Origin: a virus | DNA length: 32,176 nucleotides | Virus genome (UHGV): UHGV-1443735 | Reading direction: 5' to 3' (one strand) | Shown: piece after piece, positions 1 to 32,176 of the stretch | Numbering within the stretch: the first letter of the stretch is position 1 | How the letters are laid out: every line of letters starts with the position of its first letter | Notes under the pieces: model-generated | Database searches by the model: none | What the model saw: only the letters and a program-made list of their open reading frames with translations | Told to the model about the DNA's origin: nothing | Translations under genes and position numbers: made by a program

Positions 1-52
1 CGTTCCACTCCTGAAGTGTCAAGTACATCGCAAAGTCTCCGCAATTACACGC

Positions 53-78
53 AAGAAAAAACCGCCATCAGGCGGCTT
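53..78 (-). terminator. rho-independent terminator (minus strand)
   Basis: On the minus strand: 5-bp GC stem (CCGCC/GGCGG) with 4-nt loop, followed by a run of 7 T. Lies at the 3-prime end of the leftward gene block. Confidence 0.6.
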
Positions 79-235
79 GGTGTTCTTTCAGTTCTTCAAT
101 TCGAATATTGGTTACGTCTGCATGTGCTATCTGCGCCCATAGCATCCAGTGGTTATAGCAGTCGTTGATGTCCTCTGCTTCGATAACCCTGTTGAATGGC
201 TCTCCATTCCATTCACCTGTGACTCGGAAGTGCAT
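68..235 (-). CDS. small hypothetical protein (55 aa, MHFRVTGEWNGEPF...)
   Basis: Found by manual translation; below the 60-aa cutoff of the ORF track. ATG at 235 is preceded by GGAGA 6 nt upstream; the TGA stop sits inside the terminator stem. Confidence 0.4.
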   Translation of the reverse strand: MHFRVTGEWNGEPFNRVIEAEDINDCYNHWMLWAQIAHADVTNIRIEELKEHQAA

Positions 236-307
236 TTATCATCTCCATAAAACAAAACTCGCCGTAGCGAGTTCAGATAAAAGAAATCCCCGCGAGTGCG
301 AGGATTG

Positions 308-592
308 TTATTCATTGCCGATATTCACCTTTATCGCGAACACCTTTACCGGTTTATCGCCGAAGTGCGGATGTGTGATTGTCTTGATTTCATATCCGTC
401 ATACGGAACATCAATTCTACGGCTGGAGTCGTCGCGCTTCGGATATCCCTTTGTGATAATCAGGCGGTCATACTCGCGTAACATAATTCGCTTATTCCAG
501 TAGTCATTACACAGGCGATACTCTTCCGTTTTCTCTCCGCGAATCATGGCATCGAAGTATTCACCTTTGACGGCAAGTTGCAGGTTAGCCAC
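308..592 (-). CDS. ASCH/DUF3850-like domain protein (about 94 aa)
   Basis: Motif EYFDAMIRGEKTEEYR resembles ASCH-type small phage proteins (from memory). Start refined to GTG at 592, which has GGAGG 6 nt upstream and overlaps the stop of the upstream gene (GTGGCTAA); ORF-track start at 664 is less likely. Confidence 0.55.
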   Translation of the reverse strand: MANLQLAVKGEYFDAMIRGEKTEEYRLCNDYWNKRIMLREYDRLIITKGYPKRDDSSRRIDVPYDGYEIKTITHPHFGDKPVKVFAIKVNIGNE

Positions 593-1415
593 GGTTAACC
601 TCCAGTTGTGGTGCTGCCTCAAGAGCAGCCCTGTAACCAGCAGCATGACCGCGAAAGTTAGCAATCTCTGATAGCCACGCTTTAATCATGGCCTGAGTTG
701 GCTCCTTCGGCACCATAACCCAACCATCCGGAGTTACCGGAGAGTTGCCAGCCTGAACAGTAGGCATATCCGGACCTTTGCGAATCGCCCTGGCAAGATC
801 GATTGGGTCGTCGTATAACCAGTCACCTGTTTGCGGATGATTGGCCTCTGCCAGTTGCGCCGCCCATTCAAGGCCGTCTTTGTGACCTTGCAGATAGTCC
901 AACGGCAACTCATCACGATTACTTACGGGTTCGATTTGTTCGGAATTACCGGACAACTGCATGGTACCTTCATTGGTGAGGGTACCATCGGACTGAAGCA
1001 TGGCGGCGCGGCAGGCGTTCACATCACCGTAAATCGGACCGATTAGATTAAATCCTTTCATGGGCCAGCCAGCAGGAGAATAAGCAACTGAGCCATCATC
1101 GGACACGAATAAAAAGCCAACTGGTTTCAAATCAGGCACAGATACCGGCGCTGGCGGGGAGGCGTAAAGCGGCGTTACTTCTCGCAGCGGGTCGGCATAA
1201 GCATTGCCACTATCGAAGCTGACGTTGTTTTTTGCGCCGCCGCCTGACAGCAGCCACGCCACCGGCTCCTGCTCCATGCCAGCCGTCAGCGCTTCCAGTG
1301 CGATTTTGAAGATTTGCGCATCGAGTTGCGCTTCTTCAAAATCAGGGTAATGGGTTGTTACCGCAAGACGGCGCTCAAGCTTCTCAATCAACTGCTCTTT
1401 CGTAAATTCAGCCAT
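585..1415 (-). CDS. hypothetical phage protein, ea-region (276 aa)
   Basis: Long ORF with ATG at 1415 and AAGGGGGAG RBS overlapping the end of the upstream gene. Family assignment not verified. Confidence 0.65.
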   Translation of the reverse strand: MAEFTKEQLIEKLERRLAVTTHYPDFEEAQLDAQIFKIALEALTAGMEQEPVAWLLSGGGAKNNVSFDSGNAYADPLREVTPLYASPPAPVSVPDLKPVGFLFVSDDGSVAYSPAGWPMKGFNLIGPIYGDVNACRAAMLQSDGTLTNEGTMQLSGNSEQIEPVSNRDELPLDYLQGHKDGLEWAAQLAEANHPQTGDWLYDDPIDLARAIRKGPDMPTVQAGNSPVTPDGWVMVPKEPTQAMIKAWLSEIANFRGHAAGYRAALEAAPQLEVNRG

Positions 1416-1419
1416 ATCC

Positions 1420-1881
1420 CTACTCCCCCTTGATGCCAGCGGCGCTAAGCTTGGTATTCACATCACCTTCAAAAATAGGCAGTACACCAATTGCAGCGGC
1501 CCAGTTTTTAGCTAACTCAGGGTCAGATGTCTCGTCGGTGTAGTCTGATGCCCGCCACCCAATCAGTCGTTTCTGACCAGGAATGTCAGAGTTTCGCTTC
1601 TCCGTTGCTTGCTCTAGAGCATTAAGAAGTGTACGTATTTCATGCTGCTGAGTAGAGATGCTTGAGTCTTTGGCTTCCAGCTCATCCAGCAGCGCCAGCA
1701 CGGTAGTGGGGTTTGCTGCGGAGTTCAGCGCGTTCAAGGCAGTGATATCTGCATCAAGCTGAGTTCCTTCTGCCAGTGAGATATCGAAAATGTCATCAGG
1801 CGGCATAACACTAAGGCGCTCATGTGCGCCAACTGCTGCCGCTGCGATTTCACGCAGCGCCTGTTTGTCGATGTTGCTCAT
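1420..1881 (-). CDS. Ea22-like family protein, short paralog (153 aa)
   Basis: N-terminus MSNIDKQALREIAAAA and motif VLALLDELEA are shared with the paralog at 2147-2890. ATGA start/stop overlap with the upstream gene. Confidence 0.7.
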   Translation of the reverse strand: MSNIDKQALREIAAAAVGAHERLSVMPPDDIFDISLAEGTQLDADITALNALNSAANPTTVLALLDELEAKDSSISTQQHEIRTLLNALEQATEKRNSDIPGQKRLIGWRASDYTDETSDPELAKNWAAAIGVLPIFEGDVNTKLSAAGIKGE

Positions 1882-2150
1882 TGGGCGGTTCCTTCGTAAC
1901 CGATGGCTTCTGCAATTTCAGCAAGTGTCTCTGCACTTTCACCCACTGGCTCATTCATCCAGTCGAAGGAAACAAGCTTACCGCCTTCGATAACGCCGAT
2001 GTTGAAATCATCACTACCTTGTGTTTTCAGACCATGCTTGATTGCCTTATCGCGCTTATCGAAGTCAACGCCGTCTGTCGTGTATTCAACTCCATGGCCT
2101 TTCTCGTTGCACCACCAGTACTGCTGAATAACGATGTATGATTTTCTCAT
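1878..2150 (-). CDS. hypothetical protein (90 aa)
   Basis: ORF with ATGA-type overlaps to both neighbours, indicating translational coupling within the operon. Confidence 0.55.
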   Translation of the reverse strand: MRKSYIVIQQYWWCNEKGHGVEYTTDGVDFDKRDKAIKHGLKTQGSDDFNIGVIEGGKLVSFDWMNEPVGESAETLAEIAEAIGYEGTAQ

Positions 2151-2890
2151 GACTGCACTCCTTTGCGAATTTGGTAGGCATGGACGCGCATTATGTCGAT
2201 TGCCTTCGATGTGACAGGATGCTGATGGTTCATCATCGCAATGACTGTGTTAATCGCTGAATCCACACCCTGCGCCCGCACTTCAGCCAGAAAAGCATCG
2301 GTGGCTGGGGTTTTGTTATCTGACTCCAGCCACTGGTTGTAGTAATAATCGAACATGCCAGTAGGATAACCACATCCGCTGTGCACGTGGTCTTTCATAG
2401 CAGAACCACACATGCAGTAGTCATTGTCAGTATTACTAATGATGTCGATAAGTTGCTGTGTCCGTTGCTTCAACATCGCATTCTCCGCCGCCAGCGCCGA
2501 AAACTTCTCGTGTGCCAACTTAACAGCTGCATCAGCCTGCTTAATTGACTCAGTCGCTTTCTGGTGGTCTTCGGCCAGCCCTGCTAAATCAGCCTCCAGT
2601 TCGGCTAGGCGTTCATTTAATGCATCTCGTTCATCCAGTAGTGCCAGCGCAACATTTGGATTAAAAGCAGCAATAAATTCAGCGTTTGCATAAGCCTGAA
2701 CATCTGTTTCAACCAGGCAGTTAACATGACATTCCGCAATCACACCACCGGGTTCTCCTTTCCATTTTTGACAAACAAAAACTCCTGTTATATTCCCATG
2801 CTGATTGCCCGATGTATGCCCTACGATGTAGCTCCCTTTCGTTGCCTGCTCTGCCGCCTCACGCAGTGCCTGATAGTCAATCTTGCTCAC
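2147..2890 (-). CDS. Ea22-like family protein (about 247 aa)
   Basis: Motifs [15 protein letters not shown] and ALALLDERD plus a coiled-coil middle. Start refined to GTG at 2890, preceded by GGAGG at 6-nt spacing; the ATG at 2911 lacks an RBS. Confidence 0.7.
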
Positions 2891-3072
2891 TGGTTGCCTC
2901 CTTTGCGCCACATCGCATTCAGATATTTGTTGTCATTAACAGAACCGAAACTCTTTCTCTTAAGCAATTCCTCTCTCGATGGCATTGGCTTTACGCGTTG
3001 GCGAATAATCATTTCTGCCGGAAGAATGCCGGGATTGTATGCAAGTCCTCTCATGGTAAATTCCTCAGTCAT
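2887..3072 (-). CDS. small hypothetical protein (about 61 aa)
   Basis: ATG at 3072 overlaps the stop of the upstream gene (ATGACTGA). The longer ORF-track version (to 3207) overlaps the neighbouring gene out of frame and is less likely. Confidence 0.4.
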
Positions 3073-3361
3073 TACTGATAGCGCCATAGCGTGAGCGGTA
3101 ATTACGCAGGCGCGGGTCGATATATTCAGGGAAGTGGGTATATGTGGCTTTGCGGAATGGTCGGATTGATGTCTGGTAAATTCGCTCGCGTTCTTCTTTC
3201 TCTGCAAGCCATATACAATGGCGAAATTCCTTTTCCTCTTTCGTTTCCTGCGGTAGCGACATTATCAGGTCGTAGTTTTTTCTGAATTTATCCAGCACCT
3301 CCGATACGGAATTGCCGGAACAGCGGCGCGGGTCATCCGCACCATACAGAGGCGCTGGCAT
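3065..3361 (-). CDS. hypothetical protein (98 aa)
   Basis: ORF immediately downstream of the SSB-like gene; AAGG-like RBS upstream of the ATG. Confidence 0.55.
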
Positions 3362-3384
3362 AATGGGAGCCTTATTTTCAGTAA

Positions 3385-3972
3385 TCAGAAAGGAGGGTAA
3401 TCGTTCTGGCTGTAACCATAATCATCTGCATGATTCTGGCTTACGTTTTTAGAGCGATTGTCTTTATCTTTGAGATTGGCAACCATGTTGGCGATAGTTT
3501 CTGGTTGCTTGCCTTCTGCCTTTTCTTTAAGGGTTTGACCTGTTTGTGCAATAAACGGGATGCGTATTTCCATCTGGTAGCTGTCTGCGCCAGTCTTTTT
3601 GTTTGTGGTTAATACTTTCTGAAGCACTAACCCGATTTTCTTTCCATGAAATTCAGGTGCAACAAATTTACTGGCGGAAACCATATGCTGCGTTAATTGT
3701 CCAATCCCGGCACACCCCATCATGGCGTGAACGACATTTGCGCCAAATTTGTTTTCCGTTCCGTCATTTTTCTGAACACAGACGCTAAGATATTGGATTT
3801 TACGTCCGTCGTCGGATTCGCCAGAAAACTCAATAAATTTGGCTCCTTTTTCTGATTGCTTTAGTTCTGCTTCAGTAATGGTAATGATATGAGCGCCAGT
3901 TTCGTTAATAAAACCACCTTGCCCTGCGGTCAGTGCTGCTTCTTCGTTATAAGTAAAAATCACGTTGCTCAT
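3385..3972 (-). CDS. phage SSB-like ssDNA-binding protein, probable partner of Sak4 (195 aa)
   Basis: C-terminus DDYGYSQNDYPPF resembles the acidic SSB tail ending in (D)IPF. Start overlaps the stop of the upstream ATPase gene (ATGA). The pairing of Sak4-type ATPase with a cognate SSB is known from phage recombination modules. Confidence 0.6.
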   Translation of the reverse strand: MSNVIFTYNEEAALTAGQGGFINETGAHIITITEAELKQSEKGAKFIEFSGESDDGRKIQYLSVCVQKNDGTENKFGANVVHAMMGCAGIGQLTQHMVSASKFVAPEFHGKKIGLVLQKVLTTNKKTGADSYQMEIRIPFIAQTGQTLKEKAEGKQPETIANMVANLKDKDNRSKNVSQNHADDYGYSQNDYPPF

Positions 3973-4649
3973 GCGGCGTTTTCCTTAATTTGATGAACAT
4001 TATTGATGCCGTAGTAATCACAAACAGTGGCATCGACGAAAGAGAGATCGTTATCAATCTCATTGGAATCAAACATTCCCATTGGGGATTTAACAGTGTC
4101 TGCACCGTTGTTTTTCGTGGTGAAAAAGAACTGGTCATCGCGGGTAAGAGTGCGAAGAACTATAGTAAACATGCCTTCGACAGTGATTTTCTCGTCCAGC
4201 ATTTTGCCGATAGTTTTCATTTTCACGCGCCCCATAGGGGTTTCTTCGGTGTGCGCAAGAAAATAGACTCTCAGGTCATCAGGTGCATCCTGTGCAGCCT
4301 TAATCACCTCCCATGCGTGGCGGCCTATCTCAGTAAATTTATCAAACGATTTTTCTTCTGAGCGGCGCATAAACTCATTGCTCATCACATACTGGAAGTC
4401 ATCAACAATAACGATTCTTTTCCCGTATTCGTGAGCACGCTTAATTACGGCAACTATTACGTCCCATTTGTCAGTGGTAACTACGGTTCCTTTTTTTGCT
4501 CTGGCATCCCATGCCAGCCATTCTTTTGATTTAAATGGTAGCGGCTTGCCTATTGGTTTTATAAGTATTGCTTCCTCTGGATTGATATTTCTCATGCTGG
4601 TTGATTTTCCGGTGCCAGACTCACCGAGTATTAATGTCGCAGTTCCCAT
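3969..4649 (-). CDS. sak4: Sak4-like RecA-fold ATPase (AAA_24 family) (226 aa)
   Basis: N-terminal Walker A GESGTGKS and Walker B-like IVIVDDF; size and single-domain architecture match phage Sak4-type recombination ATPases. Confidence 0.75.
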   Translation of the reverse strand: MGTATLILGESGTGKSTSMRNINPEEAILIKPIGKPLPFKSKEWLAWDARAKKGTVVTTDKWDVIVAVIKRAHEYGKRIVIVDDFQYVMSNEFMRRSEEKSFDKFTEIGRHAWEVIKAAQDAPDDLRVYFLAHTEETPMGRVKMKTIGKMLDEKITVEGMFTIVLRTLTRDDQFFFTTKNNGADTVKSPMGMFDSNEIDNDLSFVDATVCDYYGINNVHQIKENAA

Positions 4650-4657
4650 AATTCACC

Positions 4658-4846
4658 TCAGAATGGTAATTCGGATGGGGAGGAAAGAAATTCGCGCTCA
4701 TTCATGCGCTCTCTTTGTGCTTGCCATAAACAAAGTTGTTTCTTTGATTTATCTCCCGCTTTACGCCAGTAACGAGCCTCAGCAATGTGATATTCTCTTT
4801 TTAATCGACTTAACTCTGGAGTTTTCGCCAGCTCTACCGGAATCAT
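4658..4846 (-). CDS. small hypothetical protein (62 aa), C-terminus ...SPSELPF
   Basis: ORF with ATGA overlap to the upstream kil-like gene; occupies the position of gam in lambda but is not Gam-like. Confidence 0.5.
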   Translation of the reverse strand: MIPVELAKTPELSRLKREYHIAEARYWRKAGDKSKKQLCLWQAQRERMNEREFLSSPSELPF

Positions 4847-4956
4847 TTAGACCTCCATTTTCTGTAGGCTTCGACGGCCTCACCAAACATCTTTTCATCG
4901 CCAATAAAAGTGGCGATAGTGAATTTAGTCTGAATAGCCATAAGTGTTTTATCCAT
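4843..4956 (-). CDS. kil: Kil-like host division inhibitor (37 aa)
   Basis: MDKTLMAIQTKFTIATFIGDEKMF matches my recollection of the lambda Kil N-terminus. AGGAG lies 9 nt upstream, and the start overlaps the cIII stop (ATGGATAA). The ORF-track version (start 5046) has no RBS. Confidence 0.5.
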   Translation of the reverse strand: MDKTLMAIQTKFTIATFIGDEKMFGEAVEAYRKWRSK

Positions 4957-5095
4957 TTTTTGGAACTCCTGGCTGATTAAGTACGTCGATGAGTCGTTTC
5001 CATCCGTCACGTAATTTACGGGTGATTCGTTCAAGTAAAGATTCATTTAATTGGAAGGCACCCATGCGAGCGCCTCCCGCGATTGCGTAAATCAT
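4949..5095 (-). CDS. cIII: CIII-like protein (48 aa)
   Basis: Found by manual translation: ...ESLLERITRKLRDGWKRLIDVLNQPGVPKNG matches the conserved core of lambda CIII. AAGGA RBS upstream; below the ORF-track size cutoff. Confidence 0.75.
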   Translation of the reverse strand: MIYAIAGGARMGAFQLNESLLERITRKLRDGWKRLIDVLNQPGVPKNG

Positions 5096-5119
5096 GGGTG
5101 GTTCCTTATGTTGGTTTTA

Positions 5120-6088
5120 TTAGTAGGTTATTTTTGTTGCGAATACTTCGCCTTTTACGATGGCTGTTATGATATTTTTAGCAACATCTTCTGATGCGCC
5201 AACCTTGATAAGGTCAGCAAGTATTTTGTTATTTACTTCTTTCCGGTGAGCTTTATCCTTTGCTCTACACTCTTCTTCTTCCTTGATTCTTTTTTCTTCT
5301 GCTATTCTGGCTTGCTCTTTTGCTTCAGCCTCGCGCCGGATTCGTTCAGCCTCCTCCTGTGCTTTTCGGCGTTCTGCTTCAATTGCCGCCTGCTTTTCTC
5401 TTTCAGCTCGTTCTGCTGCCTCTTTTGCTTCGCGCTGTGCTCGTTGCTCGGCTTCAATGCGTTCACGCTCTGCACGTTCCGCTGCGGCCTTAGCTTCTGC
5501 TTCTCGCCTTGCTGCTGCTTCAATTTCGGCTTTTGCCTTTGCTTCGGCTTCTGCTCTGGCTTTCTCTTCAGCTTCTCTTTTTAAGCGTTCTTCATGCTCT
5601 CGCTTTTCCTGCTCCGCTTTGAGTCTTGCCTCTTCTCTTTGGCGGTCAAATTCGCGATCCATCAAAATAGCTATTTCATGGTCAGACTCAATTTGCTTTG
5701 CGAGAGCTTCAGCTGCTGCCTTAGCTTCTTCTTCGGCTTTAATCCGTGCCTGTTCCTCCTCATAATCAGTAAGAGGCTGGCGTGCCTTGGATTTCAGCTC
5801 ATCAAGGCGATCACGCACTGTCTTGCGGTTGGCATCAATTAGCTTTGGAATTTCCTTCAGTTCAGCAACAAGGTCTTTTCCAAGACCATCGAGATATGTT
5901 TTCGTCTGCGCAACTTTATACGCCAGAGAAGCGATCTCCTTTCTGCCCTTTGCCGTTGTGATATCAGGCACAAAGGACATAACTTCACGTTCAACCTTTT
6001 GAAGGATTTCTTCAATCTGGTCGGCAGACTGAAATACAGTCATTGCATTTGCTTTTTCAATAACAACTAAATCTGTTACTTCACTCAT
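5120..6088 (-). CDS. coiled-coil protein with TolA-like E/A/K/R-rich repeat region (about 322 aa)
   Basis: Start refined to ATG at 6088 with GGAGG at 5-nt spacing. The central ~130 residues are low-complexity charged repeats (AEAKAKAEIEAAARREAEAK...); N- and C-terminal regions are non-repetitive. Confidence 0.7.
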   Translation of the reverse strand: MSEVTDLVVIEKANAMTVFQSADQIEEILQKVEREVMSFVPDITTAKGRKEIASLAYKVAQTKTYLDGLGKDLVAELKEIPKLIDANRKTVRDRLDELKSKARQPLTDYEEEQARIKAEEEAKAAAEALAKQIESDHEIAILMDREFDRQREEARLKAEQEKREHEERLKREAEEKARAEAEAKAKAEIEAAARREAEAKAAAERAERERIEAEQRAQREAKEAAERAEREKQAAIEAERRKAQEEAERIRREAEAKEQARIAEEKRIKEEEECRAKDKAHRKEVNNKILADLIKVGASEDVAKNIITAIVKGEVFATKITY

Positions 6089-6100
6089 ATATCCTCCATC

Positions 6101-6127
6101 AAAAAAATCGCCCTCACATCGGAGGGC
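6101..6127 (-). terminator. rho-independent terminator (minus strand)
   Basis: 6-bp stem GCCCTC/GAGGGC with 6-nt loop, followed on the minus strand by a run of 7 T, immediately upstream of the RBS of the 5120-6088 gene. Confidence 0.6.
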
Positions 6128-6222
6128 AAAGAAGATTTCCAATAATCAGAACAAGTCGGCTCCTGTTTAGTTACGAGCGACATTGCTCCGTGTATTCACT
6201 CGTTGGAATGAATACACAGTGC

Positions 6223-6411
6223 TTATTCGTCATGCATTTCAGGTAATTCTTCGTATTCGACTCCCCATACGAGTTTACACCAAGTGACTCGCTCATATCT
6301 TTTACAAAAATCAGACCACATAACTTGTGTTCCATCATGGTTTGTTATTACTTCTGTAATATCACCAACACTAACAAAACTGGTATTAGAAGCAGTTATT
6401 TTTACTTTCAT
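6223..6411 (-). CDS. small hypothetical protein (62 aa)
   Basis: ORF whose start overlaps the upstream gene's stop (TAATG). Confidence 0.5.
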   Translation of the reverse strand: MKVKITASNTSFVSVGDITEVITNHDGTQVMWSDFCKRYERVTWCKLVWGVEYEELPEMHDE

Positions 6412-6698
6412 TACTTATCCCCAAGAGCTTTTCTGATTGCTGCAAGACCTTTATTAACAGCTTCATACCATTCTGGATATGTTGTCGTTGTTCTATTTTT
6501 GGATTGCTTAAGTAATAACTGAAGTGCTTCGAGAAGGTCAGGTGCTGCCGCTATCAGTAGCGCATCCTCCCTTTCATTTCTTGTTGCTGCTTCAATGTAT
6601 GTGTCACCAATCGTCACACCATGGAACGTAGTCATCATCTCGTTGACGTTTCTAACCGTGTACTTCCATTTACCAGGCGTACCCTTAAACTCTTTCAT
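6411..6698 (-). CDS. hypothetical protein (about 95 aa)
   Basis: Start refined to ATG at 6698 (the ORF-track start at 6704 is a GTG) with GAGGTG RBS. Confidence 0.55.
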   Translation of the reverse strand: MKEFKGTPGKWKYTVRNVNEMMTTFHGVTIGDTYIEAATRNEREDALLIAAAPDLLEALQLLLKQSKNRTTTTYPEWYEAVNKGLAAIRKALGDK

Positions 6699-6715
6699 AT
6701 TCACCTCTGTTGTTT

Positions 6716-6746
6716 ATGCCCAAAATAAAGGCCGACTATGCGGCCT
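6716..6746 (-). terminator. terminator-like hairpin (minus strand), copy A of a repeated intergenic element
   Basis: Stem AGGCCG/CGGCCT with 6-nt loop followed by TTTATTTTG on the minus strand; lies between the membrane-protein gene and the next gene. Confidence 0.45.
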
Positions 6747-6750
6747 GAAA

Positions 6751-7200
6751 TTACTTAACCAATGATGCTGCATATTCGATAAGGTAAAGCTTTGGGGCCA
6801 GCCAAATTTTTAACCAAGTCATATTGGTTACTACACCAATAATAAAAATCCCCCACAGAGTCAAAACTACAACCAATGGCATGATAAGAAGATTAATATC
6901 ACCTTTGCTATCCCAAACCATTGTCGGCCTGTATTTGGGATTTCCTTTCTCCCATGAATATCCTTCATCACCGATTTTACCTGTCTCAACTCTTTGGCAC
7001 TGCTTCTTCATAAACCAGAAAACCAGTGGGATTGTTAGAATGGCCATTAATGTTTTAATCAGACTGTCAACCATATTCCATAGCAGCAACTGATGAACAA
7101 CATCAGGAATCTGTGCCTGGCTAAATGAAACAGCCGCGTCTATTCCATTACTGGCTTTTTGCAGTAGTTCTACGAGAATCTTGTTTGCTTGTTCTTCCAT
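6751..7200 (-). CDS. membrane protein with two predicted TM segments (149 aa), possible superinfection-exclusion-type function
   Basis: Two hydrophobic stretches (LMAILTIPLVFWF and LLIMPLVVVLTLWGIFIIGVV); ATG at 7200 with GAGGTG RBS. It sits where lambda and P22 carry sieB; functional call is by position only. Confidence 0.6.
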   Translation of the reverse strand: MEEQANKILVELLQKASNGIDAAVSFSQAQIPDVVHQLLLWNMVDSLIKTLMAILTIPLVFWFMKKQCQRVETGKIGDEGYSWEKGNPKYRPTMVWDSKGDINLLIMPLVVVLTLWGIFIIGVVTNMTWLKIWLAPKLYLIEYAASLVK

Positions 7201-7247
7201 ATCTCACCTCAAATAATTCAGTGCAGTGTTTATTCTGTTGTTTATGC

Positions 7248-7271
7248 CAAAAGAAGGCCGACTATGCGGCA
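7248..7271 (-). terminator. weak terminator-like hairpin (minus strand), copy B of the repeated intergenic element
   Basis: About 36 of 38 nt identical to the element at 6708-6746; shorter stem (GCCG/CGGC) and T-rich tail CTTCTTTTGG. Confidence 0.3.
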
Positions 7272-7280
7272 TAATTATTT

Positions 7281-7469
7281 TTAACTATCATCAATACATG
7301 GCACTTTATTCCAGTCGATATCGTTTTTATTGTCGTCCCACATGTCTTTGTTTTTGTATTTCTCGCTACATCCTAGGCAAATGTTGTATGGCCTACCGAT
7401 AAGGTTTAACGAAATACGTTGCATTTCATTTGATTCAAACATGTATCCACAGAACTGACATTTATGCAT
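7281..7469 (-). CDS. small zinc-ribbon protein (62 aa; CxxC...CxxC)
   Basis: MHKCQFCGY...NICLGCSEKY carries two CxxC pairs; ATG at 7469 preceded by a GAGGGGTG RBS. Confidence 0.55.
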   Translation of the reverse strand: MHKCQFCGYMFESNEMQRISLNLIGRPYNICLGCSEKYKNKDMWDDNKNDIDWNKVPCIDDS

Positions 7470-7472
7470 ATC

Positions 7473-7609
7473 TCACCCCTCATACAGTAGCTTACTGCCT
7501 AATTTCATTTTCTGGCGACCAACACAAGTCACACCCATTTCACTGCGTGGCTTGCGGTAGCTCTACGAGAATCTTGTTTGCTTGTTCTTCCATATATCAC
7601 CTCAAATAA
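7473..7609 (-). pseudogene. recombination scar: 5-prime fragment of the membrane-protein gene fused to a 3-prime fragment of an N-like gene
   Basis: 7560-7609 is a near-identical copy (about 50 bp, including 34 identical nt) of 7167-7216, i.e. the RBS plus the first 12 codons of the 6751-7200 gene. 7528-7555 is 28 nt identical to 7849-7876 inside N, and the frame continues as KPRSEMGVTCVGRQKMKLGSKLLYEG*, an N-type C-terminus. Confidence 0.6.
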
Positions 7610-7647
7610 GTGGTTTGCTGCGAAAGTAAATACGCTTAAGTTACCTG

Positions 7648-7785
7648 TTATTTATCCCACCAAGTTCCGTATCTATCTATCCAGTTACACCAATCATCGA
7701 CACTCCATTTTGTTGTGTCGCATTTTGGCAACTGGCATGAATATCTACCTTCTTTGTAAAGTCGGCGTTTGACTTTCTTGAGCAT
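7648..7785 (-). CDS. small Cys-containing hypothetical protein (45 aa)
   Basis: Found by manual translation (MLKKVKRRLYKEGRYSCQLPKCDTTKWSVDDWCNWIDRYGTWWDK). ATG lies 8 nt after the N stop with a GAGGTGAG RBS; below the ORF-track cutoff. Confidence 0.3.
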   Translation of the reverse strand: MLKKVKRRLYKEGRYSCQLPKCDTTKWSVDDWCNWIDRYGTWWDK

Positions 7786-7793
7786 GGCTCACC

Positions 7794-8126
7794 TCAATCG
7801 TAATAAGCTGGAATTGATTTTCCGCGTTGCTTCTGGCGGCCTGAGCATGTCACACCCATTTCACTGCGTGGCTTGCTGTACCATGTGCGATGATTCTTGC
7901 GCTCAACAGCTTCAGCGCGTTTTTCCATCTCTTCCCGATACTCAGCCAGCACCGTTAAATCAATCGGGTTCAGAGCGCTTTCTACGCGTGATTTAGGCTT
8001 TCGAGTCAGCGAGAGAATTTTGCGGGTGTCTGGCTTGGCGCTTACCCCAACTAACAGGGGGTTTGCTGCTTTCCATTGAGCCTGTTTCTCTGCGCGACGT
8101 TCGCGGCGGCGTGTTTGTGCATCCAT
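7794..8126 (-). CDS. N: antitermination protein N, lambda type (110 aa)
   Basis: N-terminus MDAQTRRRERRAEKQAQWKAANPLLVGVSAKP matches lambda N (arginine-rich boxB-binding motif); RBS CAGGAGAATCCAG-ATG; nutL lies upstream. Confidence 0.92.
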   Translation of the reverse strand: MDAQTRRRERRAEKQAQWKAANPLLVGVSAKPDTRKILSLTRKPKSRVESALNPIDLTVLAEYREEMEKRAEAVERKNHRTWYSKPRSEMGVTCSGRQKQRGKSIPAYYD

Positions 8127-8394
8127 CTGGATTCTCCTGTCAGTTAGCTTTGGTGGTGTGGTGGCTGGTAGTCTAGCTCCAGCTTGTTGAGTCTCATTCG
8201 GAGGGGTATAACCGGCACCCCAGTGATTTTTCCATGCGACAACGTGCGCGTTATGGCGGCCTTATCGCCCGCGGCTCCCCATCTCGTCCACGCTATTGCT
8301 AGCGTTGGGAGCGCTTCACCGCTCAACAGTAGGTAAGCACTTGCCAGTGACTAGCTGGCTTCACCACACCCCAAAGCCTTCTGCTTTGAATGCT

Positions 8395-8424
8395 GCCCTT
8401 CTTCAGGGCTTAATTTTTAAGAGC
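8395..8424 (-). promoter_or_regulatory. nutL: nutL (boxA-like GCTCTTAAA, boxB GCCCTGAAGAAGGGC)
   Basis: Read on the minus strand, boxB is GCCCTGAAGAAGGGC (plus 8395-8409) with a boxA-like TGCTCTTAA just 5-prime of it, about 270 nt upstream of N, as in lambda. Confidence 0.85.
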
Positions 8425-8457
8425 ATCACCTTCATGGTGGTCAGTGCGTCCTGCTGA

Positions 8458-8493
8458 TGGCTAGATAATCACAAATTGTGTTCGTGCTGTCAA
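8458..8493 (-). promoter_or_regulatory. pL-like early leftward promoter
   Basis: On the minus strand: -35 TTGACA (8493..8488), 17-nt spacer, -10 GATTAT (8470..8465); overlaps two operator-like sites. Confidence 0.55.
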
Positions 8494-8528
8494 CACGAAA
8501 TGTGATTGTTTTTATCACAACACGTGTT
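8468..8528. promoter_or_regulatory. OL operator cluster: three 15-bp sites, ATCACA-N4-GTGTT (core CACR-N3-YGTG)
   Basis: Sites at 8468-8482 (ATCACAAATTGTGTT), 8492-8507 (inverted) and 8514-8528 (ATCACAACACGTGTT); three related sites recur in the OR region. Confidence 0.6.
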
Positions 8529-8564
8529 TTCATTGATTTTTAAGGTAATTTAATTTTCTTTGGG

Positions 8565-8598
8565 CAACAAAAAACCCGCCGAAGCGGGTTTGATGTTT
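8565..8598 (-). terminator. rho-independent terminator downstream of the repressor gene (hairpin flanked by A/T runs on both sides)
   Basis: Stem CCCGC/GCGGG with CGAA loop; the minus strand has a run of 6 T after it, the plus strand has TTTGATGTTTTT. Lies 26 nt past the cI stop and insulates pL. Confidence 0.7.
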
Positions 8599-8614
8599 TT
8601 AAGTGGCGGGTATA

Positions 8615-9256
8615 TCAGGAGAATTTCATCATCATCTGCACTGCTACGCCGATTATCTTGCAGTTGCCGTCGATTGGGATCAACGGATAGGCAGGGTTAA
8701 GCCCTTTCAGGTATTTGTTACCGCCATCAATGATTAGCTTCTTGAACGTGGCTTCATTAGCATCTGTCAGCTTCGCAACTACCAGGCTTCCATTAACGGC
8801 TTCCTTTCCAGTGTCGAACAGAACCAGCATACCCTCAGGAACGCTAAGGCCGGTAGGAGCTGTCATTGAGTCGCCCTGAACCCTGAGCCAGAAGGCGTCA
8901 CCGACAACGTGACAATCTGATTCATACCACTCATCCACTGCCTGAGGGTTGTACGGCTCTACGGCCTCACTCCATGCACCTGCGCTAACCCAGCTAATCA
9001 ACGGAAACTTTTCCCCTGGCTTGTATTGTCCCTGATAGTTGTCGCCAAAAAGCAGTTCTGCCGGAGCGACGCCCAAAGCTTTAGCTATTACCTCTGCGTC
9101 ATCAACACTAACGCTTCTGGTTCCTGATTCATAGTTGCCGATCCGAGATTGTGAAGCCCAGCCGCAAAGCTCCGCCAGCGCCTTCTGTGAAAGCCCTTTA
9201 TCTTCCCGTAATCGCTTGATACGCGCGGCGATAGTTTCTGTTCTGTTCATGCGCAT
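8615..9256 (-). CDS. cI: CI/C2-family prophage repressor (HTH_XRE N-terminal domain, S24 LexA-like C-terminal domain)
   Basis: HTH LSQKALAELCGWASQSRIGNYE, then a C-terminal domain (PLISWVSAGAW...VQGDSMTAP...LVVAKL...) with the Ser/Lys dyad, very similar to P22 C2. No RBS before the ATGs at 9256/9250, consistent with a leaderless pRM transcript. Confidence 0.9.
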   Translation of the reverse strand: MRMNRTETIAARIKRLREDKGLSQKALAELCGWASQSRIGNYESGTRSVSVDDAEVIAKALGVAPAELLFGDNYQGQYKPGEKFPLISWVSAGAWSEAVEPYNPQAVDEWYESDCHVVGDAFWLRVQGDSMTAPTGLSVPEGMLVLFDTGKEAVNGSLVVAKLTDANEATFKKLIIDGGNKYLKGLNPAYPLIPIDGNCKIIGVAVQMMMKFS

Positions 9257-9261
9257 TTTAT

Positions 9262-9323
9262 ATCACATTCCGTGGTTTAAGGCTTTACACGATTTGTGTT
9301 GACTATCAATCACAATATGTGTT
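9262..9323. promoter_or_regulatory. OR operator cluster: three sites of the same family
   Basis: Sites at 9262-9276 (ATCACATTCCGTGGT), 9286-9300 (TACACGATTTGTGTT) and 9309-9323 (ATCACAATATGTGTT), between the divergent cI and cro genes. Confidence 0.6.
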
Positions 9324-9328
9324 TAATA
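9299..9328 (+). promoter_or_regulatory. pR-like early rightward promoter
   Basis: -35 TTGACT (9299-9304), 17-18 nt spacer, -10 TTTAAT/TTAATA (9322-9328); overlaps two OR sites; cro RBS AAGGA follows. Confidence 0.5.
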
Positions 9329-9360
9329 AAGACTGAGTGAACTAGCTCTTAAGGAAACCT

Positions 9361-9576
9361 ATGAACAACATTGCCAACGAACGGAAAAAGCTTGGCATCA
9401 CTCAATCTGCGTTAGCAGGCGCGTGTGGCTGGAACCAGTCCCGCTTAGCTAACTACGAGTCAGGTATCCGGACTCCAGATTTAGAGTCGTGCCGTCGCCT
9501 GGTAAAGGCGCTGAATAAATTGGGGAGCAAGACAACGCTAGATGGCTTGTTCCCGCCGGAACACAAAGCCGCTTAA
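9361..9576 (+). CDS. cro: Cro-like HTH (XRE-type) repressor (71 aa)
   Basis: HTH LGITQSALAGACGWNQSRLANYESG; first gene rightward of OR, divergent from cI. Confidence 0.8.
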   Translation: MNNIANERKKLGITQSALAGACGWNQSRLANYESGIRTPDLESCRRLVKALNKLGSKTTLDGLFPPEHKAA

Positions 9577-9584
9577 GACATTCC

Positions 9585-9616
9585 CGCTCTTACACATCCC
9601 CGCCCTGAAAAAGGGC
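9585..9616 (+). promoter_or_regulatory. nutR: nutR (boxA CGCTCTTAC, boxB GCCCTGAAAAAGGGC)
   Basis: Both boxes match lambda nutR as I recall it (boxA 9585-9593, boxB 9602-9616); the following leader up to cII looks lambda-like (tR1 region). Confidence 0.85.
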
Positions 9617-9695
9617 ATCAAATTAAACCACACCTATGGTGTATGCATTTATTTGCATACATTCAATCAATTGTTATCTAAGGAAATACTTACAT

Positions 9696-9989
9696 ATGGT
9701 TCGTGCAAACAAACGCAACGAGGCTCTACGAATCGAGAGTGCGTTGCTTAACAAAATCGCAATGCTTGGAACTGAGAAGACAGCGGAAGCTGTGGGCGTT
9801 GATAAGTCGCAGATCAGCAGGTGGAAGAGGGATTGGATTCCAAAGTTCTCAATGCTGCTTGCTGTTCTTGAATGGGGCGTCGTCGACGACGATATGGCTC
9901 GATTGGCACGACAAGTTGCTTCGATTCTCACCAATAAAAAACGCCCGGCGGCAACCGAGCGTTCTGAACAAATCCAGATGGAATTTTAA
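9696..9989 (+). CDS. cII: transcriptional activator CII, lambda type (97 aa)
   Basis: MVRANKRNEALRIESALLNKIAMLGTEKTAEAVGVDKSQISRWKRDW... matches lambda CII; RBS TAAGGAAATACTTACAT-ATG. The ORF-track start at 9636 is an upstream extension. Confidence 0.92.
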   Translation: MVRANKRNEALRIESALLNKIAMLGTEKTAEAVGVDKSQISRWKRDWIPKFSMLLAVLEWGVVDDDMARLARQVASILTNKKRPAATERSEQIQMEF

Positions 9990-10010
9990 CTGCTTTCTAT
10001 GGAGTTAATT

Positions 10011-10811
10011 ATGGCAAAAAAACCTACACCAGACCAGGTAAAAAAGATTCGTTCCGGCATTACCAAGAAAATACGGTTTGAGGTTTTCAAGCGCGATGGC
10101 TTCAAATGCCAGTACTGTGGGAGTTCTGCGCCAGACGTCATCCTTCATGTCGACCATATCAACCCAGTTAGCAAGGGTGGCGATAACGACATGATGAACC
10201 TTATTACTTCTTGCGATAGTTGTAATGGCGGGAAAAGCGACAAACTGCTCAGCGATAACTCAATAATGGAAAAGCAAAGGCAGCAACTCCAGGAACTTAA
10301 TACCAAGCGAGAGCAACTGGAGATGATGATCAAGTGGCGAGATGGTCTTAAGAGCCTGAAAGACGATGTTGTTGATATTGTCGCTACCAAAATTGACGAC
10401 TGCATTGCGCCATTTACTGTTAATGACAATGGGCGAAAATCTATCAAGAGATGGCTTCGAATATATAAGCTTGAAGAAATCCTCGATGCGATTGAGATTG
10501 CTGCAGACAAAAAACTCACCCAAGAAATAACCCATGAGCTTACTGGTGAATTCTTTGAGTACATCCCTCGCATAGCAGCGACAAAAAGAAAACCGCCAAA
10601 AGAACAAAGGATTCTATACATCAGAGGAATCCTTAAAAACCGCATATATATCAATCAAAACCATGTAATGAGTTATCTCAAGGCATGGCTTTCATACGAC
10701 TTAGATCTCGATGAACTTACTGAGTTTGCGAAAACAGTACCTAACTGGACAACGTTCAAGGAGTGGGTATCTGAACGCATTCGTGAAGCTCAGGAAGAAC
10801 TCCCGTACTAA
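10011..10811 (+). CDS. HNH endonuclease (N-terminal HNH domain, uncharacterised C-terminal domain; about 266 aa)
   Basis: HNH motif CQYCGSS...HVDHINPVSKGG...CDSCNGGK; start refined to ATG at 10011 with GGAG RBS. The gene is AT-rich compared with the lambda-type cII flank. Confidence 0.8.
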   Translation: MAKKPTPDQVKKIRSGITKKIRFEVFKRDGFKCQYCGSSAPDVILHVDHINPVSKGGDNDMMNLITSCDSCNGGKSDKLLSDNSIMEKQRQQLQELNTKREQLEMMIKWRDGLKSLKDDVVDIVATKIDDCIAPFTVNDNGRKSIKRWLRIYKLEEILDAIEIAADKKLTQEITHELTGEFFEYIPRIAATKRKPPKEQRILYIRGILKNRIYINQNHVMSYLKAWLSYDLDLDELTEFAKTVPNWTTFKEWVSERIREAQEELPY

Positions 10812-10822
10812 AGGTGGACAAA

Positions 10823-11710
10823 ATGGCACGTTCAAGAAATATCAAACCAGGCTTTTTCACCAATGATGAATTAGCTGAGTGTTCTCCATATGCCCGTCTC
10901 CTTTTTGCCGGGTTATGGACTATTGCTGACAAAGAAGGGCGGTTGGATGATCGCCCAAAGAAAATTAAAGCAATGGTACTGCCTTTCGATGATGTGGACT
11001 GCAATGATCTGCTTCAGCAACTTCACAGTCACAAATTCATCAATCGATATCAGGTAAATGGCGGCTCATATATCCAAATCAATAACTGGAAAAAGCACCA
11101 GAACCCTCACTGCAAAGAAGCGGCCAGTGAGATACCAGAACCAGTAGAGAATAATAACAGCATCCTGCAAGTACAGTGCAAGGACGATAAAGAGGAAGAG
11201 AAGGAGGATACAGAATCACTTCAAGTCATTGAAAACAATGAAGCACCAGAAAAGCACCATGCAAGTACAGTGCAAGAACAAGTTGAGAACAGTTTAAATC
11301 CTGCTGATTCCCTTAACCTGATTCCTGATTCCCTTAACCTGATTCCTGATTCCCTTTCTAACACCCAAGCCGCTGACGCGACTTGTGAAGGGGGTGGGGC
11401 TGATGTCCATAAAATTTCAAGTCGCTATGCATTCGAAGGAAATATCGTTCGGTTAAACCACAAGGATTACGAAGCATGGAAGCGCCTGTATCCGAACATT
11501 GACCTGAATTACGAGCTGGAAAGGCTGGATATCGAATTTAGCCATGAGAAGCCAAAGAACTGGTTTATCACTGCCAGCCAGAAACTCAGCTACCAGAACA
11601 AGCAGGCGTTATCCAGACCGGTACGCAAGGTTGCTAATGGACTTAAGGCTGAAAACTTTGCCACCAAGGATTACGGACAAACTGAAATGCCTTCATGGGC
11701 GCAGGAGTGA
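10823..11710 (+). CDS. replication initiation protein, O-like, with internal iterons (about 295 aa)
   Basis: Position after cII and before the DnaC-like loader; internal direct repeats encode SLNLIPDSLNLIPDSL. Start refined to ATG at 10823 (AAGGTGGA RBS); the ORF-track start at 10814 is a GTG. Confidence 0.7.
   Translation: MARSRNIKPGFFTNDELAECSPYARLLFAGLWTIADKEGRLDDRPKKIKAMVLPFDDVDCNDLLQQLHSHKFINRYQVNGGSYIQINNWKKHQNPHCKEAASEIPEPVENNNSILQVQCKDDKEEEKEDTESLQVIENNEAPEKHHASTVQEQVENSLNPADSLNLIPDSLNLIPDSLSNTQAADATCEGGGADVHKISSRYAFEGNIVRLNHKDYEAWKRLYPNIDLNYELERLDIEFSHEKPKNWFITASQKLSYQNKQALSRPVRKVANGLKAENFATKDYGQTEMPSWAQE
11304..11355 (+). repeat. putative origin iterons inside the O-like gene (CTGATTCC... 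repeated 5 times)
   Basis: Direct repeats CTGATTCCCTTAAC / CTGATTC in tandem within the initiator gene, as with the lambda ori iterons inside O. Confidence 0.6.
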
Positions 11711-11712
11711 AC

Positions 11713-12558
11713 ATGACGCTGGATGAAAAGATCTCCCAACTGGAGAAAAAACTTGCAGAATTGAGTTCTCCGCCAATTGCTATCGAGCATACAGCTGTAG
11801 AAATTGGCACTGGCATCTGTGAAAAACACGGTGAGTTTGAGCAGCGTAACCGTTACTCGACTGGGCCAATTAAGTTTGCCTCAAGACCTAGCGAATGCCC
11901 GGAATGCATGAGAGATGAGCTTATTCGGCTACAGGCAGAGAAGATTAAAATCGACGAAGAATCACGTAAGCGCAATGTCGAATTTCTGTTGAATAATCTT
12001 GATATTCCTGAACGATTCAAGGGTTGCACACTACAGAACTACGAGCCAGTCAACGACGATGCAAAGAGAGTGCTCAGGGTGTGTCAGGCATACGCCAGCA
12101 AATGGCCTGAGAGGTTACAGAAAGGCGGTGGGCTGGTTATGTGTGGAAAGCCTGGTACTGGAAAGAATCATCTTGCACTGGCTATCGCCCGGCACGCAAT
12201 TACGGAACATCAAAGCTCAGCTATTTTCACAACGGCGCTGAAAATTGCCAGAGAATATAAATCAACATGGTCGAAAAACTCCACCCGCACTGAGGATGAA
12301 GTGATCCGACAGTTCACTAAACCTGACCTGCTAATTATCGATGAGGTTGGTGTGCAGTTTGGAAGCGAGGCGGAAAAGATGATCATGTTCGAAATCATCA
12401 ACACCCGCTACGAGCGCATGAAGCCAACAATCCTGATTAGTAATCAGAGCAAAGATGAACTTTCGGCATTCATTGGTGAGCGTGTTATTGACAGGATGAA
12501 TGATGGCGGAGGGTGCACTCTTGCGTTTACATGGGATAGTTACAGGAGCAGATCGTGA
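11713..12558 (+). CDS. DnaC-like helicase loader (IstB-like ATPase) (281 aa)
   Basis: Walker A GKPGTGKNHLA and Walker B LLIIDEVG; start refined to ATG at 11713 with AGGAG RBS overlapping the O-like stop. Confidence 0.85.
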   Translation: MTLDEKISQLEKKLAELSSPPIAIEHTAVEIGTGICEKHGEFEQRNRYSTGPIKFASRPSECPECMRDELIRLQAEKIKIDEESRKRNVEFLLNNLDIPERFKGCTLQNYEPVNDDAKRVLRVCQAYASKWPERLQKGGGLVMCGKPGTGKNHLALAIARHAITEHQSSAIFTTALKIAREYKSTWSKNSTRTEDEVIRQFTKPDLLIIDEVGVQFGSEAEKMIMFEIINTRYERMKPTILISNQSKDELSAFIGERVIDRMNDGGGCTLAFTWDSYRSRS

Positions 12559-12845
12559 CTGGAAAAGAAATCATCCTGGAATATCTGAAAACTCATGAAC
12601 AATTCTCCCCACATGAATTAGCACTGATCACCGGAATACCAAATAACAGAATCGCTCAAGCAGCAAGGCATATGGTGAAACAAGGACATTTGAGTGTTGT
12701 TGAGCGTAAGTGGAAGACGGTTATTTATGCAAAACGCAAAGTGAAGAAGGAGCCAATTAAAAGAAATCCAGATGGTACGGGGTGGGGATGTGCAAATCCA
12801 ATGACGGCGTTTATTAATAGGGCGCTTATGGAGGTAAGGCAATGA
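12555..12845 (+). CDS. small winged-helix-like DNA-binding protein (96 aa)
   Basis: GTG start overlapping the DnaC-like stop, with AGGAG 7 nt upstream. HTH-like segment SPHELALITGIPNNRIAQAARHMVKQGHL; function unverified. Confidence 0.5.
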   Translation: MTGKEIILEYLKTHEQFSPHELALITGIPNNRIAQAARHMVKQGHLSVVERKWKTVIYAKRKVKKEPIKRNPDGTGWGCANPMTAFINRALMEVRQ

Positions 12846-12870
12846 CCATCTACATCACTGAGCTAATAAC

Positions 12871-12902
12871 AGGCCTGCTGGTAATCGCAGGCCTTTTTAT
12901 TT
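12871..12902 (+). terminator. rho-independent terminator (tR2-like) after the replication module
   Basis: Perfect 8-bp stem AGGCCTGC/GCAGGCCT with 8-nt loop, followed by TTTTTATTT. Confidence 0.8.
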
Positions 12903-12931
12903 GGGGGAGAGGGAATTGGAGGCTTTAAGAA

Positions 12932-13147
12932 ATGAGTACGATAGCTGAGCTTGTCAGGGCTAATTTTCGTGAAGAGTTGGTGCGTTGGTATCGGTATCGT
13001 TCATCGTCCAGTTTGCCGATTGATGAGTTGTATGAGCATTCACCTGCTGCACGACGCTATCCGCGTGACCGTGTTCTTCGACGGTTGTCCAAACTCAACA
13101 ATGAGTTTCAGCGCAACAGAATTATTCGGAGTCTGGATTTAAAGTAA
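12932..13147 (+). CDS. hypothetical nin-region protein (71 aa)
   Basis: ATG preceded by a GGAGG RBS immediately after the terminator. Confidence 0.55.
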   Translation: MSTIAELVRANFREELVRWYRYRSSSSLPIDELYEHSPAARRYPRDRVLRRLSKLNNEFQRNRIIRSLDLK

Positions 13148-13157
13148 ATGAGTGAGC

Positions 13158-13364
13158 ATGACAAATCAGCAGCAAATAGAGTTCATCCTTGAGCAGATTC
13201 GAAAAATGCGAGAAAAGAACCAGCCAGACATGATGGAAATATGGAGACGCCAGCAGGAAGAATACCGCAAGCATATTTTTGGTGAGAGAAAACAGGATGA
13301 CTGGAGCCTATATGGCTATGGCACCAGGACAAATAAAAACGGATATAGCCTTTACACATATTGA
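13158..13364 (+). CDS. hypothetical nin-region protein (about 68 aa)
   Basis: ORF; ATG at 13158 (the ORF-track start at 13152 is a GTG); weak RBS. Confidence 0.45.
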   Translation: MTNQQQIEFILEQIRKMREKNQPDMMEIWRRQQEEYRKHIFGERKQDDWSLYGYGTRTNKNGYSLYTY

Positions 13365-13372
13365 GGAATTCC

Positions 13373-13726
13373 ATGAAACAGACAATTTTCCTCAGGAGTA
13401 AGCAACAACAGCAAGCCGCAATCACCGCCATCCTCGCAACACCACTCGATAAAGACAAGCCAGTTACCATCCGCATTACTGACTACAAGCGCAACCTTGA
13501 CCAGAACGCAAAATTTCACGCGATGCTGGCGGATATCGCAAGTCAGGTTCAATGGTGCGGCAAATGGTTAAAACCAGAACAATGGAAGGTTTTGTTGATA
13601 AGCGGTCATGCAGTGGCAACAAAGCAGGAAGCTGATGTTTTGCCCGGGCTTGAAGGCGAATACGTCAACATTCGCGAAAGTAGCGCGCAGATGAGCGTGA
13701 AGCGCATGGCAAGCCTGATTGAGTAA
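13373..13726 (+). CDS. ninB: NinB-like recombination protein (about 117 aa)
   Basis: Similar to lambda NinB (…[27 protein letters not shown]…); ATG at 13373 with GAGGAA RBS (the ORF-track start at 13361 is a TTG). Confidence 0.75.
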
Positions 13727-13779
13727 ACGACAGCATGGGCTATTGGTCAGGGTGTCAGATTTACCGACAGGAGGTACGA

Positions 13780-13962
13780 ATGAGACGACAGCGACGAAGC
13801 ATCACCGACATCATCTGCGAAAACTGCAAATACCTTCCAACGAAACGCTCCAGAAATAAACGCAAGCCAATCCCAAAAGAATCTGACGTAAAAACCTTCA
13901 ACTACACGGCTCACCTGTGGGATATCCGGTGGCTTAGAGAACGTGCGAGGAAAACAAGGTGA
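13780..13962 (+). CDS. ninE: NinE-like protein (60 aa)
   Basis: [22 protein letters not shown]... matches my recollection of lambda NinE; AGGAGG RBS; the ORF-track start at 13735 is an upstream extension. Confidence 0.75.
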
Positions 13963-14129
13963 TTGACCAAAATCGAAGTTACGAACAAGAAAGCGTCGAG
14001 CGAGCTTTAACGTGCGCTAACTGCGGTCAGAAGCTGCATGTGCTGGAAGTTCACGTGTGTGAGCACTGCTGCGCAGAACTGATGAGCGATCCGAATAGCT
14101 CAATGTACGAGGAAGAAGACGATGAGTGA
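13959..14129 (+). CDS. ninF: NinF-like protein (56 aa)
   Basis: Found by manual translation ([44 protein letters not shown]...); GTG start overlapping the ninE stop; below the ORF-track cutoff. Confidence 0.65.
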
Positions 14130-14631
14130 TGTTAAAGAAAAAGATATCCCCGGCTTTGAGGGTATATATAAAGTAACTGAAAATGGAGACATCATTTCAT
14201 GCCGTAAATCAAAAAAATTATCTCATGGCATTAAACCAGGAGGATATGCATTTGTCGGTCTGTATCCAGGTGGCGGGAAAAGACCATCATATAAAATGGT
14301 TCACAGAATTGTTGCAGAAGTATTTATTGATAACCCAGATGGCAAACCGGAAGTTAATCACAAGGATGGAAATAAACTTAATAATAAAGTTGAAAATCTT
14401 GAGTGGGTAACGCGAACAGAAAATGCGAAACATGGATTTGATTCCGGATTGCTTGTTCATGGGTTTAATCATCACTTCTGCAAACTAACGCCAGAACAAG
14501 TGAAATCAATATATAAATCAAAAGGCAAATACAGAGATATAGCCAAAGAATTTGGTGTTTGTGCGCAGACAGTGTGCAACATAAAAAACAAATCAGCGTA
14601 CCGACGTTTTTTGGAGGGGATTGATGTTTAG
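14122..14631 (+). CDS. HNH homing endonuclease (NUMOD4 plus HNH_3 type, C-terminal HTH) (169 aa)
   Basis: NUMOD4-like IPGFEGIYKVTENG and HNH motif NHKDGNKLNNKVENLEW, with a C-terminal HTH-like segment. The start overlaps the ninF 3-prime end and the stop overlaps the DUF1364 start. AT-rich. Confidence 0.8.
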   Translation: MSDVKEKDIPGFEGIYKVTENGDIISCRKSKKLSHGIKPGGYAFVGLYPGGGKRPSYKMVHRIVAEVFIDNPDGKPEVNHKDGNKLNNKVENLEWVTRTENAKHGFDSGLLVHGFNHHFCKLTPEQVKSIYKSKGKYRDIAKEFGVCAQTVCNIKNKSAYRRFLEGIDV

Positions 14632-14899
14632 AAGCAAAAAATGGCTTCAGGCAGTCAGGGATATTGAATTTTGCGTTCTTTGCGGAAGATACGGAGTTCA
14701 GGCCGCTCATAGAAATGAAGGGAAGGGGGTTGGGATTAAAGTAGATGATTGCCTTACTGCTGCGCTATGTGTTGATTGTCATTCAAGAATTGATAATGGG
14801 AGAGATATGAGCAGGGAAGAGCGAAGGGCTGAAATGGATCGGGCCATTGTGCTTACCCTTAAAAAATTGGTTAACAATGGGAGGGTGTTTGTCCAATGA
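14624..14899 (+). CDS. DUF1364 (YbcO-like) putative zinc-binding nuclease (about 91 aa)
   Basis: Cys/His pattern CVLCG...AH...CLTAALCVDCH; ATG at 14624 with GGAGGGGA RBS; ATGA overlap with rusA. Confidence 0.6.
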   Translation: MFRSKKWLQAVRDIEFCVLCGRYGVQAAHRNEGKGVGIKVDDCLTAALCVDCHSRIDNGRDMSREERRAEMDRAIVLTLKKLVNNGRVFVQ

Positions 14900-15258
14900 A
14901 CGAATATCAGTTTGTGCTTCCATACCCGCCGTCGGTGAACACCTACTGGCGAAGACGGGGAAGCCAATACTACATCAGCGATAAAGGCCAGAAATACCGA
15001 AAAGATGTACAGCAAATAATCCGCCAACTCAAGTTAGACATTTTCACCAAATCACGACTCCGCATCAAAGTCATCGTAGACGTTCCGGACTCCCGCCGTC
15101 GCGACCTCGACAACATCCTGAAAGGTTTACTCGACTCCCTTATCCACGCCGGATTTGCGGAAGACGACGAGCAATTCGATGAAATTCGCGTAATTCGTGG
15201 TGTGAAAGTACCAGGCGGACGGCTTGGAATAAAAATCACTGAACTGGAGAACGTATGA
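14896..15258 (+). CDS. rusA: RusA-family Holliday junction resolvase (120 aa)
   Basis: Similar to E. coli RusA (...PPSVNTYW...VPDSRRRDLDNILKGLLDSL...GGRLGIKITEL). Confidence 0.88.
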   Translation: MNEYQFVLPYPPSVNTYWRRRGSQYYISDKGQKYRKDVQQIIRQLKLDIFTKSRLRIKVIVDVPDSRRRDLDNILKGLLDSLIHAGFAEDDEQFDEIRVIRGVKVPGGRLGIKITELENV

Positions 15259-15443
15259 ACGCCACAATTCAAACGATACCAGAGCTTCTTATCCAGACAC
15301 GAGGCAATCAGACCGAAGTGGCGAGGATGCTTTCCTGCGCAAGAGGAACAGTGCTCAAGTACAACCGAGACAGCAAAGGCGAGCGTCACGTAATAGTTAA
15401 CGGCGTCCTGATGGTCAAACAGGGCAAGAGGGGAAGACGATGA
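15255..15443 (+). CDS. ninH: NinH-like protein (62 aa)
   Basis: ...GNQTEVARMLSCARGTVLKY...IVNGVLMV resembles lambda NinH. Confidence 0.7.
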   Translation: MNATIQTIPELLIQTRGNQTEVARMLSCARGTVLKYNRDSKGERHVIVNGVLMVKQGKRGRR

Positions 15444-15928
15444 GCATAAGAGAAATAAACCTCACCAAAGAACAGCACGATTGGCTGAATGGCTGGCTTG
15501 AACTGTGGGGCGCATGGGTTTATTCAGGTCGTCTGGAAAAGCGCATGAGCAGCGTAATAGCGAAGTTCATGGAGAGCGTAGAGCCGGGAAGAGTTATGAC
15601 AAGGCCAATGTGTAATGATGATGATGGAATGTTGATTTCTCAGGTCGTCGATTCCGTCATGTGCATTGACAAGAAAGCCTTTGGAATCCTCCTCAGCTAC
15701 TACGCTCATGGCTCTTCCAAGCACGCCATTGCATCTTACTATCATCGCGTCGCAAGACCTCGCAAGATGTTATGCCGGGGCGGCGGGCGCATTCAAAAAC
15801 CATCGCTCGCAACCTGTCGCCGGGAAGTTGACGAAATCCTCAATGCCTCGTTGTTTATGATTTATCCGGTTCTGGATAGTGCGTTTAAAAACCGGAAACG
15901 TGTAGAGAAAATTAAACATGTAGCATAG
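15440..15928 (+). CDS. putative late-gene antiterminator, Q-like (162 aa)
   Basis: Last gene before the tR-prime-like terminator and lysis cassette; family assignment is from position and weak recall only. Confidence 0.5.
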   Translation: MSIREINLTKEQHDWLNGWLELWGAWVYSGRLEKRMSSVIAKFMESVEPGRVMTRPMCNDDDGMLISQVVDSVMCIDKKAFGILLSYYAHGSSKHAIASYYHRVARPRKMLCRGGGRIQKPSLATCRREVDEILNASLFMIYPVLDSAFKNRKRVEKIKHVA

Positions 15929-15972
15929 AACGTGTTGATATCATTGAGCAAATGAGCAACACTATTCGCATA

Positions 15973-16017
15973 AGCTGCCGTTAGTGACTCTTAAGTTGCA
16001 ACGGTGGCTTTTTTTTG
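15973..16017 (+). terminator. rho-independent terminator (tR-prime-like) shortly downstream of the Q-like gene
   Basis: 10-bp stem (two G-U pairs) with 17-nt loop, followed by a run of 8 T. Confidence 0.7.
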
Positions 16018-16267
16018 CTTGCACAACAGGTAAGAGCATTGAACCCGCAGACCTCGCGGAATTGGTGAAAGGTGCCGCGCAGTGCAATTATCGTTGTGGT
16101 GAATGCGCAGGCTGATGCGCTAACTTATCAGCTAGATGGTGAGGTAAAGGCTCACCATGGCGACGACGGGTAGTTCATTTACATGCCGGAAAACACAGCA
16201 CCGGTCACCACACACCAAATACATACCAGGACCATAAGAGCAAAAGCTCAACGCACTACCCTCTATT

Positions 16268-16292
16268 GCCCACCGCGCCGTGGGCTTTTTTA
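16268..16292 (+). terminator. second rho-independent terminator upstream of the holin gene
   Basis: Stem GCCCAC/GTGGGC with CGCGCC loop followed by TTTTTTATT. Confidence 0.7.
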
Positions 16293-16399
16293 TTGCAGGC
16301 CGCAGATATCATTTTCAGATGCCATGTAGCAATCAGAGTCTGACGGCCTTTCCCCTACAAACACACACAGCACCATCCGGAAAATCGGAGGTGAGGCCT

Positions 16400-16723
16400 A
16401 TGAAAATGCCATACAAACAAGATTTCATCGCTGCGCTACTTGCCGCCAAGGAGCAGGGTATTGGTGCAATGCTGGCTTTTATCATGGCGTATCTGCGTGG
16501 TCGCTATAACGGCGGCGCGGTAACAAAAACGCTAATTGATGCGCTGATGTGCGCGATGATTGCCTGGTTCGTTCGTGACCTTCTGGACTTTATCGGCCTG
16601 AGCAGCAACCTCGCCTACATAGCCAGCGTCTTTATTGGATACATCGGCACCGATTCGATCGGCAATCTTATTAAAAAACTTGCAGCAAAAAAGGCGGGAG
16701 TTGACGATGCAAACCAGTCCTGA
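16400..16723 (+). CDS. S: holin S, lambda type, with dual-start motif (107 aa)
   Basis: [39 protein letters not shown]... closely matches lambda S, including the Met1-Lys2-Met3 dual start; the ORF-track start at 16280 is an extension. Confidence 0.9.
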
Positions 16724-17156
16724 CGGAATTGCTCTGATAAAAAAATTTGAAGGTTGTCGGCTGACTGCTTACCCCGACCCCGGAACGGGAGATGCGCCGT
16801 GGACCATCGGCTATGGCTGGACCCATCCGGTTGACGGAAAGCCAGTAAAGCGCGGTATGACTATCGACCAGCAAACCGCTGACAGGCTTCTGAAAACAGG
16901 GCTTGTTGGTTATGAGAATGACGTGCTGAAAGTTGTCAGGGTGAAGCTGACACAAGGCCAGTTCGACGCACTGGTGTCGTTCGCTTACAACGTTGGGTCG
17001 CGTGCTCTTTCCACATCTACACTGCTGAAAAAGCTGAATGCTGGCGATATAAAAGGCGCGGCAGATGAATTTCTGCGCTGGAATAAATCAGGCGGAAAGG
17101 TGATGCCGGGGCTCACGAATCGCCGCAAGGCAGAGCGAGCTCTGTTCCTGTCATGA
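16707..17156 (+). CDS. R: endolysin, phage lysozyme (GH24, T4/P22 gp19 type) (149 aa)
   Basis: ...[31 protein letters not shown]... lysozyme motif; ATG at 16707 with GGCGGGAG RBS overlapping the holin 3-prime end. Confidence 0.88.
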
Positions 17157-17620
17157 TTAGCGCACTGGTTAAGCGTTACTGGCTGCAGTTGCTGGTGCTG
17201 GCGTTAATCGGCGCACTGGCTTTCTTCGTGAACCACTACCGCGACAACGCCATCACTTACAGAGACCAGCGCGATAAGGCCACTGAGAAACTCCTCCTGG
17301 CGACCGCCACCATTAAAGACATGCAGACCCGCCAGCGTGATGTCGCTGCACTGGATGCCAAATACACCGGAGAACTGGCTGATGCGAAAGAAACCATTGA
17401 GCGTCTGCATAGCGATGTCATTGCTGGCCGTAAGCGGCTGCAAGTCGCCGCCACCTGTGCAAAGTCAACGACCGGAGCCAGCAGCATGGGCGATGGAGAA
17501 AGCCCAAGACTTACAGCAGATGCTGAACTCAATTATTACCGTCTACGAAGTGGAATCGACAGGATAACCGCGCAGGTTAACTACCTGCAGGAGTACATCA
17601 GGACGCAATGCCTGAAATAA
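17153..17620 (+). CDS. Rz: i-spanin Rz (155 aa)
   Basis: ...[22 protein letters not shown]...[20 protein letters not shown] closely matches lambda Rz. Confidence 0.88.
17382..17567 (+). CDS. Rz1: o-spanin Rz1 (lipoprotein), embedded in Rz in the +1 frame (61 aa)
   Basis: [20 protein letters not shown] has a signal peptide and lipobox (LAVSGC), followed by a Pro-rich segment; lies wholly within Rz. Confidence 0.75.
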
Positions 17621-17651
17621 TTTTTTTGCAAATCACAAAGTCCATTTAATG

Positions 17652-17676
17652 AGCCTCGCGATGCGGGGCTTTTTGC
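17652..17676 (+). terminator. rho-independent terminator after the lysis cassette (first of two)
   Basis: 8-bp stem (one G-U pair) followed by TTTTTG. Confidence 0.55.
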
Positions 17677-17681
17677 AATAA

Positions 17682-17706
17682 ATGCGTACCGCAACGCATG
17701 TTTTTT
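17682..17706 (+). terminator. rho-independent terminator after the lysis cassette (second of two)
   Basis: Stem ATGCGT/ACGCAT with 6-nt loop followed by a run of 6 T. Confidence 0.65.
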
Positions 17707-17821
17707 ACACCGAACCTGCCCCTTTGGAATGGGCCTTTGAGGATACCAGTTAGTGCTGGCGAGCCTCGGTGGGCTGGTTTCCTGTGCGGCAAAGGTTCAT
17801 TTCAAAGAGTAGGTACACGCT

Positions 17822-18319
17822 ATGAAATCATTAACCCTCTTCAATCAACCAATTCGTATCGGTGAAGATGGCATGATCTGCCTCACTGATATGTGGAAAG
17901 CCAGTGGTAAAAGTGAATCTGAATCGCCTTACCACTACCTGCGAAACAAGCAGACCAAAGAGTTCTTAGCCGAGTTGGAGAAAAACCACGAATCTGTGGT
18001 TTTTACTGAGCGCGGTGTACACGGTGGAACATATGGCGGGAAGTTTGTTGCTTACGATTATGCGGCTTGGTTAAACCCCGGGTTCAAGTACGCGGCCTAT
18101 AAAGTCCTCGATGACTACTTCACCGGAGAACTTCAGCATCGCAACAGCTTAAGTGCGCAGCTCAACATGAAATGTCATGAGTTTGACCAGAAGAAAGACA
18201 TGGCGAGCTTCTGCGGACAAGGGCTGGCAGCATGGCGCTATACGAAGCCAGTGTTGGTCGCTGAGATTAACTCCCTGGCTAACCAGCTGCAGATTACGAT
18301 CCCCGGGCTTCCGGGATGA
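17822..18319 (+). CDS. KilA-N domain protein (165 aa)
   Basis: N-terminal region (...IRIGEDGMICLTDMWKASGKSE...EFLAELEKN...YAAWLNPGFKYAAYKVLDDYF) resembles the KilA-N/APSES-type DNA-binding domain. Confidence 0.6.
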   Translation: MKSLTLFNQPIRIGEDGMICLTDMWKASGKSESESPYHYLRNKQTKEFLAELEKNHESVVFTERGVHGGTYGGKFVAYDYAAWLNPGFKYAAYKVLDDYFTGELQHRNSLSAQLNMKCHEFDQKKDMASFCGQGLAAWRYTKPVLVAEINSLANQLQITIPGLPG

Positions 18320-18585
18320 GTGATCGTGTCATTGAATGCGCCTCCAGAGCGGGGCGCGACTTCTCAGAGTTCATGAAAGGCGAGAAGGGCATGATGGAAG
18401 CATTGGCCTCGGTGGATGAGTTTGGCGAGCAGCTGCGCCTCAACGGCTGTGTCAATCATCACTTTGTTAGCTACATGATGCGGAACTCGATCATGCAGGC
18501 ATTCATGGACATGGCAAAAGCCGAGAGGAAAGAAGAGCGCCGGCGTAAGCGAGCGGAAGCAAAAGCAAAAGCAAAAGTGAAGTAG
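18316..18585 (+). CDS. hypothetical protein (89 aa), basic C-terminal tail
   Basis: ATGA overlap with the KilA-N gene; Lys/Arg-rich C-terminus. Confidence 0.5.
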   Translation: MSDRVIECASRAGRDFSEFMKGEKGMMEALASVDEFGEQLRLNGCVNHHFVSYMMRNSIMQAFMDMAKAERKEERRRKRAEAKAKAKVK

Positions 18586-18879
18586 CCATTACAAAGCCTA
18601 TCTACGGATGGGCTTGATAATGAAACCAAAATTTATTCTTGGCAACCAGTTACGGCAGTACCACGAAGCAACCCAAGCCAGTAAGTGGGGAAATAACACT
18701 GGCAGCCACTGAAAGATGAACCTCCTGCCTTATGGCAAAAAAGATTATTTGTGGTGGCGGACTGATGGAAAGACATCGGTTATTGCAGAGACCATTCAAT
18801 GAGTGGTCTCGACAATGGCTTATACCCTACACGGGATAACTTAACTGATATCCCTTTTAACGGATAAACGGAGCCAACA

Positions 18880-19122
18880 ATGGCAGAGATTATTCCCATG
18901 ACTGAAGAACAGAAATTCCAGTTAGAGATTTACAAGCTGGTCATGAACCAGAACGCAGCCGCAGAAGAAGCATTTCAATTCATTGGCACTGACGAACTGA
19001 AGCTTGAGCTATTTAAAATTCACTTCCAGTCAGGTGGCGCTAATTCAGATATCACGACCCGAACTATCGAAGCGGTGCGTAAATCGAGGGAAGCGTTAGA
19101 CCTGTTCACCACCGGAGCATGA
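18880..19122 (+). CDS. hypothetical protein (80 aa), translationally coupled to the HslV-like gene
   Basis: ATG with ACGGAG RBS; stop lies 1 nt before the start of the downstream gene. Confidence 0.55.
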   Translation: MAEIIPMTEEQKFQLEIYKLVMNQNAAAEEAFQFIGTDELKLELFKIHFQSGGANSDITTRTIEAVRKSREALDLFTTGA

Positions 19123-19123
19123 T

Positions 19124-19612
19124 ATGACCACTATTGCATGGGATGGAAAGACCCTGGCATCTGACACCCAGGCATCATCTGGTGATGTTGTGTGTTCGTA
19201 TACAGAACAAAAGATTTACACACCGCCAGAATCTGGGTGGGAGGTTTGCGGCAGTAAAGTGGTTGCATTAGGTTGTTCTGGTGATTGCGGCGCGGAGATG
19301 GAATTGCAGGAACTGCTTAAGAACAACCTGACGTATGCATCAGAATTTCTCCCGACATTCTCTTTCACCGCGCTTGCTATCATCGGTGCTGGTCGTGCTT
19401 ACATCATCTCAAAAGAGAAAGGCGAAACGCGGGCGAGTATTTCGCGACAGGTTGAACCGTATGCCATTGGTAGTGGTTGGCTGATTGCTCGCACAGCCAT
19501 GCACTGCGGCAAAAATGCGAGAGAAGCGGTACAAGTCGCAATTGATATTGACTGCTATTCCGGCGGCAGCGTTGATTCGTTCCCCGCTGGGAAGCAAACA
19601 GAAGGGAAATAA
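19124..19612 (+). CDS. HslV/proteasome-like Ntn-hydrolase family protein (162 aa)
   Basis: After Met removal the N-terminus is TTIAW... (Thr nucleophile). Segments align by eye to E. coli HslV: SDTQASSG vs GDGQATLG, a Lys near position 30, [10 protein letters not shown] vs AGFAGGTADA, and AIGSG vs AIGSG. Confidence 0.6.
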
Positions 19613-19617
19613 TCAAT

Positions 19618-20106
19618 ATGGCAGCACCAAAGGGCAACCGATTTTGGGAGGCCCGCAGTAGTCATGGGCGAAATCCTAAATTCGAATCGCCTGAGGCGCT
19701 GTGGGCTGCTTGTTGTGAATACTTCGAGTGGGCTGATGATAACCCACTATGGGAGGGTAAGGTATTTTCATATCAGGGAGAAATAATTAAGGCTAATGTC
19801 CCTAAGATGCGAGCCATGACTATTTCAGGATTGTGTACCTTCCTTGATATCACCAGGCAAACGTGGGGAACCTTCCGGTCAATGGAAGGTTTTTCTGACG
19901 TCACATCACGAGCGGAAGACATCATCTACGACCAGAAATTCTCTGGCGCAGCCGCTGACCTTCTCAACGCTAACATCATCGCCCGTGATTTGGGCCTCAA
20001 AGAGCAGTCGCAAGTTGAAGACGTGACACCTGATAAGGGAGATCGCGATAAGCGGCGCTCTCGTATCAAGGAGCTATTCAACCGTGGAACTGGACGCGAT
20101 TCTTGA
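19618..20106 (+). CDS. terminase small subunit (P22 gp3-like) (162 aa)
   Basis: [38 protein letters not shown]... matches my recollection of P22 gp3; directly upstream of the large subunit. Confidence 0.85.
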
Positions 20107-21580
20107 TAACCTGAGCGACGAAGAGCAAATCGAGTTGCTCGAGCTACTCGAAGAAGAAGAGAACTACCGGAACACACACCTGCTATATGAATTTACGCCA
20201 TACAGCAAACAGCGTGAGTTCATCGACGCCGGACATGACTATCCAGAGCGCTGTTTTATGGCTGGTAACCAGCTTGGTAAGTCATTTACTGGTGCTGCTG
20301 AAGTCGCGTTTCACCTTACCGGGCGTTATCCGGGCACAAAAGGCTATCCTGCTGATGGTAAATATGGCGGTGAGTGGAAAGGTAAGCGTTTCTATGAGCC
20401 TGTTGTCTTCTGGATTGGCGGCGAGACAAACGAGACGGTAACCAAAACGACTCAACGCATCCTGTGCGGTCGTATTGAAGAGAATGATGAGCCGGGCTAC
20501 GGTTCAATACCGAAAGAGGACATCATTAGCTGGAAGAAGTCTCCTTTCTTTCCGAACCTTGTTGATCATCTTCTGGTTAAGCATCACACGACTGATGGCG
20601 TTGAAGATGGCATTTCAATCTGCTACTTCAAACCATACTCGCAAGGCCGCGCTCGCTGGCAGGGTGACACAATCCACGGCGTGTGGTTTGACGAAGAGCC
20701 ACCATACAGCATTTATGGCGAAGGTCTTACCCGTACCAACAAATACGGGCAATTCTCAATTCTGACGTTTTCCCCGCTGATGGGGATGTCTGACGTTGTT
20801 ACCAAGTTCCTGAAGAATCCCAGCAAGTCGCAGAAAGTGGTCAACATGACCATCTATGACGCTGAGCACTATACCGACGAGCAGAAAGAGCAAATCATCG
20901 CATCCTATCCTGAGCATGAGAGAGAGGCGCGTGCTCGCGGTATTCCTACGATGGGTAGTGGTCGAATCTTCCAGATACCGGAAGAGACTATTAAGTGTCA
21001 GCCGTTCGAGTGTCCTGATCACTTCTACGTCATCAATGCAATGGACTTCGGATGGGATCACCCACAGGCACACATCCAGCTTTGGTGGGATAAAGACGAG
21101 GACGTGATTTATCTTTCTCGCGTCTGGAAGGCCAAACAGAAGAAGGCGACAGAGGCATGGAGTGCTGTTAAAGCATGGAGCAAAAACACCCCTACGGCTT
21201 GGCCTCATGACGGGCATCAGCACGAAAAGGGAGGCGGCGCTCAGCTCAAGGAACAATACGCCGACGCTGGGTTCGATATGTTGCCAGATCATGCAACATG
21301 GCCTGATGGAGGTAATGCGGTCGAACCCGGGATAGCAGAGATACGCGACATGATGCTCGACGGTCGTTTCAAGGTATTTAACACCTGCGAGCCATTCTTT
21401 GAAGAGTTTCGCCTGTATCACCGCGATGAGAACGGGAAGATCGTCAAGCTAAATGACGACATCCTTTCTGCTGTTCGCTATGGCTACATGATGAGGCGTT
21501 TTGCAATACAGATGCGAGACATCAAAGATCCTAAAGAGATTGATTACTCAAGCTACAACATACCTTGCGGAGTTGGATGA
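20084..21580 (+). CDS. terminase large subunit (P22 gp2-like) (498 aa)
   Basis: Large ORF after the small subunit, with conserved ATPase and nuclease regions; GTG start overlapping the small-subunit 3-prime end. Confidence 0.88.
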
Positions 21581-23781
21581 TGGCTGATGATAGAAAGATG
21601 ACTGACTGGCATCGCAAGGTGCTGTGCAACTTTGATAATGCCTGGTCAGCAACGCAGGATATGCGTGAGCAGATTATTGAGGCTCAACGTTTCGTCCGGG
21701 TGTCCGGCGCACAGTGGGAAGGCAGCACAAACGCTGGTTACTCATTTGATGAAGGCAGGTTCGAGCATTATCCGCGTTTTGAATTGAATAAGATTGCCCG
21801 TGAATGTGATCGCATCATTGGCGAGTATCGACAGAATCGCATCAGCGTTAAATTCAGGCCGAAGGACGATAAGGCATCGGAAGCGTTAGCCGAAAAGATG
21901 AACGGCAAATTCCGCGCTGACTATCAGGAAACATCCGGTGGCGAAGCGTGTGATAACGCATTTGATGATGCTGTAACGGGCGGATTCGGTTGTTTCCGCA
22001 TGTGTGCCGATTACGAAGATGAAATGGACCCAAGTAACGAGCAGCGACGCATCAGCCTTCTTCCTGTTTACGACCCAGCGACATGCGTCTTCTTCGATCA
22101 GGACAGCAAGCAATATGACCGCTCTGATGCTATGTGGGCTATGGAAATGTTCTCCATGACGCCTAAAGCGTTCGAAGCTGAATACCCTGATTCCATCGCT
22201 GCAAGTCTTTCTCGTGATGACACTGGCACTCAATATGACTGGTCAACTCCTGATGCTATCTATGTTGGTCGCTACTATGAAGTCCGCATAGAGAAGGTGA
22301 AGCTCACGGCGTGGCGCAACCCTGTTAGCGGAGAAACGGCAATCTATGATGAAGAGCAAATCAAAGATATTGTCGACGAGCTAACCGATGGCGCATTCGA
22401 ACTGATTGGTGAGCGAACTGTGAAGAAACGCCGCGTTTATTGCGGCCTTCTGTCTGGCGCTGAATGGCTGGAAGAACCGAAGCGTATTCCGGGCGAACAT
22501 ATTCCACTCATCCCGGTATATGGGCGTCGCTCATTTGTTGATAATCAGGAGCGAATCGAAGGCCACGCAGCAAAAGCGATGGATGCACAGCGTCTTGAGA
22601 ACCTGATGGTTTCCATGATTGCAGATAACGCTACTCAGGCTGGCGGTGATGGCATTCCTGTAGTTGATGTTGACATGATTCCTGGTCCTCTCGCCAATCA
22701 TTGGGCGGAGCGCAACAAAAAGCGCCCGGCGTTCCTGCCGATGGTCAGTCTGAAAAACAAAAACGGAGATATTACTGCGCAGGCTCAGGTCAGCAGTTAT
22801 ACGCCTCCGACACAAATGCCGCCAGCTCTTGCCGGGCTATTGCAGTACACCGGAACGGCTATTCAGCAAATTACAGGTGCGTCGCAGCTTGAGAACATGC
22901 CGAGCAACGTCGCCACCGATACCGTTGATAGCATCTTTAACCGGATGGACACGCAGTCCTATATCTACATGGACAACATGGCTAAATCCATGCGCCGCGC
23001 TGGCGTTGTGTGGCTTTCTATGGCGCGTGAGGTCTATGGCAGCGATACGCCAATGCGCATCGTTAATGAGGACGGCAGCGATGACGTGGCGCTGATGACT
23101 GGTGAAGTGATTGACCGTCAGACAGGGCAGGTTATCGCGCTTAACGACCTTTCGCAGGGTAACTATGAAGTGACTGTCGATGTTGGTCAGTCGTTCGCTA
23201 CTCGCCGTGATGCAACGGTTAAGTCGTTACTTTCCATGCTGGCACTTATCCCACCAGGAACGCCGAAGCACGACCTTGTATCGTCGATGATTCTCGACAA
23301 TATGGACGGCGAAGGGATGGACGACCTGAAAGAATACAACCGCAATCAGTTGCTTCTGTCTGGCGTTATCAAGCCGAGAACGCCAGAAGAACAGCAAATG
23401 GTTGAGCAGGCGAAACAACAACAGGCCAGTCAGCCAGATCCGGCTATGGTTGCAGCGCAAGGTCAGCTTCTTGCTGGTCAGGCTGAATTGCAGAAAGCGC
23501 AGAACGAACAGGCAGCCATTCAGGTTAAAGCATTCCAGGCACAGACTGATGCTCAGGTTGCAGCGGCAAATGTTGTGAAAATCCTCGCATCTGCCGATAG
23601 CCAGCAGAAATCTGATATCCGCGAGGCTCTGAAACTGCTCGGACAGTTCCAGCAACAGCAAGGAGACAATGCCCGTGCTGATGCAGAGCTTGTCCTGAAA
23701 AGTCAGGCACAGGGCCATGCGCAGCGCATGGACATCAGCAGCATCCTGCAAAAATCAACTCAGCAACAACCACAGCAGTAA
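21577..23781 (+). CDS. portal protein (P22 gp1 family, divergent) (about 734 aa)
   Basis: Size, position and Gln/Ala-rich C-terminal barrel region fit P22-like portals; start refined to ATG at 21577 (GCGGAG RBS), since the ORF-track start is a TTG. Confidence 0.85.
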   Translation: MMADDRKMTDWHRKVLCNFDNAWSATQDMREQIIEAQRFVRVSGAQWEGSTNAGYSFDEGRFEHYPRFELNKIARECDRIIGEYRQNRISVKFRPKDDKASEALAEKMNGKFRADYQETSGGEACDNAFDDAVTGGFGCFRMCADYEDEMDPSNEQRRISLLPVYDPATCVFFDQDSKQYDRSDAMWAMEMFSMTPKAFEAEYPDSIAASLSRDDTGTQYDWSTPDAIYVGRYYEVRIEKVKLTAWRNPVSGETAIYDEEQIKDIVDELTDGAFELIGERTVKKRRVYCGLLSGAEWLEEPKRIPGEHIPLIPVYGRRSFVDNQERIEGHAAKAMDAQRLENLMVSMIADNATQAGGDGIPVVDVDMIPGPLANHWAERNKKRPAFLPMVSLKNKNGDITAQAQVSSYTPPTQMPPALAGLLQYTGTAIQQITGASQLENMPSNVATDTVDSIFNRMDTQSYIYMDNMAKSMRRAGVVWLSMAREVYGSDTPMRIVNEDGSDDVALMTGEVIDRQTGQVIALNDLSQGNYEVTVDVGQSFATRRDATVKSLLSMLALIPPGTPKHDLVSSMILDNMDGEGMDDLKEYNRNQLLLSGVIKPRTPEEQQMVEQAKQQQASQPDPAMVAAQGQLLAGQAELQKAQNEQAAIQVKAFQAQTDAQVAAANVVKILASADSQQKSDIREALKLLGQFQQQQGDNARADAELVLKSQAQGHAQRMDISSILQKSTQQQPQQ

Positions 23782-23871
23782 TTAACCCATAACGTGCAAT
23801 GGCTGTCTTTATGAGGCCTGGCACCCTATTGCCTTCCGATGGGCTGAACATCGAGTAAACAGGGGTAACAA

Positions 23872-24765
23872 ATGGACCAGATGGCAGAAAACACACCAGA
23901 AGTTGAAATCGAACCCGACGCGTCAGAGCAGATTCCTGATGATGTCGAACTGGCTGAAGAAGTCGAAAAAGCAGATGGCAGTGAGTCCTCAGGAAATGAT
24001 GCAGAGGAAGCTACTGACACTGATGACGACGAATCAGAACAGGAATTCTACTTTGGTGACGAAAAGCTGGATTCGCCAACCAGCGAAGATGGCGCAGAGC
24101 ATGGACTGGTAAAACACCTGCGCAAGACGATTAAAGAGAAAGACCGCGAGCTGAAAGAGCTGATGCGTCAGTCTCAGAAACCCGTCGAGCAGCAGCCGGT
24201 AATCACTCAACCACCGCGAATGCCAAAACTGGATGATGAGGACATCGGTTTCGATGAAGAAATCTACCAGCAACGCATGGCTAAGTGGGCAGAGGATAAC
24301 GGCAAGTACCAGCAACAGGAGATGGCTCGCAAGCAGAAGGAGCAGGAGCTTCAGGCTGCCTATCAAGAGCGATTATCCAAATATCAGCAACGTGTTAAGG
24401 CTCTCAAAGTTCCTGGCTATCAGGAAGCTGAGCAGGCCGTACTCGAGGAAATCCCCATCGAGACACAAAACGCGATCCTGTTTGAGTCAGAGAAGCCGGA
24501 AATCGTTGTTCTGGCACTCGGTCGCAACGCTGAACTGCGCAAGCAACTGGCAGAAGCTACCAACCCCGTAGCAATTGGTCGTCTGCTGGAACGTATCGAA
24601 TCGAAGGCCAGAATCATGCCAAAAGCAAAAACCACGGCAGCCACAACCCCGACAGTTAAGGGGAGCAACGGCGCAGTAATCAACAACCTCGACAAATTGA
24701 AAGCCAAGGCGCTGGAAACTGGTGACTGGACGCCGTATTTCGCCGCTAAAAAGGCAAAAAAATAA
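23872..24765 (+). CDS. scaffolding protein (P22 gp8-like) (297 aa)
   Basis: Acidic N-terminus, coiled-coil middle and basic C-terminus (...KAKALETGDWTPYFAAKKAKK); located between portal and coat. Confidence 0.8.
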   Translation: MDQMAENTPEVEIEPDASEQIPDDVELAEEVEKADGSESSGNDAEEATDTDDDESEQEFYFGDEKLDSPTSEDGAEHGLVKHLRKTIKEKDRELKELMRQSQKPVEQQPVITQPPRMPKLDDEDIGFDEEIYQQRMAKWAEDNGKYQQQEMARKQKEQELQAAYQERLSKYQQRVKALKVPGYQEAEQAVLEEIPIETQNAILFESEKPEIVVLALGRNAELRKQLAEATNPVAIGRLLERIESKARIMPKAKTTAATTPTVKGSNGAVINNLDKLKAKALETGDWTPYFAAKKAKK

Positions 24766-24783
24766 CCTATCGGAGCATTAAGC

Positions 24784-26037
24784 ATGGCTAACCAATTAGC
24801 AAAAGACCTTGAAATCATGTTCGAAAACTACGTTGAAGGCTTTGAGGCCGCCTGCGTAGTTTCCCGTAACGCTAAAAAATTCCGTCCCGGTGATACAGCA
24901 ATGCAGCGAGCAGGTGATGTTCTGTATCGTCCGCAGCATTACCACATGAACATTGAAGAAGGCCTCGATCTCAGCAGCAAAACGCCAACAGCACTGGTTC
25001 AGCGCCTTGTTCCTTCTGTGTTCAAGGAGCCGAAAAACATTCTGTACACTCTGGATGCGCGTGAAATGCGTGACCCGGAACATAAAACTGAAGCTGGTCG
25101 AGCCGCAGGTATGCGCCTTGCTGCACAGATTGACTCTGACCTGATTTCCATGGTCACGCAGCGTGCTACTAACGTGGTCGCAATTCCTGCCTCAGAAAAT
25201 GGCTCACGGGGCCTTGCCTTGTGGAATGGTGCGGCAGATATTGATGCCACCATGACGGCGATTGGTGTACCTCAGGGTATCAACCGTCGCTCTTTCTGGA
25301 ACCCCTTCAACTACAAAGACCTTGCTGGCGAGCTTGGTCACCGTGCCTACGCTCAGGGCGCAACCCTGACAGCATACGAAAAAGCGCAGATCCCTCCGGT
25401 TGCTTCCTTTGATAGCTACAAGACCGATATTTCTGGTCGATTACCGAAAGGAAGCGCTGAATCCTTGACAGTATCAGGCCAACCTGAACACAAGGTTGAA
25501 GCGAAAGATTCAAATGGTATGCCAGTTGATAACCGACAGGGGACTATTACGGTATCTGCATCTGGCTTGCAGGTTGGTGATGCGTTCACCATTGCCGGTG
25601 TGAATTCCGTACACCAGATCACAAAAGATACCACCGGGCAACCGCAGGTATTCCGTGTTCTGGCTGTTAGCGGAACTACCGTAACAATCTCTCCAAAGAT
25701 TCTCCCTGTTGAAAATACCGATGTTGCGAGTCGTCCATATGCAAACGTCGATGCCAAACCGGCAGAATCAGCAGCAATCACCATTCTCAACAAGAACGCA
25801 GCACCTGCTAACCTGTTCTGGGCTGATGGTTCTGTTGAGCTGATGTACGGCAAACTGGCGTTCCCGACTGGTCAGGGTCCACAGGTAATGACGGCAACCA
25901 CCGAGCAGGGCGCTACGCTGATCATGTCTTACGCCTTCGACCACATCAAAGGCGTAACCACTGCGCGTTTCACCACTCTGTACGGTTGCTCTGTACTGGT
26001 TCCTGAATATACGGGCATCGTTATTGCCTGGCAGTAA
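24784..26037 (+). CDS. major capsid (coat) protein, P22 gp5 family (417 aa)
   Basis: Position after the scaffold gene; segments similar to P22 coat (YANVDAK...ILNKNAAPANLFWAD); a strong terminator follows. Confidence 0.85.
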   Translation: MANQLAKDLEIMFENYVEGFEAACVVSRNAKKFRPGDTAMQRAGDVLYRPQHYHMNIEEGLDLSSKTPTALVQRLVPSVFKEPKNILYTLDAREMRDPEHKTEAGRAAGMRLAAQIDSDLISMVTQRATNVVAIPASENGSRGLALWNGAADIDATMTAIGVPQGINRRSFWNPFNYKDLAGELGHRAYAQGATLTAYEKAQIPPVASFDSYKTDISGRLPKGSAESLTVSGQPEHKVEAKDSNGMPVDNRQGTITVSASGLQVGDAFTIAGVNSVHQITKDTTGQPQVFRVLAVSGTTVTISPKILPVENTDVASRPYANVDAKPAESAAITILNKNAAPANLFWADGSVELMYGKLAFPTGQGPQVMTATTEQGATLIMSYAFDHIKGVTTARFTTLYGCSVLVPEYTGIVIAWQ

Positions 26038-26044
26038 TTTAGGT

Positions 26045-26067
26045 GGGGCTTCGGCCCCATTTTTATT
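26045..26067 (+). terminator. rho-independent terminator after the coat gene
   Basis: Stem GGGGC/GCCCC with UUCG-type tetraloop followed by ATTTTTATT. Confidence 0.75.
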
Positions 26068-26078
26068 GGGAGAAGACA

Positions 26079-26267
26079 ATGGCACGAACAATGCTCTATA
26101 AGCCGGGCAACATGATCACCTGTGGTCAGTTTGCTGTCGATTACATCATTGTTGATGACGAAGAAGTTAAATCTCACCTGAAAAAAGGCTGGGTAAAAAC
26201 TCCTGAAGAAACCGCAACGAAGCAAAAAGTGGCTAAGGCGGAAGAAGATGGCGAAAACGAAGGGTGA
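26079..26267 (+). CDS. small hypothetical protein (about 62 aa)
   Basis: ATG at 26079 with GGGAGAAG RBS; the ORF-track start at 26043 falls inside the terminator. Confidence 0.5.
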   Translation: MARTMLYKPGNMITCGQFAVDYIIVDDEEVKSHLKKGWVKTPEETATKQKVAKAEEDGENEG

Positions 26268-26709
26268 TCTCGTTCTTAAGGCTTTACGAAAAGCCGGGCT
26301 GTATTCCAATGCCACGTTGACAGATGCTGACCCTCAGGCAATTGAAGATGCCATTAATGACCTCGAAGACATGATGGCAGCATGGCAGGCAAAAGGTATC
26401 GAGCTTGGGTATCAGTTTGCTGATACAGAAAACGGCATCATGCCGTTACCTGACGATGATTCAGGTATCCCTGCATGGGCAAATGATGGCGTCGCTTTGA
26501 AACTCGCTGTGCAAGTGTGCATGGATAACGTCATTCAGCCGTCAGACGCTCTCCTTACCGCTGCTGACAGTGCATATCAGACAATCTGTATCGCTTTAAC
26601 CAAAATACCACCACTTGAGCGGCGAAATGACATGCCTCGCGGTAGTGGTAACAAAAGCGCGTTTACGTGGAATCGGTTTTACATCGAGAAAGATGATCCG
26701 AGTACGTGA
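26248..26709 (+). CDS. head completion protein (P22 gp4-like) (153 aa)
   Basis: ...KGDLVLKALRKAGLYSNATLTDADPQAIEDAINDLEDMMAAW... resembles P22 gp4. Confidence 0.8.
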   Translation: MAKTKGDLVLKALRKAGLYSNATLTDADPQAIEDAINDLEDMMAAWQAKGIELGYQFADTENGIMPLPDDDSGIPAWANDGVALKLAVQVCMDNVIQPSDALLTAADSAYQTICIALTKIPPLERRNDMPRGSGNKSAFTWNRFYIEKDDPST

Positions 26710-26718
26710 GGTGAATAA

Positions 26719-26823
26719 ATGCCGATTCAGCAACTTCCGCTTATGAAAGGTGTCGGCAAAGACTTTCGAAACGCCGACTATATCGACTATCTGCCAGTGA
26801 ATATGTTGGCAATTTTGATATAA
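26719..26823 (+). pseudogene. orphaned 5-prime fragment of gene 10 (34 codons then stop)
   Basis: ATG with GAGGTG RBS directly after the gp4 stop encodes [34 protein letters not shown]. This is a P22 gp10-like N-terminus, truncated where the endonuclease cassette begins. Confidence 0.7.
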
Positions 26824-26859
26824 TAAGTACATGAAAAATCGAAACTTTAAGGAGTAGAT

Positions 26860-27444
26860 ATGCTTTCTGAGAATGCTAAAGATATACCTGGATTTGAAGG
26901 TGTTTATGCCGTAACAGAAGATGGCAGGGTGCATTCTCACTCACGTGTTGTTAAGGCTGCGCATGGCAGCACGCAACTCAGAAAGGGGCGCTGGTTAAAG
27001 CCTAAAATAAATCAGGGAAGGGTGCTTTATAATATCGGAGCAAAATGGACTTTTGCCCATCGAATCGTTGCAATGACATTCCTGCCAAATCCTGAAAACA
27101 AGCCTCAGGTAAATCATATTGATGGCAATCCACTCAATAATAACGTCAATAATCTTGAGTGGTGCACTCAAAGCGAAAACATCAAACATGCATACGCCAC
27201 AGGATTAAAGAAACCAATCAAGTTTTTCGGAACCAAGCACCCAAAACACAAGTTGAGTGATGACGATGTTCTTGCAATCAAGTCATCAAAAGAAAGCTTG
27301 TCAGTAATTGCGGCTAAGTACGGGATATCTAAGACCTGGGCAAGTAGGCTAAAGCGTGATGCTAACTGGGTTCATATAAAGGTTGATTCCAATGGCAATA
27401 CAACAACTACCACTAATGAAGGGATTAGGGAAAAGTGCGGTTAA
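26860..27444 (+). CDS. HNH homing endonuclease (NUMOD4 plus HNH_3 type) inserted in the 5-prime end of gene 10
   Basis: AAGGAG RBS; NUMOD4-like IPGFEGVYAVTEDG, HNH motif NHIDGNPLNNNVNNLEW, C-terminal HTH-like region. AT-rich. Paralog-like to the endonuclease at 14122-14631. The last ~18 codons read through the restored gene 10 start in another frame, so the true C-terminus is uncertain. Confidence 0.8.
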   Translation: MLSENAKDIPGFEGVYAVTEDGRVHSHSRVVKAAHGSTQLRKGRWLKPKINQGRVLYNIGAKWTFAHRIVAMTFLPNPENKPQVNHIDGNPLNNNVNNLEWCTQSENIKHAYATGLKKPIKFFGTKHPKHKLSDDDVLAIKSSKESLSVIAAKYGISKTWASRLKRDANWVHIKVDSNGNTTTTTNEGIREKCG

Positions 27445-28810
27445 TGCTGATTATATAGACCAACTTCCAGTCAATCTTTTAGCTACGCCCAAGGAGGTGT
27501 TGAATTCATCGGGATATCTTCGCTCATTTCCGGGCATTGCCAAACGCTCTGATGTGAACGGCGTATCTCGCGGAGTCGAGTACAACATGGCGCAGAATGC
27601 TGTTTATCGCGTGTGTGGTGGCAAACTGTACAAAGGAGAAAGTGAAGTCGGTGACGTCGCCGGAAGTGGTCGCGTATCAATGGCGCATGGTCGGACATCT
27701 CAGGCTGTAGGCGTTAATGGTCAACTGGTCGAGTATCGCTATGATGGCACGGTTAAAACCGTCTCAAACTGGCCTACAGACAGCGGATTCACGCAGTATG
27801 AGTTAGGTTCGGTTCGTGACATTACTCGCTTACGTGGGCGTTATGCGTGGTCAAAAGACGGTACTGATTCATGGTTCATCACTGACCCTGAAGACGAATC
27901 GCATCCTGACCGCTACAGTGCACAATATCGTGCAGAATCGCAGCCGGACGGCATCATCGGCATCGGAACATGGCGAGACTTCATCGTCTGCTTTGGTTCA
28001 TCGACGATTGAATATTTCTCCCTGACTGGTGCAACCACCGTTGGTGCTGCTTTGTATGTCGCACAGCCATCGTTGATGGTGCAGAAAGGCATTGCAGGAA
28101 CCTACTGCAAAACGCAGTTTTCTGATTCGTATGCGTTCATCAGCAATCCGGCAACAGGTGCGCCGTCTGTTTACATCATCGGATCCGGTCAGGTGTCACC
28201 AATCGCCAGCGCGAGCATTGAGAAAATCCTCCGCTCCTACACCGCGGATGAACTGGCTGATGGCGTGATGGAGTCTCTGCGATTTGATGCGCATGAACTG
28301 CTGATTATCCATCTTCCGCGCCATGTCCTCGTGTACGACGCATCTTCAAGCGCCAATGGTCCGCAATGGTGCGTACTGAAAACAGGACTGTATGACGATG
28401 TGTACCGCGCTATCGACTTCATTTACGAAGGCAATCAGATAACGTGCGGCGATAAGCTGGAATCCGTGACCGGGAAATTGCAGTTCGATATCAGCAGCCA
28501 GTACGACAAGCAGCAGGAACACCTGCTGTTTACTCCGTTGTTCAAAGCGGATAACGCCAGAGTGTTCGACCTTGAGGTTGAGTCGTCAACTGGCGTTGCG
28601 CAGTATGCTGACCGCCTGTTCCTCTCTGCAACCACTGACGGCATCAATTACGGACGTGAGCAGATGATTGAGCAGAATGAACCGTTCGTTTACGACAAAC
28701 GCGTTTTGTGGAAGCGAGTCGGGCGCATCAGGAAAAATGTCGGCTTCAAATTGCGCGTTATCACGAAGTCACCTGTCACTCTTTCTGGCTGCCAGATAAG
28801 GATTGAGTAA
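27392..28810 (+). CDS. tail accessory protein (P22 gp10-like), restarted after the endonuclease cassette (about 472 aa)
   Basis: [49 protein letters not shown]... is a gp10-type N-terminus; its first ~30 codons are a recoded duplicate of the orphaned fragment at 26719-26823. Confidence 0.8.
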
Positions 28811-29511
28811 TGGCGGATTCATCACTGAATAATCCTGTCGCGGTTCAGGCTACGCGCCTTGATGCTTCAATTTTGCCACGCAATATCTTCTCGCAGTCGT
28901 ATCTGCTGTACGTTCTCGCGCAAGGTACTGATGTTGGTAACGTGGCGAACAAGGCCAATGAAGCAGGGCAGGGCGCTTATGATGCACAGGTCAGGAACGA
29001 TGAGCAGGATGTGATTCTGGTCGATCACGAAGAAAGAATTCGTCAGCTCCGCATTGAAGTAGATGACCATGAAATCCGTATTGCTGCGAATACTGCGGCA
29101 ATTGCAGCGCTGGATGTCAGACTAACCACGGCTGAAGGAGAAATAGTCACTTTACAGGCTGACGTCAGCGCTCTTGATGGCCGGGTTACGACTGCTGAGA
29201 GCAACATTTCTGCATTACAGGACGACTATGTATCGAAAACAGCCACTGCAACACAATCGCTGGCATCTCCCCTCAATGTAACAACATCCTATTCGGTCGG
29301 CGGCACCAAGGTTATTGGTGCTCGTCAGACAGGGTGGACAGCGGCTACAGGTACGGCTCTTCGCGGCTCATTCAACGCTAACCAGACATACACGGTAAGT
29401 GCCACATACACACGGTCTGAGGTGTCGGCTATGGCTACAGGATTGCAGCAGGCGCGGCAGCGTATCAAAGCTCTGGAAGATGCATTACGGACTCATGGGT
29501 TGATTGACTGA
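28810..29511 (+). CDS. tail needle protein (P22 gp26-like) (233 aa)
   Basis: [43 protein letters not shown]... followed by a trimeric coiled-coil region, matching P22 gp26. Confidence 0.85.
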
Positions 29512-29966
29512 TGATTACATTCAAACCAACGCGAAACATCGACCTGATAGAAGCAGTAGGAAATCACCCTGACATTATCGCCGGGAGCAACAACGGTGAT
29601 GGATACGACTACAAACCTGATTGCCGTTACTTTGAGGTGAACGTGCACGGGCAGTTCGGCGGCATTGTTTACTATCAGGAGATTCAGCCGCTGACATTCG
29701 ATTGCCACGCCATGTACCTGCCAGAGGTTCGTGGCTTCAGCAAGGAAATCGGGCTGGCGTTCTGGCGATACATTCTGACTAACACCACCGTTCAGTGCGT
29801 CACATCGTTCGCCGCACGCAAATTCCGCCACGGGCAGATTTACTGCGCAATGATTGGCCTTAAGCGTGTCGGAACCATCAAGAAATACTTTAAAGGCGTG
29901 GATGACGTGACTTTTTACAGCGCCACACGCGAAGAACTAATCGACTTCCTGAATCACGGGAGATAG
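29511..29966 (+). CDS. P22 gp14-like head/ejection-associated protein (151 aa)
   Basis: Position between the gp26-like and gp7-like genes in conserved P22 order; TGATG overlap with the upstream gene. Confidence 0.7.
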   Translation: MITFKPTRNIDLIEAVGNHPDIIAGSNNGDGYDYKPDCRYFEVNVHGQFGGIVYYQEIQPLTFDCHAMYLPEVRGFSKEIGLAFWRYILTNTTVQCVTSFAARKFRHGQIYCAMIGLKRVGTIKKYFKGVDDVTFYSATREELIDFLNHGR

Positions 29967-29968
29967 CC

Positions 29969-30661
29969 ATGTTATATGCATTTAAGCTGGGCAGAAAACT
30001 GCGCGGCGAGGAACCTTATTGCCCTGAAAAAGGCGGGAAAGGTGGCAGTTCTGATAAAAGCGCAAAGTATGCAGCAGAAGCCCAGAAGTATGCCGCAGAC
30101 CTGCAAAATCAGCAGTGGCAGACGATCATGAAAAACCTTGCTCCGTTCACGCCGCTTGCGGAGCAGTATGTTAACCAGCTTCAGAATCTTTCCAGTTTAG
30201 AAGGTCAGGGGCAGGCACTTAATCAGTATTACAATTCTCAGCAGTATAAAGACCTTGCAGGTCAGGCTCGTTACCAGAGTCTTGCTGCTGCGGAGGCGAC
30301 TGGCGGACTTGGTTCGACAGCTACAAGCAATCAACTGGCTACGATCGCGCCGACTCTCGGTCAGTCGTGGTTATCAAACCAGATGAGCAATTACAACAAT
30401 CTGGCAAACGTTGGGCTTGGTGCGCTGCAAGGTCAGGCAAACGCTGGGCAGACATACGCCAACAACATGAGCAGCATTGCACAGCAAAGTGCAGCACTTG
30501 CCGCTGCTAATGCCAATAAACCATCAAGTCTTCAGACTGCAATTAGCGGTGGCACGTCTGGTGCGATTGCCGGTGCAGGTCTTGCCAGTCTTTTGGGAAC
30601 ATCAACGCCTTGGGGCGCTGGCATTGGTGCTGGTATCGGATTGCTTGGCTCGTTGTTTTAA
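29969..30661 (+). CDS. ejection protein (P22 gp7-like) (230 aa)
   Basis: Gln/Ala-rich protein with a Gly-rich hydrophobic C-terminus, in the P22 gp7 position. Confidence 0.75.
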   Translation: MLYAFKLGRKLRGEEPYCPEKGGKGGSSDKSAKYAAEAQKYAADLQNQQWQTIMKNLAPFTPLAEQYVNQLQNLSSLEGQGQALNQYYNSQQYKDLAGQARYQSLAAAEATGGLGSTATSNQLATIAPTLGQSWLSNQMSNYNNLANVGLGALQGQANAGQTYANNMSSIAQQSAALAAANANKPSSLQTAISGGTSGAIAGAGLASLLGTSTPWGAGIGAGIGLLGSLF

Positions 30662-30670
30662 GGGGTAATC

Positions 30671-32059
30671 ATGGCTACTTGGCAAGGAACAAACGGCGGA
30701 TTGTTGGCTGGTATCGGCGGCGTCAACTCAAACGCTCCGAGCGTAAATGACATCGGCAATACGCTTCAGCTTATCAGGCAGAACAATGATATTGAGCGTT
30801 CAGGCGCTAACAATGTTGGGCTGACTGCTTTGCAAGGCCTTTCAGGTATTGCAGGGGTGTTTCAGCAGGAAAAGCAGGCTCAGCGGCAGAAAGAATTTCA
30901 GCAGGCGTACGCTAATGCTTATGCGTCTGGTGATCGCGGCGCTTTGCGTCAGTTGGCTACTCAATATCCAGACCAGATTGAATCCGTTCGTAAAGGCATG
31001 GGATTCATTGATGAAGACCAGCGTAATTCTATCGGCACCTTAGCGGCTGGCGCACGCCTTGCGTCATCGTCTCCAGAAGCAATGCAATCATGGCTGCAAA
31101 ACAACACCAAGGAACTGACTCGCGTCGGTGTTGACCCTAACAGCGTTGCTCAGATGTATCAGCAGAACCCTTCAGGATTTGGTGAGTTTGTTGATCACCT
31201 TGGAATGGCTGCTCTTGGTCCGATTGATTACTTCAATGTTCAGGACAAGATGGCTGGTCGTGAAATTGACCGAGGCAGGCTGGCAGAGACAATCCGCAGC
31301 AATCAGGCTGGCGAGGCGCTAACAGCACGAGGTCAGAACATCACGATGCGCGGTCAGGATTTATCTGCTTCTACTGCGCGACGCGGGCAGGATTTGGCAA
31401 TGCAGCGAGCGTCAACAAGAGGAACCGCTGGGAATGATGAGCGTACAGTTCAGTTATCAGATGGCAGAACTGTAACGGTAGGCGGGAAACTTCACGGCGC
31501 TGGGGCTAATGCGTTCTACGAAGGTATCGACAACGAGGGGAATATGGTTCGCGTCCCTGCTGGCTCTATTGCCGCTCCGGCTACATCGGCAGCAAGCGCG
31601 CAGAATTACGCAATGAAGAAAGATCTTGATGCAATTTCTGGTGCATCAATTGACGATCTTGGCTTCATGACTGGCATTACAGGCTCTTCAGGTTCTCCTG
31701 CTCTTGGTGCAGATATTCGTAGCCGTGCATCTGGTGGTGATCAGAGGAAACTATACAACGCTGCACAGCGAATCCAAGGAAAGATGCAGAATCAGGGCAT
31801 TGCAGCAGCCAGAGACATGGGGGCATCCGGTATCAACACCGTTGCAGAAGCAAAGCTGTATTTTCAAGGTATGCCACAGGTTGATTTCTCAAGCCCTGAA
31901 GCACTGCAACAATCAATGCGCGACATTCAGCAATATACCGACAATTACAACCAGCAATATAACGTTAATGTTGGTAAATCTCAGCGGCAGCAATCTCAAC
32001 CTACACAGGTATCACAGCCAGCAGCCAGCAGTAATTTTTCTTCACTATGGGGTGATTAA
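30671..32059 (+). CDS. ejection protein (P22 gp20-like) (462 aa)
   Basis: Large ORF in the P22 gp20 position, starting [17 protein letters not shown]. Confidence 0.75.
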
Positions 32060-32176
32060 TGGCTAAAGCATGGAAAGATGTTATCGCCTCTCCACAGTAT
32101 CAGGCGTTAGCACCAGAACAAAAAGCGCAGGCTCAGGAGCAATACTTCAATGAAGTCGTGGCCCCGCAAGCCGGAG
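32059..32176 (+). CDS. ejection protein gp16-like, 5-prime partial (runs off the window)
   Basis: ATG overlaps the gp20-like stop (TAATG); the open frame continues to the window end; position fits P22 gene 16. Confidence 0.5.
   Translation, partial: MAKAWKDVIASPQYQALAPEQKAQAQEQYFNEVVAPQAG

Follow-up and report, generated by a model that had tools for sequence, protein, structure and literature searches.

The DNA that separates the lysis genes from the DNA-packaging genes in the viral genome UHGV-1443735 probably is the accessory segment of a single late operon, in which independently exchangeable gene cassettes are separated by conserved RNA stem-loops and expressed through Q-antitermination read-through. 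The window, that is, the whole stretch of 32,176 nucleotides analysed here, belongs to a P22/HK620-like E. coli phage, a mosaic P22/HK620/CUS-3-like coliphage. A sequence-only reading of this DNA had described the segment as an insulated cargo cluster that may form a functional unit. This picture has to be corrected: the genes are four separate cassettes, and what stays constant in the region is the seemingly empty DNA, which contains structured RNA elements.

Organisation of the region

The segment is preceded by Q (15440-15928) and Rz (17153-17620, + strand, Pfam Phage_lysis) and followed by TerS, which starts at position 19618. It encodes a KilA-N + ORF11CD3 protein of 165 aa (17822-18319, + strand, Pfam), an 89-aa partner (18316-18585, + strand), a DUF2560 protein of 80 aa (18880-19122, + strand, Pfam) and an HslV-like peptidase of 162 aa (19124-19612, + strand). 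All genes are co-oriented on the + strand with stops and starts that overlap or nearly abut, and a spacer of 294 bp (18586-18879) lies between the 89-aa and the DUF2560 protein genes. Every gene and element listed in the sequence-only reading was recovered where that reading had placed it. A tRNA scan detected no tRNA, none of the six open reading frames matched NCBIfam, and Rfam returned no credible family (15000-21000 at E ≤ 1; the gap at E ≤ 10).

The gene cluster is already known as a well-populated, annotated variable region of P22-like phages, the four accessory genes of which are uncharacterised; a literature search found no functional studies on hkbK, ORF11CD3, DUF2560 or phage HslV. 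The region has 93-98% identity with phage Dewey, the hkbK-hkbL-hkbM region of HK620 and thousands of E. coli prophages, and sequence comparison revealed counterparts in CUS-3-like phages as well. As proposed earlier, this is the usual position for cargo in P22-like genomes: P22 has rha, the pid moron and orf80/orf59c there, and phage L carries Dec at the accessory position.

Conserved RNA structures in the non-coding stretches

Folding of the non-coding stretches favours the + strand, and covariation backs the structures. Both terminators reported behind Rz are present (17651-17674 and 17682-17706, + strand), each consisting of a G+C-rich stem-loop with a U run immediately behind it, as is the case for Rho-independent terminators. 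RNA folding gave for the first (GAGCCUCGC-GAU-GCGGGGCUU, then a U run) a 9-bp G+C-rich stem (17651-17671) with the U run extending to 17674. It is invariant in 13 of 13 aligned sequences, which represent three divergent lineages including P22 and two divergent leader types. The second, detected by a terminator scan (AUGCGU-ACCGCA-ACGCAU, then GU6), has its stem at 17682-17699 and the T6 run at 17701-17706. Relatives preserve this hairpin, and at one compensatory pair 7 of the 12 distinct sequences have CG while 5 have UA; the U run is confined to the window-type leader. Altogether, 11 terminator-like sites were found in 15800-20200, compared to 5.0 ± 2.3 expected from shuffles.

Downstream of the terminators lies a long leader hairpin (17711-17810, + strand), identified by folding and covariation, which ends about 10 nt 5′ of the KilA-N ribosome-binding site. 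Positions 17728-17808 are identical (81/81 nt, 100%, + strand, same genomic position) to P22F, which like P22G is a published small RNA of P22 (PMC13397905 Table 2). Both accumulate as discrete RNAs in infections with P22 itself, where their abundance, not their function, was reported (PMC13397905); they could be mere nuclease-resistant debris of the late mRNA. The leader hairpin has an MFE z-score of −3.5 on the + strand and of −1.9 on the − strand. The leader structure, including the two terminator hairpins, comprises 37 pairs, 9 of which have compensatory changes that come from few independent lineages (5 of the 13 aligned sequences are one lineage); 99.8% of the alignment cells are paired, compared to 39-50% in slid controls.

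The gap had been described as about 290 bp without an open reading frame of 60 aa or more, which agrees with its length of 294 bp and with its longest open reading frames of 35 aa (+ strand) and 49 aa (− strand). It had also been taken as empty, yet no other part of the region is as strongly conserved. The spacer core (18652-18795, + strand) is a homologue of P22G, with 136 of 146 nt (93%) identical at the same genomic position, and the spacer fold has a z-score of −5.3 on the + strand compared to −4.0 on the − strand. Nucleotide diversity in 18701-18879 is 0.012-0.014, about 7-fold lower than the 0.088 found at DUF2560 third codon positions, and the conservation of the gap is close to that of second codon positions. 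The core is found in 208 phage records and, at a coverage of at least 80%, in 1064 of 5426 complete E. coli genomes, about a fifth. Most widely spread is a 68-bp piece (18801-18868), which occurs in about 1500 further E. coli genomes, about a quarter more. RNAalifold found zero compensatory pairs in 40 near-identical spacer copies because these copies are too similar; covariation emerged only once divergent leaders and paralogous or heterologous copies of the hairpin module described below were gathered.

This module occurs twice in the window, while 0.0 copies are expected in shuffles. Copy 1 (18588-18621, + strand; AUUA-CA-AAGCCUAUC-UACG-GAUGGGCUU-GA-UAAU) begins 2 nt past the hkbL stop codon. 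Copy 2 (18782-18816, + strand; AUUG-CA-GAGACCAUUC-AAU-GAGUGGUCUC-GA-CAAU) is followed by the conserved box GGCUUAUACCC. Its general form is AUU(A/G)-CA, a variable stem of 9-10 bp, and GA-(U/C)AAU. We found 40 distinct variants in 216 loci, frequently directly after a TAG stop; the module lies 2-3 nt past accessory-gene stop codons and at mosaic junctions, and most copies lack a U run. In the module alignment, which mixes paralogous copies, 6 of 14 pairs are compensatory, with changes that come from few independent lineages, and 97.5% of the cells are paired, compared to 32-49% in slid controls. A genome-contig search with the gapped module pattern was uninformative: its 120 matches were chance hits to AT-rich genomes that are unrelated, and no genuine module was among them.

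Some E. coli prophages have a Gp49-family gene inserted directly 5′ of copy 2, and Stx phage 1717 carries a fusion of copy 1 with the tail of copy 2. Other mosaic breakpoints are located away from the module (18645-18652, 18828-18831 and 18868), thus the module cannot be the sole recombination site. The inverted repeat GGGATA-N10-TATCCC noted earlier in the gap is indeed found at 18833-18854; a repeat search extended it to 19-nt arms with 74% complementarity. It is located at an empty moron insertion site: homology to P22 ends at 18838 and restarts at 18866, with 630 bp inserted between, and the pid moron sits in this 630-bp insert of P22 (PMC3573128). Phage L lacks 18832-18868.

In the late mRNA the boundary hairpin may act as a processing or 3′-stabilising punctuation mark, and in the DNA it might supply short shared homology for the gain, loss or swap of cassettes. 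Tentatively, and with considerable doubt, the module can be regarded as a dedicated cassette-boundary element of lambdoid late operons. It would then provide RNA processing or 3′ protection of each cassette message, yielding P22G-type small RNAs, plus DNA micro-homology for accessory-gene exchange among P22-like, HK97-like and Stx phages.

The four accessory genes

A KilA-N protein with a coupled, basic-tailed protein of 89 aa had been recognised before, and our analysis confirmed this pair. The first protein contains a KilA-N domain (PF04383; residues 9-101, E 1.3e-15, 57.6 bits with a cut-off of 23.8) and a C-terminal ORF11CD3 domain (residues 109-161, E 2.4e-13, 50.5 bits with a cut-off of 25). 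It is the equivalent of HK620 hkbK, has 96% aa identity to the copies of HK620, Dewey and Stx phages, and is assigned to PHROG 129 "transcriptional regulator"; it is predicted to be a DNA-binding regulator of the "Bro-network". The first slot would be occupied by varying Bro-network proteins, with domains swapped among them: Phage_pRha+ORF11CD3 in the P22 protein Rha, KilA-N+ORF11CD3 here and KilA-N+P63C in mEp234.

The start of the 89-aa protein gene overlaps the KilA-N stop (ATGA), and the protein ends with the tail KAERKEERRRKRAEAKAKAKVK. It is the equivalent of HK620 hkbL and is HK97 gp73-like (phrog_875), with four extra C-terminal residues compared to the HK620 partner (85 aa). Residues G13-S17, G44-N47 and C45 are invariant in the family, with almost no variation at C8, H48 and H49. 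AF2 predicts three helices (pLDDT 92), for which Foldseek reported no significant fold match in PDB and BFVD, only chance-level or uncharacterised ones.

The DUF2560 and the HslV-like gene, earlier described as coupled, are indeed separated by a single nucleotide. The 80-aa protein matches DUF2560 (PF10834) over profile positions 1-72 of 72 (E 1.1e-43, 147.7 bits with a cut-off of 25) and is the equivalent of HK620 hkbM and P22 orf80. Its AF2 model consists of four helices (pLDDT 87) with no informative fold match (Foldseek, PDB and BFVD). The profile and structure searches that had been suggested for the two small proteins assigned families (DUF2560, phrog_875) and gave confident models, while the fold comparison was uninformative for both. 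P22 orf80 was reported to be dispensable for lytic growth and lysogeny; in that phage a CamR cassette was put in place of orf25/orf80/pid, with the statement that orf25 and orf80 are not needed. DUF2560 may be described as a nearly constant yet dispensable four-helix protein, and the KilA-N protein is here accompanied by a small, helical, basic-tailed partner. The alternative that the genes are conserved core genes for morphogenesis is not borne out: they have no known morphogenetic role, and P22 orf80 is dispensable.

The HslV-like open reading frame ends 5 nt upstream of TerS and matches phrog_1040 "peptidase HslV family" (E 3.7e-37). As a single protein it found nothing among PDB sequences, and a family profile was needed, which matches proteasome beta and HslV structures over the whole length (E 1e-9 to 1e-7). 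The protein has no Pfam match at E ≤ 0.01, thus none to PF00227, to which 11 of 48 relatives do match; its assignment to the family is based on the PHROG model and the profile-to-PDB matches. The sequence starts with MTT, so that a Thr, the expected N-terminal nucleophile, directly follows the initiator Met, and M1, T2, D14, K30, G116 and G118 are invariant in 48 homologues. D14 and K30 are the equivalents of Asp17 and Lys33 and align, as does the GSG motif, with the proteasome beta chain 3h4p. The protein is therefore a predicted peptidase with an intact Thr-1/Asp/Lys catalytic set, which makes it a clean candidate for biochemical study, and it is a rare add-on in this region. No HslU-like ATPase gene is present in the window.

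Elsewhere the HslV-like gene has a scattered distribution among temperate and jumbo phages, in which it is a single accessory gene. Prophages of Morganella, Citrobacter and Pantoea carry it beside Terminase_2-type TerS genes and without DUF2560. Linkage to the terminase was considered as a general rule and rejected; it is seen in several temperate phages, but neither Klebsiella and jumbo phages nor the metagenomic contig L140 show it. An obligate pair of DUF2560 and the HslV-like gene was rejected as well, since prophages have the latter without the former and most loci have DUF2560 without the HslV-like gene.

Assortment and transcription of the cassettes

To survey the architecture, we compiled 119 IMG/VR loci sharing the spacer; the downstream side could be scored in 94 and both flanks in 64. 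Upstream of the spacer, 32 of the 119 loci carry a Rha-type gene, 26 nothing from the reference set and 17 another KilA-N gene without hkbL; KilA-N165 together with hkbL was found in five and KilA-N242 with hkbL in two. Of the 94 loci scored on the downstream side, 74 have DUF2560 there and three have the HslV-like gene. The four-gene combination of the window, which the earlier reading had proposed to look for in relatives, occurs in none of the 64 loci with both flanks, and the neighbours vary. Only KilA-N and hkbL travel as a pair; a single co-inherited system is not seen.

A crude scan for one promoter type revealed no sigma-70-like promoter on the + strand in 15800-20200, including the gap, for which promoter prediction had been suggested. 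An independent transcription unit is therefore unsupported. Morons are genes that are inserted between late genes together with their own promoter and terminator; this sigma-70-like scan detected no such promoter here. During lytic growth, Q-modified polymerase would pass the tR′-like terminator (16268-16285) and both terminators behind Rz, and this read-through would allow the late transcript to supply KilA-N/hkbL and DUF2560/HslV-like, each as a translationally coupled pair. In the lysogen the same terminators would stop unmodified polymerase, and the genes would be silent. Both the read-through and the silence in the prophage are extrapolated from lambda and P22 biology. The cluster can be called insulated by terminators only with a reservation: these are genuine and conserved, yet under Q antitermination of the late operon unmodified polymerase alone would be halted by them.

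Alternative explanations

The gap might be functionless, decaying remnant DNA of lost morons, with the hairpins as leftover moron terminators. It is a documented moron insertion point, and L135 has a homologous hairpin with a U6 run, which resembles a true terminator and is preceded by another one. The spacer is wholly absent from some relatives (L133/L134 have none ahead of DUF2560), and P22 lacking orf25-orf80 grows normally; since this replacement is tolerated in the laboratory, the spacer is dispensable at least in its 3′ part. Decay, however, does not fit a diversity in 18701-18879 about 7-fold below that of neighbouring synonymous sites, nor the compensatory and + strand-only G·U changes that maintain pairing. 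The same module moreover stands behind unrelated genes with its CA/GA internal loop and outer stem conserved. We therefore consider this explanation unlikely.

The cassettes could also be cargo for defence or counter-defence, with KilA-N/hkbL and the HslV-like peptidase acting on host immunity and not on phage development. The genes are variable and dispensable, as is typical of arms-race cargo, and in a Serratia P22-like prophage the equivalent slot holds a gene of the Acb2/Tad1-hairpin family. PADLOC reported a partial match of the KilA-N protein to the candidate PDC-S22 (E 1.2e-8, about 30 residues), but this reflects the shared domain only, and the other three proteins gave no match. Late-operon timing is in addition ill-suited to early counter-defence, which leaves such a role with a low probability.

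Even less probable is that the gap encodes small proteins, although Dewey annotates open reading frames of 30 and 35 aa and the window has two of them (18608-18712 and 18732-18839). The frame from 18732 is open in most copies, phage L fuses it in frame to its DUF2560 allele (annotated orf118), and DUF2560 genes are often called at an extended length of 102-129 aa. However, 8 of 40 copies have the first frame shifted by an indel at alignment column 67, ATG is changed to AAG in one copy and the A run of the second frame is frameshifted in another. Neither frame is preceded by a Shine-Dalgarno sequence or has a PHROG, Pfam or NCBIfam match, and the substitutions observed fit base-pairing.

That the four genes are one co-selected functional unit, for instance a regulator plus protease system carried as cargo, is hardly credible and largely refuted by co-occurrence: the genes are adjacent and co-oriented in two coupled pairs, IMG/VR contig L040 is, up to where its sequence ends, arranged in the same way at 98% identity and Dewey holds all four, albeit with two extra genes inserted, but the combination is missing from all 64 two-flank loci, each gene meets many different neighbours, the HslV-like gene is found in other prophages without the other three, and no complete E. 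coli genome covers at least 80% of 17600-19650.

Comparison with known systems

HK620 (NC_002730, Clark et al. 2001) shares KilA-N, the 85-aa partner, the spacer and DUF2560 at about 96% nucleotide identity, likewise between Rz and gene 3. It differs in a 59-aa hkbN at the place of the HslV-like gene, in TerS and in about 65 additional bp at 18635/18642. P22 (rha-orf25-pid-orf80-orf59c) has terminator 1, the P22F leader hairpin and a Bro-network regulator ending in ORF11CD3 in common with the window, followed by the P22G element, boundary hairpin copy 2, the moron site and DUF2560. In contrast to the window, P22 has a Phage_pRha N-domain instead of KilA-N, lacks hkbL and boundary hairpin copy 1, carries the pid moron at the site that is empty here and has orf59c in place of the HslV-like gene. 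Dewey (PQ850600) contains all four genes in identical order and is the sole phage record with the HslV-like allele of the window (90% aa). There, however, an HNH_3-AP2 endonuclease gene is inserted upstream of KilA-N, and a 95-aa open reading frame separates DUF2560 from the HslV-like gene.

With HslV and 20S proteasome beta subunits, the HslV-like protein shares the Met-Thr start, the Asp, the Lys and the G-S-G motif, but with 162 aa it is shorter than these subunits.

The processing hairpins cleaved by RNase III in T7-type phages are intergenic in a polycistronic transcript and consist of an upper and a lower stem around a small internal loop. The module resembles them in its two stems around an internal loop and its intergenic location, and by analogy a 3′ hairpin would be left on the upstream mRNA. 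Its stems (4-5 bp plus 9-10 bp) are shorter than those of the T7-type hairpins, and the likeness is one of analogy only.

Short conserved "boundary sequences" between lambdoid modules were described by Susskind & Botstein 1978 and Clark et al. 2001 (as cited in PMC3029335). They are, like the module, short, conserved and located at cassette borders with mosaic junctions, and moron terminators are hairpin-forming as well. The element found here has a defined structure that is repeated as a module and shows covariation, and most of its copies lack a U run. If it is a boundary element, it would be functionally analogous to integron attC sites, but without an integrase. Should the boundary hairpins indeed organise mRNA processing and cassette exchange, they would offer a mechanism for P22F and P22G, the small RNAs reported recently, and a concrete, testable example of the long-debated lambdoid boundary sequence model.

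Genome context and gene content of the accessory region

The window, a P22-like mosaic coliphage or prophage, is approximately 94-95% identical in its late region to the phages E212, CUS-3, JEP4 and others. None of the complete E. coli genomes covers at least 80% of the accessory stretch 17600-19650. On the + strand, Q (15440-15928) is followed by a strong tR'-like terminator (16268-16285), the genes for holin, endolysin and Rz (Rz: 17153-17620), the accessory region, TerS (19618-20106), TerL and portal. The late leader between Q and holin contains, upstream of the tR'-like terminator, a 47 nt match to the SSU rRNA model (16124-16170, + strand, CAGCTAGATGGTGAGGTAAAGGCTCACCATGGCGACGACGGGTAG; 38 bits, E 3.8e-8, under the gathering score), which we take to be similar to E. 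coli 16S rRNA at about positions 240-290.

All features listed in the sequence-only reading were found. Behind Rz lie terminator 1 (17651-17674), with a 9-bp stem and a U run, and terminator 2 (17682-17706). The gene for a KilA-N+ORF11CD3 protein (17822-18319) overlaps at an ATGA with the gene for the 89-aa protein (18316-18585), the homologue of HK620 hkbL, which has a Lys/Arg-rich tail. An ORF-poor spacer of 294 bp (18586-18879; longest ORF at most 49 aa) includes the inverted repeat GGGATA-N10-TATCCC (18833-18854) and precedes the coupled pair of the 80-aa DUF2560 gene (18880-19122) and a 162-aa ORF starting one nucleotide later.

The 162-aa ORF is HslV-like and matches phrog_1040. M1, T2, D14, K30, G116 and G118 are invariant across 48 homologues, and a family profile constructed from it matched proteasome beta and HslV structures (E 1e-9 to 1e-7); the score of the window's protein itself is under the Pfam threshold. 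Structure models predict three helices for the 89-aa protein, the C-terminal one long and basic (pLDDT 92), and four for the DUF2560 protein (pLDDT 87); structure searches with either model returned no informative neighbour. Among 21 homologues of the 89-aa protein C45 is invariant and C8, H48 and H49 are nearly so (at least 90% of sequences), which may reflect a metal site. Compared with the usual form of 85 aa, its tail is four residues longer, and this extension coincides with three GCAAAA units in tandem (18560-18577).

The segment 17600-19120 is 96-98% identical to annotated HK620 (hkbK, hkbL, hkbM), to Dewey and to many E. coli prophage regions, and the KilA-N/hkbL pair is located behind Rz in Stx phages and HK97-like phages, too. 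Among 50,697 phage records, the same HslV-like allele was found only in Dewey. Dewey also has an insertion that separates KilA-N from the terminators behind Rz (locus L002, 2705-3256), namely a gene for an HNH_3 + AP2-domain endonuclease, an architecture characteristic of free-standing homing endonucleases; HNH genes downstream of the spacer are present in HK97-like and Stx phages as well.

The four genes are separate cassettes

Neighbouring genes were typed against a reference gene set in 119 IMG/VR loci sharing a spacer 23-mer. The upstream slot (n = 82) contained Rha-type genes in 32 loci, other KilA-N genes without hkbL in 17, KilA-N165+hkbL in five and KilA-N242+hkbL in two; 26 loci had nothing from the reference set. 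Downstream of the spacer, DUF2560 was present in 74 of 94 loci and the HslV-like gene in three, its position being taken elsewhere by, among others, hkbN/orf59c, Dec, orf129 or an HNH gene. Domain analysis identified the occupant of the first slot in every case as a "Bro-network" regulator with shuffled domains: KilA-N+ORF11CD3 in the window, Phage_pRha+ORF11CD3 in P22 Rha and KilA-N+P63C in mEp234. Prophages of Morganella, Citrobacter and Pantoea have the HslV-like gene, without DUF2560, flanked by the lysis genes and a TerS of another family, and in Klebsiella and jumbo phages it is located elsewhere. The site behind Rz is therefore, as had been proposed, an accessory slot whose contents differ among related loci. 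The further proposal that the four genes form a functional unit was not supported: the cassettes assort independently. What is new is the combination; the accessory genes themselves, which are uncharacterised, and the variable region that holds them were already known. The finding is real but largely ordinary.

In a divergent P22-like prophage of Serratia marcescens (GCA_023643745.1; L130, 2371-2652), the gene directly behind Rz encodes a 93-aa Acb2/Tad1 hairpin-domain protein (PF24729, an anti-CBASS/anti-Thoeris family), and next to it come an 80-aa ORF, a variant of the boundary hairpin and DUF2560, in that order.

The spacer is the conserved part of the region

The spacer was matched in 208 phage records at 88-97% identity, including P22, L, HK620, CUS-3 and the HK97-like phages mEp234, mEp235 and HK446, and at a coverage of at least 80% in 1064 of 5426 complete E. 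coli genomes. Positions 18801-18868 alone occur in approximately 1500 further E. coli genomes, O157 Stx prophages among them. Nucleotide diversity of 18701-18879 is 0.012-0.014 (75 unique copies), compared with 0.025/0.012/0.088 at DUF2560 codon positions 1/2/3. Relative to shuffled sequences, the spacer folds far more stably on the + strand (z -5.3), and less markedly so on the - strand (z -4.0). Two small spacer ORFs annotated in Dewey have no family matches and are disrupted in some copies by an indel, start-codon loss or a frameshift.

In phage L/ST64T, orf118 (L003, 1654-2010) results from loss of 18832-18868, which joined a divergent DUF2560 allele in frame to one of the small spacer ORFs (from window 18732 on). 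A similar N-terminal over-extension probably explains many of the DUF2560 calls in databases that are 102-129 aa long (P0221-P0227). A subset of E. coli prophages (e.g., FORC_028; L126, 2662-3033) and Klebsiella phage phiKp_30 carry a Phage_gp49_66 family gene (PF13876) inside the spacer at 18777/18779.

In addition to being conserved and structured, the non-coding stretches have in part been described before as small RNAs. P22F and P22G, both from the + strand, are listed in a 2026 study of small RNAs during P22 infection (PMC13397905). P22F is 100% identical to 17728-17808, the long hairpin located after the terminators and before KilA-N, and P22G is 93% identical to the spacer core (18652-18795). 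Homology to P22 is interrupted between 18838 and 18866, where P22 has 630 bp of other sequence; thus, the inverted repeat sits at the empty site of the P22 moron pid.

Conserved RNA structures and a repeated boundary hairpin

Alignment of the leader (17621-17830) from three divergent lineages showed that both terminators are real and conserved: terminator 1 is invariant and the stem of terminator 2 has one compensatory pair. The long leader hairpin has eight. Altogether, 99.8% of the cells are paired versus 39-50% with partners slid, and nine pairs show double changes versus 0-1 in the slid controls.

The spacer hairpins at 18588-18621 and 18782-18816 are two copies of one module, in which an outer stem of 4 bp (AUUA/UAAU or AUUG/CAAU) is followed by an internal loop (CA/GA), an inner stem of 9-10 bp and a loop of 2-6 nt. 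The window contains exactly two copies versus 0.0 expected in shuffles; across 216 loci we found 283 copies in 40 distinct variants. For 17 variants, paired cells make up 97.5% (32-49% in slid controls), and 6 of 14 pairs show compensatory changes. Several variants, for instance the phage L copy, retain pairing solely via G.U, which is possible on the + strand alone. The module commonly starts 2-3 nt past the TAG stop of hkbL, of a Gp49-family gene or of other ORFs. Two mosaic junctions fall at the module: a direct fusion links copy 1 to the copy 2 tail in Stx phage 1717, and at 18777/18779 a Gp49-family gene is inserted with its own module variant. Further junctions lie away from it (18645-18652, 18828-18831, 18868).

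In a metagenomic P22-like contig (L135, 2429-3000), the homologue of the second hairpin has a U6 run, and another terminator precedes it. The two follow a small uncalled ORF, the product of which includes EWISVNDRLPE and is presumably DUF551-like. This suggests that the module is also able to act as a genuine terminator.

Proposed role of the terminators and hairpins

By analogy with lambda and P22 late operons, Q-modified polymerase would read through the terminators, making the accessory genes late genes, and unmodified polymerase would be stopped, leaving them silent in the lysogen. A crude scan of 15800-20200 found no promoter-like sites on the + strand. Judging from their anatomy, the hairpins might punctuate the late mRNA for processing or stability. 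The value added here is the recognition of the non-coding stretches, including the repeated boundary hairpin, as conserved and structured. We found no published description of this hairpin; Clark et al. (2001) may contain one. The hairpins might also provide short homologies for cassette exchange, an idea reminiscent of the "boundary sequence" model, for which PMC3029335 cites Susskind and Botstein as well as Clark et al.

Follow-up and report, generated by a model that had tools for sequence, protein, structure and literature searches.

The closest described relatives of the protein analysed here are the phage proteasome homologs (PPH), reported by Fuchs, Alva and Lupas (2021) from Caudovirales and from prophage regions of Proteobacteria. 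They are proteins of about 140 residues in which the propeptide is absent and helix H2 is missing, PPH and RPC being the only homologs without this helix. In the same survey, PPH falls into group I together with HslV and BPH, with BPH as the hub from which PPH radiates, and a general warning is given that some of the homologs possibly do not form rings (Fuchs et al. 2021). Phage copies also appear elsewhere under the name of HslV: the deposited record of Xp10 describes gene 50L as a 'putative peptidase of the HslV family', and papers on jumbo phages mention HslV genes without HslU. From the literature, RAY gp116 is a candidate further phage copy. When we searched the literature for PPH function we found annotations and the 2021 survey only, and no report of activity, structure or substrate, whether biochemical or genetic. 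The original prediction had presented the gene as a stand-alone HslV/proteasome-like Ntn hydrolase just upstream of the terminase genes; as a claim of novelty this does not hold, since the family is already known from PHROG 1040, from the Xp10 50L label and from the 2021 description of PPH.

A peptidase gene ahead of the small terminase in a P22-like prophage

The window (the whole stretch of 32,176 nucleotides analysed here, UHGV virus genome UHGV-1443735) is a P22-like (Lederbergvirus-type) prophage of Escherichia coli. The peptidase CDS, as read from the ORF list and the letters, begins MTTIAW and encodes 162 aa, a product 100% identical to RefSeq WP_000207295.1, which is labelled 'hypothetical protein' there. 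An 80-aa ORF followed by a 162-aa ORF with an M-TTIAW start had been described before, and our coordinates reproduce both exactly. The upstream gene (DUF2560) ends with a TGA at 19120-19122, which leaves a spacer of 1 nt before the peptidase ATG at 19124. The genes and signals around the peptidase are as follows.

18880..19122, plus strand: DUF2560 gene, 80 aa, upstream neighbour (PF10834, E 1e-43)
19114..19117, plus strand: Shine-Dalgarno GGAG of the peptidase gene, read from the letters, within the 3' end of the DUF2560 gene and with a 6-nt spacer to the ATG
19124..19612, plus strand: peptidase CDS (ORF), a proteasome-like threonine peptidase very probably of the PPH family
19618..20106, plus strand: small terminase, P22 gp3 type (PF16677, E 8e-31; PHROG 606, E 3.5e-71)
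20084..21580, plus strand: large terminase, TerL (ORF; so annotated in a near-identical prophage)
from 21565: portal gene, downstream of TerL

The 733-nt stretch of DUF2560 and peptidase genes is 100% identical in prophages of E. coli 0H15-0H26 and MS 115-1. In an annotated relative the order of genes is Q, lysis cassette, Rha/KilA-N, DUF2560, the 162-aa gene, gp3-type small terminase, TerL, portal, scaffold and P22 coat, and two assemblies also contain this E. coli prophage as a free circle of 39.4 kb. Upstream of the peptidase gene no sigma-70-like promoter site was detected on the plus strand, and the total number of such sites was at the level of shuffled sequence. A promoter of its own, as for a moron active in the lysogen, was rejected because of this absence. 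Most likely, the gene rides on the late transcript, and its earlier placement among the late genes, immediately ahead of the small terminase, stands, with the PF16677 gene beginning after a gap of only 5 nt behind the peptidase stop. Recent foreign acquisition was also rejected, as the GC content of the peptidase gene is not deviant.

Family, catalytic residues and predicted fold

Searches with the single 162-aa sequence gave no match in Pfam at E<=1 (the Pfam Proteasome family included) and none in the PDB with phmmer. Among the NCBIfam models there was likewise no HslV match at E<=1, and only the archaeal proteasome beta model appeared, at 14.7 bits (cutoff 224). Because these single-sequence searches missed, profile methods were required. 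From a database clustered at 90% identity we collected 99 homologs at E<=1e-3, and 57 of them were used for the family alignment and profile. Against the PDB this profile matched the proteasome beta subunit of M. jannaschii best overall (3h4p, E 1.9e-9) and also matched HslV of T. maritima (1m4y, E 7.5e-9), with HslV of E. coli, S. aureus and B. subtilis also found; the match to BPH (E 9e-6) covered only the C-terminal half. The relationship to the HslV/proteasome family that had been proposed by eye is thus significant with the 57-sequence profile. Twelve of the 57 members match Pfam Proteasome (PF00227) individually, and PHROG 1040 ('peptidase HslV family') matches the 162-aa protein with E 3.7e-37. 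The family is large: a profile search of 1.84 billion representatives retrieved 12,587 representatives (at 50% identity) at E<=1e-3 and 9,124 at E<=1e-10, the top matches being 136-150 aa long and aligned from residue 1. Homologs of the 162-aa protein are present in 183 phage records, and its direct sequence relatives are proteins of 137-151 aa (E 1e-8 to 1e-14).

A comparison of the family profile with E. coli HslV (sequence checked against PDB 5ji3) using hhalign gave a probability of 96% and E 2.3e-9, with the alignment starting at residue 1. HMMER and hhalign together reproduce the segments that had been aligned by eye, pairing MTTI with MTTI, Asp14 with Asp17, Lys30 with Lys33 and AIGSG with AIGSG. 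The residues with a predicted catalytic or structural role are listed below, all on the plus strand.

19127..19129, plus strand: Thr2, predicted N-terminal nucleophile after Met removal; M1 and T2 invariant in 57/57 members, MTTI set by hhalign on the MTTI of E. coli HslV
19163..19165, plus strand: Asp14, equivalent to Asp17 of HslV and the proteasome, to which HslV Asp17 is aligned; kept by at least 90% of the family
19211..19213, plus strand: Lys30, equivalent to Lys33, with HslV Lys33 aligned; invariant in the family
19271..19285, plus strand: loop Gly50-Cys-Ser-Gly53-Asp54, counterpart of the oxyanion-hole loop GxxGD (Gly47...Gly50-Asp51) in proteasome beta; Gly53 invariant
19469..19477, plus strand: Gly116-Ser117-Gly118, equivalent to the Gly-Ser129-Gly motif; Gly116 and Gly118 invariant, paired with AIGSG in HslV and ATGSG in archaeal beta
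19550..19564, plus strand: Asp143-Cys-Tyr-Ser146-Gly147, equivalent to Asp166...Ser169-Gly170 of proteasome beta; Asp143 and Gly147 in at least 90%, aligned to 'RDTFSG' of M. jannaschii beta

In the 57-member alignment the invariant positions are M1, T2, K30, G53, G116 and G118, while at least 90% of the members share T3, D14, D143 and G147, and the catalytic residues are retained in distant phage copies too. The exact equivalent in the oxyanion hole is either Gly50 or Gly53; hhalign sets Gly53 on the second Gly of the 'AGG' of HslV. There is no propeptide, given the Met-Thr start and the fact that the best family representatives in the profile search match from residue 1. Judged from the alignments with HslV and beta subunits, the N-terminal Thr and the full predicted catalytic set are present, as the original prediction had it for the Thr.

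The AlphaFold2 (AF2) model of the protein (pLDDT 95.2, pTM 0.89) points to the same family. In Foldseek it matched beta subunits, HslV and BPH with a probability of 1.0; 189 PDB chains reached E<=1e-3, and among the matches listed all chains were proteasome beta, HslV or BPH. The predicted fold is that of a proteasome/HslV-superfamily Ntn hydrolase (MEROPS T1 type), in agreement with the Ntn fold expected from the letters. Of the four layers of the Ntn sandwich, one helix layer is smaller in the model: between the strand 48-53 and the strand 81-88, where HslV has H1 plus H2, there is just one helix of 10 residues (57-66), and hhalign places gaps opposite the H1/H2 region of HslV, so that H2 is absent and most of H1 missing. 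By model and hhalign together, about 25 residues of this layer are deleted relative to HslV. The model has no extra C-terminal domain, and its last 4 residues are disordered.

These features place the protein, with high confidence, in the PPH family of proteasome/HslV-type proteins. It resembles PPH in being prophage-borne (from the Caudovirales, in a prophage of Proteobacteria), in its Met-Thr start, in the Thr1/Asp17/Lys33 set with the glycine loop, in the missing H2 and in a compact subunit that has neither propeptide nor extra domain. It differs in having 162 aa where PPH have about 140, the additional 20 residues being explained by two clade-specific insertions relative to the short members, one of about 10 residues after Lys30 and the other, 'KEKGETRA', at about residues 97-104. 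The former is seen across the enterobacterial clade when compared with family members of 138-150 aa. RPC is excluded because the 162-aa protein has no C-terminal domain.

HslV (ClpQ), a dodecamer of two hexameric rings that is activated by the AAA+ unfoldase HslU, shares with it the MTTI start, with Met removal predicted for the phage protein, and the aligned Asp17, Lys33 and AIGSG. Nevertheless, as far as the sequence comparisons go, the protein is not an HslV orthologue, its profile being as near to archaeal and eukaryotic beta subunits as to HslV. The curated HslV models do not match, an hslU partner gene is not co-encoded, and H2 and part of H1 are deleted; moreover, the protein has the beta-type Asp-x-x-Ser-Gly near its C-terminus, where E. 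coli HslV reads 'ICIYTN'. BPH (PDB 5ovs/5ovt/5ovu), which forms double heptameric rings, resembles the phage protein in standing alone as a proteasome homolog for which no ATPase is known, but it is larger (about 185-200 aa) and has both H1 and H2, with a long acidic pore loop behind these helices; model and hhalign indicate that this region is deleted in the 162-aa protein. The beta subunits of 20S proteasomes (archaeal, actinobacterial and eukaryotic) share the GxxGD loop, the Gly-Ser-Gly motif and Asp166/Ser169/Gly170, whereas the phage protein is about 40-60 residues shorter and has no propeptide, alpha partner, H2 or C-terminal S12/H5.

Neighbours and genomic settings

To survey the neighbourhood, ORFs were called and clustered in 93 phage and prophage loci, representing 28 peptidase lineages at 70% identity, and in 45 genome loci. 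No conserved partner emerged from the 93 loci and 28 lineages. The commonest neighbour, the Rz spanin, was found in 7 lineages only, the other recurring ones being KilA-N, DUF2560 and terminase or portal genes of differing families. Among the neighbours in the 28 lineages there was no unfoldase. Apart from lysis and packaging genes, neither the 93 loci nor the 45 genome loci had conserved neighbours. Neither the window nor the whole near-identical prophage carries an HslU or Clp-type gene. Window ORFs with a length of 200 aa or more include just two P-loop proteins, a DnaC/IstB-like loader (11695-12558), which is also the only AAA+ protein of the window, and an AAA_24 protein (3969-4649), so the earlier observation that an HslU-like ATPase is lacking from the window proved correct. 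With PADLOC, neither the peptidase nor DUF2560 gave a match at E<=0.01, and membership in a defence system was rejected for this reason.

The 80-aa ORF had been singled out originally as a translationally coupled companion of the peptidase, and its distribution does not bear this pairing out. DUF2560 is carried by 106 phage records and by 898 of 5,426 complete E. coli genomes, and the peptidase follows it in 10 of these 898 genomes and in a single one of the phage records. The slot behind DUF2560 is interchangeable, being occupied by a 59-aa gene (hkbN) in HK620 and E. coli ET151 and by a 134-aa ORF in UPF_BP1, each of which begins 1-2 nt behind the DUF2560 stop. In phage Dewey a 95-aa ORF lies between the DUF2560 homolog and the peptidase, at another locus (L038) the order of the two genes is reversed, and most peptidase-bearing lineages have no DUF2560 at all. 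We have therefore rejected DUF2560 as a dedicated partner; it is a backbone gene of P22-like phages. The peptidase gene, for its part, is optional cargo that is swapped in between DUF2560 and the small terminase of a P22-like prophage.

A copy in a cultured phage is CDS0077 of Dewey, 90% identical to the 162-aa protein and located in the same late region. More distant are Xp10 50L and the 'HslV family' proteins of SPN3US-like and Erwinia jumbo phages, with 27-35% identity over about 94% of the length. The settings of the other phage copies differ and include early-type gene strings, genome ends and arrays of tandem paralogs. In about 14 of the 28 lineages a terminase or portal gene is found no further than five called ORFs from the peptidase, and in about 10 the small terminase gene is the next or next-but-one gene, although these adjoining small terminases belong to different families (PF16677, PF20901, PF03592 and PHROG 51). 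In Skatevirus SeSz-2 and at locus L081 the peptidase is found between TerL and portal, and in SeSz-2 it is one of several small ORFs in an island flanking the terminase. Xp10 50L, on the other hand, is part of a string of leftward genes that also holds p7, primase and helicase, which we take to be early genes. The jumbo phages have arrays of 2-3 tandem paralogs away from the head genes, some of them with degenerate catalytic residues. Finally, five related Acetobacteraceae genomes carry a 149-aa copy in the chromosome, 80 bp behind pyrB. Next to this copy comes a convergent gene (a putative solute-binding protein, judging from its translation), after which a pyrC-like gene, plsY and dprA follow, and the surroundings of this pyrB/pyrC-like locus contain no phage genes.

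The flanks of terminase genes are known hot spots for cargo. We read the placement near packaging genes as a preference for such flanking cargo islands and not as a sign of a head function, because nearly all P22-like phages dispense with the gene and because of the Xp10 setting, the jumbo-phage arrays and the Acetobacteraceae locus.

Putative function in the infected cell

We lean, with moderate confidence, towards the view that the protein is a minimal Ntn hydrolase that would act in the infected cell as an ATPase-independent peptidase. The methionine aminopeptidase of the host would cleave off Met1, as happens with E. coli HslV, which likewise begins MTTI, and would thereby expose the Thr as nucleophile and general base partner. 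The peptidase would then self-assemble, probably into rings. The tandem paralogs of jumbo phages, some of them degenerate, hint at self-assembly in that they resemble the active and inactive subunits of proteasomes, and the arrays might by the same token form hetero-oligomers; the loss of H2 may alter or block ring assembly. Late in lytic growth, the peptidase would cleave host proteins or peptides independently of ATP, in the service of host takeover or counter-defence. HslV is a poor peptidase in the absence of HslU, and for this reason independence from an ATPase is not guaranteed for the phage protein either.

An ATPase could be supplied by the host. If the phage protein formed HslV-like hexameric rings that dock host HslU, the latter would unfold substrates and pass them on, and the resulting hybrid protease would divert or strengthen ATP-dependent proteolysis in the course of infection. 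The N-terminal MTTI is identical in the phage protein and in E. coli HslV, and the hairpin segment from Asp to Lys, which in HslV helps to build the groove that binds the C-terminus of HslU, has the same length in both (15 residues between). The phage hosts among those listed are also gamma-proteobacteria, which generally encode HslU. Against such a hybrid, no HslV-specific model matches, the profile is equally near to proteasome beta subunits, and the beta-type Asp166/Ser169/Gly170 motif, which E. coli HslV does not have at that position, is kept. The H1/H2 layer faces HslU in HslUV structures, and it is this layer that has lost about 25 residues. The jumbo phages' own sets of paralogs, too, suggest self-contained assemblies. 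On this evidence we consider docking to host HslU unlikely. A further argument against dependence on HslU, drawn from Microbacterium phages (whose hosts were assumed to be without HslU), was dropped since the matches cover only 23% of the query. A role outside proteolysis, either as a connectase-like ligase/transpeptidase or as a decoy subunit that titrates host HslV/HslU and so disables host proteolysis, might go along with a non-ring state accompanying the loss of H2 and with the insertion of the enterobacterial proteins after Lys30. However, connectase is a monomeric ligase in which the first helix pair is missing, and its two-helix lid between S3 and S4 is absent from the phage protein, only beta structure being predicted there; the strict conservation of the whole catalytic set is at odds with a pure decoy, and the nearest structural matches are true peptidases, so that this kind of role appears highly improbable.

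Proximity to terminase and portal in about half of the lineages could mean a role in packaging or in the head, with the peptidase processing a head, scaffold or packaging protein. The repeated position beside small terminases of different families and the copies of SeSz-2 and L081 between TerL and portal fit this idea. Yet the gene is missing from about 99% of the P22-like prophages and phages that have the DUF2560-terminase-portal-coat module, and P22-type heads mature without proteolysis. Terminase flanks are cargo hot spots, the SeSz-2 copy sitting within such an island of small ORFs, and the presumably early genes around the Xp10 copy, the jumbo arrays away from the head genes and the bacterial pyrB/pyrC-like locus all speak against it. 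We regard a packaging or head-associated protease as very improbable. The ATPase-independent peptidase that we favour would accordingly not be a virion-assembly protease, given that nearly all P22-like phages with the same head genes do without it, and given the Xp10 setting and the Acetobacteraceae copy.

As a sequence finding, the gene is an ordinary one, a correctly recognised member of an annotated family. What it raises are questions about the role that a proteasome-type peptidase plays in phages, about its need for host HslU and about its use in counter-defence. A bolder and distinctly doubtful proposal joins these: a self-contained viral 'mini-proteasome', either free of an ATPase or capturing host HslU, that would, at a late stage of infection, destroy one particular host factor, such as an immune sensor detecting terminase, portal or capsid proteins. 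If true, it would explain why so many unrelated phages have the gene next to their packaging genes, and the tandem paralogs of jumbo phages would be its hetero-oligomeric version. With one copy in a P22-like prophage of E. coli and another, 90% identical, in the cultured phage Dewey, the gene offers a tractable entry to the biology of PPH.

Cargo at the DUF2560 junction and prophage mosaicism

In P22-like phages, a module junction lies directly 3' of the DUF2560 stop codon, and the cargo genes that start 1–2 nt beyond that stop vary. The cargo can be the 59-aa hkbN, a 134-aa ORF annotated as 'head decoration protein' or, as in the window, the 162-aa peptidase of the phage proteasome homolog (PPH) family. 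When the 733 bases spanning the DUF2560 and peptidase genes (window 18880-19612) were compared with other phages, DNA homology stopped at base 248 of 733.

Window 19120-19126, DUF2560 junction (equivalent junction in comparison loci L093, L094 and L095)
L095 2242-2697 (E. coli ET151), gene at the small-terminase position

RefSeq calls the latter 'ubiquitin carboxyl-hydrolase', an automatic label that is probably misleading for what would be a small terminase of the HK620 type.

Compared with the prophages that match these 733 bases at 100%, the window is a mosaic. Its 17600-18600 segment holds a KilA-N gene and an 89-aa ORF, and the counterpart in E. coli 0H26 (L001, 18700-19800) is a single 'Rha family' CDS. 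ARAGORN found no tRNA genes in the whole window, unlike the 0H26 prophage, which has tRNA-Asn and tRNA-Thr downstream of Q. In the assemblies of strains 0H24/0H26 one and the same phage genome occurs in two forms, as a chromosomally integrated prophage and as a circular 'plasmid' record of its own, 39,448 bp long (NZ_CP081778.1, NZ_CP081786.1; L099), which suggests that this prophage spontaneously excises or replicates and is active.

Upstream in the window, the KilA-N/ORF11CD3 protein (17822-18319) gave a weak PADLOC match to the candidate system PDC-S22 (E 1e-8 across about 30 residues), probably reflecting a common DNA-binding segment.

PPH genes in other phages

Jumbo-phage contigs of about 126–235 kb carry tandem PPH paralogs, two to three per array and 178–244 aa long.

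L059 5001-6209, PPH paralog array
L060 3219-4492, PPH paralog array
L062 5001-6954, PPH paralog array
L068/L070 4081-6124, PPH paralog array

A divergently transcribed DUF7484 gene (PF24302) adjoins the arrays in all four lineages, and a homologous ORF of about 460–500 aa does so in three of the four, the exception being L059. Catalytic positions (numbered as in the window peptidase) are degenerate in some paralogs, e.g. L059_8 (Ser2, Ala53, Pro117, Cys143) and L062_7 (Ser2, Arg30). The paralogs resemble the active and the inactive subunits of a hetero-oligomer.

Two further phage loci with a PPH gene:

L085 1797-4331, 844-aa large terminase (Terminase_3) split by Hint and LAGLIDADG homing-endonuclease domains
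L011 2982-3803 and 6001-6417, Acb3-matching gene and 138-aa PPH

The former is an intein-containing TerL, located two to three genes from PPH in a Klebsiella/Salmonella phage group of 46–49 kb. On L011, a 70-kb metagenomic phage contig, PPH lies within a long same-strand series of small unknown ORFs, about 2 kb downstream of the gene matching Pfam Acb3 (PF25187); the surroundings resemble an accessory region or an early one.

Chromosomal copies in Acetobacteraceae

Five closely related Acetobacteraceae genomes (Roseomonas/Falsiroseomonas) encode a 149-aa PPH with the catalytic set intact.

6001-6411 in each of L110, L111, L121, L124 and L126, chromosomal PPH

The island is chromosomal, flanked by pyrB and a pyrC-like amidohydrolase gene and surrounded by RuvX, plsY and dprA genes. 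In L121 its sole other gene is a convergent ORF whose translation, taken by itself, suggests a putative solute-binding protein. No phage genes were found at these five loci, and this setting is a non-phage context additional to the two exceptions of Fuchs et al.

What the first reader, a model, noticed from the sequence alone, without database searches (positions are those of the whole stretch)
26719..27444. Homing-endonuclease cassette splits gene 10 and supplies a recoded replacement 5-prime end
Right after the gp4-like gene, a gp10-type start ([31 protein letters not shown]...) runs 34 codons and stops. An AT-rich NUMOD4/HNH gene with its own AAGGAG RBS follows. Gene 10 then restarts at 27392 with a second copy of the same N-terminus ([36 protein letters not shown]...), which is heavily recoded at the nucleotide level (roughly 65% identity by eye). 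This looks like a homing event that brought donor flanking sequence with it, leaving the old 5-prime end as an orphan while the tail gene stays intact.
Basis: partly seen in the sequence, partly recalled or inferred. Interest (0 to 1): 0.72.

Follow-up and report, generated by a model that had tools for sequence, protein, structure and literature searches.

The report
Homing-endonuclease cassette with spare gene start
A selfish endonuclease gene sits inside an essential tail gene of a P22-like phage, carrying a foreign replacement start for that gene and leaving the old start as a dead stub; this trick was known in fungal mitochondria, but I found no phage description.

Summary
A 701-bp cassette (26811-27511) is inserted after nt 92 of gene 10.

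**What the cassette contains**
- An intact I-HmuI-like NUMOD4/HNH endonuclease gene with its own ribosome-binding site.
- A foreign first 120 nt of gene 10 ("copy B").

**The two gene 10 starts**
- The 34-codon upstream ORF is the native start: 92/92 nt identical to uninterrupted phage CUS-3.
- Copy B is 63% identical in DNA and 80% in protein to the native start.

**Distribution**
- The ATG-to-ATG distance (673 bp) equals the length difference from uninterrupted relatives.
- The same arrangement occurs in 18 of about 920 E. coli genomes with this region, 28 IMG/VR contigs and Salmonella phage UPF_BP1.
- It sits beside at least four gp4 types.

**Population evidence**
- Cassette diversity is about 0.006, against 0.04-0.07 in both flanks, with steps exactly at the junctions.
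- Flanking SNPs 4 nt away are fully shuffled.
- This indicates one origin and recent horizontal spread.

**Origin**
- A distant phage (L199) has a related endonuclease cleanly between gp4 and a copy-B-like gene 10.
- Copy B is therefore the endonuclease's habitual neighbour, not a purpose-made recoding.

Cleavage and homing are inferred, not shown. RefSeq already annotates the stub as a pseudogene. The closest described analogue is the fungal mitochondrial mobile-ORF gene hybrid.

The parts
26248..26709 (+). gp4 (head-tail adaptor) gene, the left neighbour. It is not part of the mobile unit.
   Evidence: Pfam P22_Tail-4, E 7e-41. Cassette-bearing loci have at least four different gp4 types, 100%, about 40%, 41% and 42% aa identity to this one.
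26719..26823 (+). Orphan 5' end of gene 10 (34 codons plus stop). Bases 26719-26810 are native gene 10 nt 1-92. The last codons and the stop come from the insert. It keeps the native ribosome-binding site GAGGTG. It is the proposed left homology arm.
   Evidence: 92/92 nt identical to uninterrupted CUS-3 gene 10. Pfam Phage_stabilise 1-28, E 7e-11. PGAP annotates it as a truncated pseudogene. Its polymorphisms are those of native HEG-less alleles.
26810..26812 (.). Left junction of the insert (after gene 10 nt 92; ambiguous to nt 94 because some native alleles read GGCAAC).
   Evidence: Alignment with CUS-3 and 18 HEG-less alleles. The junction is identical in all 30 cassette loci examined.
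26811..27511 (+). The 701-bp mobile cassette: leader, endonuclease gene and foreign gene 10 nt 1-120.
   Evidence: Nucleotide diversity is 0.005-0.0065 here, against 0.043 on the left and 0.069 on the right, among 23 haplotypes. It is at least 98.9% identical in 18 E. coli genomes and in Salmonella phage UPF_BP1. G+C is 0.41.
26849..26854 (+). AAGGAG ribosome-binding site of the endonuclease gene, 5 nt before its ATG.
   Evidence: Read directly from the sequence.
26860..27444 (+). Free-standing NUMOD4/HNH homing-endonuclease gene (194 aa). Homology to relatives ends near residue 174 (about 27380). The last 17 codons are read-through into gene 10 in another frame.
   Evidence: Pfam HNH_3 and NUMOD4. 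PDB 1U3E I-HmuI, E 4.6e-8. phrog_59, E 9e-52. Alignment with three relatives. The ORF is intact in 29 of 30 loci.
27378..27382 (+). Possible weak ribosome-binding site (AAAGG) for the replacement gene 10 start, 9 nt before the ATG.
   Evidence: Read from the sequence. This is an inference only.
27392..27511 (+). Copy B: the foreign replacement for gene 10 nt 1-120. Presumed resistant to the endonuclease.
   Evidence: 76/120 nt and 32/40 aa identical to native CUS-3. Of the 30 shared-residue codons (Met excluded), 21 use a different codon. It is 75-78% identical to the 5' ends of L199 and L200. nt 93-120 are identical in 22 of 23 cassette haplotypes and match no native allele.
27392..28810 (+). 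Complete functional-looking gene 10 (472 aa): copy B joined to a native-type body.
   Evidence: Pfam Phage_stabilise 1-469 of 469, E 3.9e-297. The body is 94-95% identical to CUS-3.

Best explanation
This is a free-standing homing-endonuclease cassette lodged inside the 5' end of the essential tail gene 10 of a P22-like (Lederbergvirus) phage.

**Shown**
- The insert is 701 bp. It enters after gene 10 nt 92 and carries an intact I-HmuI-like NUMOD4/HNH gene followed by a foreign gene 10 nt 1-120.
- The foreign start joins the native body near nt 120, so a full-length gene 10 is rebuilt.
- The native nt 1-92 stay upstream as a 34-codon stub.
- All copies share the same junctions, so the arrangement arose once.
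- The cassette is about ten times less diverse than its flanks.
- It sits on every kind of flanking haplotype, beside at least four gp4 modules, in phages of both E. coli and Salmonella. It has therefore moved horizontally and recently.

**Inferred origin**
- The endonuclease and copy B are old neighbours from a divergent P22-like lineage, where the endonuclease sits cleanly between gp4 and gene 10. L199 shows that layout.
- On entering the E. coli-type lineage, the right end recombined homologously near nt 120.
- The left end had no homologous gp4 to pair with. It was joined illegitimately at the broken end inside gene 10, and that created the stub.

**Inferred mechanism**
- The enzyme cuts or nicks native gene 10 at about nt 92-120.
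- The cassette allele is immune, because the stub ends at nt 92 and copy B differs at many positions there.
- The break is repaired from the cassette allele, with the stub as left homology arm and the gene 10 body as right arm.
- Because both arms are gene 10 sequence, the cassette can enter any phage with a conserved gene 10, whatever its gp4 module.
- Where gp4 overlaps gene 10, the stub also preserves the end of gp4.

The confidence of 0.62 is for the whole package including active homing. The anatomy, the single origin and the horizontal spread alone I would put above 0.9.
For: **Anatomy**
- Identities of all four ORFs.
- The orphan is 92/92 nt identical to CUS-3, while copy B is about 63% identical to nt 120 and 93-95% after that.
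- The 673-bp ATG-to-ATG distance equals the size difference from uninterrupted relatives.

**Endonuclease type and integrity**
- HNH_3 plus NUMOD4.
- Match to I-HmuI, PDB 1U3E, E 4.6e-8.
- A conserved NH...N...NLEW.T...N..H core in four relatives.
- The ORF is intact in 29 of 30 loci.
- No intron or other RNA family is present.

**Sporadic, single-origin, recent spread**
- Present in 18 of about 920 E. coli genomes with this region, all at least 98.9% identical.
- Present in 28 IMG/VR contigs, always with the same orphan offset.
- Present in Salmonella phage UPF_BP1, 98.9% identical in the cassette but only about 94% in the adjoining gene 10.
- Diversity is 0.005-0.0065 in the cassette, 0.043 in the orphan and 0.069 in gene 10 nt 121-320.
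- Gene 10 bodies of cassette carriers are not a clade: 19 of 23 have a cassette-free nearest neighbour.
- Flank diversity within carriers equals that within and between non-carriers, even in the first 50 nt.
- All four allele combinations occur at nt 88, 4 nt from the left junction, and at nt 141-156 on the right.

**Copy B is the endonuclease's habitual neighbour**
- L199 has gp4, a 22-nt gap, a related endonuclease (41% aa) and a copy-B-like gene 10, with the same overlap of about 50 nt and no orphan.
- In L199 the first 120 nt of gene 10 are 60-75% identical to its endonuclease-free sisters, but the next 480 nt are about 90% identical.

**The same principle holds at the other end of gene 10**
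- Endonucleases inserted between genes 10 and 26 are tied to a 300-nt 3' segment that is 33-49% diverged.

**A predicted loss product exists**
- E. coli AVS0578 has no endonuclease. Its gene 10 is native through nt 56 and identical to copy B from nt 58-60 to nt 120.
Against: - No cleavage site, cleavage activity or biased inheritance has been shown. All of the mechanism is inferred from sequence.
- The cassette is rare, at 2% of E. coli prophages with this region. That is low for an efficient drive.
- I see no co-conversion gradient. Linkage with the flanks is absent at every distance. This fits very short conversion tracts, but it also fits ordinary frequent recombination in these mosaic phages.
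- The chimeric orphan of UPF_BP1 cannot be credited to homing. A phage with an uninterrupted gene 10 (L045) already has the same mosaic in its native gene 10.
- From my own knowledge, I-HmuI-type enzymes are nickases, which may drive homing less efficiently.
- No close ancestor of this endonuclease in a clean setting was found. The nearest clean example is only 41% identical.
- L200 shows that copy-B-like starts can exist without any endonuclease.
Confidence: 0.62

Rival explanations
1. Passive passenger. The cassette was inserted once and the endonuclease no longer drives anything. It has been carried onto many backgrounds by the ordinary, very frequent homologous recombination among P22-like prophages.
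For: - It is rare, at 2% of E. coli prophages with this region.
- There is no linkage between any flanking SNP and the cassette at any distance, so recombination is rampant throughout gene 10.
- One decayed copy exists in E. coli ES5.
- One recombinant has lost the endonuclease, AVS0578.
Against: - The ORF is intact in 29 of 30 loci, with the catalytic core conserved.
- The cassette is ten-fold less diverse than its flanks, yet it is present beside at least four gp4 types and in two host genera. That is a fast spread for a neutral 700-bp load in a headful-packaged genome.
- Exchange points lie within 4 nt of the left edge, which uniform recombination would rarely give.
Confidence: 0.2
2. Competition weapon. 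The endonuclease is kept mainly because it damages the gene 10 region of co-infecting or resident rival P22-like phages (interference competition). Copy B acts as the self-protecting allele, and spread of the gene is secondary.
For: - The target would be an essential virion gene, and the carrier has a divergent copy of exactly that segment.
- Three endonuclease families cluster around gene 10, each tied to a divergent gene 10 end.
- Such a role for phage endonucleases has been proposed for other phages (my own knowledge).
Against: - Nothing in the sequence separates this from homing. Both need the same cleavage and the same immunity.
- Rarity argues against a strong competitive benefit.
Confidence: 0.12
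3. Local tandem duplication of the gene 10 start, followed by divergence in place and later insertion of an endonuclease gene between the copies.
For: The two copies are direct repeats in the same orientation and 673 bp apart.
Against: - One copy is 100% identical to native alleles, while the other is saturated at synonymous sites.
- The cassette as a whole is very young, with diversity of about 0.006.
- Copy B groups with the 5' ends of L199 and L200, not with native alleles.
- L199 has the endonuclease plus a copy-B-like start and no duplicate.
Confidence: 0.02
4. The short upstream ORF is a conserved independent small gene under selection, not a gene 10 fragment.
For: It is open in all 30 loci, and nearly all of its polymorphisms are synonymous.
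Against: - The same polymorphisms segregate in intact gene 10 of phages with an uninterrupted gene 10. They are therefore inherited from functional alleles by recombination.
- Phages without the cassette have no such separate ORF.
- Its last three codons and its stop come from the insert.
Confidence: 0.02

Closest known systems
Fungal mitochondrial mobile-ORF 'gene hybrids' (Allomyces macrogynus atp6; Glomus atp6, atp9, cox2, nad3), as described in PMC3630166, which cites Paquin et al. 1994
   Same: - A mobile endonuclease ORF travels with a foreign copy of one end of the host gene.
- The foreign end takes over, and the native end stays behind as an unused duplicate.
- The inserted and native ends are about 64-81% identical in DNA but much closer in protein. 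Here the figures are 63% DNA and 80% protein.
- The native end matches close relatives, and the donor cannot be pinpointed.
   Different: - It is a mirror image. Here the 5' end is replaced and the orphan lies upstream, whereas in mitochondria the 3' end is replaced and the orphan lies downstream.
- The endonuclease here has its own ribosome-binding site and start, and is not fused in phase to the host gene.
- The enzyme family is HNH, not LAGLIDADG or GIY-YIG.
- The host is a temperate phage, not an organelle.
Intronless homing by free-standing phage endonucleases (T4 SegF, SegG, SegB, MobE); reviewed in PMC2988022, PMC2330249 and PMC2790892 (listed, not read in detail here)
   Same: - The endonuclease gene is free-standing, with no intron or intein.
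- It sits next to the gene it presumably targets.
- The carrier allele differs in sequence in the presumed target region.
- Distribution among related phages is sporadic.
   Different: - Those genes sit between intact genes and leave no duplicate. Here the insert lies inside the coding sequence and brings a replacement start.
- T4 crosses show graded co-conversion of flanks. Here no gradient is visible in population data.
- Cleavage has been shown for the T4 enzymes and not for this one.
I-HmuI (SPO1 intron endonuclease, PDB 1U3E) and I-HmuI-like HNH enzymes of lactococcal Skunavirus phages (PMC12724721)
   Same: It has the same domain make-up, an N-terminal NUMOD4-type module plus an HNH_3 core. 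The alignment covers residues 7-116, E 4.6e-8.
   Different: - I-HmuI is intron-encoded, and this gene is free-standing.
- Only the N-terminal 116 residues align, and the C-terminal DNA-binding part is unrelated at sequence level.
- Specificity is unknown.
Endonuclease-split phage genes (for example nrdD of Felix O1-like phages, PMC4837284; nrdA of Aeromonas phage Aeh1, from my own knowledge)
   Same: A homing-endonuclease gene lies inside the boundaries of a conserved phage gene, and the phage remains viable.
   Different: In those cases the gene is truly in two pieces that work together and nothing is duplicated. Here the downstream gene is complete and the upstream piece is redundant.
Synthetic 'home-and-rescue' and 'cleave-and-rescue' gene drives (my own knowledge, not checked in the paper library)
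   Same: A nuclease targets an essential gene. The drive element carries a recoded, cleavage-resistant version of the targeted part, so carriers stay viable.
   Different: Those are engineered Cas9 systems in insects. This is a natural HNH enzyme in a phage, and the 'recoded' part is a borrowed natural allele.

Membership tests
Free-standing HNH homing endonuclease gene (I-HmuI-like) | HNH catalytic core present and intact | tested here: met
   Pfam HNH_3, E 8.7e-11, residues 65-107. Aligns to I-HmuI 1U3E. H86, N98, N107 and H110 are invariant among four relatives.
Free-standing HNH homing endonuclease gene (I-HmuI-like) | N-terminal NUMOD4-type DNA-binding module | tested here: met
   Pfam NUMOD4, E 3.3e-8, residues 7-53.
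Free-standing HNH homing endonuclease gene (I-HmuI-like) | Not embedded in a self-splicing intron or an intein | tested here: met
   No Rfam intron in 26200-28000 at E up to 1. It has its own ribosome-binding site and ATG. Three stop codons lie between the orphan and the endonuclease ORF, and gene 10 is in another frame.
Free-standing HNH homing endonuclease gene (I-HmuI-like) | Sporadic presence among otherwise collinear, closely related genomes | tested here: met
   18 of about 920 E. coli genomes. Carriers are scattered among non-carriers in gene 10 distance.
Free-standing HNH homing endonuclease gene (I-HmuI-like) | Site-specific cleavage of the endonuclease-free allele, and resistance of the carrier allele | not testable with these tools
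   Only indirect evidence: native nt 93-120 are absent from the orphan and differ at 8 or more of 28 positions in copy B.
Free-standing HNH homing endonuclease gene (I-HmuI-like) | Super-Mendelian inheritance with co-conversion of flanking markers | tested here: inconclusive
   Population proxy only. The cassette is young and sits on all backgrounds, but there is no gradient of linkage in the flanks.
Mitochondrial-type mobile-ORF gene hybrid | Endonuclease ORF travels with a foreign replacement end of the host gene | tested here: met
   Copy B is always linked to the endonuclease (28 of 28 IMG/VR contigs). It is foreign by divergence.
Mitochondrial-type mobile-ORF gene hybrid | Native end retained as a redundant duplicate identical to that of close relatives | tested here: met
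   The orphan is 92/92 nt identical to CUS-3.
Mitochondrial-type mobile-ORF gene hybrid | Replacement is the 3' end, read in phase with the host gene, often fused to the endonuclease ORF | tested here: not met
   Here the 5' end is replaced. The endonuclease has its own start, and its stop lies 53 nt inside gene 10 in a different frame.
Group I intron- or intein-borne endonuclease | Ribozyme fold or in-frame protein-splicing domain around the endonuclease | tested here: not met
   No intron family hit. The duplicated, complete N-terminus makes splicing unnecessary.

The most novel reading that the evidence does not exclude
The stub may not be mere debris. It may be the feature that made this cassette successful.

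- **Portable left homology arm.** Because the endonuclease is embedded within gene 10 sequence on both sides, it escapes the gp4/gene 10 mosaic boundary. It can then home into any P22-like phage regardless of its gp4 module, and it keeps overlapping gp4 ends intact.
- **Arms race at the gene ends.** Three endonuclease families flank gene 10, each tied to a saturated-divergence gene end. This suggests that homing endonucleases drive the extreme synonymous divergence of the termini of this essential tail gene. That would be a natural 'cleave-and-rescue' arms race in temperate phages.
Probability: 0.3. Interest if true: 0.65.

Novelty: new variant of a known kind. Interest (0 to 1): 0.5.

Why it matters
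**A third way for an endonuclease to live inside an essential gene.** Introns and inteins are the two known ways. This cassette shows another: bring a spare, resistant copy of the part you interrupt.

**A new setting for a known trick.** It is described for fungal mitochondrial genes, but I found no description for phages.

**A concrete, testable system in well-studied phages.** P22, Sf6, HK620 and CUS-3 are natural cassette-free targets. UPF_BP1 and the E. coli MS 115-1 prophage are natural donors. The system can address three questions:
- how free-standing endonucleases cross mosaic module boundaries;
- how short conversion tracts can be;
- whether endonucleases shape the unusual divergence at the ends of gene 10.

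**A practical use for annotation.** The 'partial gp10 pseudogene' that pipelines flag is a footprint of this element, not a sign of a defective prophage.

Tried and rejected
1. **Selection on the orphan peptide.** Nearly all orphan polymorphisms are synonymous. But the same variants segregate in intact gene 10 of phages with an uninterrupted gene 10, so this is not evidence of function.
2. **UPF_BP1's chimeric orphan as proof of a homing crossover.** Dropped, because L045 (uninterrupted gene 10) has the same Salmonella/E. coli mosaic natively.
3. **'More than saturated' recoding.** Nei-Gojobori pS of 0.96 looked extreme. A direct codon count gives 21 of 30 shared residues with a different codon, which is about what random synonymous choice gives. 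Natural allele classes are just as diverged from each other in codons 1-40.
4. **Regulatory RNA structure.** I folded the regions around the endonuclease ribosome-binding site, the copy B start and the native start. Energies are no better than shuffles, with z from -0.7 to +0.4. The terminator-like hairpin at the left junction is weak and was not pursued.
5. **Intron hypothesis.** There are no Rfam hits except a chance MicA match on the other strand, E 0.96.
6. **Source of copy B.**
   - Exact 30-32-mers in IMG/VR occur only with the cassette.
   - The best phage protein match, NM-3, is only 66% identical in DNA.
   - GTDB species genomes hold no endonuclease closer than 49%.
   - Only the degenerate protein-level pattern found relatives, L199 and L200.
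7. **Literature.** The ε34, UPF_BP1 and Anderson-phage papers mention other endonucleases but not this one. The ICP1 nuclease-boundary paper does not describe replacement gene ends.
Full report
**1. What is in the window**

- The region reads gp4 (26248-26709), a 34-codon ORF (26719-26823), a 194-codon ORF (26860-27444) and a 472-codon gene 10 (27392-28810).
- Pfam assigns these to P22_Tail-4, Phage_stabilise positions 1-28, HNH_3 plus NUMOD4, and full-length Phage_stabilise respectively.
- The two gene 10 N-termini share 24 of 34 residues and 63 of 105 bases.
- G+C falls to 0.41 in the insert, against 0.52 in the gene 10 body.

**2. Which copy is native**

- Megablast against phage and E. coli collections finds many relatives with an uninterrupted gp4-gene 10 junction.
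- These span 1080 bp where the window spans 1753 bp. The 673-bp difference equals the distance between the two ATGs.
- Aligned to phage CUS-3, the upstream copy is 92/92 nt identical and then departs abruptly at window 26810/26811.
- The downstream copy (copy B) is 76/120 nt identical to CUS-3 and becomes 93-95% identical from 27512 onwards.
- The insert is thus 701 bp (26811-27511) and replaces native gene 10 nt 93-120.
- NCBI's pipeline already annotates the upstream piece as a truncated 'packaged DNA stabilization protein' pseudogene next to an 'HNH endonuclease' in E. coli MS 115-1, which is 99.8% identical to the window.

**3. The endonuclease**

- It aligns to I-HmuI (PDB 1U3E) over residues 7-116 and to PHROG 59.
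- An alignment with three relatives shows the HNH core invariant. Homology ends near residue 174.
- The last 17 codons simply run into gene 10 in another frame until a stop is met.
- There is no intron or other RNA family and no significant RNA structure at the start sites.
- The gene is free-standing, with AAGGAG 5 nt upstream of its ATG.

**4. Distribution**

- The 701-bp cassette is in 18 of 5426 complete E. coli genomes, out of about 920 that have this gp4/gene 10 region. All copies are at least 98.9% identical.
- Among isolated phages it is found only in Salmonella phage UPF_BP1, at 98.9%.
- In IMG/VR, 28 contigs carry it, including the window's own contig. All have the orphan at the same offset.
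- These contigs have at least four gp4 types (100%, 40%, 41% and 42% protein identity) and varied gp5 and gp26.
- The ORF is intact in 29 of 30 loci. E. coli ES5 has a broken copy.
- GTDB species representatives hold nothing closer than 49%.

**5. Population structure**

- Among 23 distinct haplotypes, nucleotide diversity is 0.043 in the orphan, 0.005-0.0065 across the cassette and 0.069 in the next 200 nt of gene 10. The steps fall exactly at the two junctions.
- UPF_BP1 shows the same pattern pairwise: about 1% divergence in the cassette and 5-6% from 27518 onwards.
- Gene 10 bodies of carriers are not a clade, since 19 of 23 have a non-carrier as nearest neighbour.
- Diversity in the flanks is the same within carriers, within non-carriers and between them, even in the 50 nt next to each junction.
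- All four allele combinations occur at nt 88, 4 nt from the left junction (T/C is 7/16 in carriers and 43/36 in non-carriers). They also occur at nt 141-156 on the right.
- Copy B nt 93-120 is invariant in 22 of 23 carriers and differs from every native allele.
- My reading is that a single, recent insertion has been placed on essentially every background haplotype, with exchange points right at its edges.

**6. Cautions**

- Orphan polymorphisms are almost all synonymous. The same variants segregate in intact gene 10, so they reflect inheritance from functional alleles and not selection on the peptide.
- The UPF_BP1 orphan is Salmonella-like to nt 51 and E. coli-like from nt 54. L045, whose gene 10 is uninterrupted, has the same mosaic natively, so this is not proof of a homing crossover.

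**7. Where copy B comes from**

- Exact copy B words occur only with the cassette. No phage has a closer 5' end.
- A degenerate pattern for the copy-B-specific peptide [12 protein letters not shown] found four more loci.
- L199 is a P22-like phage whose gene 10 is about 72% identical to the window's.
  - It has a gp4 stop, then 22 nt, then a related endonuclease (41% identity), then a copy-B-like gene 10. The endonuclease and gene 10 overlap by about 50 nt, as in the window.
  - It has no orphan.
  - Relative to its endonuclease-free sisters L198 and L201, the first 120 nt of L199 gene 10 are 60-75% identical, while nt 121-600 are about 90% identical.
  - The end of gp4, which overlaps gene 10 in the sisters, is also replaced.
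- L200 has no endonuclease but has a copy-B-like nt 1-92 (78%) on an E. coli-type body.
- Copy B is therefore a natural allele class that travels with this endonuclease family. Its synonymous divergence is saturated, but no more so than between natural classes.

**8. Loss product**

- E. coli AVS0578 has no endonuclease. Its gene 10 is native through nt 56 and identical to copy B from nt 58-60 to nt 120.
- This is what recombination between the orphan and copy B at the shared GATTATAT would leave.
- Under the model, it would be an endonuclease-free but resistant allele.

**9. The other end of gene 10**

- Two further endonuclease families (54% and 42% identity to this one) sit between genes 10 and 26 in other phages. 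Three contigs carry both sites occupied.
- Carriers of those have a gene 10 3' segment of about 300 nt that is 33-49% diverged from non-carriers. There is no differentiation upstream of that segment and no orphan.
- The 54% family shares 86-88% DNA identity with the window's endonuclease over 26836-26999.
- This supports the general rule that each endonuclease here is tied to a divergent, presumably resistant, end of gene 10.

**10. Mechanism**

- Shown: the anatomy, the single origin, the youth and horizontal spread of the cassette, and the link between endonuclease and divergent gene end.
- Inferred:
  - The enzyme cleaves native gene 10 near nt 92-120.
  - The orphan arose when the element entered a lineage with a non-homologous gp4 and the left end was joined illegitimately at the break.
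  - Since then the orphan has acted as the left homology arm, making the element independent of the gp4 module and harmless where gp4 overlaps gene 10. That overlap is 41 nt in ST160 and UPF_BP1.
- The main rival is passive carriage by general recombination, which the absence of any linkage gradient does not exclude.

**11. Comparison with known systems**

- I found no description of this cassette in the searchable literature.
- The closest described phenomenon is the mobile-ORF gene hybrid of fungal mitochondria. There, an endonuclease ORF brings a foreign 3' end that is 64-81% identical in DNA, and the native 3' end stays behind.
- The phage case is its mirror image, with a different enzyme family and independent translation of the endonuclease.
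- It works like intronless homing in T4 but differs by lying inside the gene and leaving a duplicate.
- It is a new variant of a known kind and of moderate interest.

Noticed in passing
L004:3412-3957; L036-L047 and L056-L060 about 3001-3540; the empty site in the window is at 28810: Two other NUMOD4/HNH endonuclease families (54% and 42% identity to the window's) sit between genes 10 and 26 in related phages. Carriers have a 3' segment of gene 10, about 300 nt long, that is 33-49% diverged from non-carriers. It is a clean replacement without an orphan. L029, L031 and L032 carry endonucleases at both ends of gene 10.
   Followed up: partly
window 26836-26999: The 24 nt upstream of the endonuclease ATG and the first 140 nt of the ORF are 86-88% identical in DNA to the 54%-family endonuclease at the gene 10/26 site. 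The rest of the two genes is far more diverged. This suggests exchange of the N-terminal module between endonucleases.
   Followed up: no
L006:1950-2070 (E. coli AVS0578): This gene 10 has no endonuclease. It is native through nt 56 and identical to copy B from nt 58-60 to nt 120. It is probably a deletion by recombination between orphan and copy B, and it was the only such allele among 5426 E. coli genomes.
   Followed up: partly
L199 (reverse complement) 1-740: In a distant P22-like phage, a related endonuclease sits cleanly between gp4 and gene 10. Both the end of gp4 and the first 120 nt of gene 10 are replaced by divergent versions. Only 685 nt upstream of gene 10 were available.
   Followed up: partly
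L200 (reverse complement) 4049-4170: This gene 10 has no endonuclease. Its first 92 nt or so are copy-B-like (78%), while the rest is E. coli type (91-92%). The mosaic boundary falls at the same place as the orphan's truncation.
   Followed up: no
window 27392-27511 and homologous positions in L002, L007, L199, L200: Codons 1-40 of gene 10 are saturated for synonymous differences between all natural allele classes (pS 0.64-1.0), whereas codons 41-300 show pS 0.2-0.5 among the E. coli- and Salmonella-type alleles (0.73-0.76 against the distant L199). The gp4/gene 10 module boundary seems to lie about 100 nt inside gene 10.
   Followed up: partly
L005:1652-2235 (E. coli ES5): The endonuclease ORF is broken into two pieces (83 aa, then a second ORF), while the cassette is otherwise 99.6% identical. 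This is a decaying copy.
   Followed up: no
window 26792-26821: A terminator-like hairpin (TGCCAGTGAATATGTTGGCA followed by ATTTTGATAT) is formed across the left junction. The stem is native and the T-run comes from the insert. The RNA fold is no better than shuffles.
   Followed up: partly
L007:2042-2542 and L008:3449-3949: In Salmonella-type phages (ST160, UPF_BP1), the gp4 coding sequence overlaps the first 41 nt of gene 10. In UPF_BP1 that overlap is with the orphan, which therefore still encodes the end of gp4.
   Followed up: partly
E. coli STEC306-308 and ET729 (hits H49-H51, H53): These cassette-bearing genomes have a second place matching the gp4/gene 10 query. This may be a co-resident P22-like prophage with a native, uncut gene 10.
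   Followed up: no
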